Position numbers and translations under genes: made by a program. The notes under the pieces were generated by a model, which worked only from the letters and a program-made list of their open reading frames with translations, did not search any database and was not told the DNA's origin. A DNA stretch of 64,000 nt from Minisyncoccota bacterium (lineage in GTDB: Bacteria; Patescibacteriota; Minisyncoccia; Phycocordibacterales; CAIJYI01). Location: NCBI GenBank assembly GCA_023229825.1, contig JALNYN010000002.1, positions 17,789-81,788 on the forward strand, written 5' to 3'. This document shows, piece after piece, positions 1 through 64,000 of the stretch. The stretch's first letter is position 1; every line of letters begins with the position of its first letter.

Positions 1-357
1 AAGCACTCGCTGTCCAACATTCCCGAACTCATCTTCAAAAACAAGTTTTAATCCATATGGATGAAATATAACCACTTCTGATTGACCGACAGTAAGTTTT
101 CTAATTTTTTTAAGCGGAATATCCTTTCCATTCAGAAACGAAGCTTTCCCTTTCAGTTTGTCATCTTGAATAAGAAAGTATGTTCCCTTTCTTTCAAGAA
201 AATAAAGAGTGCCACAAACTATCCAAAACCAAAAAGTTGATTGCAAAAATGGTAATTCGGAGAAGATAATATATTGTGCGAAGAAAAAATATATTATCCC
301 ATAACCGAAGAGTAGCTGTTTCTTACTGGGAGATAAATAATGATAGTTATTTTTCAT
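1..357 (-). CDS. Hypothetical 2-TM membrane protein, 5'-partial in window (runs off start); candidate immunity protein for the upstream RHS toxin
   Basis: Manual translation of minus strand from ATG at 355-357: MKNNYHYLSPSKKQLLFGYGIIYFFFAQYIIFSELPFLQSTFWFWIVCGTLYFLERKGTYFLIQDDKLKGKASF..., no stop to position 1. Two hydrophobic helices then a soluble part. Starts 8 nt after the TAA stop (366-368) of the RHS gene. Not in the supplied ORF track because it has no stop. Confidence 0.45.
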   Translation of the reverse strand, partial: MKNNYHYLSPSKKQLLFGYGIIYFFFAQYIIFSELPFLQSTFWFWIVCGTLYFLERKGTYFLIQDDKLKGKASFLNGKDIPLKKIRKLTVGQSEVVIFHPYGLKLVFEDEFGNVGQRVL

Positions 358-365
358 AAGGCGAT

Positions 366-3300
366 TTATTTCTTTTCGGTTTTTGTTGATAATGTCGCCA
401 TCATAGACGTCAGTACTTGAGTAAGTTGACCTAACTGTGCTCGAAGTTGCTCCGTTACAGATCGCGCACTTCCGAGAGATGCACCAATAGAAACGGGGGC
501 TCTACCAGCGGGATTTGGAATTTGTTGACCGATACGAGTACCTATAAATCCACCGAGAAAATCTCCAAACAGAGCAGTGGAATTAATTTGTCCAGTTGTT
601 TGATTTTTTGCATTCCCGTTTGCAAGGGAAACAGCAACATTTCCAAGTCCGCCAGTTGCGGCCGTTAACACCTTTGATCCTTGCGTTGTAATCGCTCCCG
701 CTACTGCAAGTCCATCAAAATATAGACCCGCTCCGACTACTCCGGCGGCAAGTAATGCTGCCGTTGTTGCATCTTTCGCGTACCGAATACCTGGGTACTC
801 TCCTCTTGCTTGAAGTATCGGGGCATCAGGATTTCTTCCTGAAACTATATCCTGATAGTTCTGATAGATATCACTTCCCCGATTCCATGTTACAGAGGTT
901 ACATAAGCTGCACCGGCGGCAATTATGAAAGGATTTCTTCCGTTCGGATCTTTGTTTGTTATTGGATTTCCGTTCGCGTAACTATAACTGTTTTGTGCCT
1001 GTGGATTAGTAAGTACGCTTCGTCCATCTCGAGTAAGACCTATCTCCCAAAATACGGGGTCTTGTGAGATGAACCGCCCACGCGCCCCCTCATAGTACCT
1101 CGCCTGCATATAATTGAGACCGCTCAGGCTGTCATTTTCCGTCCCCGTATACTTCCTTTTCTCTGCATAAGAACCTACTTTATCATCTACCCTCATTGTA
1201 CCATACGGATAGTAATCCACCGCTTCGACAAGGTTTCCATTCTGATCGGTCACCACATTCGTCCCGCCAAGATGGTCGGTATGGATATACCTCACCGTAC
1301 TCGTAGCGGTTGCTTCTTCTCCATTAGAAGAAATGAGCCGTATATCATCCCAATACACCGTCCCCGCACTCGCTCTCATTCCGGCAAATCCGGTAAGCGT
1401 CGTGCTTGCGGCCGATAGATCGGCAAGCGGAATGTCGACGTCATACCACGTATTTGCGGAAAGCGAACCGCCGGGAATGTAATCTGCGAGAGTTATCTGG
1501 GCGAGCCAGCCGTCCGGTCCGTACGAATCGATGTAAATGCCCGCATCGGCGTCGGGTACGCGGACAGAGAAGGAGAAATGAGTGGAAGTCGCGGTACTTA
1601 CTCCTGAACTATGAAGATAGAGCCCTGTCCATGAATCAGAGTGGGTCGCTTTGAGTGAATATGTTCCGATGCGTACAGGGCTTGAGTTGGAAGGATCGAG
1701 AGTTGTCCCCCAAGACCAGTTATCCCAACCGTTTATGGAATCGGAATAGATGGAAGAAACGGTGGTCGTGCTTTGATTTTGAGTATTTTTGGACTCTATG
1801 GTAGATACGAGAAGATCTCCGGCAAAGATGTGTTTGGTGATTGTGCCGGTAGTGCCTATTTGGTTAAAGTATTTATTCGGGAAATATGTCGTGGTACCAT
1901 CTTCTGTCAGTTTAACACGATTTCCGGAGTGATCGTAGGTGTAGGTTGAGGTGCTGGTAGCGCTGGTGCTTTGTATCAGTCGGTTTTTGTAGTCCCACGA
2001 ATAAGCGAGTGTTCCGTCCGAGGTGAGGTTGCCATTCGCATCATACGAAAGGGTTGTGGTGGATGTTCCGCTTGTCGTGGTCGTGGCGGGGGCGAATGTG
2101 GCGAGCGAATGCGCGGCGCAGTCGTAGGAAGCGGTCGTTTCTTTCATAGTATACGTACCGGAAGATGTGGCGAGTTTATAGCTTCCGATACCGGTGCCGC
2201 CGGATAAATTCATGAGAGCCGTCTGTCCTGCCGCAATAGAGAACGATCCGATATTGCCGTTCAAAGCGTCGATCACAAGCGCTCCCGACACAGTGGAGGT
2301 TGAAACGGAATGATCCATGACCCAATCCGTATTGGCGCCGGCATTCGAGTACGGCTGGCCGGTTTGCGCCACGCCGGTGAAGGTCGAGGCATAGGAGTCG
2401 ATGTTTGTCACGGAGCCGGTAAGCGTAATGACAACGTTGTGCGATCCCGATGCAGGATCGGGAAGATACCAAAGTTCGGAACAGCCGCTTATCGAATCGT
2501 AATCGTCGGCACGGACTTTGGTTAGCGATGCGCCGTTATAGGTTACGCCCGAGACTACGCGGTTTCCGGGGGTGCCCGGCTCATAGATCGATGTTCCCAC
2601 CACGAGCATTCTGTTATTTCCGCTTCCGGTCGTATGGCTGAAAGTAACCGAGCTCACTCCTTGAGATGAATCTGTCGAAGTCGCCTCGAAAGCGATCGTT
2701 TCGGTGCTGGTGGTTGCCGGTTTGAATGATGCCGTGAGCATGGACCAGTCTTGGCTTGCTGACCCGGTATAGATATCGGTGTAATTTCCGGTTGTGGTCG
2801 CGATACCATAACTTGCGGCGGCGAGGGTTGAACCGGTGAAGTCTTTAAAGAGCGAGGTTTTTGAAGTGGTGGCATTTGCGGTGGAGAAACGCGAAAGGGT
2901 TGAAACCACAATGTCGTTTACGTTCGGAACAGAGAGCGTGGTGCTCGGGTTTCCATTCGTACCGGTGGCGGAAGCGATGGCATCGGGCGAGGTTGCCGCG
3001 GCGTTCGTAAAGGAACTGGCGGAGAGTTTTATCGCATCGGTATCGCCCGTTATATTGACGGACATCGTTTTTGCGCCGGTGGTGGTGGCAAAAAGATACC
3101 AGATCTCCGATGACATCCCCATCATTCTCGTTGAACTTGCTTTTGTGAACGCGCCGCCGTTCCATGTGGCGGAAGATATTGAGCCGGTGCCGGCAACATC
3201 CTGCCAGATGTCAGCAGTAAGGATAATGATCGGATTTGTTCCCGTTACGGTATGCATCCAGGTTTTTGTAGTGGAGCCGCTCCAGCCATTCGATATGCTT

Positions 3301-6300
3301 GTCGTGGTCGAATCGAGCGCAGGGGTGGAAGCGGAAACACTTCCATCTGATCCGTTCGCTGTTATCGAAGTCACCGCATGCGGATTCGCGTAGTTGGTGC
3401 CGTCATACGCATATACTCCCGCTAAAGTTGAAGACGAGATGTTTCCAATGGCATTGTAAGTGAAGGTTTGACTAAAAGGCGTGGAGCTCGCCATCGTCGT
3501 CGAAGCGGTAAGCAAACGATTCAGATCGTCATAAGTGTAGTTGATGGTTTTTGCTAATCCTGTATTAGCGGAAGCATCTGCGATCTGTGTGATGTTCGCG
3601 TTTTCGTCGTAGGAGTAGGAGATATTTTGAATAGTGCCGTTTGATGTATTTTTATTATTTAAGCGATATAAATGATCCTCGTCATACGTATTTGTCGTTA
3701 CAACTCCGTTCGTATAATTTATAACCGTCGGCTGACCTGTCGGCGAATAATCAAAGTTCGATACTACATTACTGAACGATCCTCCGTTTTCTTTTTCTTC
3801 GACTTTTTCAATGAGATTTGCGGCATTGTAGGTGTATTTTATTTGAGAACCGTCGGGATGCGTGATGAATGTTTGATTGCCTTGTCGGTCGTAGTCGTAA
3901 GCGGTCGCGTATGGCGTTCCGGAAATGGTCGATGTCGCGATCTTGGTTTGTCCGATCGGCGTGTACTCATAAGATATGAGGGTTGCGGTTGAACTCGCAG
4001 TACAAAGACGCGTTTTTCCGTTCGTACAGTTGTCGTAGGTGTAGGTTGTTTCCGTACCTGATTGACCCATGTAATCTTCCGTTGATGGGCGATTAAGCTC
4101 GTCAAAAGTGTAATTCACGGTCTGACTCTTCGGATCAACGGACTGTGTTTGATTATTGGCGTCATCATACGCATAGGTCCATGTTCCATAGGTGCCGTCG
4201 CCGGAAGCGTGGAGGTCTTCGGCGGTTGTGCGTCGTCCGAGTTTGTCGTAGGTGAAATTGCGGATATTTGAAAGCGCGTCGGTAATTTTTGTGAGGTTTC
4301 CCAACAAATTATATTCGTAATTCGTGGTATACGTGTCGCCGCTGTTTTTTTCTTCCACCTTCACGAGATTTCCGTACGCGTCTTTGGTGAGTATTTTTTG
4401 TTTTCCGCGCGCATCTGTGGTAGTAACTTTCCAGTCATCGTAGGCGTTGGTTGTACTACCAACCGCGTTTAATATTTCCGTTACGCGTCCGAGCGGGTCA
4501 TAGGTATATGTTGCGTACAAATTAGTTTCTGCTGTGGCACTCGTTCTCGCAGTACTCGAAGCGAAATATGGGAGCGATTCTTTTTCTATCAAGCCGCGAT
4601 CATTGAACGACACATCTCTTACTGCATACGTATTACTCCCTTCCGATTGCGAACGGATTTGTATCGTTCTACCAAGGCCGTCTTTATAGACGTAAACAGT
4701 ATTCGTTAAGGATGGATTGAGATAATTTGTTTTTTGTACTGCAACCTCAAGTGGCGTATCGGTATAGGTATACGCTGATTTGGTTACGAGTGTTCTGGGA
4801 TTTGTTTGATCGGGCTGTTTTTCCGCGACGACGCGATCTATGCCGTCATACTCAACGGCAAAAACTAGTCCGTTTTCATCGGTCGTGGTCGCAACTTTTC
4901 CGGATGAATAATCGTAAAGGAAATTTTGTGTTTGTCCGAGCGAGTTAGTGGATGTGGCAACAAAAAGATCATACGTGTCATACGAATAGTTCGTCGCATT
5001 TCCTCGCGGGTCTGCCTGTTGTGTGACGAGCCCATAGGTTCCGTCGTAAACTTTGGTAGTGCTAGCATACGCACTACCTGAAATAAGTTTTTCTTCTTTG
5101 GTCGAGTTTCCCGCCGAGGCATAACCGAAGGAAAGTCCGTCGTAATACCATTTCGTATCTTTGACGGTATTGTCGGATTGATCGGTTACCAACTGGCGCG
5201 ACGGCAAAGAAATTACGCTATTAGTGGAACTGGCCGCATAACTGTAGGCGTAGGTGGCCTTATCAGTACCAGTATCGGTAAATGATCCGTCATTGCTTCC
5301 ACTTACTTCGCCCCATAATACTTTCTGAGAAAGGTTTCCGGTGCTGTCGTTATGGGAATACGCTTCGGCTTTATCCTTGTGTGTTCCATTCCCATCAAAA
5401 TCTTCTTCGGTCGATTGGACGAGTTTTACAAAAGTAGAGCTTGCAGTAATGCTGTATTTGTCCCACTTGTTGACGGTCAGCGAATAGAGATTATTGGCGT
5501 CGTCATATTTTTCAACACGATAGGGTTTGTTTATTTTTGAAATGTGATCGTTGTATTCGCCGTTCGTTGAGTCGGATGTGTTGCCTTGGTGATAATAGGT
5601 TTTTGTAACATTTCCTTCTTCATCGGTTTTGGTTATTTTCGCGAATCCTGCAAATTTTTTGTCGAGCGGATCGGAATGGTAATATACTCCGTCGGAATAG
5701 AGATAGGTTGTCGTCGAAACCGTTCCTCCAAAACCCGCATCCGTTGCAATTCCTTTTACAACTGTGAAATTATATTGCAAATTCGGATTCGGTTGTGAAT
5801 CGTCGTCGGCAAGCTCGGCGCTATTCGCATATTCGACCGTCGTTACCGCCCCTTGTTCTCCAGTAATGCGATTCAAGAGATCGGCTTTTTCTCCATTTTT
5901 GATCCAAACATAATGATTTTGATAATCATTCCTTATTACATCAGGAAGACCATCACCATTGACGTCTTCGACGTTTACCCCAAGGTCTTTAAAAATGTTC
6001 CCTCCTTGGTATTCCATTACATCTGTAGGAAAAGTCGACGATGCTTCCACCCAACTCGAACCGGTATTAATATAAACATCGCGCCCATCCGCACTACCGA
6101 CAAAGTCAGTAAATCCATCACCATTAACATCAGCAAATCGGTAACCCGTATCCCACCCAATTCCATCTAAAAAAATTGTAGGAGGTACAAATGATGGAGT
6201 TTCTTGCCAGCCGTGTCCTATATTTAAATATCCAATATGCTTTGGTAAATACGCGCCACCGATATAATCTCGAGACACCAACACGTCCGCAAGTCCATCA

Positions 6301-8105
6301 TTATTCAAATCCACAATACGCACCCCCGCATCATTTCCACCAGAAACAACTTCCGTCGGAAACGTCCACGAAGTATCCTGAACAAACTGACTTCCGTTAT
6401 TTATATATGTCCCATCATCTCCCGTAATGTCAGTTAAACCGTCTCCATTAACATCCACAAGGCGCACACCACGATCGATTGATGAAAATCCGTTTGTGTT
6501 CACAAAATATACGGGAGGCGTCCAGTTGTTCGTGGCGGACCAGCCGCTTGCGCTTCCCAAATAGACAGCTTTATATGAAGCTCCTTGCCATCTCGATACT
6601 ATTTCATCAACATATCCATCGCCGTTCAGGTCGACAAAACGTAGTCCTGAATCATAAGGTTGCATAAATAATTCCGGTGAATCATATCCCGTTGTAGTCG
6701 CCCATGTCAATCCGGTATTCTCATGTTCGTAATAGACGGGATACAGACCTCCCCAGCTCCAGTTGAGATCAGGAAGGCTGTCTCCATTGAAATCAAGTAC
6801 TCTTCCACCGCCGTCTCCTCCTGTTGGTCCGGTAAAATAATGACCACCGGGCAATCGCCATTTATTCGGATCGGTATTTTCGGTCCAACCTTCCGTACTA
6901 GTGGAATATCCGAACTCGACGGCGGGAAGCGTCGTTGTACCGAGACTGCTGTCCCAGCCCGATTCTTCGGCGGAAACAAGAAGCGAGCGCAGTCCGCTGT
7001 TGCCTGCGTCATATGACAATACGTATCTATGTGTAACTTCTCCGTTCGTTTTGATACGAATTTCTTTTATTTGCTTTTTTGTGGCGACAGAAAAGCCTGA
7101 AACTGAAGAAGTTGCTACATCATTGCGATCTTCCCGTAAAAATTCAACAAGAAAAATACCGGAAAGGCTCGGATTATTGGTATATGAAATGGAAGAAGGA
7201 TAGATCTGTCCTGCGTCTTTATAATATGAATAATCTACCGAGTTGCCGTTGGTATCGCGAACTTGTTCGAGCATCCATTTATATATTTGCGAACCATCAG
7301 ACGGATTATCTTGTCTTGTTGAAGTGGAATAGCCGAGCGAGTATGTATTGCCGGACTTTGTTGTAATAAGCCACGCGTTATTCGTCAAAAGATATGAATT
7401 AAAATTTCCATTTTCAACTTTTGCGCGGTAGGTACTCGTTGATGTTTGTACCAGTTCACCATCCAAGCTGGAAGTAAAATAATTTTGACCGAACATTTTA
7501 TCCGTACCGGTCTTATTCATGCGTTCTATGTAAGGAATATTATGGGACCATCCGTATCCAAAGATCGAATTTTCTTTACTTTGGCTATTGTACCGCAGTG
7601 CGAGGCCTGGTTCCATTCCGTTTCTTCCGGGAGGAACTTTGATCGGGTATTCGTAAACGAGAGCACCGGTGAGCTCATCGGTTTTTATATTTTTTCCATT
7701 TACAACATTCTCAAGCGGTCTTGGACCGCCTTCATCCCCAGTAAGTGTCGACATCGATTCCGACTCTGTGGGGGTTTCTTCCTGTGACAAAGGCGTATCT
7801 ACTGCAGGCTCTATTGAGTCTTCAGAAGGAGAAACCACTTCTTCGGAAGTTTCAAGCGCCGGACCCTCGACAATCGGGGTTATTTCACTACTTCCCGGCA
7901 AAGCATCACCGGAACCCAAAGAGTCAATTGCTTCTTCTAAATTGAGCGACGCAACCGGCTCTGCGGGCGTAATTGCTTCCGAAGAAGTATTGGTTATCTC
8001 CGGAGCACTTATCGATTCTTCCGCAAAAACTTGGGACAGCGGAAAACTTAGGGTGATATTAATAATAGTTACGACGCTTACAAAAACTTTTTTTATACGG
8101 AACAT
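366..8105 (-). CDS. Giant secreted RHS/YD-repeat polymorphic toxin (TcB/TcC-like fusion): signal peptide, acidic linker, SpvB/TcdB N-terminal domain, FG-GAP beta-propeller repeats, YD repeats with inserted beta-sandwich domains, RHS core, variable Gly/Ala-rich C-terminal toxin domain
   Basis: Signal peptide MFRIKKVFVSVVTIINITLSFPLSQVFA. SpvB-type motif: YEYPIKVPPGRNGMEPGLALRYNSQSKENSIFGYGWSHNIPYIER. Six VDxNGDGxxD (FG-GAP) repeats. Many YD repeats (YTYDPLGRVTEI, FTYDKLGRRTT, YTYDHSGNRVKL). RHS core RYIHTDHLGGTNVVTDQNGNLVEAVDYYPYGT...RYYEGARGRFISQDPV. About 250 aa follow the core with glycine-zipper-like stretches (AAGVVGAGLYFDGLAVAGAI, GGLGNVAVSLANG). An internal duplicated domain pair (two WYL-containing ~150-aa segments) lies inside the repeat shell. 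Confidence 0.9.
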   Translation of the reverse strand: MFRIKKVFVSVVTIINITLSFPLSQVFAEESISAPEITNTSSEAITPAEPVASLNLEEAIDSLGSGDALPGSSEITPIVEGPALETSEEVVSPSEDSIEPAVDTPLSQEETPTESESMSTLTGDEGGPRPLENVVNGKNIKTDELTGALVYEYPIKVPPGRNGMEPGLALRYNSQSKENSIFGYGWSHNIPYIERMNKTGTDKMFGQNYFTSSLDGELVQTSTSTYRAKVENGNFNSYLLTNNAWLITTKSGNTYSLGYSTSTRQDNPSDGSQIYKWMLEQVRDTNGNSVDYSYYKDAGQIYPSSISYTNNPSLSGIFLVEFLREDRNDVATSSVSGFSVATKKQIKEIRIKTNGEVTHRYVLSYDAGNSGLRSLLVSAEESGWDSSLGTTTLPAVEFGYSTSTEGWTENTDPNKWRLPGGHYFTGPTGGDGGGRVLDFNGDSLPDLNWSWGGLYPVYYEHENTGLTWATTTGYDSPELFMQPYDSGLRFVDLNGDGYVDEIVSRWQGASYKAVYLGSASGWSATNNWTPPVYFVNTNGFSSIDRGVRLVDVNGDGLTDITGDDGTYINNGSQFVQDTSWTFPTEVVSGGNDAGVRIVDLNNDGLADVLVSRDYIGGAYLPKHIGYLNIGHGWQETPSFVPPTIFLDGIGWDTGYRFADVNGDGFTDFVGSADGRDVYINTGSSWVEASSTFPTDVMEYQGGNIFKDLGVNVEDVNGDGLPDVIRNDYQNHYVWIKNGEKADLLNRITGEQGAVTTVEYANSAELADDDSQPNPNLQYNFTVVKGIATDAGFGGTVSTTTYLYSDGVYYHSDPLDKKFAGFAKITKTDEEGNVTKTYYHQGNTSDSTNGEYNDHISKINKPYRVEKYDDANNLYSLTVNKWDKYSITASSTFVKLVQSTEEDFDGNGTHKDKAEAYSHNDSTGNLSQKVLWGEVSGSNDGSFTDTGTDKATYAYSYAASSTNSVISLPSRQLVTDQSDNTVKDTKWYYDGLSFGYASAGNSTKEEKLISGSAYASTTKVYDGTYGLVTQQADPRGNATNYSYDTYDLFVATSTNSLGQTQNFLYDYSSGKVATTTDENGLVFAVEYDGIDRVVAEKQPDQTNPRTLVTKSAYTYTDTPLEVAVQKTNYLNPSLTNTVYVYKDGLGRTIQIRSQSEGSNTYAVRDVSFNDRGLIEKESLPYFASSTARTSATAETNLYATYTYDPLGRVTEILNAVGSTTNAYDDWKVTTTDARGKQKILTKDAYGNLVKVEEKNSGDTYTTNYEYNLLGNLTKITDALSNIRNFTYDKLGRRTTAEDLHASGDGTYGTWTYAYDDANNQTQSVDPKSQTVNYTFDELNRPSTEDYMGQSGTETTYTYDNCTNGKTRLCTASSTATLISYEYTPIGQTKIATSTISGTPYATAYDYDRQGNQTFITHPDGSQIKYTYNAANLIEKVEEKENGGSFSNVVSNFDYSPTGQPTVINYTNGVVTTNTYDEDHLYRLNNKNTSNGTIQNISYSYDENANITQIADASANTGLAKTINYTYDDLNRLLTASTTMASSTPFSQTFTYNAIGNISSSTLAGVYAYDGTNYANPHAVTSITANGSDGSVSASTPALDSTTTSISNGWSGSTTKTWMHTVTGTNPIIILTADIWQDVAGTGSISSATWNGGAFTKASSTRMMGMSSEIWYLFATTTGAKTMSVNITGDTDAIKLSASSFTNAAATSPDAIASATGTNGNPSTTLSVPNVNDIVVSTLSRFSTANATTSKTSLFKDFTGSTLAAASYGIATTTGNYTDIYTGSASQDWSMLTASFKPATTSTETIAFEATSTDSSQGVSSVTFSHTTGSGNNRMLVVGTSIYEPGTPGNRVVSGVTYNGASLTKVRADDYDSISGCSELWYLPDPASGSHNVVITLTGSVTNIDSYASTFTGVAQTGQPYSNAGANTDWVMDHSVSTSTVSGALVIDALNGNIGSFSIAAGQTALMNLSGGTGIGSYKLATSSGTYTMKETTASYDCAAHSLATFAPATTTTSGTSTTTLSYDANGNLTSDGTLAYSWDYKNRLIQSTSATSTSTYTYDHSGNRVKLTEDGTTTYFPNKYFNQIGTTGTITKHIFAGDLLVSTIESKNTQNQSTTTVSSIYSDSINGWDNWSWGTTLDPSNSSPVRIGTYSLKATHSDSWTGLYLHSSGVSTATSTHFSFSVRVPDADAGIYIDSYGPDGWLAQITLADYIPGGSLSANTWYDVDIPLADLSAASTTLTGFAGMRASAGTVYWDDIRLISSNGEEATATSTVRYIHTDHLGGTNVVTDQNGNLVEAVDYYPYGTMRVDDKVGSYAEKRKYTGTENDSLSGLNYMQARYYEGARGRFISQDPVFWEIGLTRDGRSVLTNPQAQNSYSYANGNPITNKDPNGRNPFIIAAGAAYVTSVTWNRGSDIYQNYQDIVSGRNPDAPILQARGEYPGIRYAKDATTAALLAAGVVGAGLYFDGLAVAGAITTQGSKVLTAATGGLGNVAVSLANGNAKNQTTGQINSTALFGDFLGGFIGTRIGQQIPNPAGRAPVSIGASLGSARSVTEQLRAQLGQLTQVLTSMMATLSTKTEKK

Positions 8106-8343
8106 ATAAAAACAAAAAAGGTTGATAAAAAATACTCAAATTAAAAAAATATTGCAATGATATCATTATCATAACAGAGAGCAGATAAAATCCTGATAAA
8201 GTCTCATAGGGAGATTTCATTATTATTTGTGGCTCTATTTTTGCTTTTTTTAATTTTTTTTATATTTTTTATGAAGTTATCCACAGGTACTTTTTGACAG
8301 TATTTTTAAACAAAAATTATTCGGGATAACATCTAGTCGACAA

Positions 8344-8384
8344 CAACGTGGATCCCGGGTCGCAGCCCGGGATGACGACGACTT
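8344..8384 (-). repeat. GC-rich double-hairpin palindromic element (family C: ATCCCGGG-N6-CCCGGGAT core), partial copy, reverse orientation
   Basis: acaacgtggatcccgggtcgcagcccgggatgacgacgac is the reverse complement of the consensus seen at 23167, 54543, 42914 and 58128. Confidence 0.7.
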
Positions 8385-8457
8385 TAAAGAGGTCTATCAA
8401 AAAACAACGCGAGAAACTCGTGTTGTTCGTTTAATTGTTCCCTTGTTCGTATCCGTT

Positions 8458-8715
8458 TTACCGTATGTCTTTAACGGTCTTTTCCTTTAATATATTGTTT
8501 ATTTTTTCAAGTATTCCGCGTTTGTTCATATACACCTCGTTTTTTACAGCGGAAGGAACTAAAAGAAACAAAACTCCATCTTTTACCTCCATTTCCTGTT
8601 TATCTATCTTTATACCGACCGCCTCAAAGATCGCGGGCTGTGCCGCTTCTTTTACGGTATCTCCCGGCGGTTCGATCCGTTTGAATTTTTCGAGATAAGA
8701 GGAGATGTTGAACAT
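8458..8715 (-). CDS. Small DUF721/DciA-like protein downstream of dnaN
   Basis: 85 aa. The position after dnaN on the same strand is typical of the dnaA-dnaN-DUF721 arrangement. Sequence ...VKDGVLFLLVPSAVKNEVYMNKRGILEKIN... Family assignment is from memory of context, not a search. Confidence 0.5.
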   Translation of the reverse strand: MFNISSYLEKFKRIEPPGDTVKEAAQPAIFEAVGIKIDKQEMEVKDGVLFLLVPSAVKNEVYMNKRGILEKINNILKEKTVKDIR

Positions 8716-8814
8716 TCGAAGTTATAAAGTTTATCAAGTTCATCAAGTTTATAAAGTCCACCGATCGCCGTACGTACTTGATAAACTTGATGAACTTTAT
8801 AACTTGATAAACTA

Positions 8815-9918
8815 TTATGTCGTGAGAGGCATCACCAAGTACATAAATGACTGATCCGATACCCCGCGTATCACCAGAGGCCTTCCCTCGCCTGAGAAAC
8901 GGAAAGTGATGCTGTCTTGCTTAAGTGATTGAAAACAATCGATAAGATATTTCTGATTAAAACCGCACGAGATATTTTTTCCAGACAAAGAAGCGTCTAC
9001 AACGGTCATATTCTCGCCGGCTGTGGAATTTTTTGATTCGGTGATAAATTTCTTTCCGGAAACATCGACGGAAACATCGACCCGATTGAATTTGTCGGAA
9101 AACAGATTGGTTACCTTGAGTGCGTTCATGATATCCTGCTTTAGAACAGTCGCTTCCGTCGCATAATCTTTAGGGATTATTTGCTGATAATCGGGAAAAA
9201 TACCGTCAACGATCCGAGAGGTCACGTAAATATCTTTATCGGCAAGAGAAAAAGATATCTGATTCTTGCTCACATTGATATTCACACTTCCGGTTACTCC
9301 ATCAAATACGCGAAGTATTTCCACGATATTTTTTTGAGGTATCAATACGTGTTTGAATGAGGTTTTTTCTTTAAGGAACACTTTCTTTTCCGCCAGACGG
9401 AAAGAATCGGTCGCGGCAAAAATGATATTTTCCCCCTCGGAATAGATGCAAACGCTCGCTATCTCCGGCTTCATATCGGAAATGGATGCGCTATACCAAA
9501 CGCTTTTCACGCCGTCCACAAACTTATCCACCGGCATAGCAAAGGCATCGGTACCGGAAACGACGGGAAGCGTCGGAAAATCCTCGTGCGGAAGGCATTT
9601 AAGCACGGATCGCCCATTGGAAGACTTTAATACCATATTCTCAGAAGATGTTTCGAGCGAAACTTTTTGGTCATAGATCGAGGATAGAACGCCGGAAAGA
9701 AGATTACCCTGAATGACCAGCGTACCCTCCTCGGAAACCTGTGCGGGAATCTCCATTTCAATACCGACATCCAGATTGGTGGCGCGAAGAAGAAGTTTAT
9801 TGTTTTTTGCCGAGAAGAGTATTCCCCCAAGTACCGGAAGAGACAGATTTTTTCCGACCATCCTTTCGGCTAGTCCGACCGCATTTTTAAGTACGTCTTT
9901 TGAGCATTCTAGTTTCAT
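8815..9918 (-). CDS. dnaN: DNA polymerase III beta subunit (sliding clamp)
   Basis: 367 aa, MKLECSKDVLKNAVGLAERMVGKNLSLPVLGGILF... is a typical DnaN N-terminus with a three-domain length; sits directly downstream of dnaA. Confidence 0.9.
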   Translation of the reverse strand: MKLECSKDVLKNAVGLAERMVGKNLSLPVLGGILFSAKNNKLLLRATNLDVGIEMEIPAQVSEEGTLVIQGNLLSGVLSSIYDQKVSLETSSENMVLKSSNGRSVLKCLPHEDFPTLPVVSGTDAFAMPVDKFVDGVKSVWYSASISDMKPEIASVCIYSEGENIIFAATDSFRLAEKKVFLKEKTSFKHVLIPQKNIVEILRVFDGVTGSVNINVSKNQISFSLADKDIYVTSRIVDGIFPDYQQIIPKDYATEATVLKQDIMNALKVTNLFSDKFNRVDVSVDVSGKKFITESKNSTAGENMTVVDASLSGKNISCGFNQKYLIDCFQSLKQDSITFRFSGEGRPLVIRGVSDQSFMYLVMPLTT

Positions 9919-9989
9919 AAATCAAAGTTGTTAACAACTACTATAATATAAGTATTTATTTTTTTAGAAACGATTACTATTATTAGGAC

Positions 9990-10165
9990 TGTTGATAAGT
10001 GGATAAACCGATTATATCCTTATTTGAATTGGTAATTTAGATTTCGCTCTGTGGATATTCGGCGCATTGCGTATTGGATATAAATGAACAACTTTCGCTT
10101 TTATTTTTTTATTCGATTTTTTCCACAACGATATTAACTTTTTTCCACAGGGTTATACACAACAC
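9990..10165. promoter_or_regulatory. oriC: DnaA-box cluster in the dnaN-dnaA intergenic region (candidate oriC core)
   Basis: Five 9-mers within 1 mismatch of TTATCCACA: agtggataa 9998-10006, tgtggatat 10050-10058, ttttccaca 10117-10125, ttttccaca 10141-10149, ttatacaca 10153-10161. Followed (10170-10245) by A-rich heptamer arrays (AAAAGTn) on both strands. Confidence 0.7.
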
Positions 10166-10238
10166 AGTCAAAAGTTAAAAGTAGAAAGTAAAAAGTGTTA
10201 GTCGTCGTTCTTTTAACTTTTAACTTTCCACTTTTTAC

Positions 10239-11588
10239 TTACAATAGCGCCCGTATCTGTGACAGCTCCTCGACTAACACATCATCGTCTTTGATCGAGC
10301 TTTTTATTTTATCGCACGAATGTATTACGGTCGTATGGTCTCTTCCTCCGAATTTTTCTCCGATCGTCGGATAAGAAACAGTGAAGTCCTCGCGAAGAAG
10401 ATACATGGCTATCTGACGGGGTTTTACGATCTCTTTCCTCCTTGTTTTTTCATAGATCGCTGATTCGTCGATATGGTAGAATTCAGAAACGACCTTAATG
10501 ACATCCTTAATTGAAGCCGTCTTTTTGGGTATTATATTGTTTTTTATCAGAAGTTTGATCTCGGTTTGCTGGAGTTCCCTGTTTTTGAGCCTGGCTTGGC
10601 ATATAATGGAATTGATAATACCTTCCAGTTCCCGAATACTGCACTCGAGCGATTCGGCAATGAATTTTACGCTGTCATCGTTGAGAGAAAAGTTACTCGA
10701 TTGGATCTTTCTTCTGATGATCGCCATTCTTGATTCGTATTCGGGTGTCGTGATGTCCACGATCATTCCGGCGCCGAAACGCGATTTAAGGCGATCTTCC
10801 AGTCCATGGATGTGGTTCGGATGGCGATCGGATGAAAAGATGATCTGTTTATTGTTTTCGTAAAGAATATTAAAAAGATGGAAAAGTTCTTCTTGAGTCT
10901 TTTCTTTTCCTGAGAGGAACTGAATATCATCCATGATAAAAACATCGTATTTTCGATATTTTTCTTTAAAATCATGTACTCGGTTGTTCTGAACGGAGTT
11001 GATGTAGTCCATCGAAAATTTTTCCGATGTGATGTAGTAGATCTTTTTACCGGATTTTTCCTCTTTAAGCTTGTTTCCCACCGCCTGCGCGATATGTGTT
11101 TTTCCAAGTCCCACTCCCCCATGGATAAAAAGCGGGTTGTAGGTTTGACCGGGGTGCTTTACCACTGCTTGCGTGGCGGCATAGGCCAATTCATTGAATG
11201 ATCCGATGACGAGCGTGTCAAACGTATATCTTGGATTCAGATTATCTTCTTTATTTATATACAGGTCGCTCAAAGGAAGTTCTTGCACATAAGGCTGTCC
11301 GGTTCGCGAAGGAGATGAATCCTGGCTTTTTTCTTTCATGGTCGGCGTGACGATCACATATTCGACGCCTCGGACGCCTTCGGAAATATTCCGGAGCGTC
11401 TTTAATATAAACTTATCGTATTTTGAATACAGCCATTCTTTTACAAATTCGTTCGGCAAACCGACGTATACGATCCCATTTTCGTGTTTAATGATCCGAG
11501 TGTTTTTGAACCACGTACTGAAGTTTGCTCGCGAAACAGTGAGCTCTACCTCCGCTAAGACGCTATCCCAAAGTTGCTTATTATCCAT
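10239..11588 (-). CDS. dnaA: Chromosomal replication initiator protein DnaA
   Basis: 449 aa. Walker A GVGLGKTHIAQAVGN, Walker B/sensor FIMDDIQFLSGKEKTQEELFHLFN, C-terminal DNA-binding helix IGEKFGGRDHTTVIHSCDKI. Confidence 0.95.
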   Translation of the reverse strand: MDNKQLWDSVLAEVELTVSRANFSTWFKNTRIIKHENGIVYVGLPNEFVKEWLYSKYDKFILKTLRNISEGVRGVEYVIVTPTMKEKSQDSSPSRTGQPYVQELPLSDLYINKEDNLNPRYTFDTLVIGSFNELAYAATQAVVKHPGQTYNPLFIHGGVGLGKTHIAQAVGNKLKEEKSGKKIYYITSEKFSMDYINSVQNNRVHDFKEKYRKYDVFIMDDIQFLSGKEKTQEELFHLFNILYENNKQIIFSSDRHPNHIHGLEDRLKSRFGAGMIVDITTPEYESRMAIIRRKIQSSNFSLNDDSVKFIAESLECSIRELEGIINSIICQARLKNRELQQTEIKLLIKNNIIPKKTASIKDVIKVVSEFYHIDESAIYEKTRRKEIVKPRQIAMYLLREDFTVSYPTIGEKFGGRDHTTVIHSCDKIKSSIKDDDVLVEELSQIRALL

Positions 11589-11806
11589 CTTCGGTTTTGA
11601 TATGATTAAACGTAATCATATTATACGCGCGAAGTGAAAAATAGAAAACTTGTTCAACCTCTATTCATATGTTGATAAGATGTTTATAACTTGGGGATAA
11701 GAAATTTACCTGATCTTTAACTGGTGTTTCTTGAGAAAATAAGGATTCAATACTTGAATAATTTTCAATTTACAATTTTTAATTTTCAAACACGGTTCGT
11801 TTAGGT

Positions 11807-11870
11807 TTGAAAATTTTTACTTGAAAATTCATTGAAAATTGAAAATTCGTACATTGAAAATTATTTTTAC
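11807..11870. promoter_or_regulatory. AT-rich TTGAAAATT 9-mer repeat array in the dnaA/rpmH divergent intergenic region (candidate DNA-unwinding element and promoter region)
   Basis: At least 5 copies of ttgaaaatt between 11807 and 11870. A TTATCCCCA-like box (tggggataa 11689-11697) lies upstream. Confidence 0.4.
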
Positions 11871-11912
11871 AAAAAGCTTGATTTATCTAGAGTTTTGTTC
11901 TATACTCCCCAT

Positions 11913-12047
11913 ATGTCTCAAACATACCAACCTAAAAAGAGGAAAAGAGCTAAAACGCACGGTTTTCTCGTACGGACAAGAACCGTCGGAGGGCGCAATG
12001 TGTTGAAGCGCCGAAGACAGAAAGGACGCGCGAAGCTTGCTGTTTAG
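11913..12047 (+). CDS. rpmH: 50S ribosomal protein L34
   Basis: [44 protein letters not shown]. The internal ATG at 11913 is the true start; the track ORF begins upstream at 11832. Confidence 0.95.
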
Positions 12048-12070
12048 CTTTTGTTTTACGAATAAAAAAC

Positions 12071-12096
12071 AAAACCCCTTGTTTTTAGGGGTTTTT
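12071..12096 (+). terminator. Rho-independent terminator after rpmH
   Basis: aaaacccct-tgttttt-aggggtttt followed by a T-run. Confidence 0.6.
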
Positions 12097-12284
12097 GTGA
12101 ATAAATAGCGAGTAAAATTTCCAATACCCAATTACCAATTTCCAATAAAATATCCAATGTTCAATAGTTAGTTTTTTTGGAAATTAGATATTTGATATTT
12201 GAAATTTTTTAGAAAATAGTGTGATATACTAAGTAATTAGTGATATATTCAACGAAATTTTAAATAATCACAATAAGTACCACT

Positions 12285-12629
12285 ATGTTCCCCAAGAAAA
12301 ATCGCATTTCAAAAAGAGAATTTGATGGACTGATGAAAAACGGCCGCGTTTTTCATTCCCCGTTTTTTTCCCTGCGCATTATGAGGGGCGGTAAGGATAT
12401 GTCTAAATTCGCGTTTGTTATCTCAAAAAAAGTGGCGAAAAATGCGGCAGACCGGAACAAACTGAAAAGAAGAGGATTTCACGCGCTGCGAGAAATCATT
12501 TTTACGCCAAAAATGGATATGAAAGGATATATGGCGGCCTTTTTCTATAAAAAAGAAGGAAAGAATATGGGGTTTGATGAAATAAGAGGAGAGATACAGG
12601 GATTGTTGAAGAAAAGCGGGGTTTTGTAA
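12285..12629 (+). CDS. rnpA: Ribonuclease P protein component
   Basis: 114 aa, basic; FVISKKVAKNAADRNKLKRRGFHALRE; in the conserved rpmH-rnpA-yidD-yidC order. Confidence 0.9.
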   Translation: MFPKKNRISKREFDGLMKNGRVFHSPFFSLRIMRGGKDMSKFAFVISKKVAKNAADRNKLKRRGFHALREIIFTPKMDMKGYMAAFFYKKEGKNMGFDEIRGEIQGLLKKSGVL

Positions 12630-12633
12630 AAAA

Positions 12634-12718
12634 TGATTTACGGATTTAATGATTTATAGATTTAAGAATACGATATGGATCGTAAATCCGTAAATCCGTA
12701 AATCCTTAAATCTGTAAA
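12634..12718. repeat. Inverted arrays of the GATTTACG 8-mer in the rnpA-yidD spacer
   Basis: Left gatttacggatttaatgatttatagatttaag. Right cgtaaatccgtaaatccgtaaatccttaaatctgtaaa is the reverse-complement array. Same 8-mer as the tandem array at 61295-61384. Confidence 0.8.
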
Positions 12719-12723
12719 ATATT

Positions 12724-12951
12724 ATGAAATACTTCCTCCTCCACCTCATAAAGATCTATAAAAAGATATTTTCCCCTGATAAGGGTATATTTCGCCGCCG
12801 CATGCCAACCTGTGCCTTCTTCCCTACTTGCTCCGATTATGCCGAGGAAGCGATAAAAAAGCATGGTGCGGCAAAAGGATCATTATTGGCGTTCAGACGA
12901 ATCCTGCGCTGTCATCCGTGGCAAAGCGAGCATTTTGATCCGGTACCGTAA
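12724..12951 (+). CDS. yidD: Membrane protein insertion efficiency factor YidD
   Basis: 75 aa; IYKKIFSPDKG...CAFFPTCSDYAEEAIKKHG is the hallmark YidD motif. Confidence 0.9.
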   Translation: MKYFLLHLIKIYKKIFSPDKGIFRRRMPTCAFFPTCSDYAEEAIKKHGAAKGSLLAFRRILRCHPWQSEHFDPVP

Positions 12952-12972
12952 AAAAGTTTAAAGTAAAAAGTA

Positions 12973-12997
12973 AAACCGCCGGATATTCGGCGGTTTT
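12973..12997. terminator. Bidirectional rho-independent terminator between convergent yidD and the 13003 gene
   Basis: aaaaccgccg-gatatt-cggcggtttt hairpin flanked by A/T runs on both sides. Confidence 0.6.
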
Positions 12998-13002
12998 GTA
13001 AT

Positions 13003-13491
13003 TTATGGCGCGAGTTTTGAGGGAAATGGTATTCCGTCCGGACAAAAACTTAAATGATAATCCGTTCCGGAAATATCATAGTCTGTGTCGATCGGTACGG
13101 TAACCGCCACGAATAATCGGCAGGCCTCATGTCTTCCAACATCAAGAACATCCAATAAACCCTGTTCTGCTTGTTTCCTTGTGTTTTCAAGGTTTCCTCC
13201 AAGCAGCGATACAATAAAACTTTGACAGTACTCATCGACTTCGGGGCATTTTTGATTGGAATAGAATATGATCTGATAATCTTTCTCTTTTACTATGATC
13301 GCGTCATATTCTTTACTCAGGATTTGATCCTGGGGCAGATTAAATAAAAAGTTTTTGACGGAAACTTTTCCATGGTTCAGCGCATTGGGTTTCCCGATAT
13401 CCTTTGCTGAAACAAGAATTCTTCCCGTACAAGCCGACAGTGAAATTGCCACAAAAATGGCAAGTATCAGGTGTATAACATATTTCTTCAT
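13003..13491 (-). CDS. Small secreted protein, paralog of the C-terminal part of the 16722..17339 product
   Basis: Signal peptide/lipobox-like MKKYVIHLILAIFVAISLSAC. C-terminus ACRLFVAVTVPIDTDYDISGTDYHLSFCPDGIPFPSKL aligns with ACKLYVALTVPFTVSEKAAGTDYHLSFCPNGIPLPKNL of the 16722 ORF. Confidence 0.6.
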   Translation of the reverse strand: MKKYVIHLILAIFVAISLSACTGRILVSAKDIGKPNALNHGKVSVKNFLFNLPQDQILSKEYDAIIVKEKDYQIIFYSNQKCPEVDEYCQSFIVSLLGGNLENTRKQAEQGLLDVLDVGRHEACRLFVAVTVPIDTDYDISGTDYHLSFCPDGIPFPSKLAP

Positions 13492-13617
13492 TGCCTATTT
13501 CTCCAAGTAAATGAACTATATTTTGTCACTAAATTAACAAAATAATGAAGTATTGTCAAGTTTTCATGAACTGCTCACGCTTTTTACCAACCAAAAAATT
13601 TCCTTTTCGCCGCTGCA

Positions 13618-13680
13618 CCAAGGACTGTCCTTTCCCCGTCATTCCGCTACGCTCTATTCCTCCTTAAGGACAGTCCTTGG
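13618..13680. repeat. 13-bp perfect inverted repeat (ccaaggactgtcc / ggacagtccttgg) with a 37-nt loop
   Basis: Loop contains cgtcattccg, the 5' signature of the family-C hairpin element. Upstream of the 13819 gene. Confidence 0.7.
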
Positions 13681-13818
13681 TTCCGCTATTTCTGCAGTAA
13701 AATTAGGAAATTTTAGGAGTATGAGCAGATACTTCATGAAGCGAAAAATTTGATTAATTTGATTATATATGCTATACTATATCAGGTTAAATTATGACCG
13801 GAAACAGGAGTTCTTTTT

Positions 13819-14250
13819 ATGAACGATATCGACAGAAGACAAGCAGAAGAAGACAGAAGAAAAGAATTGGAAAGACGCATCGCAGAGCTGGAAACGGAAA
13901 ATGGTGTTTTGCGTTCCCTTCTCGATAGAAGACAGCCGGAAGAAAGAAGACTGACGGTGGACGAAGGCGCGGGGTCTTATCTTTCGATGAGAAAGTGGAG
14001 CCTGATGGTTTTTATCTTATTTTTAGTCTTTGAAGAATGGGCTAGAACGAAGGGTAATTCCATTGTGAACACACTTGGGCCATATTCTCAGGATTACATG
14101 TTCTATGCGAACATTATGATCTATTCCCGTTTAGGGATCGCCGCCTCATTTCTTTGGGGTACCATCGGTTCCATTTTTCTTTACTTTAAAAGAAAGAGCA
14201 ATAAAAAATTAATAGCGGAAAACGAAAAAAAATATAAAGATCATTCGTGA
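13819..14250 (+). CDS. Hypothetical membrane protein with N-terminal coiled-coil (RRQAEEDRRKELERRIAELETENGVLRSLL)
   Basis: 143 aa, two hydrophobic helices in the C-terminal half. Followed by a strong terminator (14259-14290: cggcggaaggt-tcg-accttccgccg + T7). Confidence 0.55.
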   Translation: MNDIDRRQAEEDRRKELERRIAELETENGVLRSLLDRRQPEERRLTVDEGAGSYLSMRKWSLMVFILFLVFEEWARTKGNSIVNTLGPYSQDYMFYANIMIYSRLGIAASFLWGTIGSIFLYFKRKSNKKLIAENEKKYKDHS

Positions 14251-14314
14251 TATTTGCACGGCGGAAGGTTCGACCTTCCGCCGTTTTTTTGCGACAGAAG
14301 TTGCTGTAGTACTC

Positions 14315-15061
14315 TTGTTATTCTTGCCATTTTCGCATACAATTAGCACTATGCAAACAATATTTCACAACGTATTTTACCTTCCCATGTACAATTTCCT
14401 TGTTTTTTTGGTGGATATTTTACCCGGAGGTAATATTGGACTTGCGGTAATTATTCTCACGATCATCATTAAATTGGCCCTTTTTCCGCTTTCTCAAAAA
14501 TCCATTACCACACAGGCTAAAATGCGCAAGATCGAGCCGGAAATGAAAAAAATAAAGGAAAAACATAAGGATCAAAAAGAACAGGCTCAAAAAATCATGG
14601 AATTATATAAAGAACATGATCTCAATCCTTTTTCCGGTTGCTTTCTTATGCTGCTGCAGCTGCCCGTCATATTCGCGCTTTATTACGTTTTTCTTCAAGG
14701 GTTTAAATTTGATACCGCCTCACTGTATTCTTTCGTTACATTACCCGAAACGATAAATTCTCAATTCTTGGGGATCGATCTTTTTGGAAAAAGCGTTATT
14801 CTTGCTCTCATTGCCGGAGCCTCGCAGTATTATCAGCTTCGTTACGCGATGCCTGCCGTTACTCCGGTCGAGAAGGGTAAGAATCTCACTTTTCAGGAAG
14901 AATTCACGAGAAATATGACGCTTCAAATGAAGTATATTTTTCCCGTCATGGTATTTTTTATCGCCTATACGATATCATCAGCCATCGCGCTCTATTGGAT
15001 CGTCAGCAATCTCTTTGCTATCGCACAGGAATTGTACGTAAGAAAACAAGCTGCTAAATAA
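14315..15061 (+). CDS. yidC: Membrane protein insertase YidC/Oxa1 (short, Gram-positive/CPR type)
   Basis: IILTIIIKLALFPLSQKSITTQAKMRKIEPEMKKIKEKHKDQKEQAQKIMELYKEHDLNPFSGCFLMLLQLPVIFALY is the conserved YidC core; multiple TMs. The true start may be the internal Met at 14348. Terminator at 15069-15093 (atcgacc-acag-ggtcgat + T7). Confidence 0.9.
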   Translation: MLFLPFSHTISTMQTIFHNVFYLPMYNFLVFLVDILPGGNIGLAVIILTIIIKLALFPLSQKSITTQAKMRKIEPEMKKIKEKHKDQKEQAQKIMELYKEHDLNPFSGCFLMLLQLPVIFALYYVFLQGFKFDTASLYSFVTLPETINSQFLGIDLFGKSVILALIAGASQYYQLRYAMPAVTPVEKGKNLTFQEEFTRNMTLQMKYIFPVMVFFIAYTISSAIALYWIVSNLFAIAQELYVRKQAAK

Positions 15062-15098
15062 GAAAAAAATCGACCACAGGGTCGATTTTTTTGAATTT

Positions 15099-15782
15099 CT
15101 ATCTCTGTATCGCTTTACAATCATCTAAAGCTGATCCCGTGAACACCAATGCCGCCTGACAGGTAACAATTGAGTCATAACAAGACGATACCGCTTGGGT
15201 TTGTATGTGAACGAAACAATATTTTGTGACGGTCGGTGCCGCAAAATCTCTCGCCTCACAGTTACTGCCTCCATAGCTCGCAGCCGCTTGGCATTGATCA
15301 GGCGTGTCAAAACACATATACGCCGAAAGGTTTCTGTTGTCGATGGTGTGTTTGCAGTATTTTGTCGTGTTGGTGGGTTGTTGCTGTTGTATTGTTTGTG
15401 ACGGAGCTAACTTTACCAAATTCAACCCTGTTCTCATAAGATCCGGATTGATGGTAACGATGATGACGGTTGATATCAGAAGAATCAATAGTCCGAATAT
15501 TGCCTCCCCCATCTTCTTTTTTCCCTCGGCTTTTGCGGAAGGGACGGCCGCAGTGACGTACCCGAGCGCTCCAATGATGATCATGATCACCGCCGCGATG
15601 ATGGCAAGACCTACTCCGGCGACAAAAACACCTTTCATGTATTCCACAAGCGTGGGGGTAGCGGATGTTGTCGGTATTGGGGCAAGAAGGGTGTATCCCG
15701 GATTTTGCGCAAAAGCGAAAAGCGGAGAAAAGAAATAGGCGCCGGGTATAAAATAGAAAATTGTTTTTTTTGCGTAATTCAT
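15099..15782 (-). CDS. VirB2/TrbC-like pilin-family protein, paralog 1: shared N-terminal module plus Cys-rich C-terminal domain
   Basis: Signal peptide, then LLAPIPTTSATPTLVEYMKGVFVAGVGLAIIAAVIMIIIGALGYVTAAVPSAKAEGKKKMGEAIFGLLILLISTVIIVTINPDLMRTGLNLVKLAP. That is two hydrophobic helices separated by a short basic loop (VirB2/TrbC topology). C-terminal 90 aa has 10 Cys. Confidence 0.6.
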   Translation of the reverse strand: MNYAKKTIFYFIPGAYFFSPLFAFAQNPGYTLLAPIPTTSATPTLVEYMKGVFVAGVGLAIIAAVIMIIIGALGYVTAAVPSAKAEGKKKMGEAIFGLLILLISTVIIVTINPDLMRTGLNLVKLAPSQTIQQQQPTNTTKYCKHTIDNRNLSAYMCFDTPDQCQAAASYGGSNCEARDFAAPTVTKYCFVHIQTQAVSSCYDSIVTCQAALVFTGSALDDCKAIQR

Positions 15783-15814
15783 GATCGAGGATAAATATGG
15801 TAAGTATTTGTTTG

Positions 15815-16720
15815 TTATTTAACTAAAACATCCCAATGATCGCTTTCCATGGCATAAATTGCACCGCTCGGGGATTGATATTGCAGCGCTCCATCGCTTC
15901 TTCTTCCAATATTGGTATAGTTATCCATAATGTAATTTGAAACGGAACTTGTTGTCCTAAGGTCAACTTTATATCCGTTAGCATGACTGTAGGTGCCATC
16001 GGCATGACCGGGTTCGGAACCTGCCGTAACGACGATATCGGCCCCGGATTGCTGTTGAAGATTTAACACCTCGTGAAGAGTTGATTCGTTGACGCCCGCC
16101 AATATGGTTTGCGGCGGTTGTGCATTTACTGTGATATGGCCCGTATCGGTAAGCAGAGATCGGTTCGCTTGTTCATTGCCGGTTGATTGTTGTGTTCCCG
16201 TTTGTGTTTGCGGGGGCGGGTTTGTCGTGCAAGTGTATGACCGCTGCGGACCTTCACACTCCGCCAGAGTTGAGTAACAGGCATTATTAAGAACGCCGGT
16301 ACGGCAATACTGGGTCGCGGTTTGCTGCTGTTGCTGTGTTACCGATGTCGGAGCTAACTTTACCAAATTCAACCCTGTTCTCATAAGATCCGGATTGATG
16401 GTAACGATAATAACCGTCGATATCAGAAGAATCAATAGTCCGAATATTGCCTCCCCCATTTTCTTTTTACCTTCAGCTTTTGCGGAAGGGACGGCTGCTG
16501 TGACGTACCCGAGCGCTCCAACGATGATCATGATCACCGCCGCGATGATGGCAAGACCTACTCCGGCGACAAAAACACCTTTCAAATACTCTACGGCCGA
16601 TGGAGCCGCTGATGTTGTCGGTATTGGGGCAAGAAGTTTATATCCCCGTGCAAAAGCGAAAGTTGGGAAAAAAATACTTAAACAGGTAAAAAAGGTAAAG
16701 TAACTTTTTTTTCTTTTCAT
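15815..16720 (-). CDS. VirB2/TrbC-like pilin-family protein, paralog 2, with a different C-terminal domain
   Basis: Same N-terminal module (…LLAPIPTTSAAPSAVEYLKGVFVAGVGLAIIAAVIMIIVGALGYVTAAVPSAKAEGKKKMGEAIFGLLILLISTVIIVTINPDLMRTGLNLVKLAP). About 290 nt (16350-16640) is ~95% identical at the DNA level to 15404-15700. C-terminal domain ...GHADGTYSHANGYKVDLRTT...ESDHWDVLVK is unrelated to paralogs 1 and 3. Start set at ATG 16718-16720 (MKRKKSYF), 1 nt after the stop of the upstream gene; the track ORF extends to 16801. Confidence 0.6.
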   Translation of the reverse strand: MKRKKSYFTFFTCLSIFFPTFAFARGYKLLAPIPTTSAAPSAVEYLKGVFVAGVGLAIIAAVIMIIVGALGYVTAAVPSAKAEGKKKMGEAIFGLLILLISTVIIVTINPDLMRTGLNLVKLAPTSVTQQQQQTATQYCRTGVLNNACYSTLAECEGPQRSYTCTTNPPPQTQTGTQQSTGNEQANRSLLTDTGHITVNAQPPQTILAGVNESTLHEVLNLQQQSGADIVVTAGSEPGHADGTYSHANGYKVDLRTTSSVSNYIMDNYTNIGRRSDGALQYQSPSGAIYAMESDHWDVLVK

Positions 16721-16721
16721 A

Positions 16722-17339
16722 CTAATCATTGAGATTTTTTGGCAAAGGTATTCCGTTGGGGCAGAAACTGAGATGATAGTCTGTACCGGCAGCTTTTTCA
16801 CTTACGGTAAAAGGAACGGTAAGCGCGACGTAGAGTTTGCATGCATCCTCTTTTGTGATCTCCAGTTTATCCAGAAAAGCCTGCTCAGCTTCTTCTCTTG
16901 TGATATAAAGATCGCCGCCCTCCAAGCTGATGTAAAAACTCTGATACTTTGCGTAGAACATGAAACTGTAGTTTACTCCTTCTTTAACTACGGCGTCATT
17001 ATCTTTATCGATGATCCTTGTGTAAGGGCTGAGATAGAAATTTTTCATTGAGAGCGTTTCCCCTTCCATGGTGGTCACTTTTATATTTTCAGGCGATTCC
17101 GCTTTTTTGGGCGCTGTCGACGTGCTCGTTTCATCCGGTTTTGCGGCGGCTGGCTTAGGAGTGGATCCGTTATTTTTTTGACTTACCGGAAAAGTGGGGT
17201 AATTAGTGTCGGATGGCTGTACTTCCGGAGCGTTTTTTTGCATTTTCCAATAAATGAATCCGCCGATGATGAGGATAACCGCCAAAATGTTGAGGGTGAT
17301 AATGATCTTTTTATTCATAGAGATCGATATTAAAAACAC
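16722..17339 (-). CDS. Secreted protein (N-terminal TM/signal anchor), paralog of 13003..13491
   Basis: 205 aa; MNKKIIITLNILAVILIIGGFIYW...; C-terminal homology to the 13003 product (GTDYHLSFCPNGIPLPKNL). Translationally coupled to pilin paralog 2. Confidence 0.6.
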   Translation of the reverse strand: MFLISISMNKKIIITLNILAVILIIGGFIYWKMQKNAPEVQPSDTNYPTFPVSQKNNGSTPKPAAAKPDETSTSTAPKKAESPENIKVTTMEGETLSMKNFYLSPYTRIIDKDNDAVVKEGVNYSFMFYAKYQSFYISLEGGDLYITREEAEQAFLDKLEITKEDACKLYVALTVPFTVSEKAAGTDYHLSFCPNGIPLPKNLND

Positions 17340-17342
17340 TTA

Positions 17343-18287
17343 TTAACGCGTAAAACCGCACTTCGAGTTCGCTCCCCATTGACCCCAATGGTTGCCGCCA
17401 TTCGATATTTCTACCGCCTTGGCAATATTGATATCCGGGTCAGTCGCAGCTGAAACACACTTTTGATATTGAGATTGTTCTATTACTGTGCAATCGTAAT
17501 TCGGCGCGGAAAAAGGGTGTAAAGGGTCGGCTTTATGATACTTATAGAGACATATCAATCCTCCAAGATCGTGCATGGTAAGATTGACCTGAAAAAGACC
17601 GAATGAGAATGAATTTCCGTCTCGGCATCGGTCTACCCTGCTCGCCAGTGACGCGTTCCCTCCACTTTCCGCATTGCAGATGGATGATGCCTTTTCTGCG
17701 TTCGCTCCAAAATATTTTGTAAGCGCTTGAACACTGCAAGGCCCCGGAGTGGTGATAGGTTTGCATTGTCCGCTGCCTGCTCCACCGCCCCCGCCTCCTC
17801 CGCCTCCGCCACCACCAGAACCGCCGCCTCCTGTTCCGTTGCCATATGGGTTGTATACGATGGGCAGCGGTGGCGATGGTGGGAGTTTTGCGAGATCCAT
17901 TCCTGCGGTTAACAGATCAGGATTAAGGGTGAAGAGTAACAGATAGGAAAAAATTGCCACAAAAAGTCCGCCGATCGCTTCAAATATCTTTTTCTTTCCT
18001 TCAGATTTTGCTGATGGAACCGCCGCCATGACATACTGAATACCTCCTATAACTATCATTATGACAGCAAAAATGACTGACATGCCGACAAACAATACCA
18101 CCAGTCCTTTTATGTAGGTCGGGAAAGAAAGAGATCCCGCGTTTGAAATAGTCGGGATCTCTGCGAGTAATTCATACCCCCTTTGCGCGAATGTGCTTTT
18201 GGCGGATAATACAAAAGAATAAAGCAACACAAGGAGAGCCGGGAGGAAGATATAAACGATATTTTTTTTATTTTTCTGTGACATCAT
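17343..18287 (-). CDS. VirB2/TrbC-like pilin-family protein, paralog 3, fused via a poly-Gly linker to a lysozyme-like/transglycosylase-like C-terminal domain
   Basis: N-terminal module LLAEIPTISNAGSLSFPTYIKGLVVLFVGMSVIFAVIMIVIGGIQYVMAAVPSAKSEGKKKIFEAIGGLFVAIFSYLLLFTLNPDLL. Linker GGGGSGGGGGGGGGGGAGSG. C-terminal CNAESGGNASLASRVDRCRDGNSFSFGLFQVN resembles the ES...G(L/F)(M/F)Q catalytic signature of lytic transglycosylase/Rpf-like lysozyme folds; this is inference. Confidence 0.55.
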   Translation of the reverse strand: MMSQKNKKNIVYIFLPALLVLLYSFVLSAKSTFAQRGYELLAEIPTISNAGSLSFPTYIKGLVVLFVGMSVIFAVIMIVIGGIQYVMAAVPSAKSEGKKKIFEAIGGLFVAIFSYLLLFTLNPDLLTAGMDLAKLPPSPPLPIVYNPYGNGTGGGGSGGGGGGGGGGGGAGSGQCKPITTPGPCSVQALTKYFGANAEKASSICNAESGGNASLASRVDRCRDGNSFSFGLFQVNLTMHDLGGLICLYKYHKADPLHPFSAPNYDCTVIEQSQYQKCVSAATDPDINIAKAVEISNGGNHWGQWGANSKCGFTR

Positions 18288-18317
18288 ATTTTCGGCTTCA
18301 CCGGCTGATTTTAAGTT

Positions 18318-18437
18318 AAAATTTAAAATGAAAAACTAAAAACGACAAGGTAAAATTAAAAAGACCACAAAACACTATTTGGAAATAATTTTTCCTTTTT
18401 AATTGTCGTTTTTAGTTTTTCATTTTTCAATTTTAAT
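18318..18437. repeat. ~30-bp-arm inverted repeat built from A-rich heptamers (ttaaaatttaaaatgaaaaactaaaaacgacaa ... ttgtcgtttttagtttttcatttttcaattttaa)
   Basis: Near-perfect arms separated by ~52 nt. The 26-mer ttgtcgtttttagtttttcattttt recurs at 33301-33327. Related A-rich heptamer arrays at 10196-10245, 12960-12985, 23128-23160, 23920-23950, 24925-25055 and 25484-25515. Confidence 0.8.
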
Positions 18438-18489
18438 TGAATAAACATTAAACAAGATCTATTTGTGTAAGCAGGTATGATTCTCGTCC

Positions 18490-19782
18490 TTACGCCTCCG
18501 CCTTATGTACCTCAAATGCCCAAAGAGATGAGTCTTTTTTGTTGGTAAAATAAATGAAATCCTGAAGCGGTGATATCACAAGCGAGGTCATATCCATAAG
18601 TTCCACCGTGAAACTTGAAGGAACAAGAATAACTACCGACTTCCCCGTGTTTGCATCTACTTGCCAAAGGTTATCTGAAAAAGAAACAGTCCCCTGATAC
18701 CAGGCATCAGGATAGGCGGTTCCGGGAAGATTTTGCGGAGCGGCGCAGTAGATGGTAAGGCTGTCGCTTTTCCATGCGCATTTTTCCGGCAAGGTCTGGA
18801 GGATCAGATTAACGGTAGTATTATTTGAAATATTATGGATACCAAGCGTTAATCCGCCTTTTGTGCTTTCTGAATAAAGAATGCGTTGTCCATCCGTGCT
18901 TGGGAGCGTCGTGAGCCCTTTTTTGTCGCCGAGGATCTTTTTAAGGACCCCGCTTTTTATATCGAATGAGTAAAGAAAACCGGGAACGTTTTGCGATGCT
19001 TTGGTTTGAAGGAGTACGTTTTTTGAGTTAACGGCAACCGGGAGCCATTCGGAAAAAGGAGACTGAAAGACTTGAGATCCGCTATTCTTTTCAAAATTGA
19101 ATATCGATCCAAAAGAATTTCTGTTGCTGAATTCACCAGTTCGCGTCAGATAAAAAGCCGTTTTTTCATCTGCCGATACTTTTAGGTCAGCAATATCCGG
19201 AGGAAGGAACCGTCCATTCGGAACAGATGCGCTGGTGGTAGCGTTATCAGATGATAAAGCGCCGGCTCTCGGGATATCAAGAACGAATGTGGAGATCGTC
19301 TCCCCTTTGCTTTTGAGATAACGCATTACGACCGATCTTCCGCTATTGGCAAACTGCGCTTCATAGATCCTCGGCATTATGGAATGAGAGATCCTGTTCG
19401 TTTGCATATCTTCGAGCCTGGTTTCAAAAACATTACCGGTCTCTTTTTCGACATAATTTACATACTCCTTTCCTGATTTCTGGGTTGCATATGATCCGGC
19501 TACGGCATTTTTGGTGACCTGACGTAAGATCGGAAGATCTTTATTGCCGACATACGCGGGAATATCAGAATTGTTATTTATCACATTTCCCGAAGGAGAG
19601 GTCCCATTGGGGTTAACTTTGGTACTGTCTGAGTTTCCAAAAGGAAAAAATCCATTAGGTTCCTGACCAGTCTCTTTTGGGGTGTTATTTCCGCCCCTCG
19701 TTAAAATGAATGACGCAAGGAAAAAACCGATGGTGATTATTGCGAATATTCCTACGATTATATAAAGCTGTTTTTTTGACAT
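18490..19782 (-). CDS. Bitopic membrane protein (N-terminal TM, ~400-aa beta-rich extracytoplasmic domain); possible T4SS-like structural component
   Basis: 430 aa; MSKKQLYIIVGIFAIITIGFFLASFILT; embedded in the virB4/virB6/pilin cluster. No recognisable family motif. Confidence 0.4.
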   Translation of the reverse strand: MSKKQLYIIVGIFAIITIGFFLASFILTRGGNNTPKETGQEPNGFFPFGNSDSTKVNPNGTSPSGNVINNNSDIPAYVGNKDLPILRQVTKNAVAGSYATQKSGKEYVNYVEKETGNVFETRLEDMQTNRISHSIMPRIYEAQFANSGRSVVMRYLKSKGETISTFVLDIPRAGALSSDNATTSASVPNGRFLPPDIADLKVSADEKTAFYLTRTGEFSNRNSFGSIFNFEKNSGSQVFQSPFSEWLPVAVNSKNVLLQTKASQNVPGFLYSFDIKSGVLKKILGDKKGLTTLPSTDGQRILYSESTKGGLTLGIHNISNNTTVNLILQTLPEKCAWKSDSLTIYCAAPQNLPGTAYPDAWYQGTVSFSDNLWQVDANTGKSVVILVPSSFTVELMDMTSLVISPLQDFIYFTNKKDSSLWAFEVHKAEA

Positions 19783-19789
19783 ATCCTTT

Positions 19790-20839
19790 TTAGTTATCGT
19801 ATGACATCATAACGTTTTTTGATGCGGTCTGAAGATCATAGCCCAGGTTGTTTATCGCGAGATTCAGCTGAAATCTTCCGCTCCCCTGTTCCGGCTTCCT
19901 GAAAGTGAACTCGGTTTTGTTGTCCGGATCGGTCTCGAGTTTTTTACCGTCAATTTTCCATGAAAAAGAGGCGGTGTTGTTGTTTAATCCCGGAAGTGCA
20001 AAATAGAAAGGCGCGGCGCGAACCGTGAGCTCTTTATCGGTGAACCGAAAAGCTTCACCCAGACTATTTTCAAATCTCATACCTTCGAGCGGTTTGTTCT
20101 GATAAAACACGATCTTCGGTTCGCTGACATAGATCGGGACCTTTTTACTGATCGATAATCCGGTATCCAGTGTGGAAACGGTGACCTCTATTTGGTCTGT
20201 ATTGTAGGTATAGCCGGTTTTGTAAATAAAAATATTTTTTCCATATCCGGAATCATTCGGATTTCCAAAATAGCCGGCTTTCCATTTATAGACGAGATTG
20301 GAGGAATTGTAGTAGCCATCTTGACCGACAAATGATGGAAATGGTACGACGCGCACAGAACCTTGCGACGACGGCAGAGCTTTTCCTTTGTAAAACGGCG
20401 GAACGTACGTATCTGCTTCCCAGAGCACATCAAGATCGGTCGGCGTTATAGTGACCTCTTTGGTTATATTGCCGAATGACGGCGCGTCTGCTGATATTTT
20501 TATGACTGATTGGTTGCCGACATTACCTGTGGTAAAAGTAAAGCTTTTTTTACCCAACCCTGTCAGTTTCATTTGTCCGTCGACATACCAAGTAATGGTA
20601 GTTTTATCGAGATTTACCTGAAAGGACGAAGCATTTACGGTTGTGCTCTGTAATGCTCCCGGAAACTTCGGGGTGTAAGAAAGAGTTATGATATTGCTGC
20701 TTTTTCCCATTATGGAGTCCAGTTGTCCGTATGCGTATCCAAACACGCTAAAAAATACAAGAAACACAAGTGGAAAATATATTTTCTTCATACCATTATT
20801 ATATAGGAAAAAACATCCGCAAAAAAGCAGGTTATCCAC
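19790..20839 (-). CDS. Secreted hypothetical protein (beta-rich)
   Basis: 349 aa; probable true start MKKIYFPLVFLVFFSVFGYAYG near 20791 followed by a signal peptide. Confidence 0.45.
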   Translation of the reverse strand: MDNLLFCGCFFLYNNGMKKIYFPLVFLVFFSVFGYAYGQLDSIMGKSSNIITLSYTPKFPGALQSTTVNASSFQVNLDKTTITWYVDGQMKLTGLGKKSFTFTTGNVGNQSVIKISADAPSFGNITKEVTITPTDLDVLWEADTYVPPFYKGKALPSSQGSVRVVPFPSFVGQDGYYNSSNLVYKWKAGYFGNPNDSGYGKNIFIYKTGYTYNTDQIEVTVSTLDTGLSISKKVPIYVSEPKIVFYQNKPLEGMRFENSLGEAFRFTDKELTVRAAPFYFALPGLNNNTASFSWKIDGKKLETDPDNKTEFTFRKPEQGSGRFQLNLAINNLGYDLQTASKNVMMSYDN

Positions 20840-20856
20840 TAGGCGGACGAGTATCA

Positions 20857-20885
20857 GGGATTAGTATCAGTATCAGGGACGACGG
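20857..20885. repeat. Left inverted repeat flanking the four-helix-bundle gene 20913..21275 (partner at 21281-21306)
   Basis: gggattagtatcagtatcagggacg versus the reverse complement of cgtccctgatactgatactaattccc: 25/26 match. Confidence 0.8.
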
Positions 20886-20912
20886 ACGTCCCACACAATA
20901 CTTATTCCTTTT

Positions 20913-21275
20913 TTATTTATTCATCGCGGATCTTATCAGACCGGAAATAAGTCGAATAGCGATACGTATGGAATTGTTTATATCATTAAAGTTTTTTTCA
21001 TCCAGATACCCGAGATCTTTTGCTACAAGAAGCTGGCTTTCGACCTCAAGAAGCGATCCTTTTGCGATAGCATAAAACTGAGATTTATCTTTTCCTGAAT
21101 TTCTTCCAAAACCCTCAGCAATATTCGACACTATTGAAACAGAAGCTCTGCGAATTTGATTCGTCAGACCAAACTTTTCATCCGAAGGAAACATTTTTGT
21201 AGTTTTATAAACTAGAATCACTAGTTTTTGTGATTCTTTCCATGCTTCTAAATCTGTAAAATTATGAATAGTCAA
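20913..21275 (-). CDS. Four-helix-bundle protein (23S rRNA intervening-sequence protein family)
   Basis: 120 aa; RRASVSIVSNIAEGFGRNSGKDKSQFYAIAKGSLLEVESQLLVAKDLGYL is the family signature (SNIAEGFGR). Confidence 0.8.
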   Translation of the reverse strand: MTIHNFTDLEAWKESQKLVILVYKTTKMFPSDEKFGLTNQIRRASVSIVSNIAEGFGRNSGKDKSQFYAIAKGSLLEVESQLLVAKDLGYLDEKNFNDINNSIRIAIRLISGLIRSAMNK

Positions 21276-21280
21276 TTTAT

Positions 21281-21306
21281 CGTCCCTGATACTGATACTA
21301 ATTCCC
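21281..21306. repeat. Right inverted repeat flanking the four-helix-bundle gene
   Basis: See 20857-20885. Confidence 0.8.
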
Positions 21307-21318
21307 GATACTTATGCT

Positions 21319-23175
21319 TTATTGATTCGTCGACTGTTCGGCGTATTCGTTTCTTGATTTTTTGATCGCTAATACTTGCGATGGGTCGGAGGTGATGATC
21401 TGATCCTCTGTGTAAGACGAAATAACCTTAATGGCAACATGTTTTGACCCGGCAAAGAAGATACCCTCTCCTACTCCCGATTCAAGTAAAAGATATTTTT
21501 CCTCATCCGTAAGATTGAAGGTTTTTTGAACGATCTCAACGGAAGACGGGGATTGTTTCATAAGGAATTGCAGCGAGGAGTTCGTTATGATCGGCAAACC
21601 GTACGGACTTCGTAAAAAGTCTTCGACGTCCTGTGTGATCGTGGCGATCCCCAGAAAGTATTTTCTTCCTCTTTTTGCCAAACTAAAGAGAAAAGAAGCC
21701 GTATCTTCGGATTTCATCATCCACCATGCCTCGTCGATAACCATGAGCCGTTTGCGGAGCTCTTTGCGTATGGCACCCCAAATGTAGTGAGTAATGATAT
21801 ACATGGCCACCGGTTTCAGCTCATCTTCCATGTCTCGGACTGAAAAAACGATGAATTTCTTATTGATGTCGATATTCGTCGGCTTGTTGATGAAATTCGA
21901 CCATGTTCCCTTCGTGTATTTTGTGAGGCGCTGAACCAGTGATTCCGCACCATCCATTCCTGTGAGAACCAGCTCAAAGTCGCCCAGGATCGGCGGATCG
22001 ACCTCTGCAAAGTTGGATTCAGCGGTAATATCTTTCATTGCATAGGTTTCCGTAATGGCGCGATCGATGATCGCATCTTCTTCCGGAGTAAGGCCGCTGA
22101 ACATGATACGAAAGAGGCCCACTAGGTTGATGATATGAGACCGAAGAACATCGGACGCTGATTCATCTTCTCTTGGAACGGGAAGATCAAAAGGATTGAT
22201 GTGGTGCCCTGACGTAAGCGAAATATTGAAATATCTGCCGCCGGTAGCCTCCGCCATATATTCATATTCCCTTTCCGGATCGATAACAATGACTTCCGTA
22301 TCGAGCATGAGCGTTCGAAGTATTTCAAGCTTTGTTGTGTAGGATTTACCGGATCCGGACTTCGCAAAGATGATCGAGTTATAGTTTTCGAGAGAAAAAC
22401 GGTCGAATAGAACAAGACTGGAATTGTGTCGATTGACGCCATAGAGAATCCCCTTATCGGAGGTGAGGTCGAAAGAAACGAACGGAAACATGCTCGATAG
22501 AGGCGAAGAATTGAGCTTGGAATGGATCTGGAGGTCGTCTGTTCCGGTCGGTATAACACTATGAAAGCCGATCTCTTGCTGAAAGAGCGCCGGTTTTACA
22601 TAGACGAGCTTTGATTCCAAAAGAGATTTTATCTGAGATTCGAATTTATCCAATTCAGCGTCATCCGATCCATAAATGGTGACATACAGGCCGACATCGT
22701 AGAGTTTTTCCGTCGCCTGCTGCAGTTTGTCGCGCAATTCCTCAAGATCGCGAAAAGCAGTTTCAAGGATCGGATCGCGAACGAAACCTTTTTCTTCCCT
22801 CTCACTGATCTGGCTTTGTACTTCCGTCACCTTTTTCTGGAATTGTTTGAGTACGGTTCCGGTATCGATCGGATGCACGAAGATGGAAATATCGAAAACG
22901 CGGTCAAGATTGATGATCGGAGAGAACCAGCTGTCGGAAAGATAACGAGGATAAGAGATAACAAAGAATGTCCTTGCGATCTTTTCGCCGAGATTCAGCT
23001 GCTTCGGAGTGATCTTGAGCGCGGCCGGAGCGAGCACATCGCGCAGTTCGAGAACGCCGGATTCATATATTTCCTGCGGCAGGATCGGTACGATCTCTTG
23101 TTTATTCGATTTGTTTCCAAAAAATCCCATATAAAAAAGTAAAAAGTTAAAAGGTGAAAGTTTTTTCGTTGTCAT
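21319..23175 (-). CDS. virB4: VirB4/TrbE/CagE-family type IV secretion ATPase (short Gram-positive-like form)
   Basis: Walker A FAKSGSGKSYTT; Walker B LMVIDEAWWMM, where DEAW is the VirB4 signature; ~600 aa. The track ORF starts at a GTG (23199) inside the family-C repeat. First in-frame ATG (MTTKKLSPF) is at 23175 and a later Met (MGFFGNK) at 23130. Confidence 0.85.
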   Translation of the reverse strand: MTTKKLSPFNFLLFYMGFFGNKSNKQEIVPILPQEIYESGVLELRDVLAPAALKITPKQLNLGEKIARTFFVISYPRYLSDSWFSPIINLDRVFDISIFVHPIDTGTVLKQFQKKVTEVQSQISEREEKGFVRDPILETAFRDLEELRDKLQQATEKLYDVGLYVTIYGSDDAELDKFESQIKSLLESKLVYVKPALFQQEIGFHSVIPTGTDDLQIHSKLNSSPLSSMFPFVSFDLTSDKGILYGVNRHNSSLVLFDRFSLENYNSIIFAKSGSGKSYTTKLEILRTLMLDTEVIVIDPEREYEYMAEATGGRYFNISLTSGHHINPFDLPVPREDESASDVLRSHIINLVGLFRIMFSGLTPEEDAIIDRAITETYAMKDITAESNFAEVDPPILGDFELVLTGMDGAESLVQRLTKYTKGTWSNFINKPTNIDINKKFIVFSVRDMEDELKPVAMYIITHYIWGAIRKELRKRLMVIDEAWWMMKSEDTASFLFSLAKRGRKYFLGIATITQDVEDFLRSPYGLPIITNSSLQFLMKQSPSSVEIVQKTFNLTDEEKYLLLESGVGEGIFFAGSKHVAIKVISSYTEDQIITSDPSQVLAIKKSRNEYAEQSTNQ

Positions 23176-23248
23176 CCCGGGCAACGACCCGGGATCCACG
23201 TTGTTACTGTATTGGACGACGTGGATTCCGGATCAAGTCCGGAATGAC
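23167..23248. repeat. Family-C double-hairpin element, complete copy
   Basis: cgttgtcatcccgggcaacgacccgggatccacgttgt (stem atcccggg/cccgggat) + spacer + acgtggattccggatcaagtccggaatgacg (stem attccgg/ccggaat). Overlaps the annotated 5' end of virB4. Confidence 0.85.
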
Positions 23249-23266
23249 GGAATAATAAAGGACGAA

Positions 23267-23917
23267 TTAATGTACATTTTCGAGAGGGATCGGTTTATCG
23301 ACCTCGCCCGGATTAAATATTTTATAAAAAAGTTCGACGATCTCTTCCGTTCCGAGCTGTGCTACGCGTATTCCGAATCGCGATAATCCTTGTTCGATCA
23401 CCGAAACCCTCTGCTCTATTTGTGTCTTGCTTTCTTCGAAGTTCTCCAGCCATTCTTTTGTTTTTGCCGTTGCGGGAGTTCCTCCTCCGGAAGTGAAGCT
23501 CCATTTGCTTTTAACGCTGGAACTTATGTTCGATGCATACGGAACGACCACGAAGAAGCTTTTAGACATAATATTTGTGGAGTCCGTAAAATTCTTAATA
23601 AAGTCGATGTATTCGCGTGTCTGTATCCGCATAAGCTCGTTGATCTGGTCTCTTTCCTTTTCCTCCAAAAACGCGATATACGGGCGAATATCCAAACGGC
23701 GCGATTGAATATAGAATTGGATGGAAAATTCGAGCGAATTGAGAAAATTCTGGAATTGACCGATGATGGCCTCCTGTTCGTCTTGCGATTTAAGCGCTAT
23801 GTTCAAAGAAGAAGTCATAAGAACAGCGCGAAAAGAATTGTCTTTCATGATGACGATCCCGTCGCGTATCTCTTTGATCGGTATGAAGTCTTGAGCTGGT
23901 TTAGATTTTTGAGCCAT
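23267..23917 (-). CDS. Hypothetical cytoplasmic protein in the T4SS-like cluster
   Basis: 216 aa, no TM, no recognised motif. Confidence 0.4.
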   Translation of the reverse strand: MAQKSKPAQDFIPIKEIRDGIVIMKDNSFRAVLMTSSLNIALKSQDEQEAIIGQFQNFLNSLEFSIQFYIQSRRLDIRPYIAFLEEKERDQINELMRIQTREYIDFIKNFTDSTNIMSKSFFVVVPYASNISSSVKSKWSFTSGGGTPATAKTKEWLENFEESKTQIEQRVSVIEQGLSRFGIRVAQLGTEEIVELFYKIFNPGEVDKPIPLENVH

Positions 23918-23962
23918 GTTTCAATTTAAAAAGTAAAAATGAAAAAGTAGATCGTTAAATGG

Positions 23963-24340
23963 TTAAATGGTTAAATTGTTGTTTGTAAATTGGATCAGCG
24001 TGTTGATTTCCTTTGAAAGAGAGTTGAGACATTTGTATATTTTATCGTATTCCTCTTTTTTTATTAGTTTTCTGATTTTTGCTTTCTCGTTCCAATCAAG
24101 AGATTCTTTTACGGAACCGCGGCTATAATAGTAAAATTTTATCTTGTCTTTTTTTCCGTATCTTCCAAATCCTTCGGCGATATTAGCTGAAATAGAATCA
24201 ACCGCTCGTACAAACTGTTTTCCAACGGTATCTTTTTCAAAATAACCCCAAGAACAAACAATACCCCATATACAATTGCTTAAAATAAACGATTTTTTGT
24301 ATGCAGAAATGTCATTCAGTGCAAGATATTTTTTATCCAT
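23963..24340 (-). CDS. Four-helix-bundle protein (23S rRNA IVS protein family), second copy
   Basis: VDSISANIAEGFGRYGKKDKIKFYYYSRGSVKESLDWNEKA. The track start (24349) is a TTG; first ATG gives MDKKYLALN. Flanked by inverted ttaaatgg-unit repeats (23954-23981 and 24350-24379). Confidence 0.8.
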   Translation of the reverse strand: MDKKYLALNDISAYKKSFILSNCIWGIVCSWGYFEKDTVGKQFVRAVDSISANIAEGFGRYGKKDKIKFYYYSRGSVKESLDWNEKAKIRKLIKKEEYDKIYKCLNSLSKEINTLIQFTNNNLTI

Positions 24341-24382
24341 ATTTTTCAACCATTTAACAATTTAGCCATTTAACAATTTTTC

Positions 24383-24895
24383 CTACAAGTCCTTCAATAG
24401 CGGTGCGTGTCCTTTTTCTGATATTTGGGATCTTTTTCCGTATTGGTCTTTATCTTTGATGTCTAAACTCCACGCAAGATCTTTCAGATTGCTTTCCGAT
24501 AAAGGCGGAACATAGGCGCCGTTTACTCCCGAATCTTGCCCTTTCATGGATGAGGAGGAACTTTCCGGTTTTCTGGGTTCTTTTTTCCAGATATAAAGCC
24601 GGGGCGACGAAAAATATGTCAGAAATGCTTCAACCATAAACATGAACGGTTTGTTGTATGGCCGGTAAAAAGCAAGCGCCACCCCGAACGATATCGAGAG
24701 CACAATAAGAGGAAGAGCAAAATATATTTTTAAGTAAGTGTAGGCAAGGTATGAAACAGCCAGACTTCCCAAAATATAGAGAAACTGCTTCATTGTAATA
24801 AATCCGAAGACCTTGTCTTCCACTTCAAGAAATTGAGGTACGTGGTATTGCATAATATTTTCTATACTATAAATATACCACGAAAAACAATACAA
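24383..24895 (-). CDS. Small 2-TM membrane protein, possible VirB3/PrgI-like T4SS component
   Basis: 170 aa; two hydrophobic helices (FLYILGSLAVSYLAYTYLKIYFALPLIVLSISFGVALAFY). Placed between VirB6-like and VirB4 genes as VirB3 usually is. Inference only. Confidence 0.35.
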   Translation of the reverse strand: MYCFSWYIYSIENIMQYHVPQFLEVEDKVFGFITMKQFLYILGSLAVSYLAYTYLKIYFALPLIVLSISFGVALAFYRPYNKPFMFMVEAFLTYFSSPRLYIWKKEPRKPESSSSSMKGQDSGVNGAYVPPLSESNLKDLAWSLDIKDKDQYGKRSQISEKGHAPLLKDL

Positions 24896-25057
24896 CCAAA
24901 GTGAATGACGGGGCGGTCGTTGAAAATAGTTAAAAAGTAAAAATGAAAAAGAAAAAACTACAACTAAAAAGTAAAAATTAACACAAAACTCGAGCGAGTG
25001 GTCAATTTTTAATTTTTCCTTATCGTTTTTAATTTTTCGATTTTACTTTTTAGTTTT

Positions 25058-25480
25058 TTATATTGCCTCCTTATATGGATCGACAGGTTTATTGATCTCG
25101 GCGGGCGCTTGTTCCGGTTTTATTTCAAGCTTTTTTTCTTCCGCTGAGTTTGCTTCCGCGGTCATTTTATGGATCTCCATCAAAGAATGACGGACGTTTT
25201 TGAAGATCTTTTCGTTTATTATGCCGGCGATCTCTTTGGCTGTCGGCGCCGGAATATTAAGTGTTTTTTCTACAATGGAAATGAATTTTTGCGGAGGGGT
25301 GGCTCCCAGCATAAGCATCCCGACTTCCGCCGAAAGATCGCCGACCTGGTCGATGTGAAAATGGTATTTTTCCTGTATTCCCTTAAGAACATCCACGGTA
25401 TCCACCGAAGTCATCGCGTCTTTGACATCGTCGGGAAGCTCCGCGAACATTTTATCGAGTTGAGATTTTGTGTAGGGCAT
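25058..25480 (-). CDS. Hypothetical soluble protein
   Basis: 140 aa, acidic, no motif recognised. Confidence 0.4.
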   Translation of the reverse strand: MPYTKSQLDKMFAELPDDVKDAMTSVDTVDVLKGIQEKYHFHIDQVGDLSAEVGMLMLGATPPQKFISIVEKTLNIPAPTAKEIAGIINEKIFKNVRHSLMEIHKMTAEANSAEEKKLEIKPEQAPAEINKPVDPYKEAI

Positions 25481-25561
25481 GTTTCAAATTAAAAACTAAA
25501 AATGAAAAAGGAAAAATTGTTTTAAAATTTACTTTTTTCACACCATTCTCTTAACTATTCT

Positions 25562-25622
25562 GTCGCCGGACTGGGGTTGCCACCGCAGCGTGCGGGGTCC
25601 CGCTTGCGAGCGGGATACCCCT
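25562..25622. repeat. Composite GC-rich palindromic element (family A-like half + family B-like half) just past the stop of the VirB6-like gene
   Basis: gtcgccggactggggttgccaccgcagcg (compare REP copies at 32301 and 32637) followed by gtgcggggtcccgcttgcgagcgggatacccc (compare 36496-36540). Confidence 0.7.
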
Positions 25623-25639
25623 ATCCGAAAACGTTTGTG

Positions 25640-28141
25640 TTATTTCTTTCTTTTTCCTTTACCGTCTTCCTTCCAGGTCCATTGAGGTTTTTCTTCCGTG
25701 GTTTTACGGTCTGCCGTTGCATTTTTTGGAGCAAGGTCCAAATATTCTTTTGCTTTCTGGTCAACACCGTTCTTAACGGCTTCTTTTATTTCCGCCCAGT
25801 GCTCGTCGGTAAGATTGAGAGTGTTCGATCTGTTTATCTTTTCCAATTGCGTCTTGGTAAGGTGTTTCGCTACAAGCGGATTAGCGAGATCCTCTTCTTC
25901 TAAGGTCGCTATTCGGTTGTCACCCATTTTTTTAACCAGTTCTGTAACCTCCTCTCTTGTTTTCTCTTGATCCGCTTCGGTAAGAGCGCTATATTTCGCA
26001 AGCTTATCTTTCAGGTCGTTTCTGGCCTCTCGGAATCCTTCTTCTTTTTCGAAGTTTCGTCTTTCTATCTTCGCGGCATCCTGCTGGAGCGGTTTGAGTT
26101 TTGCGAAGACTGCGGTGTTTAGTTCTTTGATCGCTCCGTAATCTGTCGACTTGATCTGTTCCTTAACTTCTTCGAGCTGCTTTTCTATTGCTGTGCGCTC
26201 CTCTGCCCCCAAATTCTTATCGCTCAATTTCTTTTCCTTTTCAGCCACATCGGCTTGCATTGCTTTTACCTCTGACGTTCTCAAGTTTGCTTCGATCTGT
26301 GCGCGTTCCTTCTCTGTCATCCCTTTCAGGACTGCACGCATCTCATCGTCTGTGCGGCCGCGGACCTTATTTCCGTTCGCATCGATCGATTCATTACGCA
26401 AACCGGCAATAAGCGCAGCTTGTTTCTTTGGATCGCCTTCCAGACTCTTGTAACGTTCGACAACCGCCGGGGGCGAGAAGTTTATTTCACCGAGATCAGC
26501 GTTGAGTTGGCGCATGAACTGCTTGTCGTCTCCATCTTTGGCGCTCTCTATCAATTTCAGGCGCTCATTAACCGGCAGCGAAGCCATGATCTTTCTGGTG
26601 GAAACACCGAAGTCAAGCGGATGGGTAGGGCCTTTGCCCATAATATTGGGGCTGTAAACGCTTTTGAGATACGCAATTTTCTGTTGATCGGTTTTAAGGC
26701 TCTGGAATGTTTTGAGTTTTTCATCATCGCCCTCTTTTTGTTTTTGTGCATAGGTTTTAGCGGTACCAACGCCCAAGTTAAGTCCGGCGTTGCCGGCAGC
26801 TTGTTTAAATCCGCCGGTATTTCTGATATCGAAGCTTGAATTTTGCGCCTTATCAAGGGAAGAAAGTGCAAAACGACCAGCTATCGAAGTTTTCATATTA
26901 TCGATCCTGCCCTCTCTTTCCCATTTATCCTGCAGATATTGCGCCGATCTTCCAACACCACCCCTCATTGCCATTGCGCCGAAACCAAGAGCAGCCCCCG
27001 TCCCCATAGAAAGATATTTTGATGCGGCTGCTCCCGCCTGACCCGCCATTCCGGTCGCCATTTTCAGTCCATACATGAGGAATGCTCCGACAATGGCGAT
27101 TTGAAGCATTGCAGGAATAAGTGCGGTAAGCGCCCCTTGTTCGGCATTCGGCGTCCCTGTATTTAAACGAAAAGTCGTACCGGTTGCCTGAACGAGGCGC
27201 GAAGCGATGTAAACAAAAAACAAAAAAGGCGCGGGAAAAAAGACTTGCTTGGTCAGTTCGCTGAGCCATGCGCCGAATTTACTGCTGAACTGCGGAGTGG
27301 CGTAGGAAAAAAATGCCAGCGGTGAAATGATCATCAGCGCCCATATCATGGCAACGCGCCCGATCATGAGGAATGATGCCGCCAGCATGACAAAAATGAA
27401 AATGATCATCAAAACTCCGCACAGAAAATACACAAAAGCGATCCACGCCCAATGATCTTGCGATAAATTGAGATGGACAAGAGCGTCTTGTACCGGAATG
27501 AGAACCGCATGTAAAAAACCGCCGGTAATATTATGCTGCTCAATTCCATTAAAATCGATGTATAAGCCGCTTTCATCAGGAAAGGCATTATAGAATTCGA
27601 TCGCGACCATGTTTCCGACATCGACGATGAACCGGGTAATATACATGCTGAAATTCATGAAAAGCGCAACGACAATGACCGACATAAGGAGTTTTTTGGT
27701 TTGGCCGGACAGTTTCCCTAAGATCGTCATGATGGCGATATAAAGAAGGATGAAAATAAAGAACGTATTGGCGACATCACGACAGATCACCCAGCCGATA
27801 TTGATGAATTGCCGATCGGGAGCAAGATTATCTTGCTGATAACTGCTGCTGTTCAATCCGTACGCAAAGAGGGCGTTACTGGCGAGACTCGCAAATTCTG
27901 CGAGCCACGAAGGTACTTTAATAAAGAGGAAATAGGCACTGTAAACAATAATACAAGGACCCAGGTTGGTAACACAATTAATAAAACCAATAGGGTCTGG
28001 GGCAGCAGTTGAGTTAATACCTTGGGCATGAGCCACGGACTGATCAGGATCCCACGGGGCCGACATCGTAAAAAGAACCGGTGTAATGACAAGAACCAGA
28101 AATATGCGCGCGATTATTCTTTTTACCTTTGATGATAACAT
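25640..28141 (-). CDS. TrbL/VirB6-like polytopic membrane protein with ~430-aa charged coiled-coil C-terminal extension
   Basis: N-terminal ~400 aa with at least 6 TM helices (…AASFLMIGRVAMIWALMIISPLAFFSYATPQFSSKFGAWLSELTKQVFFPAPFLFFVYIASRLV…). C-terminal half is K/E-rich. Position next to virB4 and pilins. Confidence 0.55.
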   Translation of the reverse strand: MLSSKVKRIIARIFLVLVITPVLFTMSAPWDPDQSVAHAQGINSTAAPDPIGFINCVTNLGPCIIVYSAYFLFIKVPSWLAEFASLASNALFAYGLNSSSYQQDNLAPDRQFINIGWVICRDVANTFFIFILLYIAIMTILGKLSGQTKKLLMSVIVVALFMNFSMYITRFIVDVGNMVAIEFYNAFPDESGLYIDFNGIEQHNITGGFLHAVLIPVQDALVHLNLSQDHWAWIAFVYFLCGVLMIIFIFVMLAASFLMIGRVAMIWALMIISPLAFFSYATPQFSSKFGAWLSELTKQVFFPAPFLFFVYIASRLVQATGTTFRLNTGTPNAEQGALTALIPAMLQIAIVGAFLMYGLKMATGMAGQAGAAASKYLSMGTGAALGFGAMAMRGGVGRSAQYLQDKWEREGRIDNMKTSIAGRFALSSLDKAQNSSFDIRNTGGFKQAAGNAGLNLGVGTAKTYAQKQKEGDDEKLKTFQSLKTDQQKIAYLKSVYSPNIMGKGPTHPLDFGVSTRKIMASLPVNERLKLIESAKDGDDKQFMRQLNADLGEINFSPPAVVERYKSLEGDPKKQAALIAGLRNESIDANGNKVRGRTDDEMRAVLKGMTEKERAQIEANLRTSEVKAMQADVAEKEKKLSDKNLGAEERTAIEKQLEEVKEQIKSTDYGAIKELNTAVFAKLKPLQQDAAKIERRNFEKEEGFREARNDLKDKLAKYSALTEADQEKTREEVTELVKKMGDNRIATLEEEDLANPLVAKHLTKTQLEKINRSNTLNLTDEHWAEIKEAVKNGVDQKAKEYLDLAPKNATADRKTTEEKPQWTWKEDGKGKRKK

Positions 28142-28142
28142 T

Positions 28143-29114
28143 TTACAAATTCCTCAAGTCCATGTTTCCGAGCCATCCTACGATCGTTTGATAAAGAGTC
28201 GTTACTGCAGGAGCCATTGCTTCATCCAATTCGTCGGCCGAGTCAAGCTGAGTCAGCGATTCCTCGAGATAATTATCCATTGAGGCGGAAACGCTGCTTC
28301 CCGGGGTAATGGAAGTACATCCGATATAATGTCCGTAGACGCAGTCGGTTTTCACATCGCGATATCCTTGTCCTGCCTGAACTTCCGCCTGGGTGTGGGT
28401 GAGCGCTTCGTTTACTTGCCTGTTCAACTCGGCTGCCGTTCTTTCTTGTACGGAAAAAATGTCATTTTTTGGCGACTGCAGAGCGTTCCAGCAATCCCAG
28501 CCGTTTCCGGTCGGGCAGGCATTCCAATCATTCATAAAGGCTTCATATCCGGCGTCTCCCCCCGGAAAATCAACTCCCTCGGAAATATTTTGAGAAAAAG
28601 GCGTTGTTTTCTGTTCCAGAACATTTGCTCTCGCTTGACCTTTGACGAAATCAAGCATTCCGGTGGTATTGGCGTAATCATTCGCAAAGAAATAATCCGT
28701 CACTTCGCCGTTTATGGTGGTGTAGTAGCCCTGCGGATTATCAATAAAAGAGGAATTTCCAAAAAATCCTGTCTGTGCCATCGTTTTCATTCCCTCGAAT
28801 TGCACACTGATCAAAGCTTTTGCCGCGAACCACGCGATGGAATCCCAGCTGCATCCGGTTCCGAGCACTCCGCCCGCGCCTCCGAACGATCCGCCGCCGG
28901 TGAGTCCGCCGAGAATATTACCGGTGTTGCTGATAAGATTCGCAATGCACGAATCGAGATCCTTCTCTTCCACGAGAGGCGTTCTCATTTCCGCGATGGG
29001 GACGAGAACCTGAAGCGGGGTCTTTCCCTGCGCAAGCGCTCCATTCGCTGATGTTAGAAAAAGCGAACCGGCCAATGAAAAGATCAAACCAATGGCGATG
29101 TTTTTATTAAACAT
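28143..29114 (-). CDS. Secreted Gly-rich hypothetical protein immediately upstream of the VirB6-like gene (VirB5/TrbJ-like position)
   Basis: 323 aa; signal peptide MFNKNIAIGLIFSLAGSLFLTSANGALA; the functional analogy is positional only. Confidence 0.35.
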   Translation of the reverse strand: MFNKNIAIGLIFSLAGSLFLTSANGALAQGKTPLQVLVPIAEMRTPLVEEKDLDSCIANLISNTGNILGGLTGGGSFGGAGGVLGTGCSWDSIAWFAAKALISVQFEGMKTMAQTGFFGNSSFIDNPQGYYTTINGEVTDYFFANDYANTTGMLDFVKGQARANVLEQKTTPFSQNISEGVDFPGGDAGYEAFMNDWNACPTGNGWDCWNALQSPKNDIFSVQERTAAELNRQVNEALTHTQAEVQAGQGYRDVKTDCVYGHYIGCTSITPGSSVSASMDNYLEESLTQLDSADELDEAMAPAVTTLYQTIVGWLGNMDLRNL

Positions 29115-29152
29115 ACATTTTTAATTTATTTATATTTTTAGTTATAAAAAGA

Positions 29153-30154
29153 CTATTGTGCCGCCGGGAACGCGTTATAAAGGAGAGAAGCATTTTCTGT
29201 TGCGGTAAAGCTGATGCCGGAGTTGTCAAAATGGGTGGTTACGGAATCGAGAGTTATTTTCATTTTTGTCATGGTGCTTTTGTATTGCTGCATGCCGATG
29301 AGTCCGCGGGCCGGATCGGAAACCATGTATCCGATATTTTCGATCGCAATAACCGTGTCGGACAATTGATTGAGCAGGTTAAGATGGATGGGTGCCAGAT
29401 ACTCAGGAACTTTCAATTTTGAAACGGCGGAAATTTGATCTTTTCTTGCGCTTATCAATTTTGGCAATGTTTCAAAACTGGCGGAATCCCTTGTTTTTAG
29501 CGAAACCAATACCATGTACAATATTTTTTGCTGTTCATCGTTTTGATTGCCGAATTTTTTAAAAGTTACCCCGAGATCATTTCCGTATTGTTTCAATGAG
29601 GCTGACGTTTCCGTAACTGTGTTGATGTCTCTCAATTTAAACACAGCCGGAAGCTCCCCCGCTTTCTTATTGAAATCTTCCATTATGTTTTTAGCGACGG
29701 TCTTTGGAAAATCCGGATCATCCTGTGTGTCGCGGCCCGCAACGGTGAGCATTTCTCTCATCATCTTTTCCGTTAGGGTAAGATCTTCCAAAGAAGAGAT
29801 CGTCGGCGTCGTGGAGGAGTTTTTGATACTCGTATAGTTCATGTAATCATTCGGGCCTTTGACGAGAGGATCTCTTCCGAGCGATATCTCGACGCCATCG
29901 GGCGTACCGTCTGCGTCAGTGTCGGCCTTTTTTGAGTTCGTGCCCAGTTTTGATTCTTCCCAATCAAGCAAGCTATCGCCGTCCGAGTCGGTATTTGCGT
30001 TCGAAATGGCGAATTTTTCTATCTTTTCCAGCGCCAAACGATTCTTCTCCGCTCGGACATTTTTTCGCCATGCCGTGAACCCATAACCAACACCGGTGAT
30101 GACCGCGAGCGAGACAATAACGATAAAGAATCTTTTACTGGGAAGGTATTGCAT
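29153..30154 (-). CDS. Bitopic membrane protein with Asp-rich (Ca-binding-like) repeats
   Basis: 333 aa; TM FFIVIVSLAVITGVGYGF; TDSDGDSLLDWEESKLGTNSKKADTDADGTPDGVE resembles thrombospondin type-3/Ca-binding repeats. Confidence 0.4.
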   Translation of the reverse strand: MQYLPSKRFFIVIVSLAVITGVGYGFTAWRKNVRAEKNRLALEKIEKFAISNANTDSDGDSLLDWEESKLGTNSKKADTDADGTPDGVEISLGRDPLVKGPNDYMNYTSIKNSSTTPTISSLEDLTLTEKMMREMLTVAGRDTQDDPDFPKTVAKNIMEDFNKKAGELPAVFKLRDINTVTETSASLKQYGNDLGVTFKKFGNQNDEQQKILYMVLVSLKTRDSASFETLPKLISARKDQISAVSKLKVPEYLAPIHLNLLNQLSDTVIAIENIGYMVSDPARGLIGMQQYKSTMTKMKITLDSVTTHFDNSGISFTATENASLLYNAFPAAQ

Positions 30155-30302
30155 AAATATTTTTGTAAGGAAGTAAACTCCTCCTATGATAAATAGTATA
30201 TCAGTATTTTTATCTTATAAAAATTAAAAAAGTGGATAAATGATATTTTTTGTTCGCGTTCCATGATATTATATTGGTAACGTCATCGTTCTTTATCTGA
30301 CG

Positions 30303-31244
30303 ATGAAAAAACAATCAAATATGCACCATAAAAAAATAAAAATTTTAGCGTCGATCTCTCTATTTTTTGTTTTTGCCACTACCGTAGCGTTCAGTATTAA
30401 CAGCGCAAGGGCTACGTCTGAGACGACCGAATTTGCGACGCCTCCAGTGGATGATGCCGCCCTTCTGGAACAGCAAAAAGCGAAACTTTTATTTCTGGAA
30501 CAGACTCTGAAGGGTACGATGTCTGATGAGGCTTTATACGCCATTACCAGACCGACTCAAGTTTCGGGAACGGCGGCTGCGTCCACGGGAACGGGTTATG
30601 TTTTTTCAAAGAATTTGAAGCTCGGCGACACGGATGCCCAAGTTCTTGCTCTTCAAAAGGTTTTGAATCGAGATACGGCTACCGTGATCTCAACCACCGG
30701 TCCGGGTTCTTTAGGTAATGAAACCACCTATTTTGGCCTAAAAACAAAGACAGCGCTCATTAAATTCCAAAACAAGTACGCGAAAGAAGTACTTATTCCG
30801 AATGGGCTTACTGTCGGTACCGGCTATTTTGGCGTTTCCACCCGCACCTTATTAAATACTTTGAACGCAAAGACCGCCGGAACGACTCCGGCCGCGGTTG
30901 TAATGGAAAAATTAACAATAACGGCGCTGGAACCTACTCACGGAAAAGATGGCACCGTGGTGACCATTCGCGGCACGGGGATCACTAAAACCGCCAATAA
31001 GATCATTGCTGGGGGCGTTACGGTATATAATGCGACTTCCACTGACGGAAAAACACTGACTTTTACTATGAGATCGGGTGTAACTTTCCCTGTTGACTCA
31101 GGAATGTCCGAAGCGAGTACGACGTACATCAAAGAACATTTCAAGGAATTTGTTACTGATACTTTCCCTCCTCTCAAGTATCCCGTGTGTATTTCCAACG
31201 ATAATGGCATGAGTAATTGCGCGTTTTTTACCATCGATCTCTAA
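30303..31244 (+). CDS. Secreted protein with peptidoglycan-binding (PG_binding_1-like) and IPT/TIG-like domains
   Basis: LKLGDTDAQVLALQKVLNRD...GYFGLKTKTALIKFQNKYA is a PG-binding motif; LTITALEPTHGKDGTVVTIRGTGI is IPT-like. Signal peptide after MHHKKIKILASISLFFVFATTVAFS. Confidence 0.55.
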   Translation: MKKQSNMHHKKIKILASISLFFVFATTVAFSINSARATSETTEFATPPVDDAALLEQQKAKLLFLEQTLKGTMSDEALYAITRPTQVSGTAAASTGTGYVFSKNLKLGDTDAQVLALQKVLNRDTATVISTTGPGSLGNETTYFGLKTKTALIKFQNKYAKEVLIPNGLTVGTGYFGVSTRTLLNTLNAKTAGTTPAAVVMEKLTITALEPTHGKDGTVVTIRGTGITKTANKIIAGGVTVYNATSTDGKTLTFTMRSGVTFPVDSGMSEASTTYIKEHFKEFVTDTFPPLKYPVCISNDNGMSNCAFFTIDL

Positions 31245-31258
31245 AAAGATAAAAATAT

Positions 31259-31735
31259 ATGTTTCAAAAAATAAAAAAAGTAATGCGGTCGAAGGTGTTT
31301 CTCCTTTCATTTTCTCTTATATTGAGCGCATCAATGATAGCCGGAGCGTTCGTGTATAAAACAAGGATCGTAAACGCGACCATCGGTTCGAATGGCATGC
31401 TTATTTTTGGAGGAAGAATACAAATGATGCAACTTTGCTGTAATGGCTTGAGACTTCAAATTGGTCCTCCTGTCGAAGCGGATGTTATATTTACTTGGCC
31501 TATTTCACAGCTCTATATGTGGTGGAATCTCACGATGGGACAATGCGTGCTCGGTGACGCATACCCGTTCGGCGTATGCGTCAGTCCGTTTTCGTGGCCT
31601 CCTTGTACGCGATCTGAAACAGTTGACGGAACCATACGACAGGTGGGGACGACGCTGACCGGTCCGCTCTCCGGCACCTGCCAACGAAGCGGCGGTTTGG
31701 TTGAAGGCGGAGGGTATAGTGGCACCAGTTTTTAA
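31259..31735 (+). CDS. Small secreted Cys-rich hypothetical protein
   Basis: 158 aa; signal peptide; 9 Cys. Confidence 0.4.
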   Translation: MFQKIKKVMRSKVFLLSFSLILSASMIAGAFVYKTRIVNATIGSNGMLIFGGRIQMMQLCCNGLRLQIGPPVEADVIFTWPISQLYMWWNLTMGQCVLGDAYPFGVCVSPFSWPPCTRSETVDGTIRQVGTTLTGPLSGTCQRSGGLVEGGGYSGTSF

Positions 31736-32607
31736 TCAGAAAGCTTTTTCCAGTCCGATAAAGAAAGATCTTCCGCTCTCACTGTTTCACTAATTCCGCT
31801 CTCTTTCATTTTGTTTCGTAAAATATTTTCATCGAAAACAGCTCTCAGGTTTGAAAAGAGCTGTTTTCTTTTGTGCGCAAAGCCCGCATGAAGTATTTCA
31901 AAAAATCGTTCTTCTTGTGATAGGGTCGTTTCTTGCCGGACGCGGGTCTCCGACCCCGTCCGGAACGTTTCGGACGGGGTCGGAGACCCGCGTCCGGCGT
32001 CGAAAAATTTTCTTGAAATGTTATCTATCAGAAGGATCGCCGAATCAACCGAAGGTGCAGGCGTAAAACTTCCCGCTTTGACCGTTTTTATATATTTCGG
32101 CTCGCCGTATGCTTTAACGCTGAGGGAAAGCAAACTTTCCTTACCATCTCGCGCGACGATGCGCTCGGCGACCTCCTTTTGAACAAGCAGAACCATTTTT
32201 GAAGGTTGTTTTTCTGATGTGAGGAATTTTCGAATGATCTGCCCGGTAATGTAATACGGAATATTGGCAACCAATTTATATTGTCCGTCGTTGTTTTTAC
32301 CGCCGGACTGGGGTTGCACCCCTGTCCGCAATGTTTGGAAATTAAGGACATCATCATGTATTAAAGTAAGGCGTTTTTCAAAAATTTCTTTGGCGAATTT
32401 TTCTTGCAGGAGCGGTATCAGGTCACCATCTTTCTCGACAGCAATAACTCTCACATTCCTTTTTAAGAGTTCTTCTGTGAGTATTCCCCTCCCCGGTCCG
32501 ATCTCAAGCACGGTTTCTCCAGCAACAAGAGAAGCGGCATCGACGATTGACGCGACAATGCCAGTATTAGTTAAAAAATTCTGTCCAAGAGATTTTTTAG
32601 GTATCAT
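31732..32607 (-). CDS. ksgA: 16S rRNA (adenine1518-N6/adenine1519-N6)-dimethyltransferase KsgA/RsmA, carrying two in-frame palindromic-element insertions
   Basis: SLGQNFL, VLEIGPGRGILTEEL, VANIPYYIT motifs. Inserted segments are TLRTGVQPQSGGKNNDG (DNA 32301-32338, a REP family-A copy) and DAGRGSPTPSETFRTGSETRVRQE (DNA 31936-31998, a 63-bp near-perfect palindrome). Confidence 0.85.
   Translation of the reverse strand: MIPKKSLGQNFLTNTGIVASIVDAASLVAGETVLEIGPGRGILTEELLKRNVRVIAVEKDGDLIPLLQEKFAKEIFEKRLTLIHDDVLNFQTLRTGVQPQSGGKNNDGQYKLVANIPYYITGQIIRKFLTSEKQPSKMVLLVQKEVAERIVARDGKESLLSLSVKAYGEPKYIKTVKAGSFTPAPSVDSAILLIDNISRKFFDAGRGSPTPSETFRTGSETRVRQETTLSQEERFFEILHAGFAHKRKQLFSNLRAVFDENILRNKMKESGISETVRAEDLSLSDWKKLSD
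31936..31998. repeat. 63-bp near-perfect palindrome inside ksgA (gccggacgcgggtctccgaccccgtccggaacg / cgtttcggacggggtcggagacccgcgtccggc)
   Basis: 31-bp arms with one mismatch; translated in-frame within KsgA. Confidence 0.9.
32301..32338. repeat. REP-like palindromic element (family A) inserted in-frame in ksgA
   Basis: cgccggactggggttgcacccctgtccgcaatgtttgg versus the RAYT-flanking cgccggttcggggttgtaccccgaaccgaaacgttgg. Confidence 0.85.
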
Positions 32608-32636
32608 AAAATTTTTGCTTATTATTTTTTAACACC

Positions 32637-32675
32637 GTCGCCGGTTCGGGGTTGTACCCCGAACCGAAACGTTGG
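32637..32675 (+). repeat. REP element (family A), left flank of the RAYT gene
   Basis: gtcgccggttcggggttgtaccccgaaccgaaacgttgg; 10-bp stem cggttcgggg/ccccgaaccg. Confidence 0.9.
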
Positions 32676-32691
32676 AATCTTTCGCATGTCA

Positions 32692-33195
32692 TCATTCATT
32701 CACATTATCTGTTTTCAACTCGCATTTTTCGTTTGCCGACGACCAATACCAAAAGGATGAATCCGAAACATAGTTTTTTCGAACAGGATTTTCTAAAATA
32801 TAATTCAATTTTTGCTGAAAAAATTTTTCGCTTTGAAGAATGATAGGCATATTGGTATCTTGCCAAATGGAATAGGTTTCGTCGGTTTCAACGAATAATT
32901 TTTCAATATTCGGTTCAGTTGCAACTATATTTTTATGTATTTCGCGGGATGTATGCCTTTTAAAATCCCTGACAAATCCGGAGGTATCGCAAGATTCTGT
33001 AATAAGATGAATATGGTTAAGCATAAATACAAAACCGTATAGTTTGAGACCCTTCTTCTTTTGGCAAAAACGGAGAGATTCTGCAATAATATTCCAGCGA
33101 TTATGCCGGTCAAAAAGGTAATACCATTTCTTAATGGTAAAAGTGAGAAAGTATGTGGAAGAATTTAATTCTTTTGATATTTTTTTGATCGGCAT
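32692..33195 (-). CDS. IS200/IS605-family HUH tyrosine transposase, REP-associated (RAYT-like)
   Basis: 167 aa; HUH motif FVFMLNHIHLIT; C-terminal IWQDTNMPIILQSEKFFQQKLNYILENPVRKNYV carries the catalytic Tyr and NP. Flanked by identical REP palindromes in inverted orientation (32637-32675 and 33231-33270). Confidence 0.85.
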   Translation of the reverse strand: MPIKKISKELNSSTYFLTFTIKKWYYLFDRHNRWNIIAESLRFCQKKKGLKLYGFVFMLNHIHLITESCDTSGFVRDFKRHTSREIHKNIVATEPNIEKLFVETDETYSIWQDTNMPIILQSEKFFQQKLNYILENPVRKNYVSDSSFWYWSSANEKCELKTDNVNE

Positions 33196-33230
33196 TAATG
33201 ATTACTATAAAGAAATTTTTAATCAAATAC

Positions 33231-33270
33231 AAACGTTTCGGTTCGGGGTACAACCCCGAACCGGCGAAAG
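33231..33270 (-). repeat. REP element (family A), right flank of the RAYT gene, inverted relative to the left copy
   Basis: Reverse complement reads ctttcgccggttcggggttgtaccccgaaccgaaacgttt, identical core to 32637-32675. Confidence 0.9.
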
Positions 33271-33334
33271 AGGATCTTGCGGCAATTTTAAATTTTACAT
33301 TGTCGTTTTTAGTTTTTCATTTTTCCTTTTTACT

Positions 33335-36300
33335 TTAAATATACACCACCCTTCCTCTCGTTTCACCTTTCCTTTCCTCTATTTCCACCAGCTCCTCCGG
33401 TATATCATTCAAAAATTCCGATGGTACTGTCATGTTTCTTGAGCCAAAAACGGTTCGTACTGAGGCGTAGGTTAAAAACAGTCTTTGTTTTGCTCGCGTG
33501 ATGGCGACATAAAAAAGCCGCCTCTCTTCTTCTTTGTGGTTCTGTGAATCGCCAGATTCTCCGAAACTTCGATGCGGGAAAAGTCCGTCTTCGAGTCCGG
33601 TAATGAAAACCGTTTCAAATTCCAATCCTTTTGACGCGTGCACGGTCATGAGACGGACGCGCGGTGTATCGATCTTTCCGTGCATGAGCGAATCTTGATC
33701 GCTTGCCAGAGCGGCATCTTCGAGGAGTTTCTGTATTCCCTCTTCCGGCGGATAGGCATCGTATTTTGAAGCCAGAGAAACTAATTCGTAGAGGTTCTCT
33801 ATCCTTTCTTGCTCCTCTTCTCCTCCGAGCGATAACCCCTTTTCCATCCCCGTTTCTTTGAGAATATATTTTACCGTATCGCTCGGTTTTTTTTCGGCGG
33901 CGATAACCCGTATTTTTTCAAGAAGCGCGAAAAAGTCAGAAACTTTTGTTTTTGCCGCCGCTGGGAGCATATCTCTTTGTCCGGCAAGGATCTTTTTCAG
34001 GGTGACTTCCCCGAGGCCTCTTGCTGGAACGTTTATGATGCGTTTCAGATCGAAAGCGCTTTCGGGATTGAATGCGGCGCGAAGATACGCAAGAACATCT
34101 TTCACCTCTTTTCTCTCAAAGAATTTTGTCCCGAGTACCTGATACGGAATGTCGGCGGACAGCATTGCCTCTTCGAGAGCGCGAGATTGATAATTGGCGC
34201 GAAAGAGCACGGCTATATTTTGGTAAGAAACTCCTTTTCTCACAAGTTCTCGCACTTTTTCGGCCACGAAAGAAGCCTCGTCATTTTCGTCGTACGCTTC
34301 ATAAAGCGATATTTGTTCTCCTCCCGGAATTTTGGTAAAGAGATTTTTTGGCACCCTCAGCTTATTTTTTTGAATGACGCTATTTGCCGCCGAAAGGATA
34401 TTCTGTGTGGAGCGGTAATTTTCTTCAAGAAGAACGATCTTCGATCCGGGGTAATCTTTTTCAAAATGAATAATGTTTCTAATGTTAGCGCCTCGCCACG
34501 AATACACGCAATTATGTACCGGTATGGAGTTAACAATATAGTTATGAGTTTTGGCAATATCAAGGTCATAGACCAATCCTTCATATTTTACCCGCTCTAT
34601 CTTTTGAATTTCATCAGTAATTATTTTTCCATTTTGAATGAGCGCAGTTTCCATTTTTTCCCGAAGGCTTGCCGCCGGAAAAAAATTAAATCTCCCTTTT
34701 TCCGTAAGGAGTGCGGTACGATTCAGGATAAGTTTGGGATTGATCGCAAGTATTTTTTGCGCGATATTTTCAGCTTCGCCATAATCCAACTTTGCGATTT
34801 CCAACCGCCAGTCGTCCCTTTTTCCTTTTCTTGTTTTAAAACCCGCCAATTCGAGTTTCTCTTTCAGTTTTTTGTCGGTTGTGTTGATGGAAACGCGGCT
34901 TAACCCGAATGGGTGCAAAACGCTTTTTCTTTTGTCACTGAACATGGTGAGTCGGACGTTGAGTCGATTGTTTTCCGTGTTCCCTTGCGTTGTTCCTTGC
35001 GGGGTGTAGTGTGGAAAATCAAATGAAAGTCCTGTTTCTTCAAAAAGTCGTTTCGCGTTTTTTTCCGTATCTATCATTCCAAATAAATCGTCAATCTGCT
35101 TTTGAGCAAGGGAGAGTTTTCTGCCGATCGTATGGAACACTATCGTTGGAATTCCGTAGAAAAAAGAATAATAGTTTTCCCATAAAATCGCCTCCGGTTT
35201 TGTTTCGCATACTCTTATTACCCACATCCGATCCGCTTTTTCTTGATTGCTTCGCACCAAAAAACCGACCTTTACATCCCCGTTCCCGTTTCCCGGGACT
35301 CGTGCGCTTTTTACCATGCCAACCCGAAATCCTTTCGTTCTTTTGTACATGAGATACACATAATATACGTTGTGTTGAAGTGAAAAACGGGAAAAGAAAA
35401 TATGCTCGGGCGTCGTTTTTATTATTCTCCCGCTTTTTGTTGTGATTTTTATCATATCCCCGTCATATTTTTTCTCTATGACTCGCGTAACTTTTGAGAG
35501 GCAAACATCTCCGTTTCCGGCGGCGCTTTTTACTTCGTCGCCCGTCTTGATATCTTCTATTTTTTTCTCGCCATTTTTGACGGATACTCGCGTATTTTTC
35601 GGAAAACACTGGTCCCCATCGCCGACGACGCAGATGTTTCGGTCTTTTCCGGCGAGCAGTCTTGAAAGTTCGTATTGAACGGTATTCGTGTCTTGATATT
35701 CATCAATGTGCACATAGCGCCACATTTCTTGGTATTTTTCACGGATAGCCTCGTTTTCGCGCAGGAGAAGCAGAGTTTTTAGGAGAAGATCATCAAAATC
35801 GAAAGCCGATGCTTTTTTTGTTCTTTTTTCGTAATCAAGCCACACTTCGGCGACGATGCGCGGGAAAAAAGCGGTGTTGGAATTCGCGTAAAAGGTCTCT
35901 GCTGAAACACACTCTCCTTTTTGCCGCGAAATAATACTTTGTATCTTTTTCGGATCGAATTGCTTCGGATCGAGATTCCTTGCTTTTATGGCATCTTTGA
36001 TAAGCGAACGAGAATCGTTTTGATCTAAGATCGTAAAGTGCTTCGGAAGGCCGAGCGCTTCGTTCTCTTTTCGAAGGATATATACTCCAAGCGAATGAAA
36101 GGTCCCGATAAACGGTTCGTTGCCGTATCCGATGATATTTTCTTTTTGAAGGAGCGTGTTTATCCTTCCCCTCATCTCTTGCGCAGCTTTATTGGTGAAT
36201 GTTACGGCGAGTATTTGATGCGCGGGAACACCGCTTTGTATGAGCTGAATGATCCTGTGCGTCAAAGTTTTTGTTTTTCCGGCCCCCGCTCCGGCAACGA

Positions 36301-36373
36301 TCAAAAGAGGGCCGTTTTTGTGAAGAACGGCCTCTTTTTGCGGTTCATTTAATCCTTCTGTGTAGTCATGCAT
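33335..36373 (-). CDS. ATP-dependent DNA helicase UvrD/PcrA family, interrupted by an in-frame intein
   Basis: Motif I AGAGAGKTKTL, motif II DEYQDT, motif III region VVGDGDQ|CFPKN...(366 aa)...IPVHN|CVYSWRGANI, motif IV/V and a C-terminal UvrD_C region. Total 1012 aa versus the typical ~650-750. Confidence 0.9.
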   Translation of the reverse strand: MHDYTEGLNEPQKEAVLHKNGPLLIVAGAGAGKTKTLTHRIIQLIQSGVPAHQILAVTFTNKAAQEMRGRINTLLQKENIIGYGNEPFIGTFHSLGVYILRKENEALGLPKHFTILDQNDSRSLIKDAIKARNLDPKQFDPKKIQSIISRQKGECVSAETFYANSNTAFFPRIVAEVWLDYEKRTKKASAFDFDDLLLKTLLLLRENEAIREKYQEMWRYVHIDEYQDTNTVQYELSRLLAGKDRNICVVGDGDQCFPKNTRVSVKNGEKKIEDIKTGDEVKSAAGNGDVCLSKVTRVIEKKYDGDMIKITTKSGRIIKTTPEHIFFSRFSLQHNVYYVYLMYKRTKGFRVGMVKSARVPGNGNGDVKVGFLVRSNQEKADRMWVIRVCETKPEAILWENYYSFFYGIPTIVFHTIGRKLSLAQKQIDDLFGMIDTEKNAKRLFEETGLSFDFPHYTPQGTTQGNTENNRLNVRLTMFSDKRKSVLHPFGLSRVSINTTDKKLKEKLELAGFKTRKGKRDDWRLEIAKLDYGEAENIAQKILAINPKLILNRTALLTEKGRFNFFPAASLREKMETALIQNGKIITDEIQKIERVKYEGLVYDLDIAKTHNYIVNSIPVHNCVYSWRGANIRNIIHFEKDYPGSKIVLLEENYRSTQNILSAANSVIQKNKLRVPKNLFTKIPGGEQISLYEAYDENDEASFVAEKVRELVRKGVSYQNIAVLFRANYQSRALEEAMLSADIPYQVLGTKFFERKEVKDVLAYLRAAFNPESAFDLKRIINVPARGLGEVTLKKILAGQRDMLPAAAKTKVSDFFALLEKIRVIAAEKKPSDTVKYILKETGMEKGLSLGGEEEQERIENLYELVSLASKYDAYPPEEGIQKLLEDAALASDQDSLMHGKIDTPRVRLMTVHASKGLEFETVFITGLEDGLFPHRSFGESGDSQNHKEEERRLFYVAITRAKQRLFLTYASVRTVFGSRNMTVPSEFLNDIPEELVEIEERKGETRGRVVYI
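34511..35608 (-). mobile_element. Intein (366 aa) inserted in helicase motif III of the UvrD/PcrA gene
   Basis: N-terminal Cys (codon 35606-35608), block B TPEH, C-terminal VHN followed by +1 Cys (codon 34508-34510). Interior long enough for an endonuclease domain (KLELAGFKTRKGKRDD is LAGLIDADG-like but degenerate). Confidence 0.8.
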
Positions 36374-36475
36374 GGGAGTATGATAGCATACTTACGATTA
36401 AAGATTAAAGATTATCGATTACCGATCACATATAAAAAATGATCCGCCTTCTGCGGATCGTTTTTTCTGGTCTCG

Positions 36476-37948
36476 TTAATCGGTAATCTTTAATCGGCCA
36501 CCGCCCGTTGGCGGGGTCCCGCTCGCGAGCGGGATAATCCTTTTTAGCGCACTGATGAGATACTTATTTCCCCTGAATATCTTATCAAGGGTGAGAATAT
36601 CTTTGGGGAGAATATGGACCTGGCCTTTCTTCATCCCAAGTTCTTCGGGGTGATCGCCGGAAAGAGCGTTGAAGGCATCGTTCATGCTGTCGAGTATAAA
36701 GTTTTTCTGTCTGGGATCGAGAGTTTGGAATTTCTGAATATCCTCAAGCTTTGTTTCCAGGATCTTCCTGATAACGTCGCCTTCTTTTACGGTATAGGGT
36801 TCGCTAAGTTTTTGAAGCGATTCTTCCGGGGTTACGGGCTTATGATCCAAAGGTGATTCTTTTGTTTGCGTTTCTGGTCTTTCCGTTTGAGCGGCAGGTA
36901 TCTTATCTTGAACATCTGATGGTTTGGGTTCGTTTGGCGCGATAACTTCCTCGTTATTGTTCGTTCGCGGAGAAAGCCGTTGTTTTAACCATGCGAACGG
37001 AAAGCCGAGAAATACTTTTGGCGATCCATCAGGTGTTTTATCGGGGGTCTTTGATTCCGGTTTTTCATCCATGCTCGATATTTTAGCCGTCTCTTTCTGT
37101 ATTTCTTGAGTAACGCGGTCTATTTTTTCCTTCACTTCCTCTATTTTTTGCGCATCAATTTTCGCTGCCTGAATATCGGAGGGTTTTTCTTTTGTTTCGC
37201 CGTCAGCGCTCTCTTTTTCGGCGGCTTTTACCGCCTCCGTATTTGTCTCTATTTTTTCCACAACTTTATCATCACCGATCTTCTTGTCCAGTTCAGAAAG
37301 CTCCGCCTGTAACCGCTTGAGTTTATCGGACGGTGCACTATGCATTTTTTCATTAAGCTTTTTTTCTTCAAAGATCGCCACGCGCAGATACACCCGCTGT
37401 TTTCTCCAATCTTTCAAGAGTTCAGGGTCAGGGAGATCGATATTTGAGATCTTTTTATCATCAACTTTTGTTTGATCCGGTTCTTCGTTCGGAGTTTTGT
37501 CTCGAAGATCTTTCAGTTTTTGGATCAAATTCTGCGCCGTATCGTTCGGGTCAATATCATGATCCTTTACGATCTTTGTAAGCGTGTTGGACCTGAGGGG
37601 AGGGATCCTATCATTATCTATATCGGTAAGAAGATGGTGTGCTTCATCCGTGATACCCGTTTCTGCCGATTTTTCGGGTTCTTTCCGGTAAAACTTCTTG
37701 AGTTCGCCCAGTATTTGCTCGATCGCCGCTAAGACGGCTTCATCTGTGTCGAGAGCGACTGCTTCTTCAACGGATCTTGTCGTTTTCTCTATCTGCTCTT
37801 TTGCTGAAAAATTATCGAAAAGAATATTTTCGATCTCTCCCATTTTTTTATTGATCGCGGACTCAAACTCTTCCGGTGTTTTCATTCCGAGATCTTTTTC
37901 CGTCGCGGATGTTTTATTGTCGGTCACTGGTTGTTGTTGGGTATCCAT
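36476..37948 (-). CDS. Acidic coiled-coil hypothetical protein whose last ~19 codons are encoded by a GC-rich palindromic element
   Basis: 490 aa, E/K-rich. C-terminus ...IPLASGTPPTGGGRLKITD is translated from repeat 36496-36540 (ggccaccgcccgttggcggggtcccgctcgcgagcgggataatcc). Confidence 0.5.
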   Translation of the reverse strand: MDTQQQPVTDNKTSATEKDLGMKTPEEFESAINKKMGEIENILFDNFSAKEQIEKTTRSVEEAVALDTDEAVLAAIEQILGELKKFYRKEPEKSAETGITDEAHHLLTDIDNDRIPPLRSNTLTKIVKDHDIDPNDTAQNLIQKLKDLRDKTPNEEPDQTKVDDKKISNIDLPDPELLKDWRKQRVYLRVAIFEEKKLNEKMHSAPSDKLKRLQAELSELDKKIGDDKVVEKIETNTEAVKAAEKESADGETKEKPSDIQAAKIDAQKIEEVKEKIDRVTQEIQKETAKISSMDEKPESKTPDKTPDGSPKVFLGFPFAWLKQRLSPRTNNNEEVIAPNEPKPSDVQDKIPAAQTERPETQTKESPLDHKPVTPEESLQKLSEPYTVKEGDVIRKILETKLEDIQKFQTLDPRQKNFILDSMNDAFNALSGDHPEELGMKKGQVHILPKDILTLDKIFRGNKYLISALKRIIPLASGTPPTGGGRLKITD

Positions 37949-37984
37949 AGGATAATGAAAACTAATTATATTTTAGGATCTTTG

Positions 37985-38254
37985 TTAAAGACTTATTACT
38001 TTTACCGGACCATCTTCTCCATTATCGGCTTGTTCATTTTTACTATTCTCGGTCGAGTTCGCCGGCAGATCTTCGGTTTCAATTTCAGGGTTTTCGCTGA
38101 TAATCTCTATTCCATTTTCATGCAGAAGGTCTTTATGTAAAAAATCGATCTTTTCGTCTTTATTTTGCGGTTTTTTTTGCTCGGCAATAAGGTCGACCCC
38201 GAATTCGGAATAGGCGGGGTGTGATGATGGTTTTGTTATATCTTTGCTTGTCAT
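37985..38254 (-). CDS. Small acidic hypothetical protein
   Basis: 89 aa; same operon as the 36476 and 38263 genes. Confidence 0.35.
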   Translation of the reverse strand: MTSKDITKPSSHPAYSEFGVDLIAEQKKPQNKDEKIDFLHKDLLHENGIEIISENPEIETEDLPANSTENSKNEQADNGEDGPVKVISL

Positions 38255-38262
38255 GGTATGTT

Positions 38263-39570
38263 TTATGGCTGTTTGGTGTTTTCATTCACTCCCGCCCGGA
38301 TTATCGCGGGGTATATTCGTTTTATATAATCGAGAACCGACTCATAATCTTCCGGATCAGTGACGCTGCTGCTTCCAAGGGCGGTTTTTGCCTGCCATTT
38401 GAGCTTAATAATATAAGCCTGAAGGCGGTCTTTCCATAATTTATCGGGATCATTGATCGACACAACAGATAAAAGAAGCGTTTTTGCCGGCATTTTTTCC
38501 AGCGTCATCTTCGTCCTGTTTGAAGCATTTTCAAAGACTTCATGCATTTGTCCTTCAATGATCTTCGATTTCAGTATGTCGCCCATTTCATTTTCCTTCA
38601 GAGGTGCGACCGGATGAGGAAAAGGCGATCTTATCGGTTCATCGGGGATCGGATCGACAGGTACAGGCGTCTCCGTTTTTTTATTTTTTGACTCGTATCG
38701 AGGAAGGCGTATCCGTTCCGGCTTGATCAGGGTTGGATCTTGAACCGGAGGTTTTGGTATTTCTGCCGCAAGTACTTTTGGAGTATCGGGAATTGTTTGA
38801 GTCGAAATATCCGCATTGTTTTGATGGTCCGGTTTTTTGGGTACCGGAATGAACAGAGACGGGCTGATATCTTTCGGCTCTTCCGGGGGCGGTATCGAAA
38901 TATGTTCTGCCGGTTCAGACGGGATCTGACGGGGAAAGATCGGGGTTGTGGTCGGTTCCGGTTTTTTGGGCACCGGAAGCGTTTCGGTCTCCTCATGGGG
39001 CTTTTCAGGGATCGCGCTAATGGGGTGCTCCGGTATGGCGCTCTTCGTTTCTTGCTTTTGCTCACTAGATATTTCATCGTTGATCCGCGTTGGAAGGACG
39101 GCTTCCGCAGCACTTTCTTGTTTTTTGGGAATGGTGAGCTCGGTATCTTTTATTTCCAAAGGCGTTCTTCCGTCAGGGAATTCACCGAAGAATATCGCTC
39201 TGGTCCACATTTCGTTCTCTTGTTCTTCGTTGATCTTCGTTTTACTCTCATCGCTTTCAACTTTCAAGGCATAGCTGACAAAAGCGTTGGCATTTTCTTC
39301 GAAATGGGCTTTTACGTGATCGGGAAGAGTTTTTTTTCTGGGACGCGCTTCTCCCGGCACCTCCTGCATATCGCTGATAATGGAAACTTTACCATCCGAC
39401 AAATTTTTAATAAATTCATTGGGTTTAGGGGTCTCTGGCAATAAAGGGTGTTCATTGCCGGCGAGAAGATTATCTTCCCGCATATTATCGATCGAGATAA
39501 GGGGATTTGCCGCCGCAGGACGGATGACTTGGCTGTCGCTATTCGATGTTGATGTAAAAGGGTTTGTCAC
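38263..39570 (-). CDS. Pro/Glu-rich hypothetical protein
   Basis: 435 aa; extended PEKP/PKKP-type low-complexity region; conserved-looking C-terminal ~100 aa. Confidence 0.4.
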   Translation of the reverse strand: MTNPFTSTSNSDSQVIRPAAANPLISIDNMREDNLLAGNEHPLLPETPKPNEFIKNLSDGKVSIISDMQEVPGEARPRKKTLPDHVKAHFEENANAFVSYALKVESDESKTKINEEQENEMWTRAIFFGEFPDGRTPLEIKDTELTIPKKQESAAEAVLPTRINDEISSEQKQETKSAIPEHPISAIPEKPHEETETLPVPKKPEPTTTPIFPRQIPSEPAEHISIPPPEEPKDISPSLFIPVPKKPDHQNNADISTQTIPDTPKVLAAEIPKPPVQDPTLIKPERIRLPRYESKNKKTETPVPVDPIPDEPIRSPFPHPVAPLKENEMGDILKSKIIEGQMHEVFENASNRTKMTLEKMPAKTLLLSVVSINDPDKLWKDRLQAYIIKLKWQAKTALGSSSVTDPEDYESVLDYIKRIYPAIIRAGVNENTKQP

Positions 39571-39951
39571 AGAGTTTAAAAGTTATGTTGGACGCCTCAT
39601 TTTCGGATGAGAGTTCCCTACATTATATATTTTACGCCTATGTTCCCGGGAACACAATTCATTTTATGTGTAAAACGTGCTCATCTTCAAATAAATGCTC
39701 ATCTAAAAAGTCAAGAAAGTTTTCCACAGAATGAATATCATTTGTTGACTCGACTCCCCGTGTTTTTTATACTGGTTTTATGGTGGTAATGGCAGAATTG
39801 CGGGTACTATGCGCTATTCGCAAATGGTTGTTTTGACTAATAAAATAGGCTTATTTTCCTAAAAAAAATTAATTCTGATCCTGTATTTACTGACACGGTA
39901 AACGGATTACATCATCGGAACAATAGCAACAGCAAAAAGTCCTTTTTCGGT

Positions 39952-40968
39952 ATGGGACTGTTTTTTGCCGTCTCCTTCGTTTGTATCTTCACCCTATTGG
40001 CGCCAGCTCATTATACGAGAGCTTGCTGGCTTTTTTGCGGGGAGACCGTGATAGCGGAAACAGGGGGAGCAGGACGAGAGATAAATTCCCAGAACATGCT
40101 TCTTGCAGAGGCAACGCGCAACCCGAATTTAAACCAGGAAAATGACGAGATCGGATCGATCGCCGCAATGGAAGGCTCCGCCCTGTCCGCCGTGCGTTCC
40201 GTTTCTTCCGCCAATAGCGATAAACCGATCAATTCGGGGGATCAGATCAGCGTTTATGTCGTCAAAGAAGGCGATACCCTTTCTCAGATCGCCAAAATGT
40301 TCGGTGTGAGCGAAAACACCATTCGTTTCGCGAATGATATATCCAGAGGCGGATCGATCAGACCCGGACAACAACTTGTCATCTTGCCGGTATCCGGAAT
40401 TCAATATACGATCAAAAAAGGCGACACTATTAGTAAGATCGCGAAGAATTATTCTGCTGATGCTCAAGAAATTCGAGATTTTAATGGGATAGATGACGCT
40501 TCTCTTGCGATCGGCGATACTATTATCATACCGAACGGTGTTGAGGCGCCAAAACCGGCCTCGGTGGTTACTTCGGTGAAAAAATTCATCAGCAATATCA
40601 TTTCTTCCGATTCCGGCGTGCAGACGAGCGGCTACTTCGTTCGTCCGGCAAAAGGCGGAAAAACACAAGGAATTCACGGACACAACGGAGTCGATTTCAG
40701 TGGAAGAGGCGGGCTATCCGTCGTCGCGGCCGCATCCGGAAAAGTGCTCATCAGCCTCAGTTCGGGATATAATGGAGGCTATGGTAAGTACGTCGTGATC
40801 GCGCACCCCAATGGAACGCAAACACTCTACGCGCATCTTTCGGCCAATTTCGTTTCCGCCGGAGAATCAGTAACCCAAGGACAGCTGATCGGAAATATCG
40901 GCAATACCGGATTATCGACCGGTCCCCATCTTCATTTTGAAGTTCGCGGAGCAAAAAATCCATTTTAA
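39952..40968 (+). CDS. LysM-domain M23-family metallo-endopeptidase
   Basis: Two LysM motifs (YVVKEGDTLSQIAKMFGVSENTI; YTIKKGDTISKIAKNYSADAQEI) and an M23 core HGHNGVDF...GYGKYVVIAHPNGTQTLYAHLS...GNTGLSTGPHLHFEVR. Confidence 0.9.
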   Translation: MGLFFAVSFVCIFTLLAPAHYTRACWLFCGETVIAETGGAGREINSQNMLLAEATRNPNLNQENDEIGSIAAMEGSALSAVRSVSSANSDKPINSGDQISVYVVKEGDTLSQIAKMFGVSENTIRFANDISRGGSIRPGQQLVILPVSGIQYTIKKGDTISKIAKNYSADAQEIRDFNGIDDASLAIGDTIIIPNGVEAPKPASVVTSVKKFISNIISSDSGVQTSGYFVRPAKGGKTQGIHGHNGVDFSGRGGLSVVAAASGKVLISLSSGYNGGYGKYVVIAHPNGTQTLYAHLSANFVSAGESVTQGQLIGNIGNTGLSTGPHLHFEVRGAKNPF

Positions 40969-41035
40969 AAAATGAAAGTTTATAAAAAAAGGCAAAACGA
41001 TTATCGTTTTGCCTTTTTATGTTTATGCCCATATT

Positions 41036-41362
41036 TTAAAGCAAACCTTCTTTGTCTGCCAGCTTTTTGCGTTCCTTCATGTTTATTTTATTCTGGCGGT
41101 GAGAAAGCACCATAAAGATCATACTGCATGGCACGACGGGTAAAAGTTCAAGCGTGCCATTGATCGCCGACATCGAGGTTGTTTTTCTCATGTCATACCC
41201 CACCAGCCAAAACGACAGTTTCATAAGCGAAATATAAATAGTCCCCAGAATAGGAACAAGAATTCCTATCAAGTCGACAACAAATGCCACCATCATTCCT
41301 CCGGCAAAAGCCATTCCTGACATTTCTTTTGTGCCTTCGTTCATGTGATCATTATATACCAA
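41036..41362 (-). CDS. Small hypothetical membrane protein
   Basis: 108 aa, 3 hydrophobic helices. Confidence 0.4.
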   Translation of the reverse strand: MVYNDHMNEGTKEMSGMAFAGGMMVAFVVDLIGILVPILGTIYISLMKLSFWLVGYDMRKTTSMSAINGTLELLPVVPCSMIFMVLSHRQNKINMKERKKLADKEGLL

Positions 41363-41476
41363 AAGAAAGATGTCATGCTCTTTTAACTGGGGATATGTGC
41401 CTTCAATACATTGATAATAAGGTGAAAGTCTGTTATTATCGTTTCGGAGTGAAGGTGACTTTGAACGGGGGATGAT

Positions 41477-41860
41477 ATGGATGAATTATTGAAAGGCTTG
41501 GAAAAGATGTCTTCTTGGTGTGAATATGAGATCGGTATGGGAATTTTACTTGGTGTTGAACGAAGATCTTTGACCAAAAATGTTCTTTTTAGCGCGCAAA
41601 GAGCTTACCTTTTCGATGAAGACCAGAATAAGATAGGAGAGGTCGGTTATTGTGAAAATGAAAAACCGTTCGATCTGTTTCACTTCTCTACGTGGAGACG
41701 TTCTTGGGTGATAGACGATGAAACGCTCATAGACGCGATACAACGCCTCGAAAAAGAGAATAGGAAGATCAAATATGTCGTGAGATTCCACTGCGAAGGC
41801 ATCAACGCCCTCGAGCTTAGTGCGATCGGATTCTTTAGCGCTTGGGTCTACGAAATTTAA
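41477..41860 (+). CDS. Hypothetical protein
   Basis: 127 aa; followed by terminator 41877-41905 (ctccaaca-aa-tgttggag + T7). Confidence 0.4.
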   Translation: MDELLKGLEKMSSWCEYEIGMGILLGVERRSLTKNVLFSAQRAYLFDEDQNKIGEVGYCENEKPFDLFHFSTWRRSWVIDDETLIDAIQRLEKENRKIKYVVRFHCEGINALELSAIGFFSAWVYEI

Positions 41861-41969
41861 ACTTTTGTATAAATTCGGCTCCAACAAATGTTGGAGTCTT
41901 TTTTTGTGTTGACAGAAGAAAGATAAAGTGTAACGTGGAACATAGAGATAAGCAAAAAGGAGGTATAAA

Positions 41970-42869
41970 ATGCCTAAAATAGCGAATGATCGCAAAAAAA
42001 TATATATCTTGGGCGCATCCGGATATCTGGGAAGTTTATGCGCGGATCACATGAGATCGCATGGACATATCGTATTCACGGAGCGCGTTGAAATAACAAA
42101 TTTTTCAGCTTTAATAAGAGCTTTCAAGATATTTAACCCGACCGTTGTGATCAGTTGCGCGGGAGCAAAAGCCCATCCTACCGTTGATTGGTGCGAGGAT
42201 CACAAGGAAGAAACCGTACGGATCAATGTGGCCGGTCAAATACTCGCCGCGACCGCCGCGATAGAATGCGGGGCGTATCCGATACAGATCAGTTCCGGTT
42301 GCATATATCAAGGTACTCCGGGATATATTCACGCGGAAGACGACAAACCGGATTTCGACGGGAGTTATTATTCCCGAATGAGGATAGTCATGCAGGAAGC
42401 GCTCAAAGAATTGCCGGTTATGCAGGCGCGAATACGGATGCCATTATCATCTGTACCGCACGAACGCAATTTCTTGAATAAAATAATCGGCTATAAAAAG
42501 ATCGTTTCCGTTCCGAATTCGATTACCTATTTGGATGACTTGTGGCCGGCGCTTGAAATTCTCATGCAAAAAAAACCGACGGGAATATTTAATCTTACGA
42601 ACAACGGATATGTTACAAACGTACAGGTATTGGAAGCATATAAAGCGGTCGTTGATCCGCATCATACTTTTGAAGTCATTCCTTTGTCTGAATTTCAAGG
42701 GATGTATGTCAGTATCGTAAAAGCTAAAAGAAGCAATTGTGTTCTTTCCAACGCCAAATTGGCAAAACTCGGCATAGAAATGCCGGAATTGAACGATAAA
42801 CGTCTTAAGGAGATCATGCAAAAATATAAAATGGAGCTTGAGCGCAGGTCGTATTGGAAAAATAGATAA
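41970..42869 (+). CDS. NAD(P)-dependent sugar epimerase/reductase (RmlD/dTDP-4-dehydrorhamnose reductase-like SDR)
   Basis: Rossmann motif KIYILGASGYLGS; ~300 aa extended-SDR size; terminator 42883-42907. Confidence 0.6.
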   Translation: MPKIANDRKKIYILGASGYLGSLCADHMRSHGHIVFTERVEITNFSALIRAFKIFNPTVVISCAGAKAHPTVDWCEDHKEETVRINVAGQILAATAAIECGAYPIQISSGCIYQGTPGYIHAEDDKPDFDGSYYSRMRIVMQEALKELPVMQARIRMPLSSVPHERNFLNKIIGYKKIVSVPNSITYLDDLWPALEILMQKKPTGIFNLTNNGYVTNVQVLEAYKAVVDPHHTFEVIPLSEFQGMYVSIVKAKRSNCVLSNAKLAKLGIEMPELNDKRLKEIMQKYKMELERRSYWKNR

Positions 42870-42913
42870 TATAAAACAAAACAGGCGAACAATTCGCCTG
42901 TTTTTTCTTGTTT

Positions 42914-42948
42914 ACGTCATTCCGGCCCGCGAGCCGGAATCCACGTCG
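42914..42948. repeat. Family-C-related hairpin element (acgtcattccggcccgcgagccggaatccacgtcg) between convergent genes
   Basis: Same cgtcattccgg...ccggaatccacg frame as 58128-58161 and the second hairpin of 23167-23248. Confidence 0.75.
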
Positions 42949-43029
42949 CGAATCTAAGTCGATCGACAAAGGCGAAGGTATAAAACAAAACACCATTAAT
43001 TATGGTGTTTTGAGGATAAAAATTTCCTT

Positions 43030-44364
43030 TTATGCGACAGCAACAGCTTCGGCCTCCTTCGGTTCCTCGGGAATTTCCACGGCGATAAGCTGATCGCGTT
43101 TTTTCTTTTCACTTATTTCATGCGCTACAAATGAGAAAAGAGAATTCGGATCTTCCATCTGCTGTTTTGCGCTTTCCCAGTCAAAATTGCCTCGGACATA
43201 GCGTCTGGTATCTCGCTGTTCTCCTTGAGACAGGTCATTTTCCATTCCGATCTCCTCTCCGTAGTAGATGATCGGCGTCCCTTCGATAGAGAGAAGCATT
43301 TTAAACGCGTTCTCGATCGGTTTTCTTTCTCCGTTGAAGATCGTCGCCATGCGGGCTGCCAAGCATAATTCATCGCGGAATTTGAATTGCGCAAGGCGGC
43401 CGTCGCTTCCAAGAAGTTCCCCTCTCTCTTCGTCGGTAAGCTGGATCACAAGATCGTCATGATTTCTGAGAAAGATCGCCCAGTGGCAAGTATCAGGAAT
43501 GGGTAATTTGGTTGAAATATCCTCAACCGTCGTTTCGTTTCGTTTTGCGGCAAGGATCATCCTTGGCGCCATCGGAAATTTATAGGCGAGCTGGCATTCG
43601 TCTCCGTTGCCGAAATAATTCATGGTGGTATCGAGCGTATCGCAAACCACCTCGGCGAGAAGCGCAACCTCCGGATTTTTTTCGTTTAAATGAGCTCTCA
43701 ATTTCTTTAAAACTTCATGCGTCTCCGGAAGACTTTCGCATTTTGTTCCTTCTTTTTTGATCAAGAAAGAGATCGCATCCAAACGGAATGCGTCGACCCC
43801 GATGTCGATCCAGAAATCCATAACAGAATACATATCATCCACGACTTTCTGGTTATTCCAGTTCAGATCGGGCTGTTCCGCATAAAAGGTCGCATAATAG
43901 TAATCCTGGGTCGCTTCATTCCAGATCCAATTTTTTGGTTTTAAATGAGGAAAAGCGTTATTCCCGAGCTCGTACCCCTCCCCCTTTTCCGACCAAAGGA
44001 AATAATCCCGATAGGGGCTCTCTTTTGAGGAACTTGCGTCGACAAACCACGGATGCATGGAGGAAACATGATTCAAGATCATATCTGCCAAAACACGAAT
44101 ACCCCTTTTATGCGCTTCCTCAATGAACTTTTTAAAATCGTCGAGCGTTCCCAGCTCCGGTTTAACATTCTTATAATCGGAAATATCATATCCATCGTCC
44201 ACCATCGGAGAAGGATAATGCGGAAGCAGGTGCAGACACGTTACCCCGAGCTTCTCAAAATAGTCGAGCCGATCCGCGAGATTGCTAAAATTGCCCGCAA
44301 ATTTGTCGACATACAACTCATAAAAAACGGCATTTTGCCACCATTTGTTTTTATTTTTATTCAT
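43030..44364 (-). CDS. GH13 alpha-amylase-family glycoside hydrolase (trehalose synthase/alpha-glucosidase/amylosucrase-like)
   Basis: LGVTCLHLLPHYPSP...DDGYDISDYKNVKPELGT, GIRVLADMILNHVS, GVDAFRLDAISFL are GH13 regions I and II. Confidence 0.8.
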   Translation of the reverse strand: MNKNKNKWWQNAVFYELYVDKFAGNFSNLADRLDYFEKLGVTCLHLLPHYPSPMVDDGYDISDYKNVKPELGTLDDFKKFIEEAHKRGIRVLADMILNHVSSMHPWFVDASSSKESPYRDYFLWSEKGEGYELGNNAFPHLKPKNWIWNEATQDYYYATFYAEQPDLNWNNQKVVDDMYSVMDFWIDIGVDAFRLDAISFLIKKEGTKCESLPETHEVLKKLRAHLNEKNPEVALLAEVVCDTLDTTMNYFGNGDECQLAYKFPMAPRMILAAKRNETTVEDISTKLPIPDTCHWAIFLRNHDDLVIQLTDEERGELLGSDGRLAQFKFRDELCLAARMATIFNGERKPIENAFKMLLSIEGTPIIYYGEEIGMENDLSQGEQRDTRRYVRGNFDWESAKQQMEDPNSLFSFVAHEISEKKKRDQLIAVEIPEEPKEAEAVAVA

Positions 44365-44448
44365 ATCCCGCAGTATAACAAATTCTTATAATTTTGCACA
44401 CGAACCGCGGCGTGAATATCGTCCACGGAGATCTTTGAGGTATGTACT

Positions 44449-45783
44449 TCACACGCGATTGAAAAGCTTCTTAATTTCAGAAATGTTTGGAAGGTAAACT
44501 TTTTTCTTTCCTTTTTTAAACTCGATCAGTAATCCTCTTTCTTCCAACAACATCAGGTCCTTTCTCGCTGTTTCATAAGAAGTGGCATTTTTTATTTGAT
44601 AGGTTTTTACTTCAAGGGGGTATTCCGGATGACCTTCTGCATATTCAAGAACCGCCGCCTGTCTTTCATTAATGTCTTTGTATATTGCAGTAATTCGTTT
44701 ATTCATTTCCATTTCATGTGTTTTTTTCTTATAGTGCTCTTTGAGGTTTTCAATGGCTTTTTGAATAGTCGCCGTCGAGTGATAGAGGAAGTACGTTAAA
44801 TCACCGCCATCATATTCCGAGAAAAGAAAAGCGTTGTCATACGACACCCTTGAATTCTTAATCACGGACGAGATAGAAAGATACTCAAACAGCCAATAGC
44901 CGCGTTTTCTGAGGTACCAATAAAAAAGAGCGCGTGCAGTTCTTCCGTTTCCATCCGGAAAAGGGTGCAAATATGCCAACCAAAAATGTATGATAGTTGC
45001 TTTGATAACAGGGTGCACAAAAGATTCACCCTCGCCGTCTTCTTTGTTGGCGTATTTAACAAGATTTTTTATACCTTCTATCATTTCATCAGCTGATGGC
45101 GGGGTGAAAATAATTTCCCCCGTAAGTTTATCTAAAACAACTATCGGATCATTTTCCTCGCGAAATTTACCGCAATCATCAGTATTATCGAGAGTGTCTC
45201 GAGTGATTACTTCTTGAATTTCCAACAACATTTTTTCTGAAAGATCAAGATCTTTCAGTGTGTCAATTCGTTTCATCAAATGATAGTTATTCATTATCAT
45301 TTGCTCGCTTGTTGTCCTTGGTTTTCGCCCCGAATAGATCATTTCCTTTGCAATACGCCGCGTAGTGCTGGCACCTTCAAGTTGGCTTGACGCGATAGCT
45401 TCTTCAGATAGTCCGCTCACAATAAGTTGTTCTTTCTGAAGCCCGGCAGGCTTATCTGTTAGGGTTTGTATAAAACCCGCCGTATGTGTATCAATATGAC
45501 TCAGTCTTTCATAGAGAGTTTTTGTCATTGTGTACTCAAAAATTTCTCTTTTTGTCGAGACGATAGGGGTTTTTTCTCTTTGGTTTCGATAAAATATTTT
45601 TAAAGCAGCCCATGCTTCTTCAATACTTAGATCAAGAGGGGGCTTGTGGTACTTAAAATCCTCCCAATATAAATATTTTTCTTGAATCGTATTAGCAAAT
45701 TCACGAAACTCATCGGAGCTTATAACTTTTTGGATAAGGCTTGAACTTATGTAATCTTGCCAAGCTGGCGGTTGTTTAATCAT
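44449..45783 (-). CDS. Fic/DOC-family protein (AMPylase-type) with C-terminal winged-helix
   Basis: Canonical Fic motif HPFPDGNGRTARAL; 444 aa. Confidence 0.85.
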   Translation of the reverse strand: MIKQPPAWQDYISSSLIQKVISSDEFREFANTIQEKYLYWEDFKYHKPPLDLSIEEAWAALKIFYRNQREKTPIVSTKREIFEYTMTKTLYERLSHIDTHTAGFIQTLTDKPAGLQKEQLIVSGLSEEAIASSQLEGASTTRRIAKEMIYSGRKPRTTSEQMIMNNYHLMKRIDTLKDLDLSEKMLLEIQEVITRDTLDNTDDCGKFREENDPIVVLDKLTGEIIFTPPSADEMIEGIKNLVKYANKEDGEGESFVHPVIKATIIHFWLAYLHPFPDGNGRTARALFYWYLRKRGYWLFEYLSISSVIKNSRVSYDNAFLFSEYDGGDLTYFLYHSTATIQKAIENLKEHYKKKTHEMEMNKRITAIYKDINERQAAVLEYAEGHPEYPLEVKTYQIKNATSYETARKDLMLLEERGLLIEFKKGKKKVYLPNISEIKKLFNRV

Positions 45784-46013
45784 AGTATTTTTATGTATTA
45801 CTAGTTTATTACTAATTTATACTAAATTAGTAATAAAGTCAATACATAAGTAATAAAGCCATATTTTTGACTGTTTATTTCTCAATTACTACTTTAGTAA
45901 ATTATAGTAATATATGGTACTTGTGATTTTTTATCGCCAATTTCGACCAACTCCGTTAGTGTAGGTATTGCGATACAAAAAAAGAGGAAGTAATCGACGA
46001 ACTTACTCAACAA

Positions 46014-46591
46014 TTATGGTTTTATATATTGTCTACGAATGAGTAAAAATACCGCGAAACTGCCGTTTACCAATGCTAAAACTAAAGGAAAAAGCCAAGT
46101 GGTTAAGCTGTAAGACTGAAGAGCGACTATGCCGAGAAAAAACTTTACGGAATTCAATATCCACATGCTCACCGTTTCTTCGTGAGGTTTATGATAACCT
46201 TTGCGAAAAGTCGGGATAAACGCAACTATATCCACCAAGGAAATAATTATGACTGGCAGAAGCAAAGAATCGGTTGTTTTCCAGATCAGTATTCCAAAAA
46301 GCGCGCCGAGAAAACAAAACCGATCAAGCGGCCGTATATCTTGCTCTTTTTGAAATCCCGCCAAAAACGTTATTATCGCACAGTTCAACGCCGTGCTCCC
46401 GTTACCCAAGCACCAACACTGCCCCCGTCTTTTATCTGCGCGTAAAAACCAAAGCTTATAATGATCGTGATAATAAGCCAAGTAAAAACATGCGGTTTTG
46501 TTTTCCCGCGAAAAATGTCCCGATAGTAAGGAATGTACCCAATAATACCAAAAAACAGTGCAAAGTATCCGATAAGTAATTTATATTCCAT
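46014..46591 (-). pseudogene. Polytopic membrane protein gene apparently split by a frameshift (ORFs 46385..46591 and 46014..46481 overlap in different frames)
   Basis: Upstream piece MEYKLLIGYFALFFGIIGYIPYYRDIFRGKTKPHVFTWLIITIIISFGFYAQIKDG... continues as membrane helices in the second ORF. Could equally be a sequencing error. Confidence 0.4.
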
Positions 46592-46622
46592 GTTTACGCT
46601 ATTGTGAAGTTCGAAATATTCA

Positions 46623-46955
46623 TTATTGTTGCTTCATAGCTTGTTTTACGATCGTCGCAACATGATCTTGTCGTGCTTCCGCTAAAACGGGTAACGCCGC
46701 AAGTACGGATGCGTTTTGGGTGGGAAGCAATATCACATTTCCGTTGTTAAAATCCGTCAGTTGCGTTAGAAATTCGTCTAACCATGACGGGGTAACGGTA
46801 AGGACATCACTAAAATCAATTTGAACCGTCTCGTTTGGATCAAGTTGAGGTCGAATAGCATTAAAAGCTTCCAGTCCTGCCGGACGAGAAACCAGAACGT
46901 TGCCAAATTTGTTGAGATGAATTGTTTGCATATATTTTAAAATATTATTACGCAA
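46623..46955 (-). CDS. STAS-like (DUF4325-type) small protein, likely partner of the upstream GHKL ATPase
   Basis: 110 aa; overlaps the upstream gene by 19 nt (translational coupling); family name from memory. Confidence 0.4.
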   Translation of the reverse strand: MRNNILKYMQTIHLNKFGNVLVSRPAGLEAFNAIRPQLDPNETVQIDFSDVLTVTPSWLDEFLTQLTDFNNGNVILLPTQNASVLAALPVLAEARQDHVATIVKQAMKQQ

Positions 46956-47659
46956 TATGTTCCACGAATATTATTATCTGCCATAGTAATTTCCATCTTT
47001 TTTGATGGGAAAATACTTACGAGACCTATACCGGAACGAAAGATGAAATTGATCTCGTTCGATTCCAATACTCTTCGGACGACTTTTAATCCATTACCTC
47101 TTTTTTCAGGGTTTCTTCCGGAAATAACTTCTGTGAAGGCTACAGTAAGTGCCTCCAAGTCTGTTGAAATGCTCGGTCGAATTTGTTGCAATGTTGCCTT
47201 TATTCCGCGTCCGCGGTCAGCAAGAACAATAATCCTTTTTGTAAAATCATAAGCATAAAAAATACCTGTCGCGTCCGGCCAATTGCCTATATTGTGCGCA
47301 AAAGAATTATCTCCGATCTCCCCCACAACAAGAGTAATAAGAGAAGCAAGGTCTTGGGATACATTTTCCGTTCTTAATAGAATCTCCCCCATTTTTGATA
47401 GTCGGCTGGTAAAACGATCGGCCCTTTCGCAATAATATTCACTCGGGAGATCCGGGGGTATCGCGCTTATTGACCAAGCTAATCCAAGTTTTTGAATATC
47501 AAGGGCGAATTTATTCAGGGTTTCCAATGAATAATAACGTTGTTTACCAACGCTTCGTTCGGGCACGATTTTGCCGGATCTCTCCCAGTTGCGAAGGGTT
47601 TGGGTGGTTACCCCAAGTATTTTTGCCGCCTCACCTATGCGTATTTTATCTTCATTCAT
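46937..47659 (-). CDS. MerR-type HTH fused to a GHKL (anti-sigma-factor/Ser kinase-like) ATPase domain
   Basis: N-terminal IRIGEAAKILGVTTQTLRNWERSGKI (MerR HTH); GHKL N-box VVGEIGDNSFAHN, G1 LADRGRGI, G2 GRNPEKRGNGLKVV. Confidence 0.6.
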   Translation of the reverse strand: MNEDKIRIGEAAKILGVTTQTLRNWERSGKIVPERSVGKQRYYSLETLNKFALDIQKLGLAWSISAIPPDLPSEYYCERADRFTSRLSKMGEILLRTENVSQDLASLITLVVGEIGDNSFAHNIGNWPDATGIFYAYDFTKRIIVLADRGRGIKATLQQIRPSISTDLEALTVAFTEVISGRNPEKRGNGLKVVRRVLESNEINFIFRSGIGLVSIFPSKKMEITMADNNIRGTYCVIIF

Positions 47660-47907
47660 GTATTAAGTATAGGCTATAAACCTATAAAAGTCAAGAATTT
47701 TTTATAAGTTTATACATTAAACCTATAAAAATAAATCTATCTTTATAGGTTTGTTGCAAAAAGCTAATATTATTAAAGTGGATAAAATATGTATAGTATA
47801 TGTATAAACTATACATATTTATGTTAAAAAAGATTGAAAAACCTGACATTTCTAACATCGACATCAATAAAAAAAGAGCAGTCGTTGAAGTCTGCTCTTT
47901 TAAAAAA

Positions 47908-48464
47908 CTACGTGATTATTTTTGCTTTTAATTTTTCACCTTTATAGACGACAATCTCCATTGCGCCACACTCTGCAAAACTCGTGTGAATCGCGAGTTC
48001 TTCTAATGGGGGAAACATTTCCCGTATAATGCAGTTTAAAACCAGATCATGAGAAAGGACGAATACATTTTTTGATTTTTCTATTCTGCTTATGACCGCT
48101 TCCGCCCCTGATTTTCCGATAATTTCCAGGAGGTGCGCATTTTTATGAGACAGAAAATTATAAAGTGTTGCCGGGGCAAGTTCTTTATACATTTCTAATA
48201 CCTGCCTCATATCTTCTTCTCTCGGGAGTTCGTATAGTTCGTTCAAAAAAACAACTTCTTGTTTTTTTCAAATAAACAAAAGATTGTTTCTTTTGCTCGG
48301 TTACTTGAAGAGCAAAGTATCGTATCAAAGTAGATTTTTCGTATCCTCTTTTTGAGAACCGCTGCTTGTGCTCGGCCAGTTTCGGTAATTTTACGTTCTT
48401 TGTCAATTGGGTTTTTATCAGTATTTGCATGGCGCGCAAATATGAAACGTCTTATCATTGCCAT
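47908..48464 (-). pseudogene. Histidine phosphatase (SixA/phosphoglycerate-mutase-like) gene split into two overlapping ORFs
   Basis: 48243..48464 carries the catalytic FARHANTD (RHG motif) and LCSSSNRAKET. 47908..48246 carries VFVLSHDLVL (second catalytic His). The two overlap by 4 nt in different frames, so either a frameshift or a sequencing error. Confidence 0.5.
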
Positions 48465-48533
48465 GTTTCCCTCTTAACCAAGTGGATAATCTTATGGCAT
48501 TGTTGCACGGAAGATTTATTATGTCAATTTTTT

Positions 48534-50111
48534 TTAATTCTTCTTTTCTCTATACCCCAGCGCTTCGAGCAGATGTTTTTCTTGGATATTTTCACTTCCT
48601 TCCAAGTCTGCGATCGTTCTGGCGAGTTTTATGATCCTATGATATGCGCGCGGCGAGAGCGACATTCTTGTGGCGGCGGCGTTTAGCATATTCTTTTCTT
48701 TCTCTCCGAGTGGAGCGAATTTCTCCAAGTCTTTTGCGTTCATTTCGGAATTGGTACTTATTCGCCTTCGCCCGTCCGTAGCCTTTGGCGAAGGCGGGTT
48801 TCCTTCGAAACGTTTTTCCTGAATTTTTCTCGCTTTTAAAACTCTGTTTCGTATATTTTCGCTCGTATCCGTCCCCTCCGGCGCTTTGTCCGAAAGTTTT
48901 TTGTAATCGACTTCGGCGACGTTTAAGAAAATGTCGATGCGATCCATGATCGGGCCCGACAATTTTCGTTCATATTTATAGATATCTCCAGCCGAGCAAA
49001 TGCATTCTTTTTTGGTTCCCTTGTGTCCGCACGGGCAGGGATTCATGGCGGCAACTAAAATGAAATTGGCGGGAAATACCTCCGTTCCCTTTGCGCGGGA
49101 AATGCTCACGAATTTTTCTTCGAGAGGTTCGCGAAGCGATTCCAAAACGCGCTTTTCAAACTCCGGAAATTCGTCGGTGAATAAAACGCCGCGATGCGCA
49201 AGGGTGATCTCTCCTGGTTTCGGAAAAGCGCCGCCCCCAATGATGGAAACATAGGAAGAAGTATGATGCGGGGCGCGAAACGGCGGTTCGGTAATGAGCG
49301 ATCCTTTGAGTGTGCCGGCGATGGAATGAATTCCTGTGATCTCCAGTGCTTCTTCAAGAGACAAAGACGGAAGAATTTGTGAAAAGGCGCGAGCGAGCAT
49401 GGTTTTTCCCGTCCCGGGCGGACCGAACATGAGAACGTTGTGCCTTCCCGCCGCGGCGATTTCGAGACCGCGTTTAGCCGTTTCCTGCCCGCGGACATCT
49501 TCAAATCCGTAATCGCGGATAACTTTTTCGCGGTGAATTTCTTTCGTTTGGTGGACGGGAATCTCTTGTTTTGCGCCGTTTTCCGGCGGCCGTATGACAT
49601 TCAGATGCTCGATGACCTCGGCAAGCGTTTTACAACCGTACACATTGATGCCGGAGATCATTGACGCTTCGTCCGCATTTCCGAACGGCAGAAAAACTTC
49701 TTTTGCGCCGCGTTCTTTCGCCTTTTTAACCAGAGGAAGCGTGCCGCGTATGGTTCGAAGCTCGCCGTTCAATCCGAGTTCTCCGAGAAAGATCTTTTTT
49801 GAGGAGTCGAACTTAATTTCACCGCCTGCTAAAAGATACCCGAGCGCCATCGCGAGATCGAAGTTCGTTCCCTCTTTTTTGATATGCGCCGGAGTAAGCG
49901 AAATGATTATTTTTTGATTTTTCGCCTTGGGTGATTTGAATCCCGAATTTTTTATAGCCGCCGAAATGCGATCTTTTGATTCATCCACCGATTTATCCGG
50001 CAGCCCGACGATAGAAAACGAAGCCAATCCTTTTGAAATATCAACTTCGACACAAACAATATGAGCGTTCAAGCCGACGGCTTGAGCGCTGTAGCATTTT
50101 GAAAAACCCAT
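48534..50111 (-). CDS. comM: YifB/ComM-family Mg-chelatase-like AAA+ ATPase
   Basis: 525 aa; N-terminal Lon-like domain, Walker A LMFGPPGTGKTMLA, C-terminal region with Cys cluster CPCGHKGTKKECIC. Confidence 0.85.
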   Translation of the reverse strand: MGFSKCYSAQAVGLNAHIVCVEVDISKGLASFSIVGLPDKSVDESKDRISAAIKNSGFKSPKAKNQKIIISLTPAHIKKEGTNFDLAMALGYLLAGGEIKFDSSKKIFLGELGLNGELRTIRGTLPLVKKAKERGAKEVFLPFGNADEASMISGINVYGCKTLAEVIEHLNVIRPPENGAKQEIPVHQTKEIHREKVIRDYGFEDVRGQETAKRGLEIAAAGRHNVLMFGPPGTGKTMLARAFSQILPSLSLEEALEITGIHSIAGTLKGSLITEPPFRAPHHTSSYVSIIGGGAFPKPGEITLAHRGVLFTDEFPEFEKRVLESLREPLEEKFVSISRAKGTEVFPANFILVAAMNPCPCGHKGTKKECICSAGDIYKYERKLSGPIMDRIDIFLNVAEVDYKKLSDKAPEGTDTSENIRNRVLKARKIQEKRFEGNPPSPKATDGRRRISTNSEMNAKDLEKFAPLGEKEKNMLNAAATRMSLSPRAYHRIIKLARTIADLEGSENIQEKHLLEALGYREKKN

Positions 50112-50203
50112 TGTAAAAAAAGCTTTTAGCTGTTAGGTTTTAGGTGTTAGCTTGCCGACGGTCGTTGTCGTGAAGCTAAAACCTAACAGCTAAAACCTAA
50201 AAC

Positions 50204-50566
50204 CTAGTTATTAATGTGCTCCTTGCACGTTTCTGCTGCAGGATTCGCGTCGAGACGGTCGTCCTCTATTTCCTTTCCGCAAATTTTGCAAATACCGAAT
50301 TCTCCATTTTCGATCTTTAAAAGAGAGTTTTTTACCTCATTGAGACGCGCTTCGAGTTCTCCTTCGACGGCGCTTCTCTCCTCAAATTGTTCGAATTTAT
50401 CCGCCAATGAATTTTCATCCGCATCATCCACATTGTCCGCGTTGCCGGGCGTCCCCTGCCAATCATTGGGGTTTTCAGGATTTACGCGTCCAACACTGCG
50501 AAGCTCTTCTTCGAGTTTCGTCTTTTCTTTGGTGAGCAGTTCCTTATATAATTCAATGTTTTTCAT
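50204..50566 (-). CDS. DksA/TraR-family C4 zinc-finger protein
   Basis: C-terminal CKICGKEIEDDRLDANPAAETCKEHI; coiled-coil N-terminus; 120 aa. Confidence 0.75.
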   Translation of the reverse strand: MKNIELYKELLTKEKTKLEEELRSVGRVNPENPNDWQGTPGNADNVDDADENSLADKFEQFEERSAVEGELEARLNEVKNSLLKIENGEFGICKICGKEIEDDRLDANPAAETCKEHINN

Positions 50567-50639
50567 ATGATCTCATCTTAGCAAATAATAGCAAAAGGGC
50601 AATATAATAAATGATTCTCGTTTCTGATAATGAGAATTT

Positions 50640-50800
50640 TCTGAAAATTTGCCCTTATGGTGCAAAATTCCTAATTCCTAATTCCTAATTTCCAATTTCT
50701 AATAAAATGTCCAATTACAAAATTTCAAACCGTTTTTATATTTAGTCATTGGACATTTTATTAGAAATTTGAAATTGGGAATTGGAAATTATTTAACAAA
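50640..50800. repeat. CCAAT-rich imperfect palindrome (arms share 24-bp perfect ccaatttctaataaaatgtccaat / attggacattttattagaaattgg)
   Basis: Lies between two (-) genes. A related CCAAT-unit palindrome is at 12120-12230 after rpmH. Confidence 0.7.
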
Positions 50801-50862
50801 CAGCAGCAAGAATTACTTAAGGGGACATTCGAATTACTGACCTCTGAAACTACCAGTAACGA

Positions 50863-52239
50863 TCATTTCTTCTCCAGTGTGAGATCGAGCCGTCTCGCGA
50901 CCTCAAAAAGAGTATTTTCGCTCGTGCTCAAGATAATCGTATTTTGATCTTTAAATATATAAACCAACACCGTTTCATCACTGAAATCTTTCAATTGACG
51001 CGTGTCTTTGTTCTTTGCCACAACATCAACCCACGCTCTCCCGCGGAGGTCATCGGCGGTCAAAAGCCTGAAAAGCGGGTATATATCATCAAGCATGGTC
51101 GGTTCCCACGACAGCATTTCAGCAAAAGCTGAGTCATAATAATCAGTTTTGAGCACAAGGAAAGGCTGATTGCCGTTGAAATTATGGAATCCGAACATGT
51201 AGTCCGTCTTAAGCGAACGGAGCAGGTTTTGAGGGATCGGTATGTGTAAAATATTAAACAGATCGTCGATGCGAAGGATCGTTTTGGTTTCAGTGACCCC
51301 GTCTTCTGTGGTGACCGTATCTTTATTGACAAAATAGACAAATTCGATCGTATCAAGCTTAATGTCGCCGTTGATATTTCTGCTTATTTCGCTTGATAGG
51401 TCTTTCGCTGATTTTCCCGTTACCACGATCTCTTTATTGTGTTCTGTTCCGAGAAGCGGAACGACGTTGAGTTCTGTGAAAACGTTATTCTTATCCACAG
51501 GACGGAAGAACGCGTAATAAACGACTCCAATGGAAAGCAACAGGAAAACAACCGAGAAAAGGATAAGAGGAAGATTTTTTCCCGACTGAGGAGATTCGTT
51601 CAACTCTCTTTTTGCGCGCGCTTTTTCTTCTTCTAAAACCATACGTACCAGCGAAGTTTTTTGATCCTTGATCGTTCCGGCAACGTCTTTTTTGTAGGTG
51701 CGCAACGTGGGCAGTGCGGAAATATCCTCTGCTTTGGATTCGGGAACCTTCTCTTTCGGTGTTTTGGTCGTGTTTGAAGGACGTGTGATTGCCGGACGAT
51801 TAATAGTCGGAGGTATCACATTTTGCCTTTTAGGAGAAAGATCTTCCGCGTCGACGTTAACCGTAGGCGTCAACGTTTTCCAGCCAAGGTCTTTTTTCGG
51901 CAAGATGGGCGCGCTTTTTAGAGAAAGGTCCTCTCCTCCCGTCGCTTTATCCATCAGTTTTGATTCGATATCCGGTTTCTTCGGTACTCGAAATTCTTTT
52001 TTGGGCGGAAGCGTTTCGGCAATATTTATGGGTGTATTCGGAGGGATGTCGGGAAGTGTTTTTGCGTCCGATGTCGGCTCATTTTGAGACACGACGGAAA
52101 GAGGAAGATTTTTCAGACCAAACAAGGCCGCTTTTTCATCCTCCGTTTTATCTTTTTGAGGTACGCTCAAAACCGTCGGATCTTTTGTGTCCGCTGTTAA
52201 TATATCGCCGGTGTTATTCTTCGGCAGGTCAGTATCCAT
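50863..52239 (-). CDS. Hypothetical bitopic membrane protein (Pro-rich N-terminal region, single TM, C-terminal domain)
   Basis: 458 aa; TM LPLILFSVVFLLLSIGVVYYAFF. Confidence 0.4.
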   Translation of the reverse strand: MDTDLPKNNTGDILTADTKDPTVLSVPQKDKTEDEKAALFGLKNLPLSVVSQNEPTSDAKTLPDIPPNTPINIAETLPPKKEFRVPKKPDIESKLMDKATGGEDLSLKSAPILPKKDLGWKTLTPTVNVDAEDLSPKRQNVIPPTINRPAITRPSNTTKTPKEKVPESKAEDISALPTLRTYKKDVAGTIKDQKTSLVRMVLEEEKARAKRELNESPQSGKNLPLILFSVVFLLLSIGVVYYAFFRPVDKNNVFTELNVVPLLGTEHNKEIVVTGKSAKDLSSEISRNINGDIKLDTIEFVYFVNKDTVTTEDGVTETKTILRIDDLFNILHIPIPQNLLRSLKTDYMFGFHNFNGNQPFLVLKTDYYDSAFAEMLSWEPTMLDDIYPLFRLLTADDLRGRAWVDVVAKNKDTRQLKDFSDETVLVYIFKDQNTIILSTSENTLFEVARRLDLTLEKK

Positions 52240-52278
52240 GTTGTGAATGGAGAACCGCTGTGAGTGGGGGGAAGTTTG

Positions 52279-54450
52279 TTATTCCGTTGCGGCGACTGTC
52301 GGGGCGGCTGGCTTGGGCGCCATTTCCGCCATTTTTTTCTTTGCCCAATCCGGATCTGCTTTTCTGATGGAAAGGCTGAGTCTCGATCTCTCGTCAATTT
52401 CTTTGACGATAACGGGGACGGTATCTCCTTCCTTTATAATATCACTTACTTTGTTTACGCGAAATGGTGCGATCTCGGAAATGTGGACAAGTCCTTCTGT
52501 GTTGTAGCCTATCTTAACAAAAGCTCCGATCTCGATGATCTTGGTAACCACTCCTGTATAGCGTTCCCCCGCTTTGTAGACATGCGTCATACCTTCGATG
52601 ATCTTCTTCGCTTTTTCGGCGGCACCGTTCTTTCCGGTAATAAATACCGTTCCATCTTCCTCGATATCGATCTCAGATCCGGTAGCTTCGCGAATTTTAT
52701 TGATCACCTTGCCTCCGGGGCCGATGATCCCGCCGATCTGGTCAGGCTGTATCTTTGCCACGAGTATCTTCGGTGCGACTGACGCGATATCCGCGCGCGG
52801 AGCGGGAATTGCTTTTTCTATAACATCAAGTATCTGAAAGCGAGCCGTTTTTGCTTTGACGAACGCTTCGGAAAGGATCTTTACCGGAATACCGTCGACT
52901 TTCACATCCATCTGAATGGCGGTAATTCCTTCGCGAGTTCCAGCAACTTTGAGGTCCATATCTCCATGGTGGTCTTCCGGACCTTGAATATCCATTAAGA
53001 TCTTATACGTTTTTTCATCTTCCATCATAAGACCCATGGCGATGCCGGCGACGGGCGCTTTGATCGGTACTCCGCCATCCATAAGGGCGAGCGTGGAACC
53101 GCAAACGGAGGCCATGGACGTAGAGCCGTTGGAAGCCATGGATTCGGAAACGACGCGAATGGTGTAAGGAAAAGTTTGCTTGTTAGGAAGAACAGGAATA
53201 AGCGCTTTTTCAGCAAGTGCTCCGTGCCCTATCATGCGTCGGTTCGTTCCGCCCATTCTGCCGGTTTCACCGCCGGAATACGGAGGAAAATTATAGTGGT
53301 GCATGTAGGTCTTGTCTTTTTCCGTTCCATCTATGGTCTGTGAATCTTTCGGTCCTCCAAGAGTCAGTACTGAGAGAACGTGCGTTCCGCCTCGATAAAA
53401 GACGCCGGTTCCATGGAGGATCGGCGAAATCCCTCCCGCCTGCGCGCTCAAATTGCGCAGTTCGTCCATGCCGCGTCCATCAGGCCGGCAATTATTCTTT
53501 ATCGCCTCTTTATGGAGAAGTTCATTCACCTGATGATGGAAATATTCCTTCGCCTTCCCCACGTCTTCTTCAGGTAATTTTTCCTCCACCATCTTCCCCC
53601 ACTCCGCCTCAAGCTCGTATCCGACTTTGCTTCCCGGCCCGACGTAGAGTTTCTCTTTTAATGTTTTAAGGATTTGGTCGGCAAAAAGTTTTTTCACGGC
53701 ATCTGAATGATCTTCTTTCGCAAATACCATTTTAGTTTTTCCCAATTCCTTGATGATCATTTTCTGGAAATTCTGTATTTTTTCGATCTCCTCCTTCCCT
53801 TTTTGGAGCGCGAGACTAGCGACATCTTCGGTGATCTCTTTTCCCCCGAGTTCGATCATGTTGATGTTTCCGTCTTTTCCGCAGAGGGTCATATCCATTT
53901 CGTAATCAGCCGATTCCCTTTCCTCATTTGAAGGATTGACGATAAATTCATTGCTTCCTTTCTTTTTTCCGAGACGAACCGATGAAACAGGTCCGTTAAA
54001 AGGAATATCCGAGGTGGCGAGTGCGAGCGATGCGGCGCTGACGGCAAGCACATCAGGCTCATAACCGTTCATCGCAAGAATAGTAATAACCACCTGAATT
54101 TCGTTTCTGATATGCTGATCAAAAAGAGGTCGAATGGTTCGGTCGACGACTCGTCCGGAAAGAATTCCTTCGCTTGAAGGTTTCCCTTCTCTTCTCACGT
54201 AACGGCTGCCCAATATTTTCCCGGTCGCATAAAAGCGATCTTCGTAATCAACCGTGAGCGGCAAATAATCAATTCCATCCCTTTTGTCTCCGCCGATCAC
54301 GGCAGTGGCGAGCACCATCGTATCGCCGTAGCTTATTATGACCGAACCGTTGGTTTGATCCGCGAGGTCCGTAAATTGGGCGACAAGTTTTTTACCCCCA
54401 ATTTCCACAGAATATTCTTTGCTTTGCATGTTTTTATTGCGTGTGGTCAC
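52279..54450 (-). CDS. pnp: Polyribonucleotide nucleotidyltransferase (PNPase)
   Basis: 723 aa; two RNase PH domains (RPDGRGMDELR), KH (GKVINKIREATGSEIDIEEDG) and S1 (ERYTGVVTKIIEIGAFVKI). Confidence 0.95.
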   Translation of the reverse strand: MTTRNKNMQSKEYSVEIGGKKLVAQFTDLADQTNGSVIISYGDTMVLATAVIGGDKRDGIDYLPLTVDYEDRFYATGKILGSRYVRREGKPSSEGILSGRVVDRTIRPLFDQHIRNEIQVVITILAMNGYEPDVLAVSAASLALATSDIPFNGPVSSVRLGKKKGSNEFIVNPSNEERESADYEMDMTLCGKDGNINMIELGGKEITEDVASLALQKGKEEIEKIQNFQKMIIKELGKTKMVFAKEDHSDAVKKLFADQILKTLKEKLYVGPGSKVGYELEAEWGKMVEEKLPEEDVGKAKEYFHHQVNELLHKEAIKNNCRPDGRGMDELRNLSAQAGGISPILHGTGVFYRGGTHVLSVLTLGGPKDSQTIDGTEKDKTYMHHYNFPPYSGGETGRMGGTNRRMIGHGALAEKALIPVLPNKQTFPYTIRVVSESMASNGSTSMASVCGSTLALMDGGVPIKAPVAGIAMGLMMEDEKTYKILMDIQGPEDHHGDMDLKVAGTREGITAIQMDVKVDGIPVKILSEAFVKAKTARFQILDVIEKAIPAPRADIASVAPKILVAKIQPDQIGGIIGPGGKVINKIREATGSEIDIEEDGTVFITGKNGAAEKAKKIIEGMTHVYKAGERYTGVVTKIIEIGAFVKIGYNTEGLVHISEIAPFRVNKVSDIIKEGDTVPVIVKEIDERSRLSLSIRKADPDWAKKKMAEMAPKPAAPTVAATE

Positions 54451-54542
54451 CGGATTCTAGTACTGAAATATGATCGATCGTATTTCAATCCTATGATCCG
54501 CCGGCCACGATTAAACCTATAATACACTCTTCAAAAGTCGCT

Positions 54543-54620
54543 TGTCGTCATCCCGGGCAACGACCCGGGATCCATGTTATACCGCCGAACATGGATTCCG
54601 GATCAAAGTCCGGAATGACA
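54543..54620. repeat. Family-C double-hairpin element, complete copy, upstream of pnp
   Basis: tgtcgtcatcccgggcaacgacccgggatccatgtt ... catggattccggatcaaagtccggaatgac. Confidence 0.85.
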
Positions 54621-54788
54621 AAAATACGAATAAAACGACTTTTGAAAGAGCACTAATGAAACCACTATATCAATGTTTTATAAAGAAAACAAAGTTGACC
54701 CAGCTAGAAAATCGTGTTTTTTGGAGATGTTGACAAAAACAAATTTTTATCTTAAGATGTTTCAGGAATTGTCCAAAGGAGAACAAAC

Positions 54789-55052
54789 ATGCCATACGTT
54801 AAAATTAACGGAGAACAACAGTACTTGCTTGATAAACACGAATTTGAGCGTCTTGTTTCAGAAAGAAGCAAAATAAGCGCCGAAATCGAGGCTCTCAAGG
54901 CGGTCCGTTTCGTGGAAAATGTCTTTTTTACCGGAAGACTTTCGCTTGAAATTTCTTCCCGTGAACAAAAAATAAAGTCAATTGATCTCGCCCTTGCTGA
55001 TCATCGCAAAAAACTCGGCATCGAAACGCCGACCATTCATACGGAATTATAA
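54789..55052 (+). CDS. Small hypothetical protein
   Basis: 87 aa; terminator 55062-55088 follows. Confidence 0.4.
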   Translation: MPYVKINGEQQYLLDKHEFERLVSERSKISAEIEALKAVRFVENVFFTGRLSLEISSREQKIKSIDLALADHRKKLGIETPTIHTEL

Positions 55053-55130
55053 AGTTTCGAAACACCGCGAGTATTCGCGGTGTTTTTTAATTCCTTGCCG
55101 TATTCCCTTCTCTCCATTATTCTTAATGTT

Positions 55131-55904
55131 ATGAAAATCATTTCTTGGAATGTGAACGGTCTGCGCGCCGTACATAATAAAAACTTGTTTCTCCCCTTTG
55201 TTTTGAGGGAAAAACCTGACATTTTGTGTCTTCAGGAGATCAAAGCGCAAGCGCTGCAATTACCCGCAGAAATAGCCGTCATGCCCGGATATCATGCCTA
55301 TTTCTCGTCCCCAAAGGTGAAAAAAGGATACAGCGGCGTTGCACTGTATTCAAAAACAGAGCCGGAAAAAGTCGAATATGGCATAGGTATTCCCAGATTC
55401 GATGACGAAGGACGGATCCTTATCGCCTATTATCCGGAATTCACGCTTCTCAATATCTATTTTCCGAACGGCGGAAGCGGTGAGGAACGACTGAAGTATA
55501 AACTAGACTTTTATGATGCGTTCCTCTTATTTATTGATAAGTTAAAAAAAGGAGGACAGAAGATTATTTTCTGTGGAGACATCAACACGGCTCATGAAGC
55601 GATCGATCTTGCACGTCCGAAACAGAATGAAAACAACACCGGCTTCCTTCCTGAAGAACGCGCATGGATCGACGAGGTGATCGCGCACGGATATTCCGAC
55701 ATCTTCAGAGGCCAATATCCGACTAAAAAAGATGTCTATACTTTTTGGGATATGAAGACGGCGTCGAGAGAAAGAAATGTAGGCTGGAGGATCGATTATT
55801 TTTTCATAAGCAACAATATTTCTCCGAAAAAAATATCAACAGGAGTGTTATCAAATGTATACGGTTCGGATCACTGTCCAATTTCCCTTTTATTAGAGCC
55901 GTAG
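55131..55904 (+). CDS. xth: Exodeoxyribonuclease III (AP endonuclease, Xth family)
   Basis: MKIISWNVNGLRA, LCLQE, GDINTAHE, SDHCP; start taken at the internal Met (the track ORF starts at 55080). Confidence 0.9.
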   Translation: MKIISWNVNGLRAVHNKNLFLPFVLREKPDILCLQEIKAQALQLPAEIAVMPGYHAYFSSPKVKKGYSGVALYSKTEPEKVEYGIGIPRFDDEGRILIAYYPEFTLLNIYFPNGGSGEERLKYKLDFYDAFLLFIDKLKKGGQKIIFCGDINTAHEAIDLARPKQNENNTGFLPEERAWIDEVIAHGYSDIFRGQYPTKKDVYTFWDMKTASRERNVGWRIDYFFISNNISPKKISTGVLSNVYGSDHCPISLLLEP

Positions 55905-55932
55905 TTTAGATTGTCTTTTAAGGAAATTTAGT

Positions 55933-55951
55933 TATCCACAGTTATCCACAG
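55933..55951 (+). promoter_or_regulatory. Two tandem perfect consensus DnaA boxes (TTATCCACA x2, 10-bp spacing) outside oriC
   Basis: gTTATCCACAgTTATCCACAg at 55932-55952. A further perfect box (tgtggataa) is at 61477-61485. Confidence 0.6.
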
Positions 55952-56197
55952 TAAAGGACTTGCACATAAAGGACACGCGAGTATAATAATAATCAGATAG
56001 TGATTTACAAATAGATTACCAAAGGAACAATATGTTCCACCGCGATAACCATCGCAAACAATCTATAAAAACACAATCAAAAAACAAATCGCATTAGTTC
56101 TTTTCTCTAAAAGACAAATAAATATACAGCAAGGGCCATCTTATCGTGGCCCTTTACTTTATTCTGTGAGCATACGGCGAGTCGTCTTTTTGGCGAT

Positions 56198-56277
56198 CTT
56201 CGTTTTGTTTTTTAAAAATTATGTCGGGGCAGTACTACTGTACAGCCCCGACATAATTTTTAAAAAACAAAACGAAT
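56198..56277. repeat. 33-bp perfect inverted repeat (ttcgttttgttttttaaaaattatgtcggggc ... gccccgacataatttttaaaaaacaaaacgaa) with a 14-nt loop
   Basis: Located in a ~520-bp non-coding stretch with the tandem DnaA boxes. Confidence 0.85.
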
Positions 56278-56427
56278 CTCATCCAAAAATCCCGCCTCTT
56301 GAAGGTTATAACTTTTACGAGTAAAAAATTATTAGAACAAAACAATATTCATTGACAAGCTTTGTTTTATCCAATAATCTTGTAGTGGATACGCAAAACT
56401 TCCAAACAAGCAGAAAAGGAGGAATTT

Positions 56428-56739
56428 ATGTCATTTTATAGAGATGTAATGACAAAAATTGTGCACGATAATGAAGTGTTTAACTATAGTACAACAGAAA
56501 AACGCCTCACCAGTTATTTTTATATAACACATGTAGCCGAGAAAGAAGAAGTTCAAAACGCTATCCACACGTTAGTTGCGATCGGTCTTGTTAAATGCGT
56601 TCTACGCAGAGGTCCATCTCACTGGGATGTGGCATATCGCGAAGGAACCAGCGATGAGATCGTTCCTACCGCATTCGCTCTTCGGCTTATGAAAAAATAT
56701 GTATTGAGGAATTATTTCATGGATAAAGGGTTATATTAA
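56428..56739 (+). CDS. Hypothetical protein
   Basis: 103 aa; terminator 56743-56770 (aagggg-ctagata-gcccctt + T8) shared with the convergent cca. Confidence 0.4.
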   Translation: MSFYRDVMTKIVHDNEVFNYSTTEKRLTSYFYITHVAEKEEVQNAIHTLVAIGLVKCVLRRGPSHWDVAYREGTSDEIVPTAFALRLMKKYVLRNYFMDKGLY

Positions 56740-56768
56740 CCAAAAAGGGGCTAGATAGCCCCTTTTTT

Positions 56769-58589
56769 TTATTTCACTCCGTGTTTTTTTCGTATTTCCT
56801 TCAATTCTTCTTCTTCCACCTCGGCTTTCTTCTCTTTCCCTTCTTCCCCTAGTTTTTTAAGCTCTTCTTCCGGGAGTTTAATGAGTTCCAGCGTGCGTTT
56901 TTCAAGATATTCTTCGGTATTTACCTTCGGATCTTCTAAAACCTCCTCGAGTAAGGCGTGAAGGATCAAGCCGAGTTTTGGTCCGGGTGTTTCATGTGTA
57001 ACCTCCATTATCCTCGTTCCGTCAATTTTAAGCATCCCCACAGACACCGGCGAGCGCATCGCCTCCTCGATCATAGCCTCATATTTACGCAAACGATAGG
57101 GTTTTTCAACCGGTCGTCCCATTCCCGTACGGTCGCAGGCGCGAATCTTCATAAGATCCCACACATTTTCAGCGCCGACATTAGCCACGATCCTTCTGAC
57201 TGCTGAAAGCGTTATTTTCTCGATATCTGAGAAAAACATGTGATATTTCACGAGAGCCGAAACCGTCTGGGTTAGTTTCACGGGAAACTTTAATCGTTCC
57301 ATTATCTTCTTTGAAACTCTGCCTCCGACAACGTCATGCCCATAAAACGTCCATTTATCCTTCTCTTGTGACCATCTGCGCGTCTCAGGTTTGGAAATGT
57401 CGTGCAATAAAGCCGCAAGCCGAATGTGGAGCGGCCATCCGTGTTTCACCGCAGTATCAAGTGCGCGCAGATTGTGCTCCCAGATCGTATAAATATGCAT
57501 GCCTTTCTGCTCAAGACCGATCCCTTTTTCCAGTTCCGGAACGATAAATCGAAGCAAATTAAGCTCATGAGCCAAGATAATACCGCTCATGGCGTTATCC
57601 GACATAAGTATTTTTATGAATTCATCACGAATTCTTTCACATGAAACACTTTTCAAACTATCCGAAAGCCGAATAATGGCCTCTTTTGTCTCCTTTTCGA
57701 TCATAAAACCAAGCTGTGCCGAGAAACGAACCGCGCGCAAAAGGCGGAGGGCATCCTCACCAAAACGTTCCTTCGGCTTCCCTACTGTTCTGATTATTTT
57801 GCTATCAATGTCATTTTGTCCTTTATAAAGGTCAACGAGCGTTCCGTCGAACGGATTATAAGCCAAAGCGTTTATGGTAAAATCTCGCCGTTTCAGGTCA
57901 TCCTCAAGTTTTTTACTAAAGATCACATGATCCGGGTGCCGGCTGTCGCTATAGTCAGATTCAGTGCGGTAAGGCGTAACCTCCACGATGACGGTTTCGT
58001 CTGAAACATAGTTGCCTGTTTCATGTGCAACATTAAGTTCCTCTTTTTCCACTTGTACTGAGTTATGCCGAAGGGTTTCATCCTCCTCCGCTGAAGCTAT
58101 GGAGGACATGTGTGTAACTTCCCCACCCGTCATTCCGGACAGGGATCCGGAATCCACGTCGTTTGTTGCCTTCCTTGAGCCATGCCGAAGGGTTTCATAT
58201 GTAACGTTATTTTCCTCTTTTCCTTCAGTTTCACGTGACACTATTTGATTGATCGCTCGCGTGGCTCGCTGGGGCGTAGGGGCCAGTCTGAGGACTGGCG
58301 TATGAAGGTCCGAGGTTTCGACACTTTCCCCTGTTTCATGTGTAACATCATCTTCTGTTTTTATCACTACGCCAACGGTTCCGTAGTCATTTTCATAAAA
58401 TGTCTTCTCAAATAACCCGATTATTTCTTCCGGTACGGCATTCGTGGTAACATCCCAATCTTTAGGGATTCTTCCCAAAATCAGATCTCGCACGCACCCT
58501 CCAACCAAATACGCCTCAAAACCGGCACCCCGCAAGGTCTCGGTTACACGTGTAACATATGACGGAATTTTCGATTTTAAGTCGTTCAT
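56769..58589 (-). CDS. cca: CCA-adding enzyme/poly(A) polymerase-family tRNA nucleotidyltransferase with HD domain, carrying a ~115-aa in-frame insertion built from repeat elements
   Basis: N-terminal LVGGCVRDLILGRIPKDWDVTT (NTase glycine motif); after the insert RRDFTINALAYN and HD-domain LAALLHDISKPETR. Insert translated from 58010-58350 contains repeat-derived peptides PTPQRATRAINQIV (family-B element 58247-58282), DVDSGSLSGMTGG (family-C hairpin 58128-58161) and repeated VTHETG/ETLRH units. Confidence 0.85.
   Translation of the reverse strand: MNDLKSKIPSYVTRVTETLRGAGFEAYLVGGCVRDLILGRIPKDWDVTTNAVPEEIIGLFEKTFYENDYGTVGVVIKTEDDVTHETGESVETSDLHTPVLRLAPTPQRATRAINQIVSRETEGKEENNVTYETLRHGSRKATNDVDSGSLSGMTGGEVTHMSSIASAEEDETLRHNSVQVEKEELNVAHETGNYVSDETVIVEVTPYRTESDYSDSRHPDHVIFSKKLEDDLKRRDFTINALAYNPFDGTLVDLYKGQNDIDSKIIRTVGKPKERFGEDALRLLRAVRFSAQLGFMIEKETKEAIIRLSDSLKSVSCERIRDEFIKILMSDNAMSGIILAHELNLLRFIVPELEKGIGLEQKGMHIYTIWEHNLRALDTAVKHGWPLHIRLAALLHDISKPETRRWSQEKDKWTFYGHDVVGGRVSKKIMERLKFPVKLTQTVSALVKYHMFFSDIEKITLSAVRRIVANVGAENVWDLMKIRACDRTGMGRPVEKPYRLRKYEAMIEEAMRSPVSVGMLKIDGTRIMEVTHETPGPKLGLILHALLEEVLEDPKVNTEEYLEKRTLELIKLPEEELKKLGEEGKEKKAEVEEEELKEIRKKHGVK
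58010..58350. repeat. Composite repeat insertion inside cca: short GTTACACATGAAAC-type units, a ~112-bp internal tandem duplication (gccgaagggtttcat... at 58066 and 58178), one family-C hairpin and one family-B element
   Basis: Seen directly; stays in-frame across the whole insertion. Confidence 0.8.
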
Positions 58590-58672
58590 ATTTTTGTGTT
58601 CTCATTATACATTATTTTTGTTCACTTTTCCACATTGATTCTCTTGAACCAAGGAAGTATAATAAATGTAAC

Positions 58673-59347
58673 ATGAAATCCAAGGTTTCAGAAAAAATGA
58701 AAGTAATTGAGCTAAGAAAACAAGGGCTCAGTTATAAAGAAATACTAGAAATAGTTCCGGTTGCAAAAAGTTCGCTATCAGGATGGTTAACAAATCTTGA
58801 CCTAACGGATGAACAAATTTCTGCATTAAAAAAGAGGGCAGTGGATGGACGCACTCTTGGGGTATTTAATGCTGTTATTTCAAACAGAAACAGACGAATC
58901 GCTCGAGAAGCATCAATTTTTAAAATTGCAAAAATAGAATTTGAAAAGTTTAAAGATGATCCGTTTTTTGTTTTGGGGGTAAGTCTTTACTGGGCGGAAG
59001 GAACTAAAAAATTTTCTGAGTTTCAGTTTATTAATTCAGATCCGCAAATGATTAAAATTATGGTTCGTTGGATAAAAGAATATATGGGTTTCAGCAAAGA
59101 GTCTTTAAAAATAAGGTTATTTATACATCAACCATACGCAGACGAAAAATGTGAGGAATTTTGGTCTGATATTTTAGGAATTCCATCAAATACATTTTAT
59201 AAAACCATATATAAACAAACGCCGCATAATGTTAAAAAGAACCCTAAATACAAAGGTTGTTTAAGAATTGGTATCGGTAAAATCGAAAATCTGAGAAAAG
59301 TGCTTGCATGGCAACGATTATTATGTGATTATTATTCTGTAAGCTAA
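58673..59347 (+). CDS. HTH-domain protein, paralog of 60087..60770; possible degenerate LAGLIDADG-type endonuclease
   Basis: N-terminal resolvase-type HTH VIELRKQGLSYKEILEIVPVAKSSLSGWL; central FFVLGVSLYWAEGTKK (compare LFIAGIMLYWGEGDKV in the paralog). Start at ATG 58673; the track ORF starts at 58559. Confidence 0.4.
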   Translation: MKSKVSEKMKVIELRKQGLSYKEILEIVPVAKSSLSGWLTNLDLTDEQISALKKRAVDGRTLGVFNAVISNRNRRIAREASIFKIAKIEFEKFKDDPFFVLGVSLYWAEGTKKFSEFQFINSDPQMIKIMVRWIKEYMGFSKESLKIRLFIHQPYADEKCEEFWSDILGIPSNTFYKTIYKQTPHNVKKNPKYKGCLRIGIGKIENLRKVLAWQRLLCDYYSVS

Positions 59348-59356
59348 ATGAATTAC

Positions 59357-59428
59357 GTCCTCGTAGTGAAACGGATATCACGCAACGCTTCGAACGTTGT
59401 ATTCCAGGTTCGAGTCCTGGCGAGGGCA
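59357..59428 (+). tRNA. tRNA-Arg (anticodon UCG)
   Basis: Manual fold: acceptor gtcctcg/cgagggc (one G-U), D-stem gtga/tcac, anticodon stem caacg/cgttg with loop cTTCGaa, T-arm ccagg-ttcgagt-cctgg, discriminator A; no encoded CCA. Confidence 0.7.
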
Positions 59429-59580
59429 CAGTAGCGAAGCGGATGTGGCCTCGAGCAAGTGACCTGCGTCACTTGCGCCCAGGACTCGAAAGGGTTTTCG
59501 TTATTTGTGAGGATCGTAATCCGAACAAATCGGAAACCACCCGCGACGGTAGTCGAGAGTCCTGGCGAGGGCACTATTTG

Positions 59581-59634
59581 GTTGATCGCTCGCGCGGCTC
59601 GCTGGGGCGTAGGGAGTCGGCTGTGGGCCGACAG
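59581..59634 (+). repeat. Family-B GC-rich element (gttgatcgctcgcgcggctcgctggggcgtagg + hairpin gtcggctgtgggccgac)
   Basis: Conserved 34-nt 5' part shared with 58247-58300 and 63362-63414, each followed by a different short hairpin. A duplicate of the tRNA-Arg 3' end (tcgagagtcctggcgagggcac, 59555-59576) lies just upstream. Confidence 0.8.
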
Positions 59635-59670
59635 GTGAAAACCAATGGTTTTCATACTTTCCTTTCGTGA

Positions 59671-59994
59671 ATGAAAAAAAATAATATGGCTAAAACACTC
59701 AAAGAACTACAAGAAATAATGGTTATTCAATTGAAACGCCGTGGATTTTATCCGAAAGATGATAAAGAAGTTTTGTTACGATTAGGAGAAGAGGTTGGAG
59801 AAGTTATGGAGGCGGTTCGAGAAAATCAAAGTAAGGAGGATTTGAGTCATGAAATGGTGGATGTTTTTTGGAACCTTCTTCGTTTGGCGGAATTGAAAGA
59901 TATAGATTTGGAAAAAGCGTTTATTGAAAAATGGGAAATAAACGAAAAACGTCCGATAAACAAAGTCGTTATGGATATTTCTGAGAATAGTTAA
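59671..59994 (+). CDS. MazG-like nucleotide pyrophosphohydrolase domain protein
   Basis: LRLGEEVGEVMEAVRENQSKEDLSHEMVDVFWNLLRLAE matches the MazG/NTP-PPase helical core. Confidence 0.6.
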   Translation: MKKNNMAKTLKELQEIMVIQLKRRGFYPKDDKEVLLRLGEEVGEVMEAVRENQSKEDLSHEMVDVFWNLLRLAELKDIDLEKAFIEKWEINEKRPINKVVMDISENS

Positions 59995-60086
59995 TTTTAA
60001 AAAATTATGGATAAGTATTATATCCACAATTTTTTATAGTAAAAACCGAAACCCCGTGATATACTAATACTATAACAAATAAAAAA

Positions 60087-60770
60087 ATGAGAAAAGATAA
60101 AGAAAAAGCGATACAATTAAGGCACGAAGGGAAGAGCTATCGAGAAATTAAGAAAGAATTGAGTGTTCCTTTGAGTACACTTTCAGAATGGCTCGCTCCA
60201 TACGATTGGTCGAAAAATATTGCGCATTCATTAGCGGAGATCGCAAAAGAAAAAAATACCATTCGCCTCCGTTCTTTAAATGGAATTCGGAATGAACACT
60301 TAAGACACGCTTATGAGGATGCACGCAGTGAGGCGGTGGAAGAATTTCAGGTTTTAAAATATCACCCATTATTTATAGCTGGAATTATGTTGTATTGGGG
60401 AGAAGGAGATAAAGTAACCAAAGGTCACGTTAAACTAACCAATACCGACACGGCAATGGTAAAAATTTATGTTAATTTTCTTTTAAGTGTTTGCCGAGTA
60501 GAAAAAGAAAAAATACGATGTTCTTTGTTGCTCTATCCGGATCTTGATGACGAAGTGTGTAAAAACAACTGGAGAAAAAATGCCGGACTCGAAAACATTC
60601 ATTTTGGCAAAAGTACGGTAATACAGGGAAGACATAAAACAAAGAGATTACAAACGGGAATTTGTATAGTAAGCGTTTCAAGTAGTTATTTTAAGGAAAA
60701 AATATTAATTTGGACAAAAATGCTTGCCGAAGAACTTATATCTCCAGATTATTATAATTTTAGGTTGTAA
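60087..60770 (+). CDS. HTH-domain protein, paralog of 58673..59347
   Basis: AIQLRHEGKSYREIKKELSVPLSTLSEWL; LFIAGIMLYWGEGDK. Confidence 0.4.
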   Translation: MRKDKEKAIQLRHEGKSYREIKKELSVPLSTLSEWLAPYDWSKNIAHSLAEIAKEKNTIRLRSLNGIRNEHLRHAYEDARSEAVEEFQVLKYHPLFIAGIMLYWGEGDKVTKGHVKLTNTDTAMVKIYVNFLLSVCRVEKEKIRCSLLLYPDLDDEVCKNNWRKNAGLENIHFGKSTVIQGRHKTKRLQTGICIVSVSSSYFKEKILIWTKMLAEELISPDYYNFRL

Positions 60771-60829
60771 TAATTTTATTTTTAAGTATACTTAGATTTA
60801 TACAAAATACAAAATTGCAAATACTTGAC

Positions 60830-60900
60830 GCGGGTATAGTTTAGTGGTAGAATATGACATTGCCAATGTTAAGGCGCGGTTTCGATTACCGCTACCCGCA
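60830..60900 (+). tRNA. tRNA-Gly (anticodon GCC)
   Basis: Manual fold: acceptor gcgggta/tacccgc, anticodon stem tgaca/tgtta with loop tTGCCaa, T-arm gcggt-ttcgatt-accgc, discriminator A. Terminator 60908-60934 follows. Confidence 0.75.
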
Positions 60901-60983
60901 CAGTGAGAAAAAACCGCTATATAGCGGTTTTTTTGTTACGCGGGAAACTTTATTTCAGAGATCGTTTCGTGTATACTATAACT

Positions 60984-61295
60984 ATGGAAATTAAACCTGA
61001 ATTTGAATCCGCCCTTATATTGCATAACGTTCGCGAATTTGTCATGGATAAGAGAAAGTTTGACGAATGCATACCGGAAAACCTGAAAGAGGGAAGAGAG
61101 TATGGTTTTTTGGTGTCGGGACAGCGAAACTATTGGATCCTTGGAAAATTTCCGTTACACGAGAAACTGGAGGACGGAACCACATCAGAAGACCCACGCG
61201 CCATCATCAATATTTTTGAGGTAACTCACTTTATCGATAACGGACAGATATGCACGAAGGGGAAATATAAGATACTGCAGGTTGTTGGACAATAG
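60984..61295 (+). CDS. Hypothetical protein
   Basis: ~103 aa from the internal ATG (MEIKPEF...); the track ORF start overlaps the tRNA-Gly terminator. Confidence 0.4.
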   Translation: MEIKPEFESALILHNVREFVMDKRKFDECIPENLKEGREYGFLVSGQRNYWILGKFPLHEKLEDGTTSEDPRAIINIFEVTHFIDNGQICTKGKYKILQVVGQ

Positions 61296-61384
61296 GATTT
61301 ACGGATTTACGGATTTACGGATTTACGGATTTACGGATTTACGGATTTACGGATTTACAGATTTAAGGATTTACGATTTAAGAA
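61295..61384 (+). repeat. Tandem array of the 8-mer GGATTTAC (8 perfect plus ~3 degenerate units)
   Basis: ggatttac x8 then agatttaaggatttacgatttaag; the same unit forms the inverted arrays at 12634-12718. Confidence 0.9.
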
Positions 61385-61690
61385 TGTGGATGGACACTCT
61401 GTCCGGCGATAGAACTGATTTTGTAGCTGATTCCGTTCGTTTTCCCTTATACTTATACTAATCCCTTATACTTTTGTGTGGATAACTCAGGGGATATGTG
61501 TATAAAAGACATTGAAATTTGTCCTTCGCAAGCATTCATCTTTTGACCGATTGTCAATAAATGTGGCTAAAAATAACAATATTTGTTTCGGTCGTCAAGG
61601 AAAAAGTCCTTCATTATGAAGGAAATAAATCGACGTTTCACATGAAACGTCGATTTTGTTAATTTTTCTCAAAAGGAGTATTCTTTTGAT

Positions 61691-62206
61691 ATGAAGAAAG
61701 TGAAAAAGAAGACTGAAAAACGAAAAATAGGGGATATGGGGGAGAAGATCGCCGGACGTTTTTTGCAATCCAAGGGGTTTGAAATTGTTAGTTGGAATTA
61801 CTTAAAACCATGGGGAGAAATTGATATTATCGTTCGGAAAAAACGGAAGATACATTTTATTGAAGTAAAGACAGTATCCGTTACCGGCTTTGTTTTTTTG
61901 CAAGAAACACCGAATTTTTTACACAAATGTAAAACTTTTGTGGCAGACAAAATATCTCGTCCGGAAATGGCTTATAGTATTCGAGAAGTTTCAGGTGAAA
62001 CATTATCTCTCGAAATTGACGGTTATCGTCCGGAAGATAATTTGCACCCATGGAAACTTAAACGGTTAAAACGAGCCATTCAGTCATATTTAGCCGAAAA
62101 AAGGATCTCGGAAGAAGATGACTGGCAATTTGATGCAGTGACGGTAAGGATCGACGAGGAAGGAAAGACCGCCCTCGTCGAATATCTGGAGGATATTATT
62201 CTATAG
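61691..62206 (+). CDS. yraN: YraN/UPF0102-family endonuclease-like protein with C-terminal extension
   Basis: GDMGEKIAGRFLQSKGFEIVSWNYLKPWGEIDIIVRKKRKIHFIEVKT matches the family core. Confidence 0.65.
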   Translation: MKKVKKKTEKRKIGDMGEKIAGRFLQSKGFEIVSWNYLKPWGEIDIIVRKKRKIHFIEVKTVSVTGFVFLQETPNFLHKCKTFVADKISRPEMAYSIREVSGETLSLEIDGYRPEDNLHPWKLKRLKRAIQSYLAEKRISEEDDWQFDAVTVRIDEEGKTALVEYLEDIIL

Positions 62207-62247
62207 ATCTCCCAACGTTGGAAAAAGAGGGATCTTAAGATCGTGTA

Positions 62248-62673
62248 TTACCGATTGAGGTAGGTAATCGTTAATTGGAGCACGGTCGCGAAGGAAACCC
62301 AGAGGAAATAGGGAGCCTGAAGATAAGCGACCCATTTCACGTGAGGATATATGGCGATGATCGCCCAGATGAGCGTGCCGAGGACGAGGAGGATGTCAAG
62401 GGATGCGAGAAGGTTATTTTTTAGACCGAACTGAATGGGGGAGAAAGCAAGATTGAAAACAAGATTCAAAATAAAAGGAATAGCGATGGCGAACGGTAAT
62501 TCTTTGTTCCAAGCCATGATGAACACTTTCCCGAATGAAATTATGATCAGGGCATAAAGAAAGGTCCAAGCCGGCCCAAAAACCCACGAGGGCGGCGCCC
62601 ATGAAGGTTTTATTAATTGAGAATACCATGTAATTGTCTTATCCATAGCTTTACTATAACATAGTAGCTTCAT
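62248..62673 (-). CDS. tspO: TspO/MBR-family tryptophan-rich membrane protein
   Basis: 141 aa, 5 TM, Trp-rich (WYSQLIKPSWAPPSWVFGPAWTFLY). Confidence 0.75.
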   Translation of the reverse strand: MKLLCYSKAMDKTITWYSQLIKPSWAPPSWVFGPAWTFLYALIIISFGKVFIMAWNKELPFAIAIPFILNLVFNLAFSPIQFGLKNNLLASLDILLVLGTLIWAIIAIYPHVKWVAYLQAPYFLWVSFATVLQLTITYLNR

Positions 62674-62724
62674 ACTGTGAATTTTCTCTTTACTTTTTAC
62701 ACATTAGTGCTATACTGTAAGTGT

Positions 62725-62845
62725 ACGGCGGGGACGCGAACAGAAGAGGGGATGTCACAGGACGAAGGGTCTCCCGCCACGAAAGCAACCTGAAAAGGGT
62801 TTCTAGCGCGGTTCCTGAACTTGCGTCCGCCGTACACAAAAGAGC
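62725..62845 (+). ncRNA. Candidate structured small RNA (~120-nt extended hairpin), identity unresolved
   Basis: GC-rich island in an AT-rich region. Terminal pairing gtgtacggcgg/ccgccgtacac and ggacgc/gcgtcc with internal loops; no ORF; followed by a T-run (gggtgttttttt). Could not be matched by eye to SRP, 6S, tmRNA or RNase P consensus. Confidence 0.3.
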
Positions 62846-62914
62846 ATCCCTTAGGGTGTTTTTTTGTTCCTTTTATGGTAGGATTAAGCGAAAGTCGAAA
62901 AAAGTTAAAAGTAC

Positions 62915-63360
62915 CGGTAGTATCCTGCTTCGCCAGAGGCTACGCAGGACGCGGCGTCTGCTTTGGGGTCGAATGTATAATTGTTTCTTTAAGCTCTTCT
63001 ATAAAATAATAACTACAGTGTCGGGGCGTAGTATACCGGTAGTACGTCTGCTTTGGGGTTCGTTTTTATTGTCGGGGTGTAGTATACCGGTAGTACGTCT
63101 GCTTTGGGAGCAGATAGACCGAGTTCGATTCTCGGCACCCCGACAATAAAAAAGAACCGGAAACATCCTAAATGTTTCCGCGGCCCGAAGGGAGATAGAC
63201 CGAGTTCGATTCTCGGCGCCCCGACACTGTAGTTATTTTTAGATCAGAGGAGCTTAAAGAAACAATTATATATTTGACCGGAAGTGTCTAAACACTTCCG
63301 TGGCCCGAAGGGAGATAGACCGAGTTCTCCGCCAGCTGGCGGATCGGGGCCCCGACAATC
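62915..63360 (+). repeat. Cluster of tRNA-Pro-derived fragments and short hairpins surrounding the intact tRNA-Pro
   Basis: 5'-half copy 63020-63058 (gtcggggcgtagtataccggtagtacgtctgctttgggg). 3'-part copies 63186-63226 and 63303-63356 (…gggagatagaccgagttc…ccccgaca), each preceded by a ccggaa…ttccgg hairpin. Further fragment 62917-62970. ctacagtg/cactgtag at 63013 and 63228. Confidence 0.8.
63073..63143 (+). tRNA. tRNA-Pro (anticodon UGG)
   Basis: Manual fold: acceptor cggggtg/caccccg, D-stem gtat/gtac, anticodon stem tctgc/gcaga with loop tTTGGGa, T-arm ccgag-ttcgatt-ctcgg, discriminator A. Confidence 0.7.
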
Positions 63361-63361
63361 T

Positions 63362-63414
63362 GATTGATTGCGAGCGCGGCTCGCTGGGGCGTAGGAGTCA
63401 GTCTGCTGACTGAC
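63362..63414 (+). repeat. Family-B GC-rich element (gattgattgcgagcgcggctcgctggggcgtagg + hairpin gtcagtctgctgactgac)
   Basis: Third copy of the conserved 5' part, with its own hairpin. Confidence 0.8.
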
Positions 63415-63535
63415 GGGAAAAACCTGCGGGTTTTTCGAAAAAAACGTGAAATAAAAATATATGAGTAACGAAACAAGTAAAAATCATCTTTTGTAAGAAA
63501 TTACGATCTTGTTCGTCTTTACAGGTGTACAACCC

Positions 63536-64000
63536 ATGCAAGAAAAGGAAAATCAGTTTTTGGTAAGTTATGATGCGCATGCGGACGCGCTCTTTCGGTT
63601 TGCCTATTTTCAGGTGTCGGACAGGGAAGCGGCGAACGATATTGTGCAGGATGTTTTTATGGAGACATGGAAATACCTTTCAGAAGGAGGAGAAATAGAG
63701 AATTTTCGGGCTTTTCTGTATCGCGTTGCACGAAATCGAATCATCGATCATTATCGAAAACATAGATCTCAGTCGCTTGATGCCATTCAAGAAAGCGGAA
63801 TGGATTTTTCAGACGAGCGAAGCAGAGAAGTATCGGAAGCCCGGTCGGAAGCGATGCATATACTCCGACTCCTTGATCGCGTCGATAAAAAATATCGGGA
63901 ACCGGTATTACTCAGGTATATGGAAGGAATGGGGGTGAAAGAGATCGCACAAATTTTGGATGAGTCCGAAAGTAACACGTCGGTTTTGATCCATCGCGGG
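63536..64000 (+). CDS. RNA polymerase sigma-70 factor, ECF subfamily (3'-partial, runs off window end)
   Basis: Region 2 DIVQDVFMETWKY...FLYRVARNRIIDHYRK and region 4 PVLLRYMEGMGVKEIAQIL; ATG at 63536; no stop before 64000. Confidence 0.8.
   Translation, partial: MQEKENQFLVSYDAHADALFRFAYFQVSDREAANDIVQDVFMETWKYLSEGGEIENFRAFLYRVARNRIIDHYRKHRSQSLDAIQESGMDFSDERSREVSEARSEAMHILRLLDRVDKKYREPVLLRYMEGMGVKEIAQILDESESNTSVLIHRG

Follow-up and report, generated by a model that had tools for sequence, protein, structure and literature searches.

The tRNA-Pro(UGG) locus at 62894-63355 of the window (the whole 64,000-nucleotide stretch of DNA that was analysed) consists of three nested layers: an intact gene, a cleanly split pair of gene halves surrounding it, and a decayed outermost pair. 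As the sequence repeats reveal, nesting is strict throughout the region, which is not a tandem array; the leader and trailer of every layer are reverse complements (inverted repeats I1-I3), and a covarying hairpin followed by CCCGAAGGG precedes each 3' copy. These three features had escaped a sequence-only reading of the locus, whose listed elements are all present within a few bases of where it had placed them. We propose that this anatomy reflects the serial, nested insertion of a palindromic, tRNA-bearing cassette that spreads horizontally, a reading to which we assign a probability of roughly 0.55.

All features described here lie on the plus strand. The intact tRNA-Pro(UGG) at 63073-63143/4, also recognised in the sequence-only reading, is called by ARAGORN and matched over its full length by the Rfam tRNA model (RF00005, 61.9 bits). 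It has the U6:A67 allele, C1-G72 and A73, its CCA is not encoded, and its sequence equals that of the tRNA-Pro in loci L011, L044 and L068; it is presumably functional. It sits within a cassette of about 135 nt (E0, 63059-63192) that has four parts: a stalk-forming inverted-repeat leader and trailer, the complete tRNA-Pro, a GGAA..TTCC hairpin followed by GYGG, and CCCGAAGGG. The short stalk is formed by the leader arm TTCGTTTTTATTGT (63059-63072) and the trailer arm CAATAAAAAAGAACC (63144-63158), within inverted repeat I2 (63052-63079 pairing with 63136-63163, 28 nt, 89%), and appears as a 17+2 bp helix in the minimum free energy fold. Then come hairpin 1, identified from predicted helices and covariation (CGGAAACAT-CCTAA-ATGTTTCCG then CGG, 63158-63183), and the first copy of CCCGAAGGG (63184-63192), which forms a GAA-loop mini-hairpin within the cassette and pairs with the old anticodon loop outside it, here the loop CTTTGGG of the layer 1 relic. 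That pairing lengthens the old anticodon stem to a 12-bp helix (GUCU/AGAU, CUUU/AAGG, GGGU/GCCC) with two symmetric 1x1 G.G mismatches.

Layer 1 is divided into two halves, one on either side of this cassette. The 5' half (63022-63058) is intact over linear nucleotides 1-36, through the anticodon TGG and G37, while the 3' half (63193-63224) covers linear nucleotides 40-71 (query positions 40-72 in BLAST). Repeat D1 (63019-63057) matches 63070-63108 of the intact gene at 38/39 positions, the sole difference being T6 to C, and repeat D3 (63193-63226) matches 63112-63145 at 33/34, the sole difference being A67 to G, so that the variants in the two halves are complementary (C6:G67). The 5'-half allele is that of the intact tRNA-Pro in loci L027, L063 and L025. 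Three nucleotides, AGC at standard positions 38-40, are absent between the halves; when these are joined in silico, ARAGORN nevertheless calls a tRNA-Pro(tgg) without that part of the anticodon stem. The earlier suggestion that one tRNA gene had been split by an insertion containing a second full copy is thus upheld by both the shared allele and the rejoined call.

E0 now lies within a second cassette of about 340 nt (E1, 62969-63312). Its long stalk comprises a leader arm (62969-63021) and a trailer arm (63225-63278), paired in inverted repeats I1 (34 nt, 91%) and I3 (24 nt, 96%) and in the helix list; the leader arm contains TGTATAAT, an extended -10-like motif, at 62976-62983. The layers differ completely in stalk sequence and in stalk length (14 versus about 55 nt). 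Hairpin 1 of E1 (CGGAAGTGT-CTAA-ACACTTCCG then GTGG, 63279-63303) differs from that of E0 at three or four stem pairs, each changed on both strands with pairing kept, and since E0's copy shows such changes the sequence of this hairpin is free to vary with compensation. The first junction (63184-63192) is then repeated exactly at 63304 by a second copy of CCCGAAGGG (63304-63312), whose pairing partner is the relic anticodon loop of layer 2.

Layer 2 is the outermost and oldest. Its 5' relic (62894-62968), delineated by direct repeats D5 and D7 and by sequence, has an acceptor strand decayed to gtcgaaaaaag, a D arm (62912-62922), and an anticodon-arm 5' strand with loop CGTCTGCTTTGGGG (62955-62968). 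A hairpin inserted in the D-arm region (62923-62949) of the fragment at 62912-62968, noted in the earlier account, is real, and loci L044 and L068 are interrupted at the corresponding point, following GTAGTA, by an insertion that likewise starts TCC. In the 3' relic (63313-63355; direct repeats D2 and D4), the acceptor 3' strand is GGCCCCGA and the T loop is indeed replaced by a hairpin, the 16-nt palindrome TCCGCCAGCTGGCGGA (63328-63343), which also adjoins the tRNA-Pro of L070. The idea that palindromic elements target tRNA stems is incomplete: these insertions exist, but they sit in loops rather than stems, and the key unit is an inverted-repeat cassette with a whole replacement tRNA. Overall there is a gradient of decay, from an intact inner gene through a near-perfect layer 1 to a layer 2 that has lost its acceptor strand and gained two hairpins.

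A promoter-like extended -10 motif (TGGTAGGAT, 62876-62884), read directly from the sequence, precedes the 5' end of the outermost relic by about 10 nt and probably drives the whole nested array. A consensus promoter scan did not flag it; in plain tRNA-Pro loci of relatives (e.g., L073, L022 and L026) the same TGGTAGGAT/TGGTAGAAT motif precedes the tRNA by about 9 nt. At the other end, the array finishes with a family-B element (approximately 63360-63413), as previously noted, which together with a terminator-like hairpin with a T run (63360-63440 in all; hairpins GCGAGC-GCG-GCTCGC and GTCAG..CTGAC) would appear to close the transcription unit. The 22-nt core of this family occurs three times in the window against none expected; the element is also found after tRNA-Arg, directly so in L229. 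One copy is inserted in an open reading frame, that of the CCA-adding enzyme.

The same three nucleotides of the anticodon arm (38-40) are replaced at both cassette junctions, which are identical (CCCGAAGGG|AGATAGACC). The 21-nt junction CCCGAAGGGAGATAGACCGAG occurs twice against an expectation of 0.00, and the region 62900-63365 has a predicted fold of nested cloverleaves at -225.7 kcal/mol, compared with -140.6 +/- 6.2 for shuffled sequences (z = -13.7); these two results exclude chance. The inverted-repeat ends of the cassettes start GT(T/C)(G/C)(A/G)(A/T) and finish ..(G/T/C)AAC or ..TGAC, the individual pairs being GTTCGT../..AAGAAC, GTCGAA../..TTTGAC, and GTTGAA../..TTTAAC or TTTCAAC. 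In E0, E1 and L025 these ends are short and loosely conserved and the remainder of the stalk is unrelated in sequence; the terminal inverted repeats of L080 are 16-18 nt long.

The same nested architecture recurs in other tiny bacteria of the Patescibacteria, or candidate phyla radiation, at genes for tRNA-Pro(UGG), tRNA-Pro(CGG), tRNA-Ile and tRNA-Phe. Loci L025, L044 and L068 are nested and belong to the same cassette family as the window, and the right breakpoint of the window is common to L025 and L068. L036 and L061 are nested too, as are L071, L091 and L050, whose inner allele is invariably CGGGGAG against CGGGCTG or CGGGGTGTCG in the outer layer; tRNA-Ile is nested in L080 and L056, and tRNA-Phe in L098. 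Across loci, stalks and hairpin 1 keep their pairing despite complete sequence turnover, outer 3' halves are 97-100% identical to the inner gene (33/33 in L025, 32/32 in L068), and older layers carry hairpin insertions in L050 and L061 as in the window. Of 258 distinct tRNAs in Patescibacteria loci, only about 7 have a leader-trailer extension of at least 9 bp, most of them at tRNA-Pro loci that are nested or bear traces of nesting (the window, L025, L072 and L055), and we reject the idea that tRNA genes of these bacteria pair leader with trailer as a rule.

The distribution of the cassette is patchy. Synteny of a UPF0102 gene with a tRNA-Pro behind it holds in 24 loci, and the closest of these relatives (UPF0102 identity 65, 58 and 52%) have a plain tRNA-Pro with neither halves nor stalk. 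The nearest syntenic relatives, L027 and L063, have C6:G67 as their sole intact tRNA-Pro allele, and the inner U6:A67 allele matches the more distant L011, L044 and L068. In L025, where UPF0102 identity is 42%, the cassette is present, its hairpin and GTGG are identical to those of E1 (26/26), and the nested region has a fold z-score of -8.1. A search with UPF0102 and TspO homologues returned loci L226-L239, none of which has a tRNA-Pro next to TspO (L226 stops just short of the region concerned). Phage and viral searches using the region, hairpin 1, the tRNA 5' 23-mer and the 3' part found no cassette-bearing contig, and a metagenome scan with the loose pattern TTCCGYGGN{0,30}AGATAGAC gave 120 chance matches, none of them real.

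We infer the following direction and order of events. Two successive, nested cassette insertions would each have entered the anticodon arm of the tRNA-Pro then resident, replacing three nucleotides (38-40) and leaving the old gene as 5' and 3' halves that flank the cassette. The array would be transcribed from the ancestral promoter 5' of the outermost relic, and only the innermost tRNA would be released, by RNase P and 3'-end processing enzymes. We suggest that the stalk and the loop complement CCCGAAG clamp each layer in register, so that the repeated halves could not mispair with the working tRNA, and that older layers afterwards decay and gather palindromic hairpins. The cassette would move horizontally between genomes, perhaps by a structure-specific recombinase or transposase acting in trans, or by recombination in which the ultra-conserved tRNA halves provide the homology; at 32-36 nt, such arms are about as short as RecA-type recombination allows. 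It would persist only in a cognate tRNA gene, because there the function destroyed is the function supplied.

In favour of serial insertion are the strict nesting with matched alleles (both halves of layer 1 are C6:G67, the inner gene U6:A67), the rejoined halves, the identical junctions, the decay gradient, the recurrence in other genomes and at other tRNAs, the patchy distribution, with the cassette in L025 and not in closer relatives, the rarity of leader-trailer stalks, the nested fold and the agreement with an independent contig. Against it, the 29 open reading frames scanned show no integrase or transposase domain, the window has no cassette copy away from this locus, phage and viral contigs have none either, the possible homology arms and the cassette ends are short, and there is no clear target-site duplication, GGG alone being common to both cassette junctions in the window and nothing being common in L080. 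The stalks could alternatively have been built or maintained after insertion, through selection or hairpin-templated correction, and so would not be transposon ends; the difference between C6:G67 and U6:A67 could have arisen in place via a G.U intermediate; and the high identity of the outer 3' halves needs gene conversion, recency or selection. We also considered whether the inner leader and trailer are copies of the outer gene's own flanks, made by break-induced copying from the sister chromosome, and rejected this since the sequences are unrelated.

The first rival to serial cassette insertion holds that the locus contains remnants of classical tyrosine-integrase elements, which integrated at the anticodon-loop sublocation of tRNA-Pro, each bringing a replacement 3' half, and later lost integrase and cargo by deletion to leave att-proximal arms, much like relics of cis-mobilizable elements. 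Serial site-specific integration had also been raised in the sequence-only reading. The 3' copies do run from the anticodon arm to the 3' end, like att repeats of the anticodon-loop type, and a tRNA 3'-segment direct repeat bounds the insert (63112-63145 and 63193-63226, 33/34, with a third copy at 63313-63355). Patescibacteria loci often show a clearly related class with 3' repeats only (36 of 288 tRNAs by our own count), which is of the T-loop type with a 15-20 nt repeat and includes the tRNA-Arg of the window (59430-59574), for which L229 has an empty site; in L044 and L068 the same module of hairpin, GCGG and GAA mini-hairpin precedes a displaced tRNA-Ala 3' fragment. Fragments of tRNA genes arising from integration are, moreover, well documented (PMC9897764; Williams 2002 as cited there). 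However, the duplication made by such recombination is confined to what attP and attB have in common; it yields 3' repeats alone and cannot leave an upstream 5' half and a complete inner gene with complementary leader and trailer, and the classical form is not supported; here the 5' half (63019-63057) and the 5' relic (62912-62968) both lie upstream of the intact gene. Inserts of 135-340 nt with conserved architecture in many genomes are also unlike random deletion products, and the junction has no inverted-repeat core flanking a shared overlap. In agreement with the earlier reading, no integrase or transposase domain was found among the 29 open reading frames of the window scanned against Pfam, and none of the genes within +/-4 kb on contig L225, which encode TspO, UPF0102, a sigma-70 factor and DUF5667, is an integrase. 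We consider this origin unlikely. The terminal inverted repeats I1-I3 would suit a miniature inverted-repeat element, but the many dispersed copies typical of such elements are not seen in the 64-kb window, where neither the junction nor hairpin 1 has a copy away from the tRNA-Pro locus.

A second rival treats the array as a functional composite RNA, either outer tRNAs whose pre-tRNA 'intron' is cut by RNase P and RNase Z and then re-ligated, or a tRNA-like scaffold and stalk that selection keeps for the processing, stability or regulation of the one tRNA-Pro. The break after position 37 is the canonical intron position, and the anticodon loop is paired to intron-proximal sequence, as it also is in pre-tRNAs of archaea and eukaryotes. 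The L080 halves join in silico into a perfect tRNA-Ile, just as layer 1 of the window joins into a callable tRNA-Pro, and both the persistence of stalk and hairpin 1 pairing and the identity of the outer 3' halves to the inner gene count in its favour. Yet the junctions have no bulge-helix-bulge (BHB) motif (3-nt bulge, 4-bp helix, 3-nt bulge), having the two G.G mismatches instead, and an archaeal-type intron is rejected accordingly. Layer 1 lacks three nucleotides of its anticodon stem, L036 lacks the anticodon and L071 the whole anticodon arm, so that the halves of these last two cannot join into a tRNA. Older layers decay, by loss of the acceptor strand or by hairpin insertion, and the structure is absent from the nearest relatives. 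Nor does it match a group I intron, a ribozyme or any other known RNA family, Rfam finding tRNA alone in 58500-64000 (gathering threshold or E <= 10). On balance a composite RNA seems to us quite improbable.

Local duplication without foreign DNA, whether by slippage, unequal crossing-over or misaligned gene conversion between copies, is very unlikely. The array does contain direct repeats of 34-40 nt with 90-97% identity at spacings of 51, 81 and 120 nt, and if gene conversion copied a one-layer locus, out of register, onto the tRNA at its own centre, the result would be a two-layer doll with identical junctions, as seen. But slippage, also entertained in the sequence-only reading, and unequal crossing-over should give tandem direct units with identical spacers, whereas here the spacers are mutual reverse complements and the layers differ in tRNA allele, stalk and hairpin stem; duplication also leaves unexplained the origin of the first layer and the presence of the cassette in L025 but not in closer relatives. 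That the array is an assembly artefact, which the earlier reading had named as the case that would undo it, with strain variants of tRNA-Pro threaded into one path, is scarcely credible: the window does come from a metagenome-assembled genome and Logan unitig L001, identical up to 63048, ends there inside the repeat, but an independent 46-kb MEGAHIT contig from ENA (L225) crosses the array with 100% identity over 867 bp, the flanks are unique to each layer and mutually complementary beyond any graph error, and the same architecture occurs in more than 10 other metagenome-assembled genomes from unrelated studies.

A wider proposal can be ventured, at somewhat short of even odds: that Patescibacteria harbour an undescribed class of selfish mini-element, an inverted-repeat cassette with a complete tRNA as its sole cargo, which enters a loop of the cognate tRNA gene, kills and replaces that gene so that the host cannot lose the cassette, and by re-invading its own tRNA produces Russian-doll genes. 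The literature that we searched yielded integration-derived fragments and archaeal disrupted tRNAs but no description of nested bacterial tRNA genes. Genes for tRNA are classic landing sites for mobile DNA, and the known outcome is a kilobase-scale island with a short 3' repeat. The outcome here differs, in that a 135-nt unit splits the gene at its anticodon arm and supplies a whole new copy, and the nesting is three deep. If mobile, the cassettes would represent a minimal 'addictive' element and a vehicle for the horizontal replacement of tRNA alleles between Patescibacteria lineages, and would offer a testable bacterial, DNA-level model for the debated insertion origin of split and intron-containing tRNA genes. 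They would also affect annotation, as tRNA finders report or miss fragments, and assembly, as contigs break at nested tRNA loci, and would bear on the use of tRNA genes as integration markers in these genomes. Even on a conservative reading, the locus documents relic tRNA halves that are neutralised by compensating helices and then decay.

The arrangement has analogues in several known systems. Integrative elements leave fragments of tRNA genes as attL/attR repeats (reviewed in PMC9897764), with anticodon-loop and T-loop sublocations (Williams 2002, as cited in that review). As in those cases, a tRNA gene is targeted and an intact one restored, the displaced 3' segment stays as a direct repeat, and serial events generate several 3' copies; the 3'-only elements at the tRNA-Arg of the window, and at many other Patescibacteria tRNAs, fit this pattern. 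The tRNA-Pro locus departs from it because the old gene encloses an entire tRNA together with that tRNA's leader and trailer, so that the 5' half is displaced too, and because its inserts are 135-340 nt long, have no integrase, are flanked by inverted repeats and are nested rather than tandem.

Archaeal disrupted tRNA genes include those with BHB introns at 37/38, the split tRNAs of Nanoarchaeum equitans, and a Caldiarchaeum tRNA-Thr in which a mobile element lies between the 5' fragment and the gene (PMC3293823; PMC4033280). There too, 5' and 3' halves are parted at a canonical position by an intervening sequence, the sequence after the 5' half is complementary to that before the 3' half, and disruption has been proposed to result from the insertion of a mobile element. 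In contrast, the window is bacterial (C1-G72/A73 tRNA-Pro, sigma-70, DnaA), the BHB motif is absent, re-joining of the halves is not evident, and the insert is a working tRNA of the same kind, in up to three layers.

Bacterial miniature inverted-repeat and REP/RPE-type palindromic elements (PMC3184786) provide a third comparison. Like them, the cassette is short, non-coding, bounded by inverted repeats and without an adjacent transposase, and GC-rich hairpins are inserted in relic tRNA loops and even in an open reading frame. Unlike them, its cargo is an essential gene, it is found in the cognate tRNA gene only and is not dispersed, it has no clear target-site duplication, and its inverted repeats vary between copies. 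Finally, the intervening sequences (IVS) of bacterial 23S and 16S rRNA are excised by RNase III. The locus resembles these in that an extended helix takes the place of a hairpin loop in a structural RNA and is presumably cut from the transcript with its flanks left unjoined; but the RNA that hosts an IVS is functional in pieces, whereas here the host tRNA is dead and it is the insert that is the functional molecule.

The only intact tRNA-Pro(UGG) gene of the locus lies at 63073-63143, where ARAGORN (a check that the sequence-only reading had proposed) and Rfam agree on it, and around it the arrangement is strictly nested and palindromic, which that reading did not notice. The pieces it had listed are all present: a 5'-half copy upstream (63019-63057, 38/39 match), a 3'-part copy (63193-63226, 33/34 match), a second 3' copy with a 16-nt palindrome where the T loop was (63313-63355), a 5' fragment whose D arm is followed by a hairpin insertion (62912-62968), and a palindromic family-B element terminating the array. 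The split halves nearest the intact gene constitute layer 1, and the outermost, oldest relics layer 2. The intact gene has a short stalk, its 14-nt leader and its trailer being reverse complements of each other (63052-63079 / 63136-63163), and belongs to the inner cassette, E0. The outer cassette, E1, now contains E0 and has a long stalk around layer 1, in which about 55 nt before the 5' half are reverse-complementary to what comes after the 3' half (62967-63028 / 63217-63279). One common module precedes every 3' copy: a GGAA..TTCC-based hairpin (hairpin 1), then GYGG, then CCCGAAGGG. The two layers have different hairpin 1 stems, CGGAAACAT/ATGTTTCCG and CGGAAGTGT/ACACTTCCG, three pairs differing on both sides. 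Compared with a plain allele, that is, a tRNA-Pro without halves or stalk, layer 1 retains linear nucleotides 1-36 and 40-71, and AGC (standard positions 38-40) alone is replaced, by 135 nt (63058-63192). The junctions of layer 2 are the same, and the 21-nt junction CCCGAAGGGAGATAGACCGAG, for which 0.00 occurrences are expected, is present in two copies.

The tRNA-Pro locus is a split gene whose layers differ in history. C6:G67 is the pair found in the two halves of layer 1 and U6:A67 that of the inner gene, and the halves, when joined in silico, still give a tRNA-Pro(tgg) call, which upholds the earlier suggestion that one tRNA gene was split by an insertion holding a second full copy. The comparison across related genomes, likewise proposed there, drew on a one-genome-per-species scan with a 23-nt tRNA-Pro word, which returned 103 Patescibacteria loci; in 24 of them a UPF0102 gene precedes tRNA-Pro as it does in the window. 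The nearest of these 24 by UPF0102 identity (L027, 65%; L063, 58%; L011, 52%) all have a plain tRNA-Pro; the intact allele of L027 and L063 is exactly the one split in the window, C6:G67, and that of L011 is exactly the window's inner allele. Decay follows a gradient from the intact inner gene, through an almost perfect layer 1, to a degraded layer 2, which has two hairpin insertions and no longer has its acceptor 5' strand (gtcgaaaaaag). About 10 nt upstream of the 5' end of the layer-2 relic is a promoter-like TGGTAGGAT (62876-62884) and, because TGGTAGGAT or TGGTAGAAT stands at equal distance upstream of the tRNA in the plain loci of relatives, we infer that the ancestral promoter serves the whole array.

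Pairing extends across the layers. CCCGAAG is complementary to the old anticodon loop CTTTGGG in the outer layers, so that each outer anticodon arm would be a 12-bp helix with two G.G mismatches, and the single strand 62900-63365 is predicted to fold as three cloverleaves, each within the next (-225.7 kcal/mol versus -140.6 +/- 6.2 in shuffles; z = -13.7).

Nested loci also occur in other genomes, the data compared being 64 kb of the source genome and 8-kb slices of others, with taxonomic labels that are unreliable in some MAG records. A syntenic but distant relative, L025 (UPF0102 42% and HTH protein 54% identity), has the nested arrangement in a single layer: 5' half, 14-bp stalk, intact tRNA-Pro, hairpin 1 with GTGG, a second small hairpin and the 3' part. 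Its stalk sequence is unrelated to those of the window, its hairpin 1 and GTGG show 26/26 identity with E1, its 3' part starts at the same nucleotide, and its fold has z = -8.1. L044 (Ryanbacteria) and L068, with tRNA-Pro(CGG) as cargo, share the left junction (CTTTGGGG meeting TTGAA), the right-hand module and the right breakpoint. At Doudnabacteria-type loci the inner allele is CGGGGAG in every case, and the split outer allele is CGGGCTG (L036, L061) or CGGGGTGTCG (L071, L091, L050), each of these being the sole intact copy in other genomes. Besides tRNA-Pro, a blind scan of all 288 tRNAs of the fetched Patescibacteria loci found nested tRNA-Ile and tRNA-Phe: tRNA-Ile is split cleanly between nucleotides 35 and 36 in L080, where the insert ends are 16-18-nt inverted repeats, and carries an insertion in the T arm in L056; the tRNA-Phe case is L098. 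An acceptor-stem extension of at least 9 bp was seen in only about 7 of 258 distinct tRNAs from Patescibacteria loci, most of them tRNA-Pro loci that are nested or bear traces of nesting, and this frequency rules out the leader-trailer stalk as a general habit of these genomes.

The simplest account, to which we give a probability of about 0.55, is a horizontally spreading, tRNA-Pro-bearing cassette with serial nested insertion: a small cassette with a complete tRNA-Pro would have entered the resident tRNA-Pro gene at its anticodon arm twice in the window lineage, the second time within the first. Horizontal spread is favoured over old vertical retention because the nearest relatives lack the cassette while a distant one has it; because a non-coding hairpin is 26/26 identical at 42% protein identity, while the E0 copy shows this hairpin to be free to vary with compensation; and because the Doudnabacteria-type inner allele is constant and the outer alleles differ. 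These genomes probably have one gene per tRNA, so that an insertion into a tRNA gene would survive only when it brought the same tRNA, and cognate specificity would thus require no special recognition. Once inserted, stalk and loop complement could plausibly clamp the inner parts to each other and likewise the outer parts, preventing the duplicated halves from mispairing with the working tRNA, a role that would account for stalks being seen essentially only at nested loci. Movement might involve a hypothetical structure-specific recombinase or transposase acting in trans, perhaps, to judge from the GGAA..TTCC hairpins and the GCGAAGC/GAA mini-hairpins, with a single-stranded DNA intermediate; or the cassette could be copied from a nested donor via recombination in the 32-36-nt tRNA halves, which would carry the junction along and so give the same 3-nt replacement at both window junctions. 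We infer, rather than observe, which way transfer ran, which enzyme acts and how processing takes place.

Classical integrase scars, left by site-specific integration into tRNA-Pro, would account for the 3' copies, and a related, 3'-only class of loci is most naturally read as such scars, but they could produce neither displaced 5' halves nor a complete inner gene with complementary flanks, and we consider them unlikely; as had been noted from the sequence, no integrase is found among the 29 window ORFs scanned. The 3'-only class, by our own count at 36 of 288 Patescibacteria tRNAs (Gly, Arg, Pro, Phe, Lys, Ala), has the order tRNA, 100-200 nt, 15-20-nt 3' repeat, and includes a hairpin plus an inverted T-arm copy. 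In the window, tRNA-Arg(UCG) (59357-59429) has behind it an insert of 145 nt (59430-59574), the last 18 nt of which copy the tRNA 3' end; within the insert are a GCGAAGC mini-hairpin motif, a hairpin with a CTGC loop and an inverted T-arm copy (CCCAGGACTCGAA); in L229 (1794-1960), compared with window 59357-59660, the site is empty and uninterrupted. Because 3'-only loci in L044 and L068 share the hairpin, GCGG and GAA mini-hairpin module with the nested cassettes, both classes are probably products of one system.

An intron-like or composite functional RNA would fit a break at 37/38, the perfect halves of L080 and an insert able to pair with the anticodon loop, but is quite improbable, as the window junction has no bulge-helix-bulge motif, the outer genes are missing nucleotides of the anticodon stem or the whole anticodon, the older layers are in decay, and close relatives do without such a structure. 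Local duplication, whether by slippage (which the sequence-only reading had entertained), unequal crossing-over or misaligned gene conversion, is very doubtful: slippage and unequal crossing-over predict tandem units with identical spacers, whereas the flanks are inverted and the layers differ in stalk, hairpin and allele. That assembly made the array is scarcely credible, since a 46-kb MEGAHIT contig of an ENA assembly (L225) spans it at 100% identity over 867 bp, a Logan unitig is identical as far as 63048 and ends within the repeat, as unitigs ordinarily do, and every layer has unique, mutually complementary flanks, which a graph error would not create.

The family-B element (core GCGCGGCTCGCTGGGGCGTAGG) has three copies in the window (58259-58280, 59592-59613, 63374-63395), two directly after tRNA 3' ends and one within the CCA-adding-enzyme ORF (56769-58589), read through in frame as the peptide PTPQRATRAINQIV and in this resembling Rickettsia palindromic elements, which sit inside genes. 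Between its N-terminal region and the remaining polymerase head domain this enzyme has an insert of more than 100 residues, the best Pfam head-domain match not beginning before residue 177; repeated V[TS]xET-like motifs abound in the insert, and it holds the family-B copy, which suggests that repeat elements expanded the ORF. GC-rich small palindromes, such as TCCGCCAGCTGGCGGA and several GAA-triloop hairpins, lie in loops of relic tRNA pieces in the window (63328-63343) and in L050, L061, L085 and L100. The window 16-mer recurs directly after tRNA-Pro in L070, and L085 and L100 have a tandem tRNA-Pro pseudogene whose T loop carries a hairpin of this kind. About nine tandem copies of the 8-nt unit GGATTTAC (61295-61375) directly follow the ORF at 60903-61295.

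The window is bacterial DNA, from a metagenome-assembled genome (MAG) of Candidatus Paceibacterota (Patescibacteria/CPR). In or adjoining the window are dnaA, dnaN, a sigma-70 factor and the bacterial CCA-adding enzyme; dnaN (8815-9918) and dnaA (10239-11588) are minus-strand neighbours, and the window is therefore probably near the replication origin. A candidate small RNA (62721-62837), closed by a perfect 11-bp terminal stem, comes with a promoter-like site (62689-62716) and a terminator (62836-62867) of its own, is conserved in the relative L226 (8420-8498), folds with z = -3.4 and has no match in Rfam. Two paralogous proteins (58559-59347 and 60087-60770; 29% mutual identity) combine a transposase-type N-terminal HTH with an uncharacterised alpha/beta C-terminal domain bearing the motif LYWxEG[DT]K, and are conserved next to tRNA-Arg and tRNA-Gly in all relatives. 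Of their 507 homologues, those with an organism name are all from Parcubacteria-type or unclassified bacterial MAGs and annotated 'hypothetical', and an AF2 model (pLDDT 86.6) gave no significant Foldseek match in the PDB.

The full texts searched hold no description of nested bacterial tRNA genes, an absence of evidence there and not proof of novelty, and the window locus is filed as a tRNA-gene-targeted insertion with partial gene duplication. rRNA intervening sequences are among the closest known things. So are bacterial palindromic elements of the MITE/REP type (PMC3184786). Integrative elements leave att-type tRNA fragments, as a passage of PMC9897764 citing Williams 2002 has it, and disrupted tRNA genes of archaea include the Caldiarchaeum case, with a mobile element between 5' fragment and gene (PMC3293823). 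The window locus differs from each of these in uniting four traits: its cargo is a complete replacement tRNA, its flanks are inverted repeats, the insertion lies in a cognate-gene loop, and the nesting is recursive.
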